Shown in pieces: positions 1 through 64,000 of a DNA stretch of 64,000 bases; position 1 is the stretch's first letter; the number at the start of each line of letters is the position of its first letter. The stretch spans positions 192,758,001 to 192,822,000 of the forward strand of contig OZ024742.1 of NCBI GenBank assembly GCA_964016885.1, in the 5' to 3' direction. The position numbers and the translations under genes are program-made. Source of the stretch: Eledone cirrhosa (taxonomy: Eukaryota). The notes below the pieces were generated by a model. The model made no database searches. It was not told the DNA's origin and was given only the letters and a program-made list of their open reading frames with translations.

Positions 1-358
1 TTTTACCAGTTGCGCATTTCTAAATGCTTTTCAAAAATAATTTTGAGATAGAGTGTCCGTGCTGTTTGCTCTGATCTGATTAGTTTTGGGAATTCTACCT
101 GTTTTTATGTTAAAAAAATGGCTCCAGCGTTATTTTTGTGTTGTAAAAATGCTTGTGGTCAAAACAATTTTGATTGGTCGGTAGAGGTCATGTGAATGTA
201 AAAAGTTGATTTTGCGCCAAGACTGTTTTTATGTTAAAATGTTAGAAAAGTGGCTCCAGCAAAAATTATGGTCAAAACAATTTTGATTGGTCGGTAGAGG
301 TCATGTGGATAAAAAATTGGTTTTGCGCCAATATTGAGAAATGACTCTTTCACAACAA

Positions 359-418
<60 letters not shown>

Positions 419-490
419 TAGTAGTAGTAGTAAGGTGTTCGATGCTGCGACAATAGCCACCAGCGATGTGTGTCAAATGGCTATTAAGAT

Positions 491-538
<48 letters not shown>

Positions 539-827
539 ACATACACACAGCAGAGTCATTCGAAGGTCAAAAGATATTTTTCAGCTTTTGTCTTATACGG
601 AGAAGTGCGTGTGTGTGTGTGTGTGTATAAGTCTCTTTGTATGTTGATGTACGCGTGTGTATGTGTTTGTGTATATATGTGTGTGTGTGTGTGTGCGTGT
701 GTGGGTGGACCAGTATTTTTTTCCCCCCTGGTAAAATGGTGTACATTATTCGATTTTTTCAGTAAAATCGGTTCTCTTAATAGAACATCAACAATCTTAA
801 CAATAAAAGGTGTGAAATGATATTCAC

Positions 828-874
<47 letters not shown>

Positions 875-1069
875 TTTCACTACATATATATATATATATA
901 TATATACATATATACATACATATATATGCACATATATTTTTTTTTTTTTTTTTTTTTTGTATTGCACCATAGAGCATGTGTGTTTACGTGTGTCATTGTG
1001 TTTATATGTGGGTAGAGATGTGTGCTGATGTAGGTATGTATGTTGACGTGTGTATGTTGTGGGTTCGTC

Positions 1070-1463
1070 TTAGGGAGAAGTGTTTAGACGGGGTCCGTAT
1101 TTGTTAATGAAGTAAGATTCCTTGCTGATGCGCTGGGTGTGGGTGGCATTATCTTTAAATTTGTAGAGGGGAAAGATTCTGAAGTTGGGATGATTTTGGG
1201 CGGCGCAGGTATCAATGTGTTCACTCAGTGGTATTTTACTGTATTCCCGTATTTTAATTTGGGATCTATGGACAGTCATGCGTTGGCGGAGGCTGTTTTT
1301 GGTCTGGCCTATGTATTGTTCTCGACAACCTGAACAAGTTAATACATATATTAAATTTTCCGATGCACATGTGAAATTGTGTTTTACTATAAAACGTTGT
1401 CCATCTTTGAAATAGAATTCCGAACCCTCTATTAGGTTGATGCAAATGCCACAGTTGGGTCTA
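1070..1463 (-). mobile_element. Penelope-like element 3' fragment, GIY-YIG endonuclease (Neptune-like), 5'-truncated at a (TCTA)/(TA)n tract
   Basis: Open minus frame RPNCGIC..FTCASENLIYVLTCSGCREQYIGQTKNSLRQRMTVH..KESYFINKYGPRLN: GIY-YIG motifs with an upstream CxxC linker. Confidence 0.85.
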
Positions 1464-1471
1464 TCTATCTA

Positions 1472-1510
<39 letters not shown>

Positions 1511-1571
1511 AGTGCTTTTATATCAGTTATAAATATTTACTCGTTGTAACCCAACAATTTAAATAAAACTT

Positions 1572-1608
<37 letters not shown>

Positions 1609-1622
1609 GCACACGCACACAT

Positions 1623-1663
<41 letters not shown>

Positions 1664-1714
1664 CAGACATATATACATATATACATACACACATATATAT
1701 ATATATATACATAC

Positions 1715-1799
<85 letters not shown>

Positions 1800-2432
1800 C
1801 ATATATATATGGTGGGGGGTGCGTGCGTGTGTACGTATGCACATTTTATATGCAGAATTGACGTCGAATTTCAGTTTAAAGTGTAAGCTATATATATCGA
1901 AAAATAATCTATTCAAGGGTAATCACTTCGTAGGACATCTTGATATTTCAATGAATATTTAACTTGTCAAGCGTTGAATTGTCTGTTTCTCGTTTGGCCA
2001 CGCAATATGCAGCAAGTAATGACGTAAGTTGTGGCTGGTATGTAATTTTACCAAGAACGAGTAAAGTGATGAAGCGGCTATGAAAGTAGATGTACCTTCG
2101 GCAAAAGTGATAGCTTTAGAAATGTATTGAAAATGCTTTTAGATTTCTCTACTAGTGGAATATAATAAGCTGGACTGCATAAATAAGTGATGTACAGGAA
2201 ATTAAGCAGTACAACTTTAGTCCAGTACAACTTTAGGCAGTACAACTTATTTACAGAATATGAGAGTTAGAGAAGATATGTGTATGTCTGTGTGTATGTG
2301 TTTGTGCATGTGTGCTAGGGTATGTGTGCGTCTGTGTGTATGTGTGTGTGGCTTGCATTAATATATACATATGTGTTCGGTTACATATATGTGTGAGTGT
2401 GTAGCTATACACTCCGTAAACACAGGCATACG

Positions 2433-2470
<38 letters not shown>

Positions 2471-2485
2471 CACATACACACGCAT

Positions 2486-2545
<60 letters not shown>

Positions 2546-3587
2546 CCACCAACAGAAACATCCACACACACACACACATACACATATGCTAAAGATTTAT
2601 ACTTATATATATGAATGGGGAAATTTTATCGAACAGTCATAGTCATCTATCCTTTTCTTGTATAAATCTCCCGGGATATATATGCCATTACTAGATGAAA
2701 TAATATGTCTTCTTTCTCATAAGCTCCCACTCTTCACTAATAAAAAATATAATAAAATAACAGCCATGATTTGGCTTCTTCGCTTTGCAAAATCAATACC
2801 AGAGACAGTACATAAATTGTCTCAAATTTTTTACGCTCACATAATCTCAATAGGTCTAAAATTAGATTTGTAAAGAAACCTTTCCTTCAGCAATATAATG
2901 GTGTCTTAGTTTGAATAATACTTCAACGTTATGATATTAGTTAATCCGTTTTTCGGTCACGTTTGTGTGTTAAAGAGCAACGAATTACTTTCCCAAGATC
3001 TTTTTGATTTGTTTACTCAAAGAAAATTGTTCAAAACAAGACATTTAAGCTGTTTAGTTATTATTATATTATAAACCAATTACTTGTATAATATTTTCAA
3101 AATCCTGGGGTATTTTGAGCAGCAAATATAAACATAGTGAGCACCGTAATTTATTTGACAAACAAATATCGTTGTTAATCTGTTTTCTAACAATAATTGG
3201 GAAAATTATGGATGCTGTGCATCTGAATAAACTCATTAAAATGGGACTATTTAAGTCCAAAGAGCTTAGAGGCTGATTTGAGAATATAACGGATATAAGA
3301 AAATAGAGGTAGAAAGAAAGTTAGGTACTCAAAGTTTGTGTCAGAAATAGGTTTTACTCTATTAACTTATGTGTTTACAAATGATAAAGGGGTGTATCTA
3401 ATCGATCCGCCAGCCCATCCCTCTCCAAATGGGCCAGCAATGTATAGCTCCATAATACTTTGTTTTCAGTGAGTTTTAACCACTTATGCGTATACATACA
3501 TATATACATACATATATACATACATACATACATACATATATACATACATATATACATACATATATACATATATACATACATATATAC

Positions 3588-4196
3588 ATGGTGGCTGCCA
3601 ACTCGTTTTCGAGTACGGCCACTACTTTATATACATGTAGGAGAACCCCTACTGATGCGCTGAGCGAGTGTGACTTTTTAGTCCAGCCAGTGACTTGAAA
3701 ACTGTGGTACAAACACTACACATGTGACGATTATTGACACATAGTGCTAGGCCCATGGTACTATGTGACGACAAGTGCAGAGAGATCTCCAGATATAAAG
3801 CAATGTCTGTGCCGTGAAGCTTTTATAGTGAGCAAAGGCACTGCACAAAGCCAGTCCCACTCTCTTAACCAAGATGATATTTACCAAAAAGAAGAACAAG
3901 TCAACATCATTGGATACCATCAGGGTTGCAGGTGTTATATCAGAGTTTTCCTTCTCGTAGAATTCTGCCTTGACAAAGGCTAAGGGGTTATCTTTCCCGG
4001 TGATTTTGGATAGCCATTAACTCTTAAGAGCTCCTTTGCCCTTTGACAGGTTTTGTTTTTAGTTCTGCAGGATGTCCAAAGTCACCCTCCTCACCAAGAA
4101 ACCTTGGTGGGGTTGCCATTTTAGTCGCCAACGACCCGACCATGAGACAGGTTGTACTGGGATATATGTTACCAGTAGCACCAACTGGTGACCTGA
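3588..4196. repeat. Interspersed repeat, probably a LINE (RTE-type) UTR or derived SINE, between (CATA)n tracts
   Basis: GC-richer island bounded by (CATA)n; motif agagttttccttctcgtag..gccttgacaaaggct resembles RTE-associated UTRs from memory; no ORF. Confidence 0.35.
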
Positions 4197-4350
4197 CATA
4201 CATATATACATACATATATACATACATGCATACATACATACATACATGCATACATACATATATACATATATACATACACAACATATATATATAATCTCCC
4301 TCTCACTGTCTGTATGTCTCTCTCTCTCTCTATTTCTCTCTCCCCCAATT

Positions 4351-4429
<79 letters not shown>

Positions 4430-4645
4430 CCTCTCTGTACGACAGATTATATTAATGAATTATAATTGTCAGAAGTAATAAAACACCACTTATAACTTGG
4501 AACAAATTGTAAGCATTTTATCTCTTCCGACAAATATATTTTATTATATTTCCCAAATGGCTGACTGTGTTTCTCCCCCTTTTTTCCTCGTTCCTTCCTC
4601 TTCTTCCTCTTTATATTTCTCTTTTATCTTCTATTTATAAGTCTA

Positions 4646-4681
4646 TCTTATGATGAAGGACTCGTGTCCGAAACGTTAAGA
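4646..4681 (+). ncRNA. Minimal type I hammerhead motif, PLE pLTR type (core C3 mutated)
   Basis: tctt-ATGATGA-a-ggac-tcgt-gtcc-GAAA-cg-TT-aaga; sister copy at 58203. Confidence 0.6.
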
Positions 4682-4848
4682 CACTTTTCTTTCTATTTCA
4701 AGCGTTAAACTAATATATTTCTTCAATATAATGTGTCGTTTGCTTTGTTATTTCTGTTAACCTTTTACACACACACACGCACACACACACAGTTACACTC
4801 ACACACGCACACACATCCATACACACATACATACACAGACACACACAG

Positions 4849-4932
<84 letters not shown>

Positions 4933-5594
4933 ATACGTGTATATATATATACACTATCCATGTTAGTAAGACTGTAAACTTACGAAGAAAATTTGTTTCA
5001 ACGAAGCTGTATATTTAAATCTTTGAAAATCCATATGGAATGAAATATTAGACATAATCAAAATCTTTAAATTAAAGAAACAACGTTATGATGACGTACG
5101 AATTTATACATCAAAGTAGAAACAAGAACATTTCTCACACATTGAAACCCTGTAATCGCCACGTTTCTGACAAGTTTGATTATTTCTGGGAATATTGTGG
5201 ATTTTTCACCATAGTGTGATCTAACTAGCGATGCATAGTCTACACATTACTTACTGCAACATTGATAACAAAGTTACGTAGTTAATACGATATTGTGCAT
5301 ATGTTGGTCGACACTTACAGACTTCACAACCGGATGTGGTTTCGTTTGTTTCATTCATGTTTTGTTGTCTTTATGCAATGTTGTGTTTGTATATTTTAAT
5401 TTAATGTTTTGTGTTTGAGAGTATTAAAAGTCTTAAACAAATTTGGATAACAATAGGTATATATACACACACACACTTATATATATATATAATGCAATGA
5501 AATACCAATGACCGTTGGCAAATCACTGATGAGGGACTCATTTTATAACATGTTATCCATATGCAACCATGCAGTATTCTTCTCCCCATTTTTT

Positions 5595-5654
<60 letters not shown>

Positions 5655-6946
5655 TGCATATATATACATATATATATGTAGTTACGATTCAATGTTTGTT
5701 AATACATATATATATGTATATATATAGTTAATATTCAACGTTTGTTATATATATGTGTACATATATATATACTGTATATATATAGTTAATATTCAGCGTT
5801 TGTTATATATATATATGTGATTTTCGCTTTTCTCTTTTCTTACCTTTTCCCTTCTGTTATTATATATTTTCTTTCTCTCTCTCCTCTTTTTTTCCCAATA
5901 ACGTACCTTAATTATTGACGGGGCTAGATATCTTGTTTTTAATGCGTAGAAATATCCAGGACCCCCAGCAGACAACTGATGGAAGAAAACCTTCTCCCGT
6001 TCATGCTTTCTTCTTATTTTTAAGTATACCTTATCCCGCAATTACACATCCATATATGCATATATATATATATATATACGTGATATAAGCAATATGCTGT
6101 TTTACTTTTAGTCCTGATACGTAATACAATTTTCTTCTCATATAGTTTACCATCTTACTTGAAATCTAGACTAAAATTTAACCAAACTAGATTAATGACT
6201 ACTGCGATGCTTTTACGATATATACCTCTTTAAAATGTTGGCATTAATTGTAATTCAGAATTACTTTTATATACCACGACAAATGCGATAAATGTCCTTC
6301 CTTGTCTTTTATTCTTTTTATCATCTTAATTGTTCTATATGGAGGAAAGTTTAGAAAAGAACAACGACATCGTCAAATGAAGTAAATAGCTACCGAAAAT
6401 GATGAGAGGATAAGAGATCAGTGTTTCTGGCATCATTCTTTTCCGAGTTTCCTAATGAAAATAAAAAGAAATTTCACACATTAAGTGATATTAACATCGT
6501 CACTACATTCCATTTACTTCTCTCTATATATTGATCATTTTGAGTTTTCTCAACTGAGTTGAAGTTCTTTTAAGTTTCAGATTTTTAAAAATGATCTTTG
6601 ATTCCTCTAGTTGGCTTTAAATTTCAGATCTGCAGCAAACGGCGTTGTATATAGTGTAAAACATTTGATTAGTTAACTGGTGGTGAGACGCTCTCAGGGG
6701 AGCTGGACAGCAGTAGGTCTTCAGAGAAAACCTCCCTCAAGCGAGTATTTCGGCCCTTAACCTCCTACACTTTAAGGGGGACGGGCTGCATCCTGGTAAT
6801 GACTCTTGGGTGCCCTTCTGTTGATATTTAGCCATTCGAAAATCAGAGACTTACTATGTACTGAAACCATTCTAATACTTGCTTGTTAATTTTTGTTTCA
6901 AACAGACATGCCTATCTTATAGAGATTGCAGCCTCAGCTATAATGA

Positions 6947-7153
6947 TTTCTAGTTATAGGCACAAGGCCAGTAATTTGGGGGAGGGGAAAGTCGATTAAA
7001 TCGACCCCAGTACGTTACTGGTGCTTTATTTTATCGACCCCGAAAGGCAAAGTCAACCTCTGTGGGATTTGAGCTCAGATCGTAAAGGACCGTAACTCTA
7101 TGCTGCAAAGCATGGTGTCCGACTCTCTACCGATACAGCCAATCCACCGCCCT
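6947..7153 (-). mobile_element. tRNA-derived SINE (octopus OR-like) with 14-bp target-site duplication
   Basis: At least 7 related copies in the window; TSD ctcagctataatga at 6933-6946 and 7163-7176. Confidence 0.85.
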
Positions 7154-7487
7154 TTCCTTTGTCTCAGCTATAATGAAATATCTGAACCCACAAACATCCC
7201 TACGTAAATCTTTACCAACACGGAACACCACAGTTTTCTTCATACTAGAATTTTCACAGTTCGTAATTGCTCTATCGGAACTGTCATGTGACTTTCCTTC
7301 ACGAGGAAACCTGGTGATTTTACAACAGGTAATAATTCATTTGAGCAATCAGACATCGAAAAACACACCAGAGAAGAATGAGATTGAATCGTCTCAAACT
7401 AAATTAGATATATATCGTAGAATCGTAATAAATGGAAAATAATTGTAATGAAATTTGACACCACGTTGAGAAATTAATTACAGTAAA

Positions 7488-7765
7488 TGTGATGGTGGTG
7501 GTGGTGGGAATGATGGTAATAGGGATGGATGTGGTAGTGGTGGGGGAGGAGTTTCTGGTGGTAGGGCTGATGATTGTGGTGGTGGTGGAAGTGAAGAATG
7601 TGATGATTTTGGTGGTAGTATTGATGATGGTGGTGGACGTGGAATAGAAGTAGGTGTTTGTATTGGTGGGGGTAGTGGTGGAGGAGGTGGTGATGGTGAT
7701 GGTGATGGTGGTTGTGGTAGTGGTGGTGGTAGGGGTTCTGATGGAGTTGGTGGTGGTAACAGGGG
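7488..7765. repeat. Degenerate (GGT/GAT)n low-complexity tract
   Basis: Directly visible; source of the spurious poly-Pro/His ORFs. Confidence 0.8.
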
Positions 7766-7799
7766 TTGAGATAGCACTTCAACATCAAACACACATTTA

Positions 7800-9060
7800 A
7801 AAGGAAGTCATCTTCTGTCACAGTACTTTTGACAACTCAACAGAATTGAATGATGGACGTAATTAGGATTCATTACACGAACACTGAATTGAAGATAGTG
7901 AGTTTAGCTTTAACTTCTAACTCCCTTCGTCAAATACCGCATGCTGAAACTGTCGCATTTCTGCAGTACCACCTGCAATTCTTTCATTTAATTTAGCCTC
8001 CTGCCTTCTATCACTCGTCAACATGGTCTCAAAATACTTGAAATTCTAGACCTACTTCAATATAGTGCATTCCGCAGGCTTCCTTAAGAGGTAGACTATC
8101 TCAGTTTTCGCAGCACTGATTTTCATTGAAGCCTTACAGCACCCAGCACAAACCTATGTAGTGTATGTCGGAGATCACTAGGCCAAGGCCAGCAATTATC
8201 ACAGTTTATTACTGGTACTTTATTTTATCGACCCCGTAAGGATGAAAGGCCAAATTAACCACGGCGGTATTTGATCTCAGACCATAAAGGCCGTAACTCT
8301 ATACTACAAAGCATGGTGTCCGACACCATATGAGTTAATAATGGTTTCTTATATAGGCACAGGGCCAGCAATTTTGGGGGAGGGGAAAGTTGATTAAATC
8401 GACCCCAGTGCATGACTGATAGTTTATTTTATCGACCCCGTAAGGATGAAAGGCAAAGTTAACCTCGGCGGGATTTGAACTCAGACCATAAAGGGCCGTA
8501 ACTCTGTGCTACAAAGCATGGTGTCCGACACCCTATGAGTTAATAATACCATGTCGTTTGCAAATTCTAGCCGACTGATTCTACACCTACCAGTCGTGAT
8601 ATCACATCAAAATCGCCTGCACATGTCAATACTGTTCATGGAGATTATGAACAGGAGAATTGACAGTATATGCCCTTGGCAGAGTCCGACTCCCACATTG
8701 AATGGTTACGATTTAGCACCATTTATCCGAACACATATACTGTGGTATTCGAATAGAGACATCAGGGGAACTAGAAGTTGTCTATCGATCCCACACTTCT
8801 GCAGAACGTTCCACAGCATGTACCCCGGTACACCTCATGACAATACACCTCATGACAATACTCCCACGATTTCTCAAAGACCTGCCACTTTATGTGCATT
8901 TATTCGGCTGTGCTGCCAACTTGGCAAAAACCATACTGTTCATCATCAAGCTTGGACTCCACAATCCCACTGCGTTTATTTGCCAGAAACTTAGGAGAGA
9001 CCTTACCGAAGAGGTTTAACAAGAAGACCGATCTTTAATTGTTGCAACCACTCTTGTTTC
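7800..9060 (-). pseudogene. Decayed RTE-like LINE reverse transcriptase, interrupted by SINEs
   Basis: Minus-strand remnants IVESKLDDEQYGF, PFNVGVGLCQGHILSILLFIISMN, RLEFAND with frameshifts; boundaries approximate. Confidence 0.65.
8178..8547 (-). mobile_element. Two tandem truncated copies of the OR-like SINE
   Basis: Match to 6947-7153; tatgagttaataat repeated at 8329 and 8534. Confidence 0.8.
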
Positions 9061-9709
9061 CCCGATGTGTTTTGAGAATGTGGATCATCACTCCTGATTG
9101 CCATTGCTTAGGTGTCTTTCCATAGATCCAGGCCATCCGGCTCACATGAGTCAACCAAAGAATACCTACCTATTTGAGTAATTTAACACCTAGGGCCTAA
9201 ATACATCCTATCCAGTGGCGTTGCCACATTAGAGCTATTTAGTTACTCTTGTGGCCTCAGTCCCCGAGAGATTAGTCATCACACCCAGGTGCACCTCGTG
9301 TACATCAGAAGATGGTAAAGTGCTCGAGTTTAAGCGTTCAAAAAGTATTCTCTCCACGCCACGAGGATACACCTTTCGGAATAGAGGAGAATCCCAAACG
9401 CGTTTTTGATATCATGTGGGGAGAAGGACTTCTTATTATGAAGTCAGCGAATGGCCTGCGAGAACATTTTATTTGCAGATCTGATGTCGGATTCCAGCTT
9501 AAAACCAAAGTCCGCTCATGTCGTAACTTTGGATGCTTTTACTGCCTCTGTTGTGACGTTTTGCGCCTGCTTGTACCACAAGTGCAAAGAAGTGGACTTC
9601 ATTCCAAGCCAAGATTTGTGGGTCTCCATCTTTGCTCGCATGGCTTTTTCTATCGCTTGATTGAGCCAATGACTCGTGTTGCCATCCAGTGCCACACCAA
9701 CCCACTGTG

Positions 9710-9850
9710 AAGGCGCATGGTTTAGTGGTTAGAGCATTGGGATTGCAATCGAAAGGTTGTGAGTTCAATTCTCGGACCGGGTGATGTGTTATTCCCTTGA
9801 GCAAGACTTTATTTCACGTTGTTCCAGTTTACTCAGCTGTAGAAATGAAA
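9710..9850 (+). mobile_element. Second tRNA-derived SINE family
   Basis: A box tggtttagtgg, B box gagttcaattc, then cccttgagcaag..actcagctgtagaaatg; related copies at ~48935 and ~52500. Confidence 0.75.
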
Positions 9851-10225
9851 TGATAGGACTGGGTCCCTATCATTAAATCACCCACGACACCTCGAACGAA
9901 ATATACCTTGGAGGAGGCCAGCTAAATCTGCATAGGTGTGAGCTGTAACAACAACAACAACAAAAACACCAACCCACTCTCGCCCGAGCATCTAACAACT
10001 GAAGCAGAAAATGCCGAGCTGTGTTGAGTTGAAACGTCTCCAATCCATTTCAACTTCCTCAGTATGCTCACAACTCTCTCTGATTGTGAATGCAATAGTA
10101 TTTGCATATTTGGTCCTCACTTCCTTATCTGTCAAAGGTGTTTCATCATCATATTCCTGATGATTTCATACGAATGAAACGGCTCTCGTCATGTACATGT
10201 CATTTGTATAGAAAAAAAAAAAAAA

Positions 10226-10262
<37 letters not shown>

Positions 10263-10267
<5 letters not shown>

Positions 10268-10319
10268 CGGTGCCCCAGCATGGCCTCAGCCGGATGGCTG
10301 AAACAGGTAAAAGAGTAAA

Positions 10320-10322
<3 letters not shown>
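10263..10322 (+). mobile_element. Isolated SINE/LINE-type 3' tail in (TA)n
   Basis: agggcggtgccccagcatggcc..ctgaaacaggtaaaagagtaaaaga, recalled as a common octopus SINE tail. Confidence 0.5.
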
Positions 10323-10403
<81 letters not shown>

Positions 10404-10411
10404 GTATATGT

Positions 10412-11169
10412 ATAGAGGAAAGACTGTTATAAGGAGCGAAATATCACGATACATTAACGGAGCCATAGACTCTCGACGTTCCCTGTAAATAATGTGCTAA
10501 AAGAAGAGGAAATCCTGAGCACTTTAAAATACAATATGTTGAAAAGGTAACACACTAGAGAGAGATACAGTGCGCCATCAATAAAACAGGGAAAAACCAC
10601 CAGTGTTAACCTATGAAAGGCAGAATATGGACACGATAATTAAAAATATAAATTAAAGCGTAAATAAATACCTCTATAACTATATAACACACGTACAAAT
10701 CCAAATGTATCGTGATATTTCGCTCCTTATAACAGTTTTTCCTCTCTCTCTGTTTGGTTGAGCACACTTCTCTGAGTGGTTTTGGGCTGCCCTTTCTAGC
10801 AGCTCGTCCCTCAGAGACCACTGGTTCACTGCCCTTAAACACGCTGTGACTTCTCTCTCCCACGTGTAGTTGGACGGTCGCTTTAAAAATTCTCTTAGTG
10901 TTGTCTGAAATGTATAGCCTAACAGACGCTGATGAACCTGGGTTATTTCATTTCTGTCAACAACTTACTGGCGAAACAGATCACTTTGTATTTGTACGTG
11001 TGTTATATAGTTATAGAGGTATTTATTTACGCTTTAATTGTTTTTATTTTTAATTGTCGTGTCTATATCCTGCCTTTCATAGGATATAGATTCCATACAC
11101 TGGTGGTTTTTCCTTGTTTTATTTATGGTGCACTGTATCTCTCTCTAGTGTGTTACTTTTTCAACATAT

Positions 11170-11172
<3 letters not shown>
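10412..11172. mobile_element. Non-coding fold-back element in (TA)n with a partial hammerhead motif
   Basis: ~10530-10705 is the reverse complement of ~10985-11172; ~10415-10455 is the reverse complement of ~10706-10745; CTGATGA..GAAAcagatc at 10929-10982. Confidence 0.7.
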
Positions 11173-11212
<40 letters not shown>

Positions 11213-11389
11213 CGAAGGACTAAATGAACATTTTTATACTGGTAAATGAATAGCCGAGCTTCTCAGGGGGTAATTCCATATATGGTAAATGTGATTGTCA
11301 CAAAGATTGGTCAAAAGTTTGTTGTTGAGACACATAATTCTATCATGGCATTTTGTGGAAGGAAGGGTAGCTGAACTTGCCAGTAGAAG

Positions 11390-11424
<35 letters not shown>

Positions 11425-11426
<2 letters not shown>

Positions 11427-13832
11427 CGAAGAAAATGAAGAAAGAGAAGCAGATCTTTAAAATATAATTTATATGGAGCTTTTACACATGTTACACCCAA
11501 GTTGGGCTCGTCGGGGGCTCAGAGGGAGGTAAAAGTTTTAATTATGGACCCTGTATGGGTACCAATACAATGTTCACATCGAAATTCATATCGAGTGTTA
11601 CAGAGTTAGCTGCTTAGGTCTGTGTACAAAGGGGAGTAATTCCGGTGTTAATTTAGAAGTTCTCTGCTAAAATACAGTTCCACTATCATAGGATATTCTT
11701 TTACTCCGCTCGGACTATATACTATATGCTAATTTGATATTGCTTAGTCACGCCACTTTGCAGAGGCACAATTAAGGTATGAATATGAGTGCACGGTAAT
11801 ATAATGGTCGGTGAGGCTTATGTACAGTCTAATTTAGTATGAGGTAGTATATTCGACAAGGTTACAAACGCCGGAAAGAGTAAAGTTGTAGACGTCATAG
11901 TCACTTGATCATTTGCCCAAGGTGTTTAAAAAGCACAATAATCGATCCTGCAGAAATATTCAAGTTTTATTCCGTTGGTGTGGAGGAGTATGACGAGGCA
12001 ATTAGGTCCGGATGGATGCAGTGCAACACCCTTGAGAGATGACGGTGGCTGGATAATATTATTGTTCACAGGTGTTTAATCTTTTAGTCCTCCGTTTTAA
12101 GACCAGCCAGGGTGCGGTGTAAAATGCCCTGGTATTGTGGTGCCTGGGTGTTATCCGGGGTCCATCTGTAGAACGACTGCTGTAGTCTATGGCTGCAATT
12201 GATGACGGTTTCGGCTCGGCTGTTGATGAGATCAGGGGGCGCTTGTACGATATAGTAAAGCTCCATGAGACAGAGCTGGCAGTCCTTCTTGAAGTTGTAG
12301 GGTGTTGCGAGGTTGACAATTTCCCAATGGGTGGAGAAGCTGGTGCTTGTGTCTTTTAAGCTAGTGATGTAATTGGCGAGGGATGTAGAGCTTCCTATTT
12401 CTAAACGAGTGAAGATGTGTTCGAAATCTAGTCCTGAACGAGCCAGTAGTGGCCCCTATACAGCATTAGACGCTATTGTGGCTGGTAATTGTACATTTGT
12501 AAATAACACTTCTAGTTAGGCATTGGCCCCGTAGTGGACAGTTACCGGGGTCACGACAATTGCAGTGCTTATTACGGTCACATCGGGACCGGCTGCTGTT
12601 AATACCCACCGCGATACTATTATTAATATTATTATTATTATCGGGACCACAGCTTCGATTGTTGTCGTTAGTATTATCTAAGTTAGGGACGCACAGGGTA
12701 GTACCACGTGTGCGCTGTGTGTTACCGCGACTTCTACCGCGGTAGCTCGTACTATTGAGGTCCGTATTACAGTCATCAGTCGTACCACTCCAGCGGCGAG
12801 CATGCCGGTTAAGGTTACCGCCAACATTGCCGGATGCGGCTAGAGAATCTCTAAGGTTATCCAGTCTGCAGTTTTCTCTAAGATTGTCTCTGCTAGGATG
12901 CTGTGTGTTAGTGAGCTTGCTGTGGTTACTTATCGCTATGAGGTCAGCTAGATTAGGTGTAGTGGAGAAGGATATTTTAACGTTATTCTTATTGAGGATT
13001 TTTCTGTACATATGGTAGGGTGGGAAGCTTTTCTCTAATGTGTCGAAGAAGATTCTAGGTAAGTCGGAAGCCTCACTCCGAGAGTAAGGAGGATGGAACC
13101 AGAGGACATTACGTTGGCGGTTACGTATGGCTGTGGTTTTTCTATGGGTTGCACTGGCCGGGTGACCCTTCATGTCATTGCTACTCTGATGCTGCCTGGT
13201 GTGCATGGATTGTGAATGGACTGTGCACTGCATCCATCCGGACCTAATTGACTCGTCATACTCCTCCACACCAACGGAATAAAACTTGAGTATTTCTGCA
13301 GGATCGATGATTGGGGTTTTTAAACAACTTGGGCATATAATCATGTAACTATGCAGCACCTGACGTCTACAACTTTACTCATTCCGGCGTTTGTAACCTT
13401 GTCGAATATACTACCTCATACTAAATTAGACTGTACATAAGCCTCATCGACCATTATATTACCGTGCACTCATATTCATACCTTAATTGTGCCTCTGCAA
13501 AGTGGCGTGACTAAGCAATATCAAATTAGCATATAGTATATAGTCCGAGCGGAGTAAAAGAATATCCTATGATAGTGGAACTGTATTTTAGCAGAGAACT
13601 TCTAAATTAACACCGGAATTACTCCCCTTTGTACACAGACCTAAGCAGCTAACTCTGTAACACTCGATATGAATTTTGATGTGAACATTGTATTGGTACA
13701 CATACAGGGTCCATAATTAAAACTTTTACCTCCCTCTGAGCCCCCGACGAGCCCAACTTCGGCGTAACATGTGTAAGAGCTCCATATAAATTATATTTTA
13801 ACGGTCTGCTTCTCTTTCTTCATTTTCTTCGA
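11425..13832 (-). mobile_element. Naiad-like PLE 3' part with ~600-bp terminal inverted repeat
   Basis: WFHPPYS..KISFSTTPN, CxCx5C (CNCRDPGNC), SVIY..CIGATTGSFRTRF..CQLCLME with a stop at 12466; 11425-12030 is the reverse complement of 13225-13832; (TA)n on both sides. Confidence 0.88.
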
Positions 13833-13859
13833 TTATATATATATATATATATATAGATA

Positions 13860-14525
13860 TACGTACATACATATACATATACAGACGTACAGTAGTATGT
13901 ATATATACATACATGCACACATACATATATGTAGGTATCGATTCACGGAACATTTATTATAATGCTCGGTGTGTTTGTAAACAAACATCCCGTATTAAGC
14001 GTTAGTGTCTAGCAACCATCGTTGCTCATTTGTTGAACACTTACAAAGGAACGCTGTACTAGTTTCAAGCTTATTAGCTATCGTCAGCAACGTATACCTT
14101 CCTGCCAGATGATTGAACGTCTGAAAGTATATCATTTCCTTATGTATAATAACGGCTGAGCAGTTTAATTTGCATATCGAGTGGGTTAATCGGCCGGGTG
14201 CACCGAAAACGACAAACAGAAAAAATGAAACGAAATTTCATTTCCCACTCTTAGTACGGCTGTTACTTAAATATAAGTATGTATACATACATACATATAT
14301 GTATACAGGCGTACAGTAGTATGTATATATATATATACATACATGCACACATACATATATGTAAGTATGGATTCGCCGAACATTTATTATTATGCTCGGT
14401 GTGTTTGTAAACAAACATCCCGTATTAAGCGTAGTGTCATATATGTATTTACGTAAACATACTTATATTTAAGTAACATCCGTACTAAGAGTGGGAAATG
14501 AAATTTCCTTTCATTTTTTCTGTTT
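13860..14525. mobile_element. Retrozyme-like family A (~430-bp unit), copy 1
   Basis: Direct repeat (13951 vs 14381), inverted end (14455-14525 vs 14215-14285), hammerhead on minus at 14051-14093; no ORF. Confidence 0.75.
14051..14093 (-). ncRNA. Type I hammerhead ribozyme motif
   Basis: acgttg-CTGACGA-t-agct-aata-agct-t-GAAA-ctag-TA-cagcgt. Confidence 0.8.
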
Positions 14526-14547
14526 ATATATATATATATATATATGC

Positions 14548-14589
<42 letters not shown>

Positions 14590-14593
<4 letters not shown>

Positions 14594-14660
14594 CGGGTAA
14601 AATTCCCGAGATCCATGGAGAGAACTCGTCCATGGATCTCGGGAATTTTACCCGCCTTAG
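14590..14660. repeat. Hairpin made from the 3' terminus of an RTE LINE, flanked by (TA)n
   Basis: ~30-bp perfect arms; ggcgggtaaaattcccgag also terminates the RTE at ~16002. Confidence 0.8.
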
Positions 14661-14866
14661 ATACATATATATATATATATATATATATATGCAGAAGTGA
14701 TATTTAATTTGCTGGGATACAACAAAGAAATACTTTTATAACTGATATAAAGCACTCAACAAATTTTTGGAGTAAAATACAATATATTAACAAATGGTGT
14801 CCTTGAAATATGTATAATGAAATAAATATGGTTTTATAAATATAGTTTCCATTTGGTAATATATTG

Positions 14867-14898
<32 letters not shown>

Positions 14899-15526
14899 TA
14901 TATTCGATATATATTTATCCTTATCGAGCCCTCTTTGGATTTTAGTCTTCAAATTTATTATTATTACTGTATATATATATATAAAGATTAAGAAGCACCA
15001 AAGTTTATACCCAGTAATAGCAACACTGTTATGCGCGTATATATATGCTATGTAGAGAATATTTTGCTGTAACATAATATTGTAGCTTAGTTATAACCTC
15101 CCATCTAAGCCATTTCCTATATCATTTCCATTCACTTAAACTACAAAATATCTCTGATCGAATCATATGGGTAAATTATACGGCAATGAAGAAATTTTGT
15201 CTCCTCGTAAAACATCGAAAAATATTGTCTAGTCAATATACGCCAATGTCTTATTCTCTTCTGATAAACTATACACTAATATATAGTACAACTACTAATT
15301 TACTGCTGGTTCTTATTCATGTACGTTATGTTTCCCTCCCGATACCTGAAGCGAAGTGTTTGACATTTGACGTTAAAGTAAACATTCAAATTCATATTAT
15401 GTCTCATTGAATCTGATACTGTAACGCACTCACACACACACATACATACACACACACACAAAGACACTCACACACACAAACATACATACACACACACAAA
15501 CCCACGCACACACAAACACACACACG

Positions 15527-15564
<38 letters not shown>

Positions 15565-15569
15565 CACAA

Positions 15570-15611
<42 letters not shown>

Positions 15612-15685
15612 TGAAAGAGAGAAATATATAATGTTCATATCGACATACATGCAAATGCACACACTTATATAATATTCATATATAA

Positions 15686-15836
15686 TTGTTTCTACTTTTG
15701 GCACAAGGCCAACAATTATCCCAGTGCATTACTGGAACTTTATTTTATCGACCCGTAAGTTAACCTCAGCGGGATTTGAACTCAGATCGTAAAGGCCCGT
15801 AACGTCCAACCCTCTACCGATACTGCCATTCCACTT
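15686..15836 (-). mobile_element. OR-like SINE, internally deleted
   Basis: Match to the other copies. Confidence 0.75.
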
Positions 15837-15964
15837 CATAAATCATGAATGAATAATATTCTCAGGCGTGTGTCTCGGTAATAAAGCGAGAAGATCTTAA
15901 CTCGGCAAAGTAGCATGAAATATGATTTATTCAAAAGTGAGCCACAGTTTCTTATTCCATCCCC

Positions 15965-15996
<32 letters not shown>

Positions 15997-15997
15997 T

Positions 15998-16561
15998 CTA
16001 GGGCGGGTAAAATTCCCGAGTTCTCTCCATCGGTCTCTGCCTCTCATTATCGATGACATGTCCTGCGTCTCCAACAGACCAGTGTCTGTCCTTAGGGCAT
16101 CAATATACGTTAACCTTGGTCTTCTACTTCCAGTGTGTCCATGTAGGGGCTCCCACAGGAGCACTGAGTGCAAAGTCAACTCTGGATGTCGGTGAGCATG
16201 TCCAGCTAACCTCAGTCTCCTCTGTGAATTGGTTGAGGACTTCCTGTATTTGGGAGAAAAGATTGGGAATACGGAAGATTATATGGTTGAGAGGAAGAGC
16301 TAAGCCTGGGCGGCGTGCCACAGCTTGAGATCGGTGTGGAAGTCGGATCTTTGTAAAGACCTGAAAATCCGCCTCTTCATTGCTGTAGTGGAGTCTGTGC
16401 CGCTGTACGGGTCTGAGACTTCGACACTGACCAAGAAACATACTAAGATGGTGGATGGGTGCTACACGAGAATGCTGAGGATGACTTTGAACATTAATCA
16501 GTATACACTGAGGATGAAAAACTCAGGGCTGAATGGGAGTCTCCCAAAAGTCAGCTCAAAA

Positions 16562-16567
<6 letters not shown>
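15998..16567. mobile_element. RTE-like LINE 3' fragment with 5' inversion
   Basis: Minus arm RLRLAGHAHRHPEL..LLWEP..RPRLTYID..DRWREL; plus arm KIRLFIAVVESVPLYGSET..DGCYTRMLR..PKVSSKV. Confidence 0.85.
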
Positions 16568-16634
<67 letters not shown>

Positions 16635-16639
16635 TATAG

Positions 16640-17325
<686 letters not shown>

Positions 17326-17654
17326 GAATGAAGAAAGGAGGTGGAAAAAGAAAGAAGGGAGGGGGAAAAGGAAAGAAGTAAAGAAAGGGCCAACGAATTT
17401 CAAGCCAGAGTATCTGTCTCGAAAAGAAAGCTAATTATAGCTGTGATAAAATTGTAAACAGCAAAATGCCGTCAATGACGAGAAAACATTGTTTACATTT
17501 TTAACACCACTATGAGAAGCTTTCTATTCTAGACGGATACCCTGGCTTGAAATAAGCTGTCACTTTCTTTTTCACCCCTCCCTAATTCATTCATCCTTTC
17601 TTTCTGCCCCCCCACCCCTCAGTTTTCATTTTCTCCTGTCTTCTCTACTCTTTC

Positions 17655-17705
<51 letters not shown>

Positions 17706-17716
17706 CCTACGTACAT

Positions 17717-17851
<135 letters not shown>

Positions 17852-18084
17852 CATATATATACACACACACACACATACACACACACAAATACACATACAC
17901 ACATATATATATATATATATGTTACACGAGAAGAATATATAACTAATACCTTATCACAAAATAACTCTTATAATATCTATAATGAATGTATAAATGATAT
18001 AAAAATATGATTTCATACAGAAAAATATATAAAAACATAATAATCTATAATATTATTTTGTTAAGATATATGTACACATTGCTA

Positions 18085-18345
18085 TAATTATAGAACGAAA
18101 TCGAAGATATAATCTATTATACTCGTAATGGTTGTATTCTACGAAATATATTTGACTGATGAATTATGGAACGAAATCGAACAATATATTATTGCAGAGA
18201 CTTTACTCGTAAGGCAATTGTCTGATAAACTATGGAACGAATTCGAAGACATTATCTATTATAGACGCCATATTTATTCGTGAGACGGCTATTTTAAGAC
18301 AATTAACTGATAAACTATGGAATGAACTCGGAAACATAATCTACA
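18085..18345. repeat. Degenerate ~60-80 bp tandem repeat, about 4 copies
   Basis: Recurrent ctgataaactatggaacgaa(a/t)tcgaa. Confidence 0.6.
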
Positions 18346-18429
18346 TATATATTATTCATATGGACTGGCAATACATATTTTCAATTAGGTATAGTATTAT
18401 ATCTTCTTCAACAGGATATTCTTTTGCCG

Positions 18430-20078
18430 CATTACTAACCCAAGAGGGCGTGTCTTAAATAATGACTTAAGAACTCTCGGTTACTTTCTCCTGGGGTTTA
18501 TGTTCTCATCAACCTTTTAAAAATTCTAGCTGTTCCTAGGAGTACCATTTTCTTGAGGAATACTACCTTTGCGTGAATCCCAAGTTTTTGGTCACACAAC
18601 CAATATGTCATACCAATATCGCTATTGGTATGACCTCAAGATATTTCATGTTCCACATTCTTAGGATTTCGATTCTAAGGTCCTGTTATTTATCAATTTT
18701 TTCATTCCTTTTGGGTAGAACCTCTCATCTCCGGGAATGGTGACATCAATAATTCAACATATCCGCTCTCATTTTCAATCACAATATTGGGTTGGCAAGA
18801 AAGTAATTTAATTTGTCACAAATAGATAGAGTTACGATTCGTTTGAATGACTTTTGTCAATGTTAGGATTTTTCCCTTTCGACATTTGATAGCCGTTACT
18901 TTTAGCTTACTTTAGAAGCACATTGCGCGGAATTTTGTTTACAGCTGTTAATTCAGTGTCAATTTTAACATGGAGTGCAAAAACCAACATTTTCGCCATA
19001 TTTTCCTTTTTTCGTAAACGCAAGAAAGCTGTTGAGGCTCACAAAGAGATATCTGAATTTAATGGTGTTGATTGTATGTACATGTCAGAAATGGGTTTAA
19101 AAATTCCGCTCTGTAGATTTTTCTTGACTGAAAAATATTCAGAACGTTCTGGTCGATCTACTGAAGTTGTGATGTTCGAATTGAAGCCTTAATTGAATCT
19201 GATTGTCATATAACCGTGCGAGAGTTTGCCTAAAGGTTAAATGTATCATACACAACAATTGAAAAGTATTTAAAATGTCTTGGACTCGTTATGAAGCTCG
19301 ATATGGTGGAATTACAAAGGTGTTGTGTATTTTGAGCTGCATTCAAGGAGCCAAACGATCAATTCAGATGTTTACTGTGAACAACTAATGAAACTGGAGG
19401 AAGCAATCAAAGAAAAATGGCCAGAATTGGCAAATCGTAAAGGAATTGTGTTCCACCATGACAAAGCTAGACCACACACGTGTTGCTAACTCGTGACAAA
19501 TTATTGGCGCTTGGTGGGAAGTGATGTCACATATACGCTGACCTTGCACCAGCAGATTACCATTTATTTAGAAGTTTGCAAAATTCTTTGAATGGTAAAA
19601 CTTTCAATAATGATGATGACCTGAAATCGCACTTGCTTCATGAGCGCGGAATCATGAAGTTGCCAGAAAGATGGGAAAAGGTCATCGAACAAAATGGAAA
19701 ATATATAATTGATTAAAGTTCATTTTTTGTATAAAAGACTTATTTCATACTAAAAAACTGAAATTACTTTCTTGCCAACCCAATATATTAGGTCTCCTTA
19801 ATGTTATATTATCACATTGTATAGTCATGTCCCATAAGACCTCTACGTCTTCATTCTCAACTAACACTCTGGTTGATGTTTATAGCACAGTTCATTTGGT
19901 TCCAGATGATACTTCCCACAAAGCTTCCAATGGACACACAAAGCTTCCAAAGGACATTCTTAACAACTGTATCGTGTCTTCTCTTGTATTCTCTCTGGGC
20001 TAATATTGGGCAGTCACTAATGATGGGATAACATTATCTTTCTTTTCATCACATGGTCTACATACAGAATAATCTACG
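18430..20078 (-). pseudogene. Old Dong/R4-like RLE 3' fragment, split by a mariner
   Basis: CRPC..ISDCPILAQREYKRRHD, LWDMTIQCD..RRPN | IVIE..IIDVTIPG..EKIDK*QDLRIEILRMWN, reassembled across the insertion. Confidence 0.8.
18787..19783 (+). mobile_element. Internally deleted mariner DNA transposon
   Basis: TIRs ttgggttggcaagaaagtaattt / aaattactttcttgccaacccaa with TA TSD; transposase remnants RSGRS, FHHDKARPH, DLAPADYHLFRSL, ERWEKVIEQNGKYIID. Confidence 0.92.
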
Positions 20079-20094
20079 GTTTTATCTATTATAT

Positions 20095-20866
20095 TATTAT
20101 TGCTATTATTGTTCTTTGAGTCTCAGTCATTGATGTTATTTAACTGGAAAGTTTGTTGAAGTGAATATCAAGCCGCTACCTGCAGCCTCAGATATTCAGG
20201 ACGTATCGGAGGGTTCTTGCTGTTCCCAGCAAGCATGCCTTTTGAAGTGTTCCAAAAAGCGGGGCACCAGGGCAAGGACAAACAACAGAGGGGACAGGCT
20301 ATCTCCCTGGAAGATACCTCTCTTGATCTTCACGCTTCCCAAGGATTCTCCAGTTGATGTCAACTCTGTTTCCCAGGACCTCATACTCTTGCCCAACAAC
20401 TGTCTGATGTTATCTGCCACCTTGAAGATCTCCAGGCTTTTGGTGATCCAAGAATGAGGCACCATGTCAAATGCCTTTCTGTAGTCTATCCATCCCATGG
20501 CAAGATCAGTGTGTCTCCTCCTGCAATTCCCCATTACCATCTTATCAATAAGTAACTGGTCCTTTGTACCACGTGACTTCTTTCGGCATCCTTTCTGTTC
20601 GTCCGGTAACAAGTTGTTTGTGTGGAGGTGATGGTAGATTTCCTCAGACACAATGCTCGTCAACAGTTTCCACATTACGGACAGACATGTGATAGGTCTA
20701 TAGTTGGTAACATCATTACCCTTGATTCGGTCTTTCATTACCAGAACTGTGGTACCTTTTGTCAACCACTCTGGTACCTCACCTGACATCAAGCAGTCAT
20801 TGAACATGGTTGTCAGTTTCGGGTGGAGGGATGTTATATTTTTAATCCAATACCCCTGCACACCAT
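20095..20866 (-). mobile_element. 5'-truncated, internally deleted sister copy of the Dong element
   Basis: Highly similar to 21810-21968 and 23410-24014; ~1.44-kb deletion at ~20260; flanked by (TTA)n. Confidence 0.92.
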
Positions 20867-20882
20867 TTTATTATTATTATTA

Positions 20883-21547
20883 TGTCCGAGATGCGCGCAG
20901 GGCGACGAAACCGTCCTGCACGCACTCGTCCAGTATCCGAAAATTGCTGACTTGTGGGTTTATGTTGAACACCTGCTGTCGCGTTTAGGACGGATCCGGC
21001 TATCATCTGAGTCCATCGTGAGGATTGCCCCGCCCTCCTCCTTTAGCCGGGAAGGGCAGGCAGTTTTTATCTGCCTGGTGGCCATGGCGAAAGAGATAGT
21101 ATGGTGGACACGTTTGAAAGGGCTGAAGACGAGCACTTACCTCTTCGGTGATGCTCTGATTGACTTTTTCAAATTTAATTTGAAAAGGAAAATCAGAGTA
21201 GAGAGGGAAGTGCTCTCTTCCCAGCATTTTGTTGAAAGATGGGTGAGAGAAGCAAGAATGGCCCGAGTGAATGGGCCTACTCTGAGTATATATCTGTAAA
21301 TTAAAGGTGGAAAACTGGGAGAGGGCACTTGCCTTGGTGGTCAGGGTCATTGTGGCTTTTTACTGGGCTTTCTCCACAAATGTCCCTCCGAAGTCTCCCC
21401 CCTATTGGGGAATTTTTCATTGTTATTTTTTGTTACATCCTCTGTTTTTGTTTTTTACACGCAGAAATGCCCATTTGTACCGTCCTGCATTGTCCTGCAC
21501 TGTCCTTAATGTCTACTTTATGTAAACCCTTGTGGTTAATAAAGAAA

Positions 21548-21549
<2 letters not shown>
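20883..21549 (+). mobile_element. Tx1/L1-like LINE 3' end inserted in (ATT)n
   Basis: CPRCAQGDETVLHALVQYPKIADLW (CCHC-like, last C mutated)..AKEIVWWTR..F..RW; 3' UTR ending aataaagaaatc(att)n. Confidence 0.7.

Positions 21550-21608
<59 letters not shown>
21550..21608. repeat. (ATT)n microsatellite
   Basis: Directly visible; similar tracts at 21768, 26350 and 31285. Confidence 0.95.
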
Positions 21609-21609
<1 letters not shown>

Positions 21610-21767
21610 GTTGCATTTATCTTGCTTTATGTTCATACGAGTTATCACCAAGTCACAACCAGTGACCTCAAGAGACAACAAGGTCCGCCATGTTCAAGGA
21701 AGAACATACATACTCACACATGCATCTTTAGTGTTTAGACTTGTGATGTACTTATATTGATAGAATC

Positions 21768-21808
<41 letters not shown>

Positions 21809-24800
21809 GTTATTGTTATTCCTTGAATCTCAGTCATTGATGTTGGTTAACTGGAAAGTCCGTTGGATTGAATATCAAGCCACTACCTGCAGCCTCAGAT
21901 ATTCAGGACGTATCGGAGGGTTCTTGCCGTTCCAAGCAAGCATGCCTTTTGAAGCGTTCCAAAAAGCGTGAAGGGGCCGATTTTCTTTAACCATCCCTGG
22001 AAACCTTTGGAGATAGTCCCCAGTGCGCCTATGACAATCGGGATCACTTTGACTTCATGGCAGTTCCAAATCCTTTTCACCTCCCACTTTAGGTCCTGGT
22101 ATCGGTTAATTTTCTCCCTCTCCTTCTCTTGCACTCTCGTGTCGAACGGGCAGGCCACATCCACAATCAGGCACGATCTTTTTTCTTTGTCCACAACCAC
22201 CAGGTCAGGTCTATTGTGTTCCAGTTTTTTGTCCGTCTGTATCCTAAAATCCCACAGCACCTTCACCTGACTGTTCTCCATCACCGCCTCTGGCCTATGC
22301 TCATACCATTTCTCAGAATGTGGTAGATTGTTTACTTTGCACAGGTGCCAGTGGATCACCCTGCCCATCACATCGTGTCTCCAGCCCTTATAGTGGGTCT
22401 GGGCTAGGTGTTTACACTCGGACACAATGTGAGCCACAGTCTCCTCTCTCTCTCCACAGATCCTGCACAGTGGGCTAGCCTCCTCCTTGTAGATATGGTG
22501 CTTCAACCACTTCGTTTTGAGGGCCTGCTCCTGCGCAGCCATTAGCATTCCTTCTGTAGCCTTTTTGAGGTCTCCTCTTCTCAACCAGTTCCATGTCTGT
22601 GGATCTCTAAATTCAGTTTTATCAAAGAAGGTACTATGAAGGGATTTTCCCTTAAGGTTGCTCTTCCTCCTTGATGTTATTTCCTCCTTTGATATCCCCT
22701 GGCCTACTGTCCCCTCCTTCAGTACAGCTCTGAGCATTGGCTCCTTACTATAGGTCACGTATTTGTATAGGTTGTTTTTCTCCATCTGAACACAGTCCTC
22801 TATGCTGATAAGACCTCTTCCACCCTCAGATCTCCTTAGGTAGAGTCTATCGACATCACTCCTCTTGTGGAATATGTTGTAGATAGTCAATAGCTTCCTA
22901 GTCTTCCTATCCATTTCTTTTTGTTCAGCAACATTCCATCTCAGAATTCCCGCACTGTACCTAATAATAGACACAGCTCGGGAATTTACTGCGCTTATGG
23001 CATTTCTGCTGTTCAGATGTGACTTCAATACGCTCCTTACTCTCCGAATGTATTCAGTTCTTAACAATTCCTTCATTTTTTTGTTCTTTATGCCATCAGC
23101 CTCCAGAACGCCCAAATACTTGTATCCTTCCTCAGAGTCAATTTCCTTTATCATCTCACCTGTTGGTATCTGGATCCCGTTACTTCTGCTCAACCTACCC
23201 CTCCTCATCACAATGACTCCACATTTACCAATACCAAACTGCATACATATATCACTGCTGAAAATACGGACAGTGTCAACAAGCACATCCAACTCCTTCT
23301 CACTTTTCTCGAAGAGCTTAAGATCGTCCATGAAGAGGAGGTGATTGATGGTAAGCTCTCCCCTTCCCAACTTGTATCCCGCTCTCACTTTTCGCAGCAT
23401 AATGGTCAAGGGCATCAGGGCAAGGACAAACAACAGAGGGGAGAGGCTATCTCCCTGGAAGATACCTCTCTTGATCTTCACGCTTCCCAAGGATACTCCA
23501 GTTGATGTCAACTCTCTCTCCCAGGACCCCATACTCCTGCCCAGCAACTGTCTGATGTTATCTGCCACCCTGAAGATCTCCAGGCTTTTGGTGATCCAGG
23601 AATGAGGCACCATGTCAAATGCCTTTCTGTAGTCTATCCATCCCATGGCAAGATCAGTGTGTCTCCTCCTGCAATTCCCCATTACCATCTTATCAATAAG
23701 CAACTGGTCCTTTGTACCACGTGACTTCTTTCGGCATCCTTTCTGTTCGTCCGGCAACAAGTTGTTTGTGTGGAGGTGATGGTAGATTTCCTCAGACACA
23801 ATGCTCGTCAACAGTTTCCACATTACGGGCAGACATGTGATAGGTCTATAGTTGGTAACATCATTACCCTTGATTCGGTCTTTCATTATCAGAACTGTGG
23901 TACCTTTTGTCAACCACTCTGGCACCTCACCCGACACCAAGCAGTCATTGAACATGGCCGTCAGCTTCGGGTGGAGGGATGTTAAATGTTTAATCCAATA
24001 CCCCTGCACACCATCTGGGCCTGGTGATTTCCAGTTGGTTAGTTTTTTGGCTTGCCCCTTAAGAGTTTCAACTGTGATACTCAAATCAGTCTGTTGCTGT
24101 GCCTGCTCACCGATCTCCCTCTGTACTGTCTCAATCCACCCTGCCTGGGCATTGTGTCTAACATCCTGCTCCCATATTCCTCTCCAGAATGTTTTAGCTT
24201 GTTCCGCCCCAGGGATCAAGTCGTTGCCTCTTTCTTTCCCCTCAAGCTGTCCAAACAGCATCTTCTGGTTGTTGTCGAACATGCGGTTCTGTTTATACTG
24301 ACTGACTCTGTTCTCGTATCGCCTGATTTTGGCACTCTTTGCTACAATGCGTTGCTTCAATTCCTCTATGATAATATTTAGCTTTTTACTCCTAGTTTTG
24401 TATTTTATTTCCAGTCTATTTTTAGTGCCTATGTTTTTTAGTGTCCCATTCAGTAGTGACTCAAGCTTTCCTATGTCATTTCTCATTTCCCCGATTTGCC
24501 CACTCAGTCGCTTCTTCCACCACGGCTCTGCTCTTTCTTGTCTGTTGTTTCCTCTCGCTTTTATACCAAGTAGTTTCCTCACCGTATTTGCTGTTGCTTT
24601 GAGGATATTGTTGCACTGGTGAAGACTTCTCGCCTCAAGGTATGGGATGACTTTGTTTACCTTAGCTGTTGTTTCTTTTAACTTTTTCCTGTCTACAAAT
24701 CTTAGGTTCATAGGTCTCCCACTATCATTGTTCAACTCATCTACCACTAAATTTAGGATGTCAACCGAATCTTGTCCTAGCCCGTCAGCATTCATCTCCT

Positions 24801-26349
24801 CAGTGGCCGTATCTCTGTTCCAGGTATTATTTATCTCAGTATTCAGATCATTGTCTGCTTCGGGTGGTTCCTCCGTTCTCAGGACCTCCTCACCTTCATT
24901 TCCCGCCGGCTCGCTTGTCTGGCATACTACACCCGCCATCTCCAAGCCATTCTCTCTGCTCAGTTCCTCCAGTTCCAGCTCGCTTATCCACCCATTAGTT
25001 CTTATTACCCGAGCCTGCCCGGCCAATTTTTGTTCATCTAATTTAAATAAACCAATCTCGTTCCAGATGTTATGCATCCGTCTCCTGTAGCCCCTCTCCT
25101 TGGGGTTACTTTTCAGGTAGCATTGCATAACAGTTCTATTCAATTCTTTCGTCCAGTTGGTTCTGGCCCCTTTCCTTCTTCTTCTTCCTCCAACATCAGC
25201 AGTATTTCGTTGACAGTCAGGTTCCTGCTGCTGAGCCAGGGGGCACCTGTTGGGTGAGAGTCTGTCACATGACGTTCTAGTCTCCATTTCACCGTTATTC
25301 GAACTGTTTATGTTCGATATTTAAACACTCTTATCGAGGATTGGCGAATGTATGTTTACATAGCCATCTGTGGATCCGCCATCCCACTTGGCCCTTGTGT
25401 GGCATTATCACCACGCTGTATACGGACACACATAAACAAACAAACACACGGGCAGAAAGGGCCCCAAAAATGAATAAGCATAAGTTTCATTGTAATGTAG
25501 TATTCGAATGTCTGACTTAGTTTTTGTTTTTTAAGTTTTACTTTTTCCCCCCTCTTCTCTGTCCGTCCACCTGCTTCTCTCTTCATTCTTATTTTCTTTA
25601 CGTTTTTGGGGTTTCTTTTTTTTGTTTTTGTTTTTCTCTGTTTGTTTTTCTCGTTTTTTGCTGTTGTTGCTGTGCTGCTTTTGTTGTTTGTTTTTTCTTT
25701 TTTCTTTTGAGTCTATCTATATATTTTGATGCCTTCCTCTTTGTTAGTAGTAGGAATTCTGTAATGTGGAAGTGACAGCCAGCAGAGACTGGCGGCGTTG
25801 GCGATACTGAGACAGTGGTGGTGGTGATGTCGATACCGAGGCAGTGGTGGCGGTGATGCGACCGTATTACTGTAGTGATGGTGCTGTAGCGGTGGCAGCA
25901 GCAGTGAAGGAGTCAAGGGGTGGTGGCGGCGGTGATGGGATAGTGGTGGTAATGATGGCCGTAGTGAGCGGTGGCGGTGAAGGTGAAAATGCTGTTGTGT
26001 TTAGTGTACACAGATGATGGGGTGGGTGGTGTATCTAGTTTCTGGTGTTGGTGAGTTTCGCTGTCCTATATAGTGTAGCCAGAGGAGAGGAAGGGGGGGG
26101 GGTTCTTCTTCTTCCATTTATAGCCATTTTTTTTTGGATATACAGTGTACAATACAAAGTTGAATATTTGAATATTTGAGCCTTATAACAATATATTTTG
26201 GGTCCGAATTTTTTTTGGGGCTCAAGCCGGGTGCTTTACGTAGCATTTGTACTAAGAGTTGTTATTTCACAAATGATTTAAATATGTTAAAAATTCAAAA
26301 CTTACGGGAGCGATTTCATGACCTCCGTCACCTCGTGCGTCTTCTTCCC

Positions 26350-26350
<1 letters not shown>
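21768..26350 (-). mobile_element. Full-length Dong/R4-clade non-LTR retrotransposon, copy 1
   Basis: ~1.06-kb 5' UTR, single ORF, short 3' UTR running into (TAA)n; repeated with a 4611-bp period. Confidence 0.93.
21895..25287 (-). CDS. R4/Dong polyprotein: Myb-like N-terminus, reverse transcriptase, CCHC knuckle, restriction-like endonuclease
   Basis: KSPGPDG, NYRPITCL, DYRKAFD, GIFQGDSLSP, LFMDD, YKYLG, CRIC..H..C, RHD, RPD..D..K; uninterrupted 1130 aa. Confidence 0.96.
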   Translation of the reverse strand: METRTSCDRLSPNRCPLAQQQEPDCQRNTADVGGRRRRKGARTNWTKELNRTVMQCYLKSNPKERGYRRRMHNIWNEIGLFKLDEQKLAGQARVIRTNGWISELELEELSRENGLEMAGVVCQTSEPAGNEGEEVLRTEEPPEADNDLNTEINNTWNRDTATEEMNADGLGQDSVDILNLVVDELNNDSGRPMNLRFVDRKKLKETTAKVNKVIPYLEARSLHQCNNILKATANTVRKLLGIKARGNNRQERAEPWWKKRLSGQIGEMRNDIGKLESLLNGTLKNIGTKNRLEIKYKTRSKKLNIIIEELKQRIVAKSAKIRRYENRVSQYKQNRMFDNNQKMLFGQLEGKERGNDLIPGAEQAKTFWRGIWEQDVRHNAQAGWIETVQREIGEQAQQQTDLSITVETLKGQAKKLTNWKSPGPDGVQGYWIKHLTSLHPKLTAMFNDCLVSGEVPEWLTKGTTVLIMKDRIKGNDVTNYRPITCLPVMWKLLTSIVSEEIYHHLHTNNLLPDEQKGCRKKSRGTKDQLLIDKMVMGNCRRRHTDLAMGWIDYRKAFDMVPHSWITKSLEIFRVADNIRQLLGRSMGSWERELTSTGVSLGSVKIKRGIFQGDSLSPLLFVLALMPLTIMLRKVRAGYKLGRGELTINHLLFMDDLKLFEKSEKELDVLVDTVRIFSSDICMQFGIGKCGVIVMRRGRLSRSNGIQIPTGEMIKEIDSEEGYKYLGVLEADGIKNKKMKELLRTEYIRRVRSVLKSHLNSRNAISAVNSRAVSIIRYSAGILRWNVAEQKEMDRKTRKLLTIYNIFHKRSDVDRLYLRRSEGGRGLISIEDCVQMEKNNLYKYVTYSKEPMLRAVLKEGTVGQGISKEEITSRRKSNLKGKSLHSTFFDKTEFRDPQTWNWLRRGDLKKATEGMLMAAQEQALKTKWLKHHIYKEEASPLCRICGEREETVAHIVSECKHLAQTHYKGWRHDVMGRVIHWHLCKVNNLPHSEKWYEHRPEAVMENSQVKVLWDFRIQTDKKLEHNRPDLVVVDKEKRSCLIVDVACPFDTRVQEKEREKINRYQDLKWEVKRIWNCHEVKVIPIVIGALGTISKGFQGWLKKIGPFTLFGTLQKACLLGTARTLRYVLNI

Positions 26351-26419
<69 letters not shown>

Positions 26420-26505
26420 GTTATTGTTATTCCTTGAATCTCAGTCATTGATGTTGGTTAACTGGAAAGTCCGTTGGATTGAATATCAAGCCACTACCTG
26501 CAGCC

Positions 26506-29500
26506 TCAGATATTCAGGACGTATCGGAGGGTTCTTGCCGTTCCAAGCAAGCATGCCTTTTGAAGCGTTCCAAAAAGCGTGAAGGGGCCGATTTTCTTTA
26601 ACCATCCCTGGAAACCTTTGGAGATAGTCCCCAGTGCGCCTATGACAATCGGGATCACTTTGACTTCATGGCAGTTCCAAATCCTTTTCACCTCCCACTT
26701 TAGGTCCTGGTATCGGTTAATTTTCTCCCTCTCCTTCTCTTGCACTCTCGTGTCGAACGGGCAGGCCACATCCACAATCAGGCACGATCTTTTTTCTTTG
26801 TCCACAACCACCAGGTCAGGTCTATTGTGTTCCAGTTTTTTGTCCGTCTGTATCCTAAAATCCCACAGCACCTTCACCTGACTGTTCTCCATCACCGCCT
26901 CTGGCCTATGCTCATACCATTTCTCAGAATGTGGTAGATTGTTTACTTTGCACAGGTGCCAGTGGATCACCCTGCCCATCACATCGTGTCTCCAGCCCTT
27001 ATAGTGGGTCTGGGCTAGGTGTTTACACTCGGACACAATGTGAGCCACAGTCTCCTCTCTCTCTCCACAGATTCTGCACAGTGGGCTAGCCTCCTCCTTG
27101 TAGATATGGTGCTTCAACCACTTCGTTTTGAGGGCCTGCTCCTGCGCAGCCATTAGCATTCCTTCTGTAGCCTTTTTGAGGTCTCCTCTTCTCAACCAGT
27201 TCCATGTCTGTGGATCTCTAAATTCAGTTTTCTCAAAGAAGGTACTATGAAGGGATTTTCCCTTAAGGCTGCTCTTCCTCCTTGATGTTATTTCCTCCTT
27301 GGGTATCCCCTGGCCTACTGTCCCCTCCTTCAGTACAGCTCTGAGCATTGGCTCCTTACTATAGGTCACGTATTTGTATAGGTTGTTTTTCTCCATCTGA
27401 ACACAGTCCTCTATGCTGATAAGACCTCTTCCACCCTCAGATCTCCTTAGGTAGAGTCTATCGACATCACTCCTCTTGTGGAACATGTTGTAGATAGTCA
27501 ATAGCTTCCTAGTCTTCCTATCCATTTCTTTTTGTTCAGCAACATTCCATCTCAGAATTCCCGCACTGTACCTAATAATAGACACAGCTCGGGAATTTAC
27601 TGCGCTTATGGCATTTCTGCTGTTCAGATGTGACTTCAATACGCTCCTTACTCTCCGAATGTATTCAGTTCTTAACAATTCCTTCATTTTTTTGTTCTTT
27701 ATGCCATCAGCCTCCAGAACGCCCAAATACTTGTATCCTTCCTCAGAGTCAATTTCCTTTATCATCTCACCTGTTGGTATCTGGATCCCGTTACTTCTGC
27801 TCAACCTACCCCTCCTCATCACAATGACTCCACATTTACCAATACCAAACTGCATACATATATCACTGCTGAAAATACGGACAGTGTCAACAAGCACATC
27901 CAACTCCTTCTCACTTTTCCCGAAGAGCTTAAGATCGTCCATGAAGAGGAGGTGATTGATGGTAAGCTCTCCCCTTCCCAACTTGTATCCTGCTCTCACT
28001 TTTCGCAGCATAATGGTCAAGGGCATCAGGGCAAGGACAAACAACAGAGGGGACAGGCTATCTCCCTGGAAGATACCTCTCTTGATCTTCACGCTTCCCA
28101 AGGATACTCCAGTTGATGTCAACTCTGTCTCCCAGGACCCCATACTCCTGCCCAGCAACTGTCTGATGTTATCTGCCACCCTGAAGATCTCCAGGCTTTT
28201 GGTGATCCAGGAATGAGGCACCATGTCAAATGCCTTTCTGTAGTCTATCCATCCCATGGCAAGATCAGTGTGTCTCCTCCTGCAATTCCCCATTACCATC
28301 TTATCAATAAGCAACTGGTCCTTTGTACCACGTGACTTCTTTCGGCATCCTTTCTGTTCGTCCGGCAACAAGTTGTTTGTGTGGAGGTGATGGTAGATTT
28401 CCTCAGACACAATGCTCGTCAACAGTTTCCACATTACGGGCAGACATGTGATAGGTCTATAGTTGGTAACATCATTACCCTTGATTCGGTCTTTCATTAT
28501 CAGAACTGTGGTACCTTTTGTCAACCACTCTGGCACCTCACCCGACACCAAGCAGTCATTGAACATGGCCGCCAGCTTCGGGTGGAGGGATGTTAAATGT
28601 TTAATCCAATACCCCTGCACACCATCTGGGCCTGGTGATTTCCAGTTGGTTAGTTTGTTTGCTTGCCCCTTAAGAGTTTCAACTGTGATACTCAAATCAG
28701 TCTGTTGCTGTGCCTGCTCACCGATCTCCCTCTGTACTGTCTCAATCCACCCTGCCTGGGCATTGTGTCTAACATCCTGCTCCCATATTCCTCTCCAGAA
28801 TGTTTTAGCTTGTTCCGCCCCAGGGATCAAGTCGGTGCCTCTTTCTTTCCCCTCAAGCTGTCCAAACAGCATCTTCTGGTTGTTGTCGAACATGCGGTTC
28901 TGTTTATACTGACTGACTCTGTTCTCGTATCGCCTGATTTTGGCACCCTTTGCTACAATGCGTTGCTTCAATTCCTCTATGATAATATTTAGCTTTTTAC
29001 TCCTAGTTTTGTATTTTATTTCCAGTCTATTTTTAGTGCCTATGTTTTTTAGTGTCCCATTCAGTAGTGACTCAAGCTTTCCTATGTCATTTCTCATTTC
29101 CCCGATTTGCCCACTCAGTCGCTTCTTCCACCACGGCTCTGCTCTTTCTTGTCTGTTGTTTCCTCTCGCTTTTATACCAAGTAGTTTCCTCACCGTATTT
29201 GCTGTTGCTTTGAGGATATTGTTGCACTGGTGAAGACTCCTCGCCTCAAGGTATGGGATGACTTTGTTTACCTTAGCTGTTGTTTCTTTTAACTTTTTCC
29301 TGTCTACAAATCTTAGGTTCATAGGTCTCCCACTATCATTGTTCAACTCATCTACCACTAAATTTAGGATGTCAACCGAATCTTGTCCTAGCCCGTCAGC
29401 ATTCATCTCCTCAGTGGCCGTATCTCTGTTCCAGGTATTATTTATCTCAGTATTCAGATCATTGTCTGCTTCGGGTGGTTCCTCCGTTCTCAGGACCTCC

Positions 29501-29898
29501 TCACCTTCATTTCCCGCCGGCTCGCTTGTCTGGCATACTACACCCGCCATCTCCAAGCCATTCTCTCTGCTCAGCTCCTCCAGTTCCAGCTCGCTTATCC
29601 ACCCATTAGTTCTTATTACCCGAGCCTGCCCGGCCAATTTTTGTTCATCTAATTTAAATAAACCAATCTCGTTCCAGATGTTATGCATCCGTCTCCTGTA
29701 GCCCCTCTCCTTGGGGTTACTTTTCAGGTAGCATTGCATAACAGTTCTATTCAATTCTTTCGTCCAGTTGGTTCTGGCCCCTTTCCTTCTTCTTCTTCCT
29801 CCAACATCAGCAGTATTTCGTTGACAGTCAGGTTCCTGCTGCTGAGCCAGGGGGCACCTGTTGGGTGAGAGTCTGTCACATGACGTTCTAGTCTCCAT
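26506..29898 (-). CDS. R4/Dong polyprotein (RT + RLE), copy 2
   Basis: Same motifs; intact 1130 aa; 10 aa differences from copy 1 by my count. Confidence 0.96.
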   Translation of the reverse strand: METRTSCDRLSPNRCPLAQQQEPDCQRNTADVGGRRRRKGARTNWTKELNRTVMQCYLKSNPKERGYRRRMHNIWNEIGLFKLDEQKLAGQARVIRTNGWISELELEELSRENGLEMAGVVCQTSEPAGNEGEEVLRTEEPPEADNDLNTEINNTWNRDTATEEMNADGLGQDSVDILNLVVDELNNDSGRPMNLRFVDRKKLKETTAKVNKVIPYLEARSLHQCNNILKATANTVRKLLGIKARGNNRQERAEPWWKKRLSGQIGEMRNDIGKLESLLNGTLKNIGTKNRLEIKYKTRSKKLNIIIEELKQRIVAKGAKIRRYENRVSQYKQNRMFDNNQKMLFGQLEGKERGTDLIPGAEQAKTFWRGIWEQDVRHNAQAGWIETVQREIGEQAQQQTDLSITVETLKGQANKLTNWKSPGPDGVQGYWIKHLTSLHPKLAAMFNDCLVSGEVPEWLTKGTTVLIMKDRIKGNDVTNYRPITCLPVMWKLLTSIVSEEIYHHLHTNNLLPDEQKGCRKKSRGTKDQLLIDKMVMGNCRRRHTDLAMGWIDYRKAFDMVPHSWITKSLEIFRVADNIRQLLGRSMGSWETELTSTGVSLGSVKIKRGIFQGDSLSPLLFVLALMPLTIMLRKVRAGYKLGRGELTINHLLFMDDLKLFGKSEKELDVLVDTVRIFSSDICMQFGIGKCGVIVMRRGRLSRSNGIQIPTGEMIKEIDSEEGYKYLGVLEADGIKNKKMKELLRTEYIRRVRSVLKSHLNSRNAISAVNSRAVSIIRYSAGILRWNVAEQKEMDRKTRKLLTIYNMFHKRSDVDRLYLRRSEGGRGLISIEDCVQMEKNNLYKYVTYSKEPMLRAVLKEGTVGQGIPKEEITSRRKSSLKGKSLHSTFFEKTEFRDPQTWNWLRRGDLKKATEGMLMAAQEQALKTKWLKHHIYKEEASPLCRICGEREETVAHIVSECKHLAQTHYKGWRHDVMGRVIHWHLCKVNNLPHSEKWYEHRPEAVMENSQVKVLWDFRIQTDKKLEHNRPDLVVVDKEKRSCLIVDVACPFDTRVQEKEREKINRYQDLKWEVKRIWNCHEVKVIPIVIGALGTISKGFQGWLKKIGPFTLFGTLQKACLLGTARTLRYVLNI

Positions 29899-30468
29899 TT
29901 CACCGTTATTCGAACTGTTTATGTTCGATATTTAAACACTCTTATCGAGGATTGGCGAATGTATGTTTACATAGCCATCTGTGGATCCGCCATCCCACTT
30001 GGCCCTTGTGTGGCATTATCACCACGCTGTATACGGACACACATAAACAAACAAACACACGGGCAGAAAGGGCCCCAAAAATGAATAAGCATAAGTTTCA
30101 TTGTAATGTAGTATTCGAATGTCTGACTTAGTTTTTGTTTTTTAAGTTTTACTTTTTCCCCCCTCTTCTCTGTCCGTCCGCCTGCTTCTCTCTTCATTCT
30201 TATTTTCTTTACGTTTTTGGGGTTTCTTCTTTTGTTTTTGTTTTTCTCTGTTTTTCTCGTTTTTTACTGTTGTTGCTGTGCTGCTTTTGTTGTTTGTTTT
30301 TTCTTTTTTCTTTTGAGTCTATCTATATATTTTGATGCCTTCCTCTTTGTTAGTAGTAGGAATTCTATAATGTGGAAGTGGTAGCCAGCAGAGACTAGCG
30401 GCGTTGGCGATACTGAGACAGTGGTGGCGGTGATGTCGATACCGAGGCAGTGGTGGCGGTGATGCGAC

Positions 30469-31116
30469 CGTATTACTGTAGTGATGGTGCTGTAGCGGTG
30501 GCAGCAGCAGTGAAGGAGTCAGGGGGTGGTGGCGGCGGTGATGGGATAGTGGTGGTAATGATGGCCGTAGTGAGCGGTGGCGGTGAAGGTGAAAATGCTG
30601 TTGTGTTTAGTGTACACAGATGATGGGGTGGGTGGTGTATCTAGTTTCTGGTGTTGGTGAGTTTCGCTGTCCTATATAGTGTAGCCAGAGGAGAGGAGGG
30701 GGGAGGGGTTCTTCTTCTTCCATTTATAGCCATTTTATTTATTTTTTTTTTTTTGGATATACAGTGTACAATACAAAGTTGAATATTTGAATATTTGAGC
30801 CGTATTACTGTAGTGATGGTGCTGTAGCGGTGGCAGCAGCAGTGAAGGAGTCAAGGGGTGGTGGCGGCGGTGATGGGATAGTGGTGGTAATGATGGCCGT
30901 AGTGAGCGGTGGCGGTGAAGGTGAAAATGCTGTTGTGTTTAGTGTACACAGATGATGGGGTGGGCGGTGTATCTAGTTTCTGGTGTTGGTGAGTTTAGCT
31001 GTCCTATATAGTGTAGCCAGAGGAGAGGAGGGGGGGTTCTTCTTCTTCCATTTATAGCCATTTTTTTTTGGATATACAGTGTACAATACAAAGTTGAATA
31101 TTTGAATATTTGAGCC
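30469..31116. repeat. ~330-bp tandem duplication inside the copy-2 5' UTR
   Basis: cgtattactgtagtgatgg restarts at 30801 after tttgagc; single in copy 1. Confidence 0.9.
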
Positions 31117-31282
31117 TTATAACAATATATTTTGGGTCCGAATTTTTTGGGGCTCAAGCCGGGTGCTTTACGTAGCATTTGTACTAAGAGTTGTTATTTC
31201 ACAAATGATTTAAATATGTTAAAAATTCAAAACTTACGGGAGCGATTTCATGACCTCCGTCACCTCGTGCGTCTTCTTCCCT

Positions 31283-31356
<74 letters not shown>

Positions 31357-31570
31357 GATTGGCAGTCTCGGTAGAGCGTCAGACACCATGCCTTGCAGAT
31401 AGGGTTATGGCCCTTTACGTTCTGTGTTCAAATGCCGCCGAGGTTAGCTTTGGCTTTCATCCTTACAGAGTCGATAAAATATAGCACCAGTAATATATTG
31501 GCGTCGATTTAATCAACTTTCACCTCCTCCAAAATTGCTGGCCTTATGCTTAAAGTAGAAACAATTATCA
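31357..31570 (+). mobile_element. OR-like SINE
   Basis: Reverse complement of the family at 6947; B box gttcaaatgcc. Confidence 0.8.
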
Positions 31571-32285
31571 TAATTGATTGTGTTTTTCGTTTTCCTTCAG
31601 TTTTGTTTCCATTTATTGTCGATTGTCCTCCCGACACCTAGGGTAGAAAACTCACTGCATACATTGATAATAAACACACCAGATTGTTCTCGTCACACAT
31701 TTCACACACTTACAAATATTTCATTTCTCTGTCTAAAATCCTATTTACAACGTAATGATATTGAAGCATATAAGTGTGCTGGATTATTTAAAACTTACAT
31801 AATTATGGAATGTAATCTAATAAAGTTTTGCAAATGTTACATAAATGATTATCTTTCCCAGAGAGATAGTGTTCTTTTCAATATGTGTGTCGACTAGTTA
31901 AAACAATATGTTGCTCTTCTTGCAGTGCTGATAAAGCCAATGATAATTCTAAATAATAGATGCACTACTCGAATCTCAGAAACCGTAAAGTAGAAAAACT
32001 AAATGTAAATCAATATAACTAGCAGTAGCACCCGGCGTTACTCGGGAAAGAGATGACTCAGTCGGTGGACAAGTTCATGGAAAATAATAATGACATCTTT
32101 GCATAAATATGCTACTTCCATGTCTATGGGTTTGAGCTGCAGTTATCTTTTAAATCCATACGCATACGATCAACAGAGCAAATGAACAATGGCAATAAAA
32201 GGAATCGGATCTTTGATTGATTTGGTTTCAATGATTCGACTGGTCTGCAGTCATAGAAGGTCAAGGTCTCAAAAAATCTCGACAA

Positions 32286-32397
<112 letters not shown>

Positions 32398-33309
32398 CAT
32401 ACATACACACAAGGAATGTATATGTTTCTGAAACTAATACATTTATGGAGAATTTCAATCATTATTTTCTATTAAATTGTCCTCAGACCGAGTCATATTT
32501 TTCCCGTGTAACGTCGGGTACTACTGTTAGTTATATTGATTTACATTTAATTTTCTACTTTACGGCCTTGGAGATTCGAGTACTGCATCTAATGGTTCGT
32601 GTGATTACCCACTGTGAATTACCGAAAATTGTGAAACGACACTAGAAAGCTTTTAAAATTTACTATTGAATACATAAGTTTCGTATAAGTCGTCAAATCA
32701 TCAAAACGGATTTAAAATTAAATCCTCGAATGTAGTCAGTACGCAACAATTCACTAAACAAGGATAGTTATCTTGTCATGGAGGTGCTGGCACGGGTGTG
32801 TGGTTAAGATATATGTTTTGCATTTAAATGGTTCTTGTTTGATTTAAATTGGTTGACATTTATATCTTCAGGGGCGTGCTTAAGGTTTGATTGACAGGCG
32901 GGTTGTGAAGTTAGCACCGGGGATTTCTCCGATAAGACCAAGGAAAGAAAAAGAAAACTGTGTGGTTACGATAAAATATATAGTGAGAGTGAAATGGAAA
33001 TGAATTCAGACAGTCAGTATGTGATTAAATGTGCTGGATTAACTAGTTTCGATAGTTGTAGATAAATTTAATGTTTATGGGAGAATTAGTGTCTGTTTTC
33101 TATTTGCATGTTCCATAACCTAGGTAATTAGTAATGTTTTATGGCTCTAGGCTAGTAGTATGTTAATTTGATATTGTCTCCTCTCCCGCATCATTAAGAC
33201 TATTTTCAGTGTTTTGAATTAGGATCTATTGTCGTTTTCTTTTAGGACAAAATGAAATAAAGAATTGTTTGTATGAGAATATAGTGAGTGTTGTTGGATG
33301 GTGTGGCTG

Positions 33310-33500
33310 GTGTGTAGGTGTTATGTAAATGTTGCGTACATGTTGTGTAAGTGTGGTGTAAGTATTGTGTAGGTGTTGTGTAGGCGCTGTGTAAGTGTTG
33401 TGAAAGTGTTGCGTAGGTGTTGTGTAGGTGTCGTGTAAGTGTTGTGAAGGTGTTGTGAAAGTGTTGCGGAGGTGTTTTGTAGGTAATATCTAGGTGTTAT
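33310..33500. repeat. 11-bp minisatellite (gtgttgtgtag/aa)
   Basis: Directly visible. Confidence 0.85.
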
Positions 33501-34109
33501 TCAATGTAGAGGTTTAGAGTATAGTTAGTATTTAGCGGAATGAGATCTATGCTAAAAACCTATCATATAAGCATTTAGTGGGTTAAGCAGTTTAGTTGGA
33601 TATTGTAGAGTACCGTATGTGTTAGTGTTATTTTTATACCTATCACTGTGTATGTCTTTTTCTACAGGAAAGCGGAGTCGGTTTCTGTGTTTCTTGGATT
33701 GTTAGTGTTGTTTGTGGTTTCCTCTCCAGGTTATTTGGTTTTAATTGTAGGCTCTGGTGTATGCTTTTAGTGCGTGTTTATAACATCTATCGTTATTGCT
33801 GAGAGGTGTAACTGTTGGTGTATCAATGTGACATCCCTGTAGGGAAGATGCTTTGTCATAATCTGTAAGTTAGTCTATGGAATATAGTATATTCCTACGC
33901 AGCTTGAATGGTGTATTTATTTTCGTAGGTCCGTTATACCTCTCTATAGTCTCTTTGTGATTTTTGAGATTGTTTGTAAACGAACTGTGTTGATGAGTTT
34001 CTAACGCGTGTGGTTCATAAGTCCATTGTTCCGATATAAGCCGCCAGGTGAAAGTTTCTATCATTTTGTGGAGGATATGTGCTTCAATCAAGTCGGTTAC
34101 TTTCGCAGA

Positions 34110-34492
34110 CCAGTTTGTATATATATTTGGTACAGAGCGAAATACCTGTTGATAACGCGATATTCCTTGTTCGATCGTTATACACGAAACTTATATTTTT
34201 AAGAAGACTATATTTTGATTTAGGTGTCACAGAAACTCTACATCGGATTTTAACAGCAATTCCATTTATTTTTTATGATTTATTTTGTTTTGACCTGTTT
34301 AGCATGATTTGGTTTTTGGCTTGGGTGGTTAATGCCTTCTTGACCACCTTTTCAGTTTTGTATGGCTTCTTAACACATTGTTTAGTTCTGGTTTTTAACT
34401 ATTGAGCACTTTGCCAGTATTATTTCTGATTTTTGCGTTTCGCTTCTCTTTTTCCTGCCCGCCGAAAATGCGATTCTCGCTGAATCTTTATT

Positions 34493-34495
<3 letters not shown>
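34110..34495. repeat. Unclassified repeat end, homologous to ~60280-60615
   Basis: Shared ttgcgtttcgct..cccgccgaaa(a)tgcgattct and tgttcgatc; both end at (TA)n. Confidence 0.55.
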
Positions 34496-34560
<65 letters not shown>

Positions 34561-35112
34561 CGCGTGCGTGTGTGTTTAATACGTTGTATCTTTACGTTAC
34601 TATTGGTTCACAAATACCGGAATTAACTTAATGATGATATTTTGATACCACGTTTCTACTCATTATATATATATACATTAATACATACATACATACCCCC
34701 CCCCCCCCACACACACACATATACATATATATATATATATATGTAACATTTCTATTTAAATTTTGGGGATACAACAAGCAAATATTTTTATAACTGATAT
34801 AAAGCACTCAACAAATATTTGGAGTAAAAATGCGATATTAACAAATGGAAACTATATTTATAAAACCATATTTATTTCATTATACATATTTCAAGGACAC
34901 CAAGTTACATTATGGTGTGCTTTCATCAGATAAAATATAATATAGATCAGTTTTATAAATAAATATTGACATACCCTTAAAGAATGCAACCATTACTGTT
35001 GGAAGCTCCCGGATAGTGGAGTTGTTTAATTATATTATTATTAGTATTGGATATTTTTATTTTTAAAATAAGCCGTTGGGTTACATAGAAAGAAAAAGAT
35101 AAAGAAGGAGAG

Positions 35113-35182
<70 letters not shown>

Positions 35183-35884
35183 AAAACAACAGAGAGAGAA
35201 AGATATATATAGAGAGAGGAGACAGAGAGAATGGGAGAGAACGAAAACCTCTAAGTCATATCTTGTTGAGTTAACTTAACAATTGAGATGAAATGAATAA
35301 ATAAAATTAGAAATGTTAATAATCATGAATGGGATATACATATATAATATGAGAAATTAACCATTATTTAAATATGATTAGATGTTTAGTTAATCATTTA
35401 AAAATTGAGATCAATATATTAAAAACTGTGATCTATACATTAAGAAATCCATATATTACTAGAGAACTACATTTCATATAACACGGATACACACGCAAAA
35501 ATACATATAAATATATATACACACTTATAAAATACATAACATATCTAACTACGTATATAATATATACACACAAAGCATAAAGGATTCTTTAATTTAATTT
35601 AAGATATAGGAATCTTTAAAATGTTATAATTGTTAAGATATTAAAGGACATTTTATGTTATACACAGTTTATGTTATTAAACAAAATTTTTTTATATAAG
35701 TTTTATAAGATTACCTGTTATGTAATAATGGCTGTTATTATATGTCTATCTGTCACGAATCTTGGGATAATCACTATACATAAGTGCAATCAAATTATAT
35801 GGATATACACGCACATGTACATACACAATTCTCACATATATATATATATACATGTGCGTGTACCCTCAGCCGAATAGGTAGATA

Positions 35885-35948
<64 letters not shown>

Positions 35949-36108
35949 CAAAGAGGTATTTAATTTGTTGGTTATTCAAAAAATTTATTTATAACCGATT
36001 CGAAGCACTCTACAGCTTTCTGGTGTATATTATCAATGATATTAATAAATATTAATATGGATTTATAAATATAGTTTCCATTTATTTATATCATTTATAT
36101 ATATATAT

Positions 36109-36154
<46 letters not shown>

Positions 36155-36784
36155 GTGTATGTATATGTGTGTTCATCTCGAGTCCGAGTTAAATCAGGGG
36201 TAGGGGGCGGGTGACTAAAGCTAAAAAGATACTGAATACATTAATAGAGTGTAATTATCATATTTAATATAGAATTGACTTTACAAGACTAGAACAGTTT
36301 TATTTGCATGAAATCAACAGGGCATTCCTGATGGTCTCATACAAATATATATACTATATAAAAAGTATCGATGTATATTAAATATTTACCGATAATGCTT
36401 CTCAATAAAAAAAAAAGCTCAATAGACCTTAATTCAGGATATTATCAGCTGTACAAGTTTAACCGATATAAAGAGAAAGGAGAAATGGGTTTATATAATT
36501 CGCGAAACACATAGGTGTTTGTACACATATATAAAACAAATAATTTAGCACTACCTTAAACTATGTAATATTTGCTCTATACATGTGTACAATGCTATGT
36601 GCTTCTCAAAAGATGCCTTTCTCTCTCTCTCTATCTCTCTCTTTCTCTCTCCCCCTCTCTCTCTGTCTATCTCCCCTCTCTGTCTCTGCTATATATATAT
36701 ATATACACATATATATATAACTACCAACATATTATCGCTCTACATGGCTGAATACAATAAATGTAATCTGAGTTTTTCGAATAT

Positions 36785-36878
36785 TAGTAATAATATTCGA
36801 TTGATTTGCAATTATGCAAACAGCCTCTTTTAAGCCATGACAGTAGAATGAACCCCTCATTCTTGCCCGTGTGTTGGC

Positions 36879-36909
<31 letters not shown>

Positions 36910-37400
36910 ATGTAGGAGGTGAGTTTTATTGTAGTACAATAAAGCAATGCAGATATCGGATAAGAAGCACTCTACAGTTTGTGGGACTGGAGTATGCATA
37001 ATATAAGATCAAAAGATGGTTAAAGGAGTTCAATATATTTTATTATGCGCATTTCAAAAACAAACATCATCAAACAATAATATTTGTGTTTTCATTAGTA
37101 ATAATATTCGATTGATTTGCAATTATGCAAACAGCCTCTTTTAAGCCATGACAGTAGAATGAACCCCTCATTCTTGCCCGTGTGTTGGCATGTATATATA
37201 TATATATATATATATAATGTAGGAGGTGAGTTTTATTGTAGTACAATAAAGCAATGCAGATATCGGATAAGAAGCACTCTACAGTTTGTGGGACTGGAGT
37301 ATGCATAATATAAGATCAAAAGATGGTTAAAGGAGTTCAATATATTTTATTATGCGCATTTCAAAAACAAACATCATCAAACAAATATATTTGTGTTTTC
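36785..37400. repeat. ~308-bp tandem duplication of composite pLTR-like sequence
   Basis: 36785-37092 repeated at 37093-37400. Confidence 0.85.
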
Positions 37401-38801
37401 TCTCAGAACTCATATGGTCCTTAAAAGACAAAAACATTAAATATAACATCTTTTGGAAAAAGATTTCTTCTGCATCCTCATACTTGAACAGCTCTCTATC
37501 TAAAATCTGTAATCTCTGCCTAAATGAAAAATTTACCATTATCTCTAACCTAGAATCCATAATAAATAGACGCTCAGATTTGTTTTCTATCTGCCTGCAT
37601 AAATTCCATAGAACTTTTCACAAAGTATACAGTTAATATTCAATTCTTTATCAATTTAGAATCTTTTCTCAAAGGCACATATACATACACCTCTTTAAAA
37701 TATACCCATCTACCTATCTTTTTAATCTCAATTTCATCCTTAATTTATTATTATATTTTTTTTAATATATACTCATATATTCTTCAAAATATACCCATCT
37801 ACCTTACTTTAAAGGGCATTATACACTCTATAATACTCGTTTACTCATTACCCTCATTCTATCTCCTCGTAAAACAATAACATTTGTTTTTGACATTTTG
37901 AGTATTCATCCGCAATCATTATTTTTTTTTCTCTCTATCATAAATCTTTTTAATCTCAATTTCATCCTTAATTTATTATTATTTTTTTCTCCCCATCAAC
38001 GAACTCATTATTAATACATATGAATTCAATATACAAACTTTAACTTCACATTATTTTTCTCAAATCCTTCTACACATAAACTTTTTCTCTTTGCTAATTT
38101 TAAAATTCCTACATTTCTTCTTTTGACGTTAGAATATTCACCCACAATTATTATTTTTTTCTCTCTATCTTCATACATAATTTCCCTTCGTTAATTTTCA
38201 AATTCCTTTAATTTATACATTATCTTCCAACGGTTCCCAACCTCTCTATATTAAAACATTATATCTTTTTCTCAGTTATAAAAACTATCTCTTTCTCTCT
38301 ATCACCCATCTCTCCCTTTCCACCTTCACTCTCATCTCCTCCCCTTTTTTTCATCCTTTCCAACCCCCCCCCTCCCTAAATATAATATATTTTTTTTCCT
38401 CGCACATATCCTCCCTTCGTTAATTTTCAAAATTTTTAATTTATACAGTATCTTCCAACGGTTTTCAACCCCTCTATATAAAATATATCTCCTCTCAGTT
38501 ATAAAAACTATCTCTTTCTCTCTATCACCCATCTCTCCCTCTCATCTCCTTCCCTTTTCATCCTTTTCTCTCCCCCCCCCCCCCTCTCTAAATAAAATAT
38601 TTTTCCCAATATCACACATCAATCTAAAACCACTTTTCATATGTTGATTTAAAACTGCACTATCAACAAGTGTTTTTTTAGCCTTCATATCATGTTCTCC
38701 TGTTTTATCTGATGAAAACACAAATATTATTGTTTGATGATGTTTGTTTTTGAAATGCGCATAATAAAATATATTGAACTCCTTTAACCATCTTTTGATC
38801 T

Positions 38802-38810
<9 letters not shown>
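37306..38810 (+). mobile_element. Naiad-like PLE 3' end (endonuclease C-terminus + long pLTR) with inverted left end
   Basis: LSELIWSLKD..ICNLCLNEKFTII..INRRSDLFSICLH; 37306-37400 is the reverse complement of 38713-38810. Confidence 0.82.
38703..38769 (+). ncRNA. Type I hammerhead motif in pLTR
   Basis: ttttat-CTGATGA-long stem II-GAAA-tgcgca-TA-ataaaa. Confidence 0.75.
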
Positions 38811-38879
<69 letters not shown>

Positions 38880-38881
<2 letters not shown>

Positions 38882-39842
38882 CGTTTCTGAATTTGTTTAG
38901 CAAGATTCTTTATCTGAAAACGTGTGTTGAAACCGATATTGTTATAATTTGGGAGAGTCATGTTGCCAATAAGAAACACACTCACCAGATGCTTTCACTT
39001 CAATTTATTATAATAAATTTATAAATTTAGGAATTTATAAATTTCCGGTTGGCTGGTTGATTCCACAACCAGATGGTTGTTTATATATTGTCAAAGTTCT
39101 TTCGTCACACATTCTGTGACCTCTTCAGTGACTGGGGATTCTTTTCTTTGTTTTTTGTGCCTCTCCTTTGTTCTGTCCTACGCCATCTTGTTTTTGTGTG
39201 TTGTGTGCTTGAACGATAAATGAACACTGGCGAGACCTTCAAGATAGTAAAGAATCATCTCTACTCTACCAACATGCTAAAATAGAACATAAGGTTAAAT
39301 TAGAGAACATAGAAATAAAAATAGAATCTACACACAGAAAAGACGCAATGTTTAGACAAATCACAGAGGCAATAAACATAAATGAATTACAACCAAAATT
39401 AAATAGAAAGCATGAGTGGAACAGCAACATCACAACTTACAATTAAGGACAAAATGAAAACACACACGCACATAGAACAAACAACCAACCAGTAACATGT
39501 AAATAAACAAATAACTAAACGAATATAAACACACACAGACACCCGGTTGTAACACCTGCGCAAACTAAGCACACAACACACACACAAAAACAAGATGGCG
39601 TAGGACAGAACAAAGGAGAGGCACAAAAAACAAAGAAAAGAATCCCCAGTCACTGAAGAGGTCACATAATGTGTGACGAAAGAACTTTGACAATATATAA
39701 ACAACCATCTGGTTGTCGAATCAACCAACCGGAAATTAATAAATTCTTAAATTTATAAATTTATTATAATAAATTGAAGTGAAAGAAACTGGTGCGTGTG
39801 TTTCTTATTGGCAACATGACCCTCCCAAATTATAACAATATA
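38880..39842. mobile_element. Nematis-like PLE 3' fragment with ~270-bp inverted repeat and a hammerhead in each arm
   Basis: ERINEHWRDL..AMFRQITEAINI..LNRKHEW at 39211-39445; 38936-39210 is the reverse complement of 39568-39841; motifs at 39090-39132(-) and 39649-39691(+). Confidence 0.85.
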
Positions 39843-40668
39843 TATATATATAAATATATAACCAAAATTAAATTAAGGATGTAATGTCTGAAAAACATGT
39901 GCCATACACTCTGTAGCATAAGCTCAAAGATTCTAAGGGATAGATTCGAGATTTATCAGTATTCAATTAAAAATCGATTTTTAATTGAATACTATATATA
40001 TATATTACCGAAGACGTATGTAGCTCCTTCCTCTGCATAAATAGAACTAACTATCATTAATAAACTATTAGCGTGTCATGCTAGAACATCATACGTCATT
40101 TAGACATATTCCGTCTTATACTTTGTAAAGTCAAATAAATCAACAACTACCACATCAACAACATAACCGAGACTTTAGTGAGATATGTACAAAGATTAAT
40201 ATATAGGAGCAGAATTTATAATCACTACTGGCTAATTTATGATTGTAAAATCTGATGATAAAGATAGTACATGTATGGAGTGTAGCGTGTGCTGTGTTTT
40301 ATCTAACTTTTGCCTGAAGGCTCAATCGCAGTAGTCTGCACTTCGTTTCTACGCATCAACATCTAATCTACTCTATCTATTGTCCAGTTAGTCTAACTTT
40401 GACACTTTTGTTGCGTCATGTGAATGTTCTGTATTATTCCTTTATTCATTTATTCGTGTATTCTTTCATTTGGGGTCATTTACTTATTCAATTATATTTC
40501 ATTGAAATTATAGAATTTCAACCGCACCTCCTCCTCAGTCAATCAGAATTAATGTTGACTGACAGTTAGTAAGGAAATACATACACAACTATATATGTAT
40601 ATATATTATATATACATACATATACACACATATACACACACACATAAAATATATATATATACACACAA

Positions 40669-40699
<31 letters not shown>

Positions 40700-40752
40700 A
40701 TATATATGTATGTATAAATATATATATGTATATATATATATGTATATATGTA

Positions 40753-40786
<34 letters not shown>

Positions 40787-40840
40787 CATACTTACATACA
40801 TACATACTTATAAATTATTGTATAAAGTGATTGATATATA

Positions 40841-40876
<36 letters not shown>

Positions 40877-41715
40877 TATATATATGTATATATATATGTG
40901 TATGTATATATGTATATATATACACACACACACACACACACATATATATACATACTTATATACATAATACTTATAAATTATTGTATAAAGTGATATATAT
41001 ATATATATATATATATACTCATAGCATTCAACATTCTATGTATGTAGACAATATTCTGCTTCTGGTCACAAAAAGAAATCATTATTCTTCTTTGTGTGAG
41101 AATATTACGTTTGAAATTTCAGTGGAGTACCCCAGGAGGATCTATGAGTTGAAAATCTCTGACAATGTAATTAGCACCACTTTTAAAATCTCCCTTTTCT
41201 TCAATGCGTTTTAAAATTTTATTATTCATGTGTTGATATAGCGTTGTATAGAACAGACCATTTCAACATATAACGAATTCCCCCGAGCAACAGTTTTCAA
41301 TAAATCTCTACTTGTAGTCAAATTTTATTTTCAATGAAATTACATTGCATATAGTTATATACTAAATCAGTTATGCAAGGTATGCTTGTTATATTAATCT
41401 TGCTTCAGTCGAAATCTTTCTCCGTCTAATATTAGACATCCCCAATATTAGAATCTTCTGATGGACTTTGTAACAACCACGAGAAATCCATTAATAAGTG
41501 TTAGAATTTGGAATGAAAAGACCTTAATACTTCAACAAAGTATTTAGGGTTTTGTCCATAAAACACACACACACGTGCACACGAACACGCATTTGGTCGA
41601 GCTATTAAATAAGATAAAGCTGAATTCTTTTAGCCGATTTAGCTAACATATCCTACCAAGATGAGGTTTAACTCAAGTTTATATATATATATGTATATAT
41701 TTATATATTTATATA

Positions 41716-42088
41716 TAAATGTAATCTGAGCTAGTGAAAATATATGCTATTTTCAAAAATACACAGTGACTGATCGGCCTGATTTACATATCAGCAGACT
41801 GTTTGATCAGTCATATCAGTCACTGTATACTTTTGAAAATAGCATATATTTTCACTAGCTCTGACAGTTTGGCAGCTGAACAGTGAGCTGTACTGATGAA
41901 GGGTGATACCCAGAACATTAGTGTCTGCAGTTCTGTTCACATGCCAACACAAGAGCAAGAATGAAGGGTTCATTCTACTGACATGGCTATAAAATTGAGG
42001 CTTGTTTGCATAATTGCAAACGAATCGAATATGATTATTAATATTCGAAAAACTCAGATTATATGTATTGTATTCAGCCATGTACCGC
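41716..42088. mobile_element. Fold-back non-coding element with hammerhead-like motif at 41885-41933
   Basis: 41728-41776 inverted vs ~41815-41862; gagctgta-CTGATGA-agggtgataccc-AGAA-cattagtg-TC-tgcagttc; relative at 36740-36885. Confidence 0.65.
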
Positions 42089-42118
42089 GAACATTTTCTT
42101 TATATACACGTATATATA

Positions 42119-42173
<55 letters not shown>

Positions 42174-42414
42174 AAATAGATTATCTACTAACATATATAT
42201 ACAGATGCATACCTATGCCAGCAAATATATAGGTTTTGTCTTAGTAACTTTGTGGGATGCATCCCTGATGACGAAAGGCTTCTCCGTACGTTTCTTCGGA
42301 AACTATGTTTATTCCCTTTCAGAAACTAATTAGTTGGAGTGACATTTTAGTAAGTAAGTTAATTTTTATAATTTTCTTATTTTACGTCTCTCATATATAT
42401 ATATATATATATAT

Positions 42415-43196
42415 ACATAAATACATAAACGGAGAAAGCTATTAGCGATACCCCGACCAATTTTCATCTCACTCAACAAACATTAATAAATACCGGAGTA
42501 TATTCCCAATTAAACGTTTGGGGTGCTAACTATATTGTATTGTGTGGATAATCGGCTGTATTATTTTATATGAGATATATTAAAATCTCATTTCCCATAC
42601 GATCGTTTCATTATAAGATTTCTACCTCCTGGGTGAAATTTTACCAAGTTATGTAGAAGCTTGCCTAAGATCAATGGATTCTCATGCAAGTGGGCTCTTA
42701 TAAATCTTCAATGGGTGCCCAGTAATATCAATATTAATAACTTAAATCAACATTAATATTTAGCGATAATCTCCATCAGTGCTAGAAAGAGCTGTCTAGG
42801 TTGTGTGTCCAGCAGTTCTAAAGAAAATCTCACACTGTCCCCAAATGGAAGGGGAAGTCATCGCGAAAAAATGAAATAATATACACGCAGGTCATTGAAC
42901 TCGTGAAGAACTCAATTGGATATGAAAAAAAAAATATATGTGTGCACTATTTTAAGGACACATATAGGTATCTTCTCAGGCAAAATAACAGATATGAGAT
43001 ACAGGAACAAACAATCAATATTCATATAAACAAATAAATAAAGAGAGTCATACCTTATATCGGGAAACTTCATGTCTGGCGATCTACATAACTACATAAA
43101 TGGAGAAAGCTATTAACGATACTCCGACCAATTTCCATCTCACTCAACAAACATTAAGAAATACCGGAGTATATTCCCAATTAAAAGTTTGGGGTG

Positions 43197-43205
<9 letters not shown>
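42415..43205 (-). mobile_element. Retrozyme-like family C, ~670-bp monomer with ~110-bp terminal direct repeat
   Basis: 42420-42533 repeated at 43093-43205; hammerhead at 42594-42715(-); diverged relative at 51170-51740. Confidence 0.7.
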
Positions 43206-43239
<34 letters not shown>

Positions 43240-43242
<3 letters not shown>

Positions 43243-43725
43243 ATGGAATAGAATGAAACGAAATTTCATTTCTCACTCTTAGTACGGCACTTACTTAAAT
43301 GTAAGTATGCATGTATGTATACGTACATACATATATGTATACAGACGTACAGTAGTATGTATATATATACATACATGCACACATATTAACGGCTGTTCAG
43401 CCGTTAATATGCATAAGGAAAGTATATACTTTCAGACGTTCAACCATCTGGCAGGAAGGTATACGATGCTGACGATAGCTAATAAGCTTGAAACTAGTAC
43501 ATCGTTCCTGTGTCAGTGTTGAACAAAAAGGTGACGTGGTTGCCTAAACACTGTACGTCATAATTCGGGCTGTTTGTTTACAAACAAACAAACCGAGCAT
43601 TATAATAAATGTTCGGTAAACCCCTACGTGCATATATATATGTGTGCATGTATGTATATATATACATACAAGTGGACGTCTGTATACATATATGTATGTA
43701 CGTATACATACATGCATACTTATAT
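43240..43725. mobile_element. Retrozyme-like family A, copy 2 (fold-back)
   Basis: Homologous to 13860-14525; hammerhead on plus. Confidence 0.75.
43463..43505 (+). ncRNA. Type I hammerhead ribozyme motif
   Basis: acgatg-CTGACGA-tagctaataagctt-GAAA-ctag-TA-catcgt. Confidence 0.82.
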
Positions 43726-43855
43726 ATATATATACACAAAAAAAAAAAATATATATACATATATATATACAGATATATATACATATATATATACATATAA
43801 AATATATATATATACATACATATATACACACATACATATATATACATACACACAC

Positions 43856-43886
<31 letters not shown>

Positions 43887-43979
43887 CATATATATACATA
43901 TATACATGTACATACATATACATATATATATACACACATATACACATATATATATACATATACACATACACATACACAC

Positions 43980-44061
<82 letters not shown>

Positions 44062-44074
44062 GTGTTTGTATATA

Positions 44075-44660
44075 TGTGTTTGTATTGCAAATGACCAAGT
44101 TAGCTAGATTAAAAAATACTAATTAAAATAATACAGTTTGCCTGTCTTGATTTAAAATAATAAATCAATAAAAACAAACCTATATTGAGCTAATTTTTTA
44201 GTCCCATAAAACCGGCTGCTATTTCTAGCGGCACGAGTATAGGACGGGCTAGACGCTGGGTCACATGTGCGTTCAACAACACATTTCTGCCAGTCTTCCT
44301 AAGTATTTTGAAGTGAAATTACCAATTTCTGGATACCTGCAGAAGAGCAAAGGTATAGAAATTTTCACTTAATTGTTGCGAAACAAATTTAAAATTTGAA
44401 ATTCAAATTTGTCCAGGTATCACGGCTATTGCCAATATAGGTTTGTTTTTATTGATTTATTATTTTAAATCGAGACAGGCAACCTGTATTATTTTAATTA
44501 GTATTTTTCAATCTAGCTAACTTGGTCATTTGCAATACAAACACTTATATTCTTGTATTAGTGTTTATCCCTATCATATATTCATTTGTATTACACGGCT
44601 CAGAAATATCCCTTCCTTTGAGCTATTTAATTGTAAAAGACTATTTGAGTTTATAACTCT
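44075..44660. mobile_element. Fold-back non-coding element with a full-size hammerhead-like motif at 44332-44421
   Basis: 44076-44188 is the reverse complement of 44433-44545; gatacctg-CAGAAGA-gcaa..ttgc-GAAA-caaattt..aaatttg-TC-caggtatc. Confidence 0.72.
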
Positions 44661-44756
44661 ATATATAATATATATATATATACATATACACACACATATA
44701 TATATATATATTCATACACACACACACACACACATATATATACATACACACATACG

Positions 44757-44853
<97 letters not shown>

Positions 44854-44868
44854 TTTCTGAATTTGTAT

Positions 44869-44909
<41 letters not shown>

Positions 44910-44911
<2 letters not shown>

Positions 44912-47322
44912 TAATATAAGATCAAAAGATGGTTAAAAGAGATCCAAGTATTTCATTATGCGCATTTCAAAAACAAATATCAACATGGGATGATATCTGC
45001 GTTTTCATCAGATAAAATAGGGATTCATGATATGAAGCTTAAAAAAACACTTGTGAATAGTGAAGTTTTAAATCAACATATGAAAAATAATTTAAGATTG
45101 ATGTATGAGATTGAGAAAAAGTGAGGGAGGTGGTGGAAAAGGTAAGGAAGAGGAGGAGATGAGAGTAATTAGTATTTTATTGTTGTGTTTAGAGATAATG
45201 TTAGAGATGTTGGAGGAGGTGGAATAGGAACATTTTATTGTATGTCTGTTAAAGATTTTACTATAGATATCTGAGGGAGGGAATCATTTATCTAAAGCCC
45301 TAAAGAATAGTTTAGGAATATTATTATTAATAGAAATAGAGAAAGGAGCATTATACCAGATTATATTTTTGTATCTCGGTCTTTTATTTAAGTTATTGGA
45401 ATGAACATAATTAATTATTTTACTGCAAGACATTCTAGGATTGGTTTCTTTACTGTATTTAATTTCATCAGGATAACCGGCTTTAGAAAGCGCATTATTA
45501 TAGTAATTGGGATTAGCATCAAGATATTTTTTATTAGAAGATAGGTTTGATATTCTTTTTCCAATATTACTGACTATAGCATTTTTAATGTTGGTGGGGT
45601 GGTTAGATTTAAAATTAACATAATTTAGATTCTCATTGTTTTTATGGTAAGTTTTTATAGGCCAGTGTCAAGATTAAGGGATATATATCTAAGATTATGT
45701 TGCTTAAAGAGATCACGTATATTGTTCTTAATAATATTAAGGTCAACTAAATTAAGGTGAACTAAATTGCAATTTAAGATAGTAAAAATTCCATCGCCAC
45801 GATAAATTCCACCACGAAGTTGAATGCCTCCCTATCCAGAACATGTAATCTTTGTCTATCTGAGAAATTTACCATTATATCTAATTTCAATTCTATAATA
45901 AATAGACGCACTGATTTATTTTCTCTCTGCTTGCATAAATTCCACATAACATTCTATAAAGTATACAGCTAATATCTAATACCTTACTAGTTTAAAATCC
46001 CTTTTCTCAAAGGCTTATATATATTTTAAAAAATATACCCATCTTTCTACCTTATTTCAATATTATTTATTATATATTATATAATACAAGTTACTCATTC
46101 TATATCATTCCTCTTTATCACTTTTCTTTTCTTCCTCTTTTCTTTTTAATTTCTAACCTCTAATCTGTACTTTTTATTCCTAACTACTTCTCAATTCTTA
46201 TCATTACTCACCACAACATTATCTATTCTTCCATCTTTCTTCATATCATTGGCCATACAAATTACTATTATTTTTTTTAATACATCATAGTATTACCTTT
46301 AATAGTCCTTCGTAAACATAAACATTTTTTTTTTACGTTAGATTTTTCTTCCTTAAATTCCTTATCCCTTTCATGGTCGTTTGACTTTTACATATTACAA
46401 TACATAAAAACAAACTTACACCCTAACTAATTTCTTTTAATATATTATATTACTACCATTAGAAAATATTTCGTAAACATACATATTTTTTGATGTTAGA
46501 TATTTTCTTCCTTAAACATTCTTTTCTTCTTTGCTTTCTGCGCTGATTTTTAAACAAACTATTTACGTACAGTACGCACAGATATTAGATTACATAAAAA
46601 CAAACTTAAACACTAATTCCACTAAATTCATAACTCATTCATTCTTCTACTTCTTTTCACATTATATCCATAATAACATTAATATTTTTATTTTAATAAT
46701 ACATATTAATAATTTCTTTTCCTCGCACATATTATTAAACCCTTCAATATACAAACCTTAATTTAATATTATTCTTGATCCCTTTTTCTCTTCATGCCTA
46801 AACCTCATTAACTTTCAAATTCTTTTAAATTATCTATTATCTTCCAACGGCTTATTAACTTCTCTCTGTGAGACAATATATAATTTTTTCTCAATTGTAA
46901 AGGCTATCTCTCTCTCTCTATCACCCAGATCTCCTCCTCTCTCATCCTTCCTTCTTATACTCCTCACCCACCATTCTTTACTCTCATCTCCTCTTCTTCC
47001 TTACCTTTTCCAACCGCCCCCTCACTTTTTCTCAATCTCATACATCAATCTTAAATTATTTTTCATATGTTGATTTAAAACTTCACTATTCACAAGTGTT
47101 TTTTAAGCTTCATATCATGTATCCCTATTTTATCTGATGAAAACGCAGATATCATCCCATGATAATATTTGTTTTTGAAATACGCATAATAAAATACTTG
47201 GAACTCTTTTAACCATCTTTTGATCTTATATTATTTATACTCCAGTCCTACAAACTGTAGAGTGCTACTTATCCGATATTTGCATTGCTTTATTGTGCTA
47301 CAATAAAACTCACCTCCTACAT
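44910..47322. mobile_element. Naiad-like PLE, head-to-head rearranged, ~255-bp terminal inverted repeat
   Basis: Minus arm 45170-45825: GIYRGDG, YVNFKSNHP, RISNLSSN, IIWYNAPFS, KCSYS; plus arm CNLCLSEKF..LCLH then pLTR; hammerheads at 44949-45019(-) and 47126-47196(+). Confidence 0.87.
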
Positions 47323-47448
47323 ATACACACATATATATACATACACACACGCATATATATATAAATATATATATATATACACATACACATATATATATAT
47401 ATATACATATATACACACATATATATATATAGATATATACATACATAT

Positions 47449-47533
<85 letters not shown>

Positions 47534-47569
47534 GATACATACATACACACATATACAGGCGGAGTAGTT

Positions 47570-47615
47570 AGCTTTGATAAGCACCAAAAAAGTGCGAAAA
47601 AGAGCTGTGTCAGCT
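47570..47615 (+). ncRNA. Hammerhead-like motif with U3:A8 core (family B relative)
   Basis: agct-TTGATAA-gcac-caaaaaa-gtgc-GAAA-aagagctgtg-TC-agct; stem III imperfect. Confidence 0.55.
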
Positions 47616-47848
47616 TTATCTCCCTGTTTGCTGAAAATTAAAGTAAGTGAGACTGTCACTACTATAAAACAATAGCGTAAGGTCTTCGAAATGCTTTTAA
47701 ATAAGCATACAGTGTATTGCAAAATACACTATATATACATTCATACATATATCGCTATTTCAGAGCACCAATTCTAATTTTCATATATATATATGTATAT
47801 ACATTAAGTTATATCTGTATAAATTAAGTGTTCTTGATATATATATAT

Positions 47849-48563
47849 ATATCATAAAACATGTCTATAGAATCAATCAGATATTAAGATATATACTATT
47901 TCTTCCTCTAATCAACATAATTAACCATATACAAAATCAAATCTAGCAAGCTTTAAGAATAAATTTTCTTCCGGGGAAATCCCTGACAAACAATTGATCG
48001 TAGCCTCTTCGCAGCAGCTCCGTTCCACTATTTATCAAACATTTCGGCAGCATGCAGAATCCGATCAAATATACCATCAACCGCATATAATTAGTAGTAA
48101 AATTAAACCTAGAAGAAATGCGCACATACCGTAATTATATCCCTACCATGGTTTCTTCCTTATTTAGGACATCCAAATAATATGGAAATGTCCTGAGTTA
48201 GGTTTCATCAGGGGATAAACTCAGAATCAGACATTTATTTTCTCAAACCGACCGCGCCAAATTTAGATTCAAAAATGGCTAAGATCGCTATGTAGCTGTG
48301 TACCAGCCAGAGAGAAAGTGTGTGATTGGTTGCTTACGGCGGGTATGCTTGCTGCTAGAAAGCGCAGCCATATATCGCCAAATTTAATCTCGACCAATTG
48401 GGAGATTATTAAATATAAAGGTTATCATATACATAAAATTAAATCAAAGATATATATATGTTGCAACTGTTCACTTCTAAGCTCAATGAAGAATTAATAA
48501 ATTAAAATAAAAAAATCAGAGCATTATATCATAAAACATGTCTATAGAATCAATCAGATATTA

Positions 48564-48572
<9 letters not shown>
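47849..48572 (-). mobile_element. Retrozyme-like family D, ~677-bp monomer with ~45-bp terminal direct repeat
   Basis: atatcataaaacatgtctatagaatcaatcagatattaagat at both ends; one internal hammerhead; no ORF. Confidence 0.75.
48138..48217 (-). ncRNA. Type I hammerhead ribozyme motif
   Basis: tatccc-CTGATGA-(aggaca..tgtcct stem)-GAAA-ccatgg-TA-gggata. Confidence 0.8.
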
Positions 48573-48637
<65 letters not shown>

Positions 48638-48934
48638 ATGTGTATGTGTGTGTATATATGCGAATTTATCTCATATATAAGTCTACTGATCTTCCTATGT
48701 ACGACATAATAACGCAGCATCTGGTTGGTATATATAGGCGGGTTGGATATGACGATGGCTGTACAAACACGCCTGTTTCGATATGATCGGTTGAGCCAGT
48801 CGTGAAGTATTGCTGTTCATGTACAGGTGTATTTATAACCTCTGATACGTTTGTGACACACGAAAATATCAAACAACATTACGCGATCGAAAGGTATAGA
48901 CCGATACAGCATGGCACAACTCTCGTGGCAACAC

Positions 48935-49045
48935 ATTTCTACAGCTGAGTGAACTGGAGAAATGAGAAATAAGTGTCTTACCCAAGAAAACCACACATCA
49001 CCCGGTCCAGGATTCGAACTGAGAACTTAACGACTGTGTGCCTAA
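48935..49045 (-). mobile_element. SINE, second family
   Basis: Reverse complement of 9750-9848; B box gttcgaatcc. Confidence 0.7.
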
Positions 49046-49063
49046 ATGTATATATGTATATAT

Positions 49064-49567
<504 letters not shown>

Positions 49568-50055
49568 ATCATATATTATAAGATCAATTGCCTGCTTCAA
49601 CTGCATGACCCTGCAAATATCATTCTGACGCACTCTAATCATGTATAGATAAGACAAGCGTGCATGCTACACGGGAGATTGCTTCATGCACTGACTACTC
49701 TAAGCTTTCCTCTTGCTTAATCTTCATAGACTGCCAACGCTTCATGTTTATCTTTATTTTCACTCTTGCTTTTATTTTATTTTATTTTTATCATGTAACA
49801 CTTTATTTTTATCATGTAACACTTTATATGTAAATTGCCATGCTATTTCATTTGATGAATGTCACCCCACTGTTGATCAATATGCACATATGTTTTATGT
49901 GTCTCTTGGGTTGAAAAGGAGGTCAAGTATGTTATAAATAACTGCTCCGAATAATCCAAACCTTGGTTTGGAGGAAACAATTGTAAGCAAATAAATGACT
50001 TAAACTGAACTTTGATTACTGTAATCTCTATATATATATATATATATAATAATAT

Positions 50056-50244
50056 TTGTTTCTACTATTGGCACAAGGCCAGCAATTACCCAGTACATTA
50101 CTGGTTCTTTATTTTATCGACCCCGTAAGGATGAAAGTCAAAGGTAACCTCGGCGGTATTTGAACACAGAATGGCAAGGGCCGTAACTCTATGCGTCAAA
50201 GCATGGTGTCCGACCCTCTACCGATACTGCCAATCCACCGCCCT
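50056..50244 (-). mobile_element. OR-like SINE
   Basis: Family match. Confidence 0.85.
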
Positions 50245-50409
50245 ATATAATAATAATAATAACATGTGGAGAGGAACTAATACCTTAACACTTCACACAA
50301 AGTAAAACATTTCGTTTTAATCATTTTCTAACCCAGAAAAAAAGAGAGAGAGAAACAAAAAAGGAAAAAAAAATATTTTCCTTCCTAATAATCATCTCTT
50401 TCTCCCTGT

Positions 50410-50464
<55 letters not shown>

Positions 50465-50610
50465 TGAAGTAATTCCGTCGGAAAAGTCCAGGAAAAAAGA
50501 GTGCTCTATGTAGGTAACAGAGCTTAATAGTTATGTAATAAACAACATAAGGCAATTATTTCATTTACCAGTGGTTTCTTAAAAGCAAAAAAAAAATTGC
50601 TTTTAATTAT

Positions 50611-50710
50611 CAGAATAAAAAAATCCTGGTGTATTTATTGGCGTTGGATTTTAAAAACCTAAGTTTTTAAAATCCAACGCCAATAAATACACCAGGATTT
50701 TTTCATTCTG
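50611..50710. repeat. Near-perfect ~45-bp-arm hairpin
   Basis: aaaaaatcctggtgtatttattggcgttggattttaaaaac / gtttttaaaatccaacgccaataaatacaccaggatttttt. Confidence 0.9.
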
Positions 50711-50861
50711 TATATATATTCATTCTGTATGTATGTATATATATATATATATGTACATTGCAAAATGTATGAGATCCTTGGTACAGTTAGGTATATTTTA
50801 AAAAAAGGAAAAGAATGACTTCACGTGTAATGTTAAAAAAATTTTGATTATATTTTATAAT

Positions 50862-51050
50862 TGTTTCTACTTTTGGCACAAGGCCAGTAATTAACCAGTA
50901 CATTACTGGTACTTTATTTTATCGACCCCGTAAGGATGAAAGTCAAAGTTAACCTCGATGGGATTTGAACTCAGAATGGCAAGGGCCGTAACTCTATGCG
51001 TCAAAGCATGGCGTCCGACACTCTACCGATACTGCCAATCCACCACCCTT
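50862..51050 (-). mobile_element. OR-like SINE with 11-bp TSD, inserted in the centre of an inverted repeat
   Basis: TSD tattttataat at 50851 and 51052; flanks ~50804-50849 and ~51080-51125 are mutual reverse complements. Confidence 0.85.
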
Positions 51051-51132
51051 TTATTTTATAATATTTTATTATAAAATTAAATCAAACACTTTTTAACACT
51101 ACAAGTGAAGTCATTCTTTTCCTTTATTTCAA

Positions 51133-51165
<33 letters not shown>

Positions 51166-51351
51166 ACTAATACAATAACAGAGATAGTTTAAAGCTAAAC
51201 TCTGACTGGTAACCATCTCACTCAACAAACATTAGGTTATATTTAAATATAAACCCAATTTAAGTGTTTGGGGTGCTAACAATATGTATAATGTGGAAAA
51301 ACCAGTTGTATTATTTTATGAGATATAATTAAAGTTAAAGTATATCTCTCT

Positions 51352-51476
51352 TTCCAAACAATTGTTTCATTATAAGTTTTCTTCAAGTTGGGAGAATATT
51401 TCCAGTTTATGTAGAAGCCTAATATATATTCATGTAAGACTATATTTAGGTGGGCGTTTATAAATCATCAGTGGAA
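51352..51476 (-). ncRNA. Hammerhead motif with very long stem II insertion (family C relative)
   Basis: ttcca-CTGATGA-tttataa..ttataat-GAAA-caattg-TT-tggaa. Confidence 0.65.
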
Positions 51477-51778
51477 GCCCATTAAGCTTTGATATAAGAA
51501 AGAAATTCTTACCGCAGTCAAAAATCGTGTCTGTTAAGTTGCTCCTTCTCGCCTCGAATGACCGCCAAATTTGAAATTCCAGCAGTTTTTGACTGAGGAA
51601 GTATCATAGCGACACGAAGCGGGAAGGGGAGACAACTATGATCCACGAAAGGAGGAACAAAATAATATACACGCGGGTTAATTAGTTTTTTCGAAAACAT
51701 TATCAATCCAACGTGTTAAGAACTCAATTGAAAATAAAAAAAATATTAAAAAAATATATAAAAAAAATAATAAAAAAA

Positions 51779-51920
<142 letters not shown>

Positions 51921-51921
51921 G

Positions 51922-51957
<36 letters not shown>

Positions 51958-51961
<4 letters not shown>

Positions 51962-52400
51962 CATACGTCGGTCTCGATGGTCATGAATTTCCACGTGGAT
52001 CATTTTGCTTCTGCTGCATGATGGTGAGCAGCCTCTGTGGCTGTTCAGATCCATATGTGAGTAACAGGCTTGTATGCAACGACTATATTTGAAGATGCTC
52101 TCCTCTAGGGTTACTGTGTTGTTTTTCATTCGAGCATGCTTTTCCTCGGCGTCAAGCTTCAGATTCTCTTCCCATCGGTGTGTCCTCTCGCGCAATACAC
52201 ATCTCCAGCATGAGCGATCATTTACGACCCCTTTCTACCTCTGGACGACAAGAAGTATGGATTTCATCTGCCTCTTGCAGACGATTTTTGAACCACGATG
52301 ATATCGTTCTCGTGTCCTTTTTCCGGTGGCCAGTTCTCTATGAATTAGGGTTTTGTAGATCCTCACGTCTGGCATACGAAGAAGCAGTCGAATCTTGAAG
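51958..52400 (-). mobile_element. RTE (BovB-like) LINE 3' fragment
   Basis: [22 protein letters not shown]-terminal Zn-finger remnant; ends gaccgacgtatgcc(ta)n. Confidence 0.72.
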
Positions 52401-52497
52401 CAGCTGAGTGCAAAGACAACATTTCTTAATCATTCGACCCATCCCTGCGCCGACTTCGTAATGGCTAATGTTTCTTTATGATATCAATTTTCAAAAG

Positions 52498-52700
52498 GGA
52501 AGGCACGTGGTAATGTGGTTAAGGCTTTTAGCTCACGATCCCAATGTCCAGGAGTTCGATACCTGGGCGTGCCTTGTGCCCTTGAACAATTCTTTTTGTT
52601 ACACTAATGCCCCATTCCACTCAGCTAGTAAAGAGGAGTTGTACCTATATGTTAAAATGTCAGTCTTCTATCACGTTGAATCTCCCTGATTGGTACCTTA
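52498..52700 (+). mobile_element. Diverged tRNA-derived SINE
   Basis: tggtaatgtggttaagg..gagttcgatacc..cccttgaacaa..ccactcagct. Confidence 0.65.
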
Positions 52701-53622
52701 AGGTTTGTACGTGTCTATGTCACATAACAGTTAAGTTCAGAGTTGTGGAAAACTAAGACAATAATTACACTGGCGTATATTTGTTAGTCCATAACTATCA
52801 TTTCAATCATTATGGAGTTAATTACCATTAACATAATACACATCGTTAATTTGATACGGCTTTACAGGCAATGGTTTTAATTATAGTATTTCCTGTTTGT
52901 TTTAATTGCTTATTGGTATATATACTAATTGTTCTGTTGTTCGAACAGTCGACACACTCGCCCTCGCAACCAACGGAGGTTCACCACAACACAGTGGTTT
53001 AGACATTACGAGAACATTCCTTTAACATACATAACTATCAAATTTGCTGAGTAATTGGTCTTCGTTTTCTACTTTTCTGTTTTGGGATAAGAAATGTGTA
53101 GACACAAATGTTGAGATTGTAACAAGACAAGAATATTGGAAGGCGGAGATTTCAGGACAGGAATCCATTAGTGATAGAAATTTAGTCAATTGTACAGATT
53201 ATAGAACATTTATCCTGAAATCGTGAGGAAGCAAATCATTACGTATTACACCCCCCACACACACATACACACACACATACACACACATACATACGCACAT
53301 ACACACACACATACACACATACACATACACACATACACACACACATATACATACAGAGAGAGAATTAGAGAGTGAGGGTGAGAGTTAATGGGAGCGAGAA
53401 AAAGACATATACGAGGGTTGCCTGCACATTCATATGCTGACCAAGATACTCTCATGGAATGACCAAATAAGATAACATTTTTAACATAGTCCATGAAAAG
53501 AAACAATCCAGTTGTTAATAAGAAGAGTTGGAATTACAGCATGCAAGATTTCACAGTTCTAGCATCATTCCTTCATTGCCAGCGTATGAACCTTTCAGCC
53601 GACCATCGTATATGAATGATTA

Positions 53623-53687
<65 letters not shown>

Positions 53688-53692
<5 letters not shown>

Positions 53693-54698
53693 AGTATATC
53701 TACTAACATGCGTACAGATGTACGCTAATGTCAGCAAATACACAGGTTATGTCATAGTACCTAGGTGGTTCAATGCAGGAGGATGCAGAACAATAATATA
53801 AAAGACGTAAAATAAGAAAATTAAAAAAAATTTTTTTTAAATTAACTTACTAATATTTTCACTCCAACTAATTAGTTTCTGCAATGGGATAAAGACAGTT
53901 ACGTAATAAACTGTTGAGAATTCATTGCGTCATCAGGGAGGTCTATTCTCAGCTAAGTCTCCAGGCAATGCGCGGACACTGGGGACTCATATAAAAATAA
54001 TAATAATTCGGTAATTGGAACAGCTAGCGGGGACTGGATTCCATGCACTGAAAATCTCGCTGTCACTGGTCAAATGGTAGATTCTAAAGAATCAATCACG
54101 TGACACTGAGGCTAGTCGGTAGGAGTGGGATGGTAAGATGACAGAAGCCTACTAACACACCAACAAATTTAGTAGTGGTTTTGGCAGGTTTGCTCGACAA
54201 AGTGATTTGGAGATAAATATAGAGAATTTAGTATATCTACTAACATGCGTACAGATGTACGCTAATGTCAGCAAATACACAGGTTATGTCATAGTACCTA
54301 GGTGGTTCAATGCAGGAGGATGCAGAACAATAATATAAAAGACGTAAAATAAGAACATTTTAAAAAAAATTTTAAAAAATTAACTTACTAAAATTTTCAC
54401 TCCAACTAATTAGTTTCTGCAATGGGATAAAGGCAGTTACGTAATAAACTGTTGAGAATTCATTGCGTTATCAGGGAGGTCTATTCTCAGCTAAGTCTCC
54501 AGGCAATGCGCGGACACTGGGGACTCATATAAAAATAATAATAATTCGGTAAATGGAACAGCTAGCGGGGACTGGATTCCATGCACTGAAAATCTCGCTG
54601 TCACTGGTCAAATGGTAGATTCTAAAGAATCAATCACGTGACACTGAGGCTAGTCGGTAGGAGTGGGATGGTAAGATGACAGAAGCCTACTAACACAG
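53688..54698. repeat. Tandem pLTR-like duplication, ~537-bp period
   Basis: 53688-54159 repeated at 54225-54698; relative at 42180-42390. Confidence 0.88.
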
Positions 54699-54699
54699 T

Positions 54700-56100
54700 C
54701 TGTGACTAGACCGGCAAATGCAAGTATGCTTTCTTGGCGCAATGGTGATTTTCTGGACATCCGGTGGTATCAAAACAAAATTCATCGAAAGGCAAAGGAT
54801 TGTGTGAACACGATTGCTTTTCTATTCCTATTCTTAGGTTCATTTTGCAGGGAGGTGCTAGACGTTTACTAAATCGTATATTTGAAGCCGCTTTCTCATA
54901 GGACTCTGGAGTAGTTTTATCACATATCACCTTAGAGGATGAGAGGTTTGAAATCCTATGAGAATTACTAAGGTTTAGATTTTTTTAAATATACAGAACA
55001 CTGGCAAGAATATCATTTAGTATATTTAGGTTTTTCTATATTAGGGTATATAAGAACCTATATCCAGGTCTATGTTTTCAGCTAGGAATTGGCATTTGAG
55101 AGCTAAATACAGAGATGGTTTGTCTTAGTTTGCGAAAGGTATCAATTACAACATTGCGAAACATATCTAGGTTATGGTTATCGATATTATTTGATGAAGA
55201 AAGGCTACCGTCTCAAAATAAAAGAGTGGCTAGGAAATATATTCTTAAATATTGGAGAAAAATATAAGCCTAACAGATTGCACATATTAGCACTATAATA
55301 CGACGTCATAGAGACATCAAAGAAGTATTCTTGTTAAGAATTTATAAGTCTTATAAACCCACTATGAATACGCAAGTTTTTGCGAGCGTGCCTAATATCT
55401 TCGAATTCTTGACAACTAATATAACAAACATTATGAGTGAATATTAAAACCTTGACTCTTGAAATGAAGGGTTAAAAGTCCAATATGTCAGTGTGTAAAT
55501 CTAGGATTATTTTTAAAGGGTTATCTCTGAACCACGATATGACTGAAGTTGTGTTATTCCACTGTGAGTGATTTGAGTTATTCTTGATGCGTTCATTAAT
55601 ATCTCATCAAATATTCCGACTTGCTAGTTCTAATCTATTCTAACTGGTTATATTAGTAATGTCTGGCTTCTGTTCCTTCAGTATGATGAAAGTATCTCCA
55701 CTTGATAAGCAATCAACTCTTGTGAGGAGATTCAGCTTACTAACAATGCTCTTATCCTCATAGTTTATAACATTATAACGTATCTACACTGGCTTCCTGG
55801 TACCTATTTGTGATATTAGCAAGAAAAAGTTGATAAGATCTATTTACTTCATATAGGTCCTTAGTCTTATCAGAAGGGACAAAAAAAACATTCATAGAAA
55901 ACTTAAATGTTTTTAAATCTCGTAAGAGTTAATTTGGAAACGATTTTTGTAACTACGGAAGTTAATGTTTGGAAATTATATATAAGAGATCCACTTGAAA
56001 AGGTGTTAAGCTTTACCTCTGGGGTAAAGGTTGAAATTTGAAAATGTGTTAGCCACATTGCAGGTGACTATAAATATGAATAAATAGGGTAAATTACCCC
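54700..56100 (-). pseudogene. Decayed Naiad/Chlamys-type PLE reverse transcriptase
   Basis: Remnants FVPSDKTKDLY, FIILKEQKP, QWNNTTSVISWF, FDVSMTSYYSANMCNLLGLY, RISNLSSSK; many stops; 5' boundary approximate. Confidence 0.78.
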
Positions 56101-56770
56101 TGGTGGTTTTCGAATACATAGGCATACTATCCTAAATATAAAAGCCTTTATGTGGTTGTTTCTACGACTTTTTAAAAGAGTTTTTGTTTTGCATTCTTGT
56201 AGGCACGAATTGAAAGATTTGTTAGAACGTATAAAGTGCTTTGATATATTCTTTCTGCTCTCAGCGCCCTGAGTCCAAATACCGCTGATCTCAACTTTGC
56301 CCTTAAGACATTCGATGACTATGGATTATATACTGCTCCAGTAATGAAATCGAAATTTTCAGTAATATAGTATTTTTATTCTCTCTCTCTCTGGATGAAT
56401 ACGGCTGTGTTCCAACAAGGAGGGGAGTGGGTTCCGACACGTATCAATGCCCAAGACACACCACACCGCATTTCATGACGGTGTCCCTATGACATTAACA
56501 GGAATTAAAGGCACTGGTACGTATGTAAAGTAGGATATTTTCCCACATCGATGTATTGTCCCTCTATAAAGTACAGTTATATTTTATTACTTTCATTTAT
56601 TTATAAATAGTTCATGAAACGATGTTCTATTCTCTTGGCAAATATACAAACAAATTAGAGAGACACATTTGTAATAAAACTATTGAAATGAAGAGCCTAA
56701 TGTCTAAACACAGAGATACACATAATAAACAATGCAAATACACAGAGAGAAAACATTCATAAACACACAC

Positions 56771-56820
<50 letters not shown>

Positions 56821-56893
56821 TGTATGGAATGAAAATACAGAGAGAAAACATTCATAAAACACACGCATTATATATATATATATATATATTTAA

Positions 56894-56998
<105 letters not shown>

Positions 56999-57228
56999 TA
57001 TATATATTTAAATATACATATATGCATAGATATATTTGGTCATACAGTTTACATATAAAATGTAAAGATGTTAGAAATAAACTATTTGTTTACAAACAAT
57101 TCATCAACAGATAATTCATTCTCCTGGCAAATATACAGCAAGAATTTGTATGAAAGAATTCAAGTGAATGTTCTAAAGTAGAGAGACCCATGCAAACATT
57201 TGCAAAATAATGGAAACGCAAAGACAAT

Positions 57229-57416
<188 letters not shown>

Positions 57417-57521
57417 TGTGTATGCGTGTGTATGCGTATGTGTGTGTGTGTGTGTTTATTAAGATCTATGTTTATAAATATACTCATATATACACGATAT
57501 ACATACGTATTTATATGCATA

Positions 57522-57589
<68 letters not shown>

Positions 57590-58007
57590 AACCGAATTAA
57601 GAAGCCTTGGGAATATTTGAAATATGAAATATATTTGACCTTAGGCACATAAGCATACTAACTATACATAACCACTAAAGATAAGAGTTGAGAAACCTGA
57701 GCAAATGAAAACTAGAGTCGGAAAAACATGACAGAGTTGACTGTAATTATGTAACACCTCGCTATGCGATTTTCTCTACAACTATTTTTTGAGATCGACT
57801 ATTACTATTGTCATTTGCGCTATGAGGACTACATTTCATATTGTAAGTATTGCAAAAGGTGTTTAGGCCAACTGGATGGACTCACAAGTATTTATAGCTA
57901 ATTCATTCTAACAGGATGACTTAGCTAGCAAGTTAGGGAAACTCTCTTGCCAGTCAGTAAAGATACATATAGTATCAAGTTTTACACACACTCACATATA
58001 TATACTT

Positions 58008-58079
<72 letters not shown>

Positions 58080-58202
58080 AAACGCCAGACCCAATAGTTT
58101 TGCAAGAGATGTCAACATGAATGGACCTGTTATTTTTATCTTAAGACATTTTTTCCAATTCCATCCCACCCGTCCCCTCAATCTATTTTATTTCTCATTC
58201 TT

Positions 58203-58238
58203 TCTTCTGATGAAGGACTAGCGTCCGAAATGTTAAGA
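58203..58238 (+). ncRNA. Minimal type I hammerhead motif (pLTR type)
   Basis: tctt-CTGATGA-a-ggac-tagc-gtcc-GAAA-tg-TT-aaga. Confidence 0.65.
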
Positions 58239-58329
58239 CCCTCTTCCTGCTATATCAATCGTTACCCTAATATATACCTTCCATATACTGTACCGATTGT
58301 GTTGGTATTTCTGTTTACCTTTTACATAC

Positions 58330-58419
<90 letters not shown>

Positions 58420-59209
58420 GTGGGTGTGTAGGTGGGTGTGTGTGTATATGTATGTATGTATATAGTATTAAAATTAGCGGAGGCCACAATCAGTTGATTC
58501 AAATTTATTTAAAACTCCGTTGTACATATTTCGCTGAGGACTATCAATTATGATATTCAGTATTTATCAGATGGCAAAACCTATAGAATCTTGAAAACAT
58601 TGACAACTTCCTCAAAATAATTCATTTGTTTTTTTTTTCGTGATACAGTTTACGGCTGAATGTGTTGATGTTGTTTCTTCGATGACCTCTTAAACTATGG
58701 TGGGATTGCTGTCACTCCCAGTTTCACACCACTATCGCCAGATTTTGAGAATAGCAAGTCATCGTTGTAGTAACGAAATCCGATAGTAGACAATTGCCCC
58801 TCCTCCCTGGCAATCAGTTATTGTTATAGTAGTAATAACAGCAATCTCCTCTCAACCCTAATATTTCTAGTACTATAAAATACTCCGGCTTCTACCCTTT
58901 ATACAGGTCTTTGAATGCCTCATTGTATCTGTTTCACAGCCAACCGACTATAATGTTGTACGCACATCCCTGGTCGGTTAGCCTCTTATTCTCTCTCTCT
59001 TTCTCTCCCCCCTCTCTCTCTCTCTCTCTTTCTCGCCCTCCCCCCTCTCTCTCTGTATATACATATTATAAAAAATATGTGGTAAGATACCAGGTGGACC
59101 ATAACGCACCAGATTACTCAATACTTAGGGTAGTAGAGTGGGTAATAGGAAAAGAGTCAAGACCTTGATGGCTGAGCTCCAGCCGTTTTGACAGCTACTT
59201 CTATATACA

Positions 59210-59294
<85 letters not shown>

Positions 59295-59301
59295 ATATCT
59301 A

Positions 59302-59359
<58 letters not shown>

Positions 59360-59361
<2 letters not shown>

Positions 59362-59467
59362 TTGTAATAAAATGAAAACGAAATTTCATTTCTCACTCTT
59401 AGTGCGGCACTTACTTAAATGTAAGTATGTATGTATACGTACATACATATATGTGTACATGTATGCA

Positions 59468-59549
<82 letters not shown>

Positions 59550-59981
59550 TGCTACTGTACGTCTGTATACATATATGTATGTACGTATACAAACATACTT
59601 ACATTTAAGTAAGTGCCGCTCTAAGAGTGAGAAATGAAATTTCGTTTTCATTTTATTACAACTCATCGTTCTCGGTGCGCCTGACCGACTTAGCTCACTC
59701 GATATGCAAATTAGGCTGCTCAGCCGTTAATTTTCATAAGGAAAGTATATACTTTCGAACGTTCAACTATCTGGCAGATGGGTATACGGTGCTGATGATA
59801 GCTAACAAGCTTGAAACTAGTACATCGTTCCTGTGTCAGTGTTGAACAAAAAGGTGACGTGGTTGCCTTAACACCGTGCGGCATAAATTCAGGCTGTTCA
59901 GTTTGTTTACAAACGAACAAAGCGGGCGTTATAATAAGCGTCCGCTAAACTGATGCGTACATATATGTATGTGTACCTGTA

Positions 59982-60021
<40 letters not shown>

Positions 60022-60074
60022 TGCTACTGTACGTCTGTATACATATATGTATGTACGTATACATACATACTTAC

Positions 60075-60078
<4 letters not shown>
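59360..60078. mobile_element. Retrozyme-like family A, copy 3 (fold-back); hammerhead at 59786-59828(+)
   Basis: 59360-59455 inverted vs 59565-59662; acggtg-CTGATGA-tagctaacaagctt-GAAA-ctag-TA-catcgt. Confidence 0.78.
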
Positions 60079-60122
<44 letters not shown>

Positions 60123-60623
60123 TCGAGAGCTTAATTAGTTTTGTGTGGTTTGTACAAATTTTTGCAATAACTACACATGTTGAATTCACTGGCCAAAATA
60201 GGGGTTTTCTCCCCTTAGAATCTCACATGTGCTCTCATAACCTGCGAGATTCTGGCGCAAGAAGAACAAAAACCCGTTGCGAAGCGATGCTTTGTTCGAT
60301 CATTATACCAAAAGCTTATTTTTTATAAGCAGACAGTATTATTGATTTAGATGTTGCAGAAACCCATCTTCCCCGAGGGTCCGGGTAACTATTTCAATCA
60401 TATCTCATTTTGTTTCACCCGTTTAGCTTGTTCGCTTTTTTGGCTATGTTGGTTAATGGGTTCTTAACCATCGTCTCAGCGTGTATGATCATTTTAACTT
60501 ATGTTTATGGCTCTGGGATCTTCTTCATATCCATGGAGTGCTTGTCTGCACAATATGGAAGTTGCGTTTCGCTAATTTCTACCCGCCGAAATGCGATTCT
60601 ACCTAAATTTATGTTTATATATA

Positions 60624-60688
<65 letters not shown>

Positions 60689-60694
<6 letters not shown>

Positions 60695-62899
60695 TATGAA
60701 GAGAGAAGAAACATTTAGTTATAATTAGTAATAAAATGTATCATACCTAAACTGCTCCTAGATTCCTCGACTACGTAAGTTTCGTGGCATAAAGAAAAAC
60801 AATACATCATGAAGATATAGAGTCCTTGCGAGGTCTGCCGACTTATCAAGAGGATACCTCATTTTACTAGTCTCAAGAACGCGTCTACACGACGTGAGAA
60901 AGAATCCCAAAAGGCGGAGGGGGAGATAGTCACGCGATATAACGGTCGAGAAACAGAGTTAAGCCTCTTATAACCCCGAAGAAAATACCACGGAGGCGGA
61001 GGGGTATTTATATCGAAGCCGTAGAAGAGGTGGTGAAGGAGGCGAGAAGTATGAGTAATGGAAGCTTTCCAGCAGTCCCCACACTTCAAAGATTGCTCGA
61101 CCAGAGGGAGCCATCAACAATATATTTAGAAACACACAGATACATGCGGACACACACATATACATGAATGCATCCGCACCCAACCGCGAGTTAAGGGTGC
61201 CAACTTCACCGATGTTGCTCAATGAATGACTGGGACAGACCAATCCGGTTGAACTAGACTGAACCAGTATCAGAGTTAAAAATACATTATGAAGAGAGAA
61301 GAAACATTTACATATAATTAGTAATAAAATGTATCATACCTAAACTGCTCCTAGATTCCTCGACTACGTAGTTTCGTGGCATAAAGAAAAACAATACATC
61401 ATAAAGATATAGAGGCCTTGCGAGGTCTGCCGACTTATCAAGAGGATACCTCATTTTACTAGTCTCAAGAACGCGTCTACACGACGTGAGAAAGAATCCC
61501 AAAAGGCGGAGGGGGAGATAGTCACGCGATATAACGGTCGAGAAACAGAGCTAAGCCTCTTATAACCCCGAAGAAAATACCACGGAGGCGGAGGGGGTAT
61601 TTATATCGAAGCCGTAGAAGAGGTGGTGAAGGAGTCGAGAAGTATGAGTAATGGAAGCATTCCAGCTGTCCCCACACTTCAAAGATTGCTCGACCAGAGG
61701 AGCCATCAACAATATATTTAGAAACACACAGATACATGCGGACACACACATATACATGAATGCATCCGCACCCAACAGTGAGTTAAGGGTGCCAACTTCA
61801 CCGATGCTGCTCAATGAATGACTGGGACAGACCAATCCGGTTGAACTAGACTGAACCAGTATCAGAGTTATAAGAGGCTTAGCTCTGTTTCTCGACCGTT
61901 ATATCGCGTGACTATCTCCCCCTCCGCCTTTTGGGATTCTTTCTCACGTCGTGTAGACGCGTTCTTGAGACTAGTAAAATGAGGTATCCTCTTGATAAGT
62001 CGGCAGACCTCGCAAGGACTCTATATCTTTATGATGTATTGTTTTTGTTTATGCCACGAAACTACGTAGTCGAGGAATCTAGGAGTAGTTTAGGTATGAT
62101 ACATTTTATTACTAATTATATGTAAATGTTTCTTCTCTCTTCATAATGTATTTTTAACTCTGATACTGGTTCAGTCTAGTTCAACCGGATTGGTCTGTCC
62201 CAGTCATTCATTGAGCAACATCGGTGAAGTTGGCTCCCTTAACTCACGGTTGGGTGCGGATGCATTCATGTATATGTGTGTGTCCGCATGTATCTGTGTG
62301 TTTCTAAATATATTGTTGATGGCTCCCTCTGGTCGAGCAATCTTTGAAGTGTGGGGACTGCTGGAAAGCTTCCATTACTCATACTTCTCTCCTCCTTCAC
62401 CACCTCTTCTACGGCTTCGATATAAATACCCCCTCCGCCTCCGTGGTATTTTCTTCGGGGTTATAAGAGGCTTAGCTCTGTTTCTCGACGTTATATCGCG
62501 TGACTATCTCCCCCTCCGCCTTTTAGGATTCTTTCTCACGTCGTGTAGACGCGTTCTTGAGACTAGTAAAATGAGGTATCCTCTTGATAAGTCGGCAGAC
62601 CTCGCAAGGACTCTATATCTTTATGATGTATTGTTTTTGTTTATGCCACGAAACTACGTAGTCGAGGAATCTAGGAGCAGTTTAGGTATGATACATTTTA
62701 TTACTAATTATATCTAAATGTTTCTTCTCTCTTCATAATGTATTTTTAACTCTGATACTGGTTCAGACTAGTTCAACCGGATTGGTCTGTCCCAGTCATT
62801 CATTGAGCAACATCGGTGAAGTTGGCACCCTTAACTCACGGTTGGGTGCAGGTGCATTCATGTATATGTGTGTGTCCGCATGTATCTGTGTGTTTCTAA

Positions 62900-62905
<6 letters not shown>
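60689..62905. mobile_element. Retrozyme-like family E: ~593-bp unit, 2 copies then ~1.75 inverted copies, one hammerhead per unit
   Basis: Units start at 60689 and 61282; inversion at ~61868; motifs at 60764-60854(-), 61357-61446(-), 61987-62076(+), 62579-62668(+). Confidence 0.85.
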
Positions 62906-62931
<26 letters not shown>

Positions 62932-62936
<5 letters not shown>

Positions 62937-64000
62937 TTTCTGAATTTGTTTAGCAAGATTCTTTATCTGAAATCGTGTGTTGAAACCGATATTGTTATAC
63001 TTTGGGAGGGTCATGTTGCCAATAAGAAACACACGCACCAGTTGCTTTCACTTCAATTTAATTTATTATATATTTATAAATTTACAAATTTATAAATTTC
63101 TGGTTGGTTGGTTGGTTCCACAACCAGATAGTTGTTTATATATATATAGTCATAGTTCTTTCGTCACACACTCTGTGACCTCTTCAGTGACTGGGGATTT
63201 CTTTCTTCGTTTCTGTGCCTTTCCTTTCTTCTATCCTACGCCATTTTGTTTGTGTGTGGGTTGCGTGCTCAGTTTGCGCATGCGCCACATCCGGGTGTCT
63301 GTGTGTGTTTGTGTTCATTTTTCTATTTTTCTATTTCTATTTTTCTATTTGTTTATTTATTTATTTATTTATTGTTGGTTGGTTGTTTGTTCTATGTGTG
63401 TGTGTGTTTTCATTTTGTCTTATGTGTGTTTTCATTTTGTGTGTGTTTTCAATTGTAAGTTGTTTGTTCTATGTGTGTGTGTGTTTTCATTTTGTCCTTA
63501 ATTGTAAGTTGTGATGTTGCTGTTCCACTCATATTTTCTATTTAATTTTGGTTTTAATTCTTTTATGCTTACTGCCTCTGTAATTTGCCTAAACATTGCG
63601 TCTTTCTTGTGTGTGGATTCTATTTTTATTTCTATGCTCTCTAATTTACCCCTGTGTTCTATCTTAGCATGTTGGTAGAGCACAGATGATTCTTTATTAT
63701 CTTGGAGGTCTCGCCAGTGTTCATTTATTCGTTCCCCTATACTACGAGCTGTCTCACCTATGTACACTATATTTTTGTTTCTACATTGTCCTTCAGTACA
63801 TCTTATGCTATATACTACATTTCTAGTTTTACAGTTAATATGGGGGCTTATTTTACAGGTTATACATTTCTTATCTATACATGAGGGTCTTTGGAACGGG
63901 TATGTCTTGCTAATAAGTGTTTTTACGGAGGTACCAGGTCTTTCTACTATCTTAATATTGAGATTATGTTTCTTTAGGACCCTTCTAAATTTGTAGGCTA
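62932..64000 (-). mobile_element. Nematis-like PLE 3' end: GIY-YIG endonuclease + pLTR with hammerhead at 63149-63191; runs off the window
   Basis: CITC..CKTRNVVYSIRC..C..VYIGETARSIGERINEH..RQITEAVSI..LNRKYEW, stop at 63498. Confidence 0.9.

Follow-up and report, generated by a model that had tools for sequence, protein, structure and literature searches.

The segment at 60689-62906 of the window, the 64,000-nt stretch of DNA analysed here, is probably a single insertion of a non-LTR retrozyme, copied in trans by the RT and endonuclease of a PLE and most likely from a circular monomer RNA. It consists of two diverging arms of a ~593-nt unit, with pairwise identities of 97.6-98.4%, set between two (TA)n arrays (Table 1). 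The (TA)n flanks and the divergence of the arms near 61868 had been noticed in the initial annotation. The four near-identical units that it listed correspond to four hammerheads, but the arms hold only 3.75 units because they comprise ~2.0 and ~1.75 units. The concatemer, which it called young, is so in a relative sense only: its two full units differ at 11 sites, against a median of 1 in the sampled loci, and it is thus older than most of them.

Table 1. The retrozyme insertion and its immediate surroundings, in window coordinates. Unit position +1 follows the predicted ribozyme cut (after 62071 in the window); a dot marks features without strand.
Feature	Position	Strand	Remarks
(TA)n target array, left	60616..60688	.	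TA run spans 60616-60691
Left arm, ~2.0 units, 1,182 nt	60689..61870	-	3' end at unit +80 (60689); 5' end at the central junction
Hammerhead 1	60764..60854	-	U3:A8 core; 1-nt insertion in stem III; predicted cut after 60769
Hammerhead 2	61357..61446	-	U3:A8 core; predicted cut after 61362
Head-to-head junction, arms overlap by 4 nt	61867..61870	.	Unit positions about +84 and +389
Right arm, ~1.75 units, 1,040 nt	61867..62906	+	3' end at unit +243 (62906)
Hammerhead 3	61987..62076	+	U3:A8 core; predicted cut after 62071
Cut-to-cut monomer, 592 nt	62072..62663	+	593 nt is the commonest length in the family; folds well in sense only
163-nt stretch between the fixed 3' end points +80 and +243 (PLE-type 'tail')	62152..62314	+	
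Hammerhead 4	62579..62668	+	U3:A8 core; predicted cut after 62663
(TA)n target array, right	62907..62934	.	TA run spans 62900-62934; common to the retrozyme and the neighbouring PLE
Neighbour, separate insertion: 3' part of the autonomous-type PLE-A	62935..64000	-	Continues beyond the window

Each unit carries a U3:A8 hammerhead, as first described, with motifs beginning at 60854(-), 61446(-), 61987(+) and 62579(+), the first of which has an extra nucleotide in stem III. Hammerhead 3 is composed of stem I (61987-61991/62072-62076), the core (61992-61998), a long stem II and a palindromic stem III. With three helices, an open-ended stem I and a Watson-Crick variant of the 3:8 pair in its core, the motif has the layout of a type I hammerhead. 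Rfam at its gathering score gave no match in the window, also missing the canonical motifs found otherwise, including those at further PLE ends (34929(-), 38709(+), 39128(-), 39653(+), 45011(-) and 47134(+)).

The U3:A8 core is present in 197 of the 201 motifs read from genomic loci; among the first 100 ribozyme pattern matches listed, 99 are U3:A8 and one is U3:G8, and a genome pattern search that kept stem III unchanged yielded no canonical C3:G8 copies. The variant had been taken for a compensatory change. It does affect the 3:8 pair, but without covariation inside the family, which has no C3:G8 copy, and it is not new: U3:A8 is a described natural variant (Perreault 2011, PMC3088659), also found in the Cercyon PLEs of Schistosoma (PMC4209133), with activity in vitro according to both papers. 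When this pair was scanned by mutation in a type III hammerhead, exchange of C:G for G:C was the sole rescuing change (PMC9901934), and the activity of the U3:A8 hammerhead may therefore be low. Pairing was found in 95.1% of the cells over 22 hammerheads, compared with 35-58% when the pairing was slid. Double changes affect two of 28 pairs, and the covariation score is the sole measure of five above shuffles (4/500); in stem I, three of the 22 hammerheads have C-G in place of U-A. For stem III, the predicted energy is +1.5 if it forms a hairpin and -12.9 if two molecules form a duplex, and the active fold of the monomer is predicted to lie 1.1 kcal/mol above the local minimum, which makes it plausible that cleavage as a dimer is favoured but not required. 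Dimer cleavage by hammerheads was reportedly described by Lunse in 2017.

The 3.0-Gb assembly was searched with a 22-nt pattern over the 5' half of the ribozyme, leaving positions 3 and 8 free. This yielded 6,006 exact matches (control, 0), and a looser pattern 7,476 (control, 3). As the first 100 matches correspond to 55 loci, we estimate the family at ~3,300 loci. The other genomic copies that the initial annotation had anticipated thus number in the thousands: dispersed in (TA)n, devoid of LTRs and made of non-coding tandem units with a type I hammerhead, they resemble non-LTR retrozymes in these respects. Any target-site duplication would be hidden by the flanking (TA)n. In older subfamilies, with identities of 74-88%, similarity extends over the whole unit (588-597 nt), and subfamilies ~24% apart keep the U3:A8 core, the fold, the 3' ends and the inversion. 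A search for relatives with a short stem II gave 35 matches (control, 3), but the 20 that were fetched proved to be 19 family members or inversion junctions and one unrelated sequence. Contigs with whole or near-whole units at about 96-98% identity are also found in runs X5, X6, X7 and X9, from other organisms; a 621-nt contig of X5 spans one whole unit, and a 577-nt contig of X7 has a depth of 105, compared with ~5 for the flank contig. They may reflect related species, horizontal spread or trace DNA.

The 3' ends of the arms are fixed. Among the first 40 loci in position order, the 3' end falls within +74-86 or +238-248 in 67 of 73 arms, and 60 of the 73 continue into at least 6 nt of TA. 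No locus in this set is tail-to-tail, and 25 were flagged as head-to-head, a count that we lowered to 24/40 because the flag of L084 comes from a simple-repeat false arm. The 26 junctions listed for the set count L065, a duplicated locus, twice. Both ends are at fixed sites in 23 of them, with one of each in 22 (p=3e-6), L084 being the exception. Two of the remaining three resolve to one of each after merging, and L062 stays odd. A replicate set of 20 loci (the 15 left from the 22-nt pattern and five of eight extra loci from the looser one) contains seven inverted loci; six of six scorable junctions have one of each, and 25 of 27 ends are at fixed sites. The rule was also followed by all 12 best-hit loci and by 13 of the 14 loci picked by pattern.

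Head-to-head, 5'-truncated arms (24/40 and 7/20) with two fixed 3' ends, and a tail on one of them, are the features of PLE-type insertions. Published PLE copies have an inverted 5'-truncated arm, a 30-40-nt tail at one end and a bias for (TA)n (PMC8557442, Craig 2021; PMC3846280, Arkhipova 2013), and a PLE enzyme in vitro cuts and extends both strands, with two internal start sites that bound the tail (PMC11167929, Frangieh 2024). The two fixed ends, one per arm, match these start sites and the extension of both strands, and support PLE-type insertion. The central inversion is the ordinary PLE insertion pattern. That the two arms of the window end at different points is correct, but these are set by the family-wide +80/+243 rule and are not arbitrary AT-rich positions. 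Likewise, the permuted ends expected across genomic copies apply to the 5' side, where ends vary, and not to the 3' side. The 5' ends are spread over the unit, and no arm starts at the cut (+1); an apparent accumulation of 5' ends at the cut site, obtained with a unit-wise alignment, vanished when the reference was rotated. Half of the single-arm 5' ends (15/30) fall in +339..+434 (p=2e-5, for a window picked after the first 17 had been seen). At the junctions, the arms overlap by 0-7 nt or are separated by short fillers. One inversion junction (L091:4806-5065) contains several successive repeats of the same 11 nt of the unit, as would be left by a template that slipped more than once.

The inverted arm might also arise by fold-back self-priming, either of the first cDNA or of an antisense template. 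Fold-back has been proposed for rotifer PLEs (PMC3846280), and it would account for the two junctions at which both arms begin at one and the same unit position (L085 and L088) and for the 20 of 33 inverted loci in which one arm is nested in the other. In the other 13, the window's included, neither arm is contained in its sister, which rules out simple fold-back there and as a general route, and the arm lengths are uncorrelated (rho -0.02). We give this origin very little credence. Still more improbable are an artefact of the assembly and the growth of a satellite through unequal crossing-over. Although the junction of the window is spanned by none of the reads examined, and L012 and L065 were duplicated after insertion, dozens of loci on many contigs follow the same end rule with different break points, so that the artefact feared in the initial annotation is not borne out. 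Moreover, all four units of the window carry private differences, and raw DNA reads of two other samples contain a strand-switch joint inside the unit, in 83 and 56 reads with one start each.

Copies within a locus are nearly clonal. Full units differ by a median of 1 within loci (40 pairs in 18 loci), as opposed to ~20 between loci, and sister arms are 0.8% apart compared with 4.1% for other loci. After removal of six nested, duplicated or false-arm loci, the sister arm is the closest sequence, or tied, in 23 of 32 loci, and another locus is closer in nine. Within-locus tests at 22 columns diagnostic of subfamilies gave 15 discordant results out of 952, compared with ~447 expected (69 loci, after removal of 17 old, nested or complex ones). 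Altogether, clonality was compared in ~70 of the ~3,300 loci. In nine loci, a G>A change near +77 is found in the terminal copy only, as the TA primer would overwrite the template at this point; no other recurrent in-register difference within loci was seen among the 25 most recurrent columns listed. As 58 of 66 arms run through the cut site, 28 of them passing two, the template was not the cut linear monomer. Clonal units could also stem from homogeneous source arrays or template jumps, but a circle is their simplest source and, in our judgement, probably the template.

The main competing scenario keeps the two-site insertion by a PLE enzyme and replaces the circle by an uncut linear multimer, or by template jumps, with a hammerhead that is slow or dispensable. 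For the anole PLE, uncut RNA was reported to be the template in vitro and cleavage by the ribozyme not to be needed, with no RNA reads ending at the cut (PMC11167929); the scan in PMC9901934 indicates that U3:A8 may be slow; and the single-arm 5' ends clustered at +339..+434, near two GC boxes, could mark the start of a linear transcript. Autonomous PLEs likewise form tandems, and non-autonomous PLE derivatives of Chlamys form head-to-tail multimers without a hammerhead (PMC8557442). Nevertheless, we regard a linear template as unlikely. Arrays of 4-5 identical units, present in several different haplotypes, disfavour it, as do the lack of recurrent in-register differences within loci and the conservation of core, stems and unit length across 24% divergence. 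Linear copying alone would also be expected only to shorten the arrays.

The unit has no credible ORF, in agreement with the initial annotation: the frames of the subfamilies are of 45-134 aa, and those of shuffled sequences have a median of 77 and a 95th percentile of 117. The right arm contains a 205-aa stop-free frame through a private deletion only. None of 122 PLE proteins matched the unit at E<=0.01, and the unit lacks the RT + GIY-YIG ORF of an autonomous PLE. An endless ORF on a 591-nt circle, a length divisible by 3, was considered and rejected, the longest frame being of 86 aa. The sense monomer is predicted to fold better than 100 of 100 shuffles (z -3.4; old subfamily, -3.3; antisense, +0.1). 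Both +80 and +243 lie directly 3' of a long hairpin kept across subfamilies, in a structure derived from the same alignment. The hairpins of +1..+260 have a stronger covariation count than the ribozyme, with the same dependence of the predicted structure on the alignment. The block +339..+455 (window ~62410-62525) is conserved across subfamilies and harbours two GC-box-like motifs, and a TATA-like motif in young copies; it is possibly an internal promoter or an RT pause.

Several PLEs are present in the genome. The neighbour of the insertion, PLE-A, is of the Neptune type by its CX4CxxC linker (clade motifs in PMC8557442) and has an RT + GIY-YIG frame ending at 63498 and its own canonical minimal hammerhead core at 63187(-). 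Its copy in the window (also L031:2935-6238) sits in (TA)n as two head-to-head arms, one of which bears a 54-nt tail. There are 30,043 exact end 20-mers of PLE-A in the genome; among 21 inverted loci (20 from 26 chosen pairs, plus the neighbour), 20 combine a long end with a short one. The best named relative of its protein is from Octopus vulgaris (67%), in keeping with a host that is probably an octopod. PLE-C is of the Hydra type by its CxCX5C linker and ends at ~+51 and ~+162 from its own hammerhead cut. Its copies at L138:3910-6160 and L140-L159 are young (96-99% identity), with a ~111-nt tail and a 782-aa frame in L144, and its hammerhead has a very long stem II and a palindromic stem III. 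PLE-B (L031:6400-9946), located immediately beyond the window and also of the Hydra type, has an 820-aa open frame without Pfam match and, in its 3' region, a canonical hammerhead with a palindromic stem III.

The initial annotation had proposed mobilisation by a PLE-type RT primed from both target strands, and the use of one 3' end per arm, as in PLE-A, supports this. Since the unit is laid down in the two-armed pattern of the PLEs of its genome, it is likely to parasitise a PLE enzyme. The layout of PLE-C, with its long tail, long stem II and palindromic stem III, is nearer to that of the unit and suggests PLE-C as a candidate partner, as a lead only. PLE-A could not be designated by adjacency: it is found within 150 nt in 3/40 and 4/28 loci, but another TA-embedded element lies within 500 nt of 6/40 retrozyme loci, so that shared hot spots suffice to explain proximity. 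That small element is found in the window at 59357-59960, with an inverted end (59357-59459 vs 59564-59666) and a canonical hammerhead-like motif near 59792. A supposed retrozyme-PLE chimera, L027, was rejected, because the locus consists of a retrozyme and, next to it, an inverted PLE-C whose tail end faces it. The window also contains two near-identical, intact 1,141-aa non-LTR RT frames in tandem (21895-25320 and 26506-29931, both (-)), a third fragment (20196-20867) and a 307-nt tandem duplication at 36783-37400, 98% identical and containing (TA)n.

It is very improbable that the unit is the pseudo-LTR of a not-yet-found autonomous PLE and its loci truncated stumps, although homology to PLE pLTRs is described for Xenopus retrozymes (Li, Clavereau & Pollet 2026, bioRxiv 10.64898/2026.07.22.740005; hereafter Li 2026) and a rare PLE parent can hide, since our searches score only the best 40 candidates. 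In none of 110 loci is a PLE frame joined to the unit, a permanent link that the initial annotation had named as a danger to its reading; the sequence 5' of the unit is another unit, an inverted arm or TA, and the PLE frames near 24 of these loci are separated from it. PLE-A stumps, by contrast, continue directly into the PLE-A ORF. Comparison of the unit with the PLE-A, PLE-B and PLE-C pieces, three of many PLE families, revealed no homology, including to pLTRs, a homology that Li 2026 describes for 24 of 57 families.

We therefore favour an insertion copied in trans by a PLE enzyme, for which the following course can be proposed. A tandem locus would be transcribed, U3:A8 hammerheads would cut out the monomer and a host ligase would close the circle. 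Judging from the statistics of the ends, the PLE enzyme would cut both strands of a (TA)n array, and the TA end of each strand would pair with a short AU-rich patch that directly follows a long hairpin, at +80 for one strand and at +243 for its partner. Both cDNAs would extend in the 5' direction of the unit, cross the ligated cut site and continue into further turns, so that the tandem units are identical. Joined at variable points, they would make the head-to-head form; if one failed, a single arm would result. In a more specific form, which we put forward tentatively, the unit is a viroid-like RNA circle with an attenuated U3:A8 hammerhead, forming its own lineage, unrelated to PLEs and with at least 24% drift, whose two hairpin-marked sites engage a two-subunit PLE enzyme, so that each cut strand obligatorily has its own start and rolls round the same circle. 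If this is true, the copies of the family document thousands of events of rolling-circle twin priming in the genome.

For retrozyme copying in animals, the role of PLEs has rested on co-occurrence and pLTR similarity. Here, the PLE footprint itself is seen on a retrozyme-type family, and PLEs showing that footprint are present in the same genome. The one-site-per-arm rule also bears on the unexplained 'tail' and inversion of PLEs: no difference in start site between strands was seen in vitro, whereas in this genome the two strands almost always differ. Being short and devoid of an ORF, with start sites mapped to two points separated by 163 nt, the RNA would lend itself to work on circular versus linear templates, strand assignment and a slow ribozyme. 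The U3:A8 core, retrozymes and PLE inversions with a one-sided tail are each already published; their combination, with the event-level statistics, makes the copying mechanism accessible to tests. In the literature searched, which lies outside subscription papers and Repbase, we found no direct genomic footprint linking these ingredients, no retrozyme from a cephalopod and none that combines two fixed ends with inversions; the main text of an O. vulgaris repeat annotation does not mention ribozymes.

Compared with published U3-A8 variants, the unit shares the replacement of C3 and G8 by U3 and A8 with those of Schistosoma Cercyon and of Perreault. Those described are mostly single, heterogeneous minimal motifs, whereas here the variant is fixed in a tandem family with full stems. 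Animal non-LTR retrozymes (PMC7229834; Li 2026), of which those of coral, mussel and axolotl make circles (PMC7229834), resemble the unit in being non-coding and tandem, with one type I hammerhead per unit, a GC content below 50%, thousands of dispersed copies, a structured sense RNA and co-occurrence with PLEs. The unit differs from them by its U3:A8 core throughout and a 57-nt insert in stem II, and its 593 nt are above the 170-400 nt tested by Cervera & de la Pena 2020 (PMC7229834) but inside the 51-972 range of Li 2026. In the latter study, eight of nine Xenopus retrozyme dimers did not cleave in vitro; unlike Xenopus retrozymes, the unit has no pLTR homolog among the PLEs compared. The published retrozyme descriptions consulted do not mention two fixed 3' ends, arms arranged head-to-head or a preference for (TA)n, all of which this unit has.

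These last features bring the unit close to endonuclease-bearing PLEs, with which it shares the head-to-head inverted 5'-truncated copy, the one-sided tail, the (TA)n and two starts downstream of a hammerhead. Unlike them, it has no ORF and its arms are clonal multimers of a short unit. Its tail, of 163 nt, is also longer than the published 30-40 nt and than those of PLE-A (54 nt) and PLE-C (~111 nt) in the same genome. The PLE derivatives of Chlamys (such as MRC1, PMC8557442) are likewise non-coding PLE passengers with multicopy head-to-tail insertions; they differ in having a 3' sequence common to their partner and, as described there, most of them carry no hammerhead.
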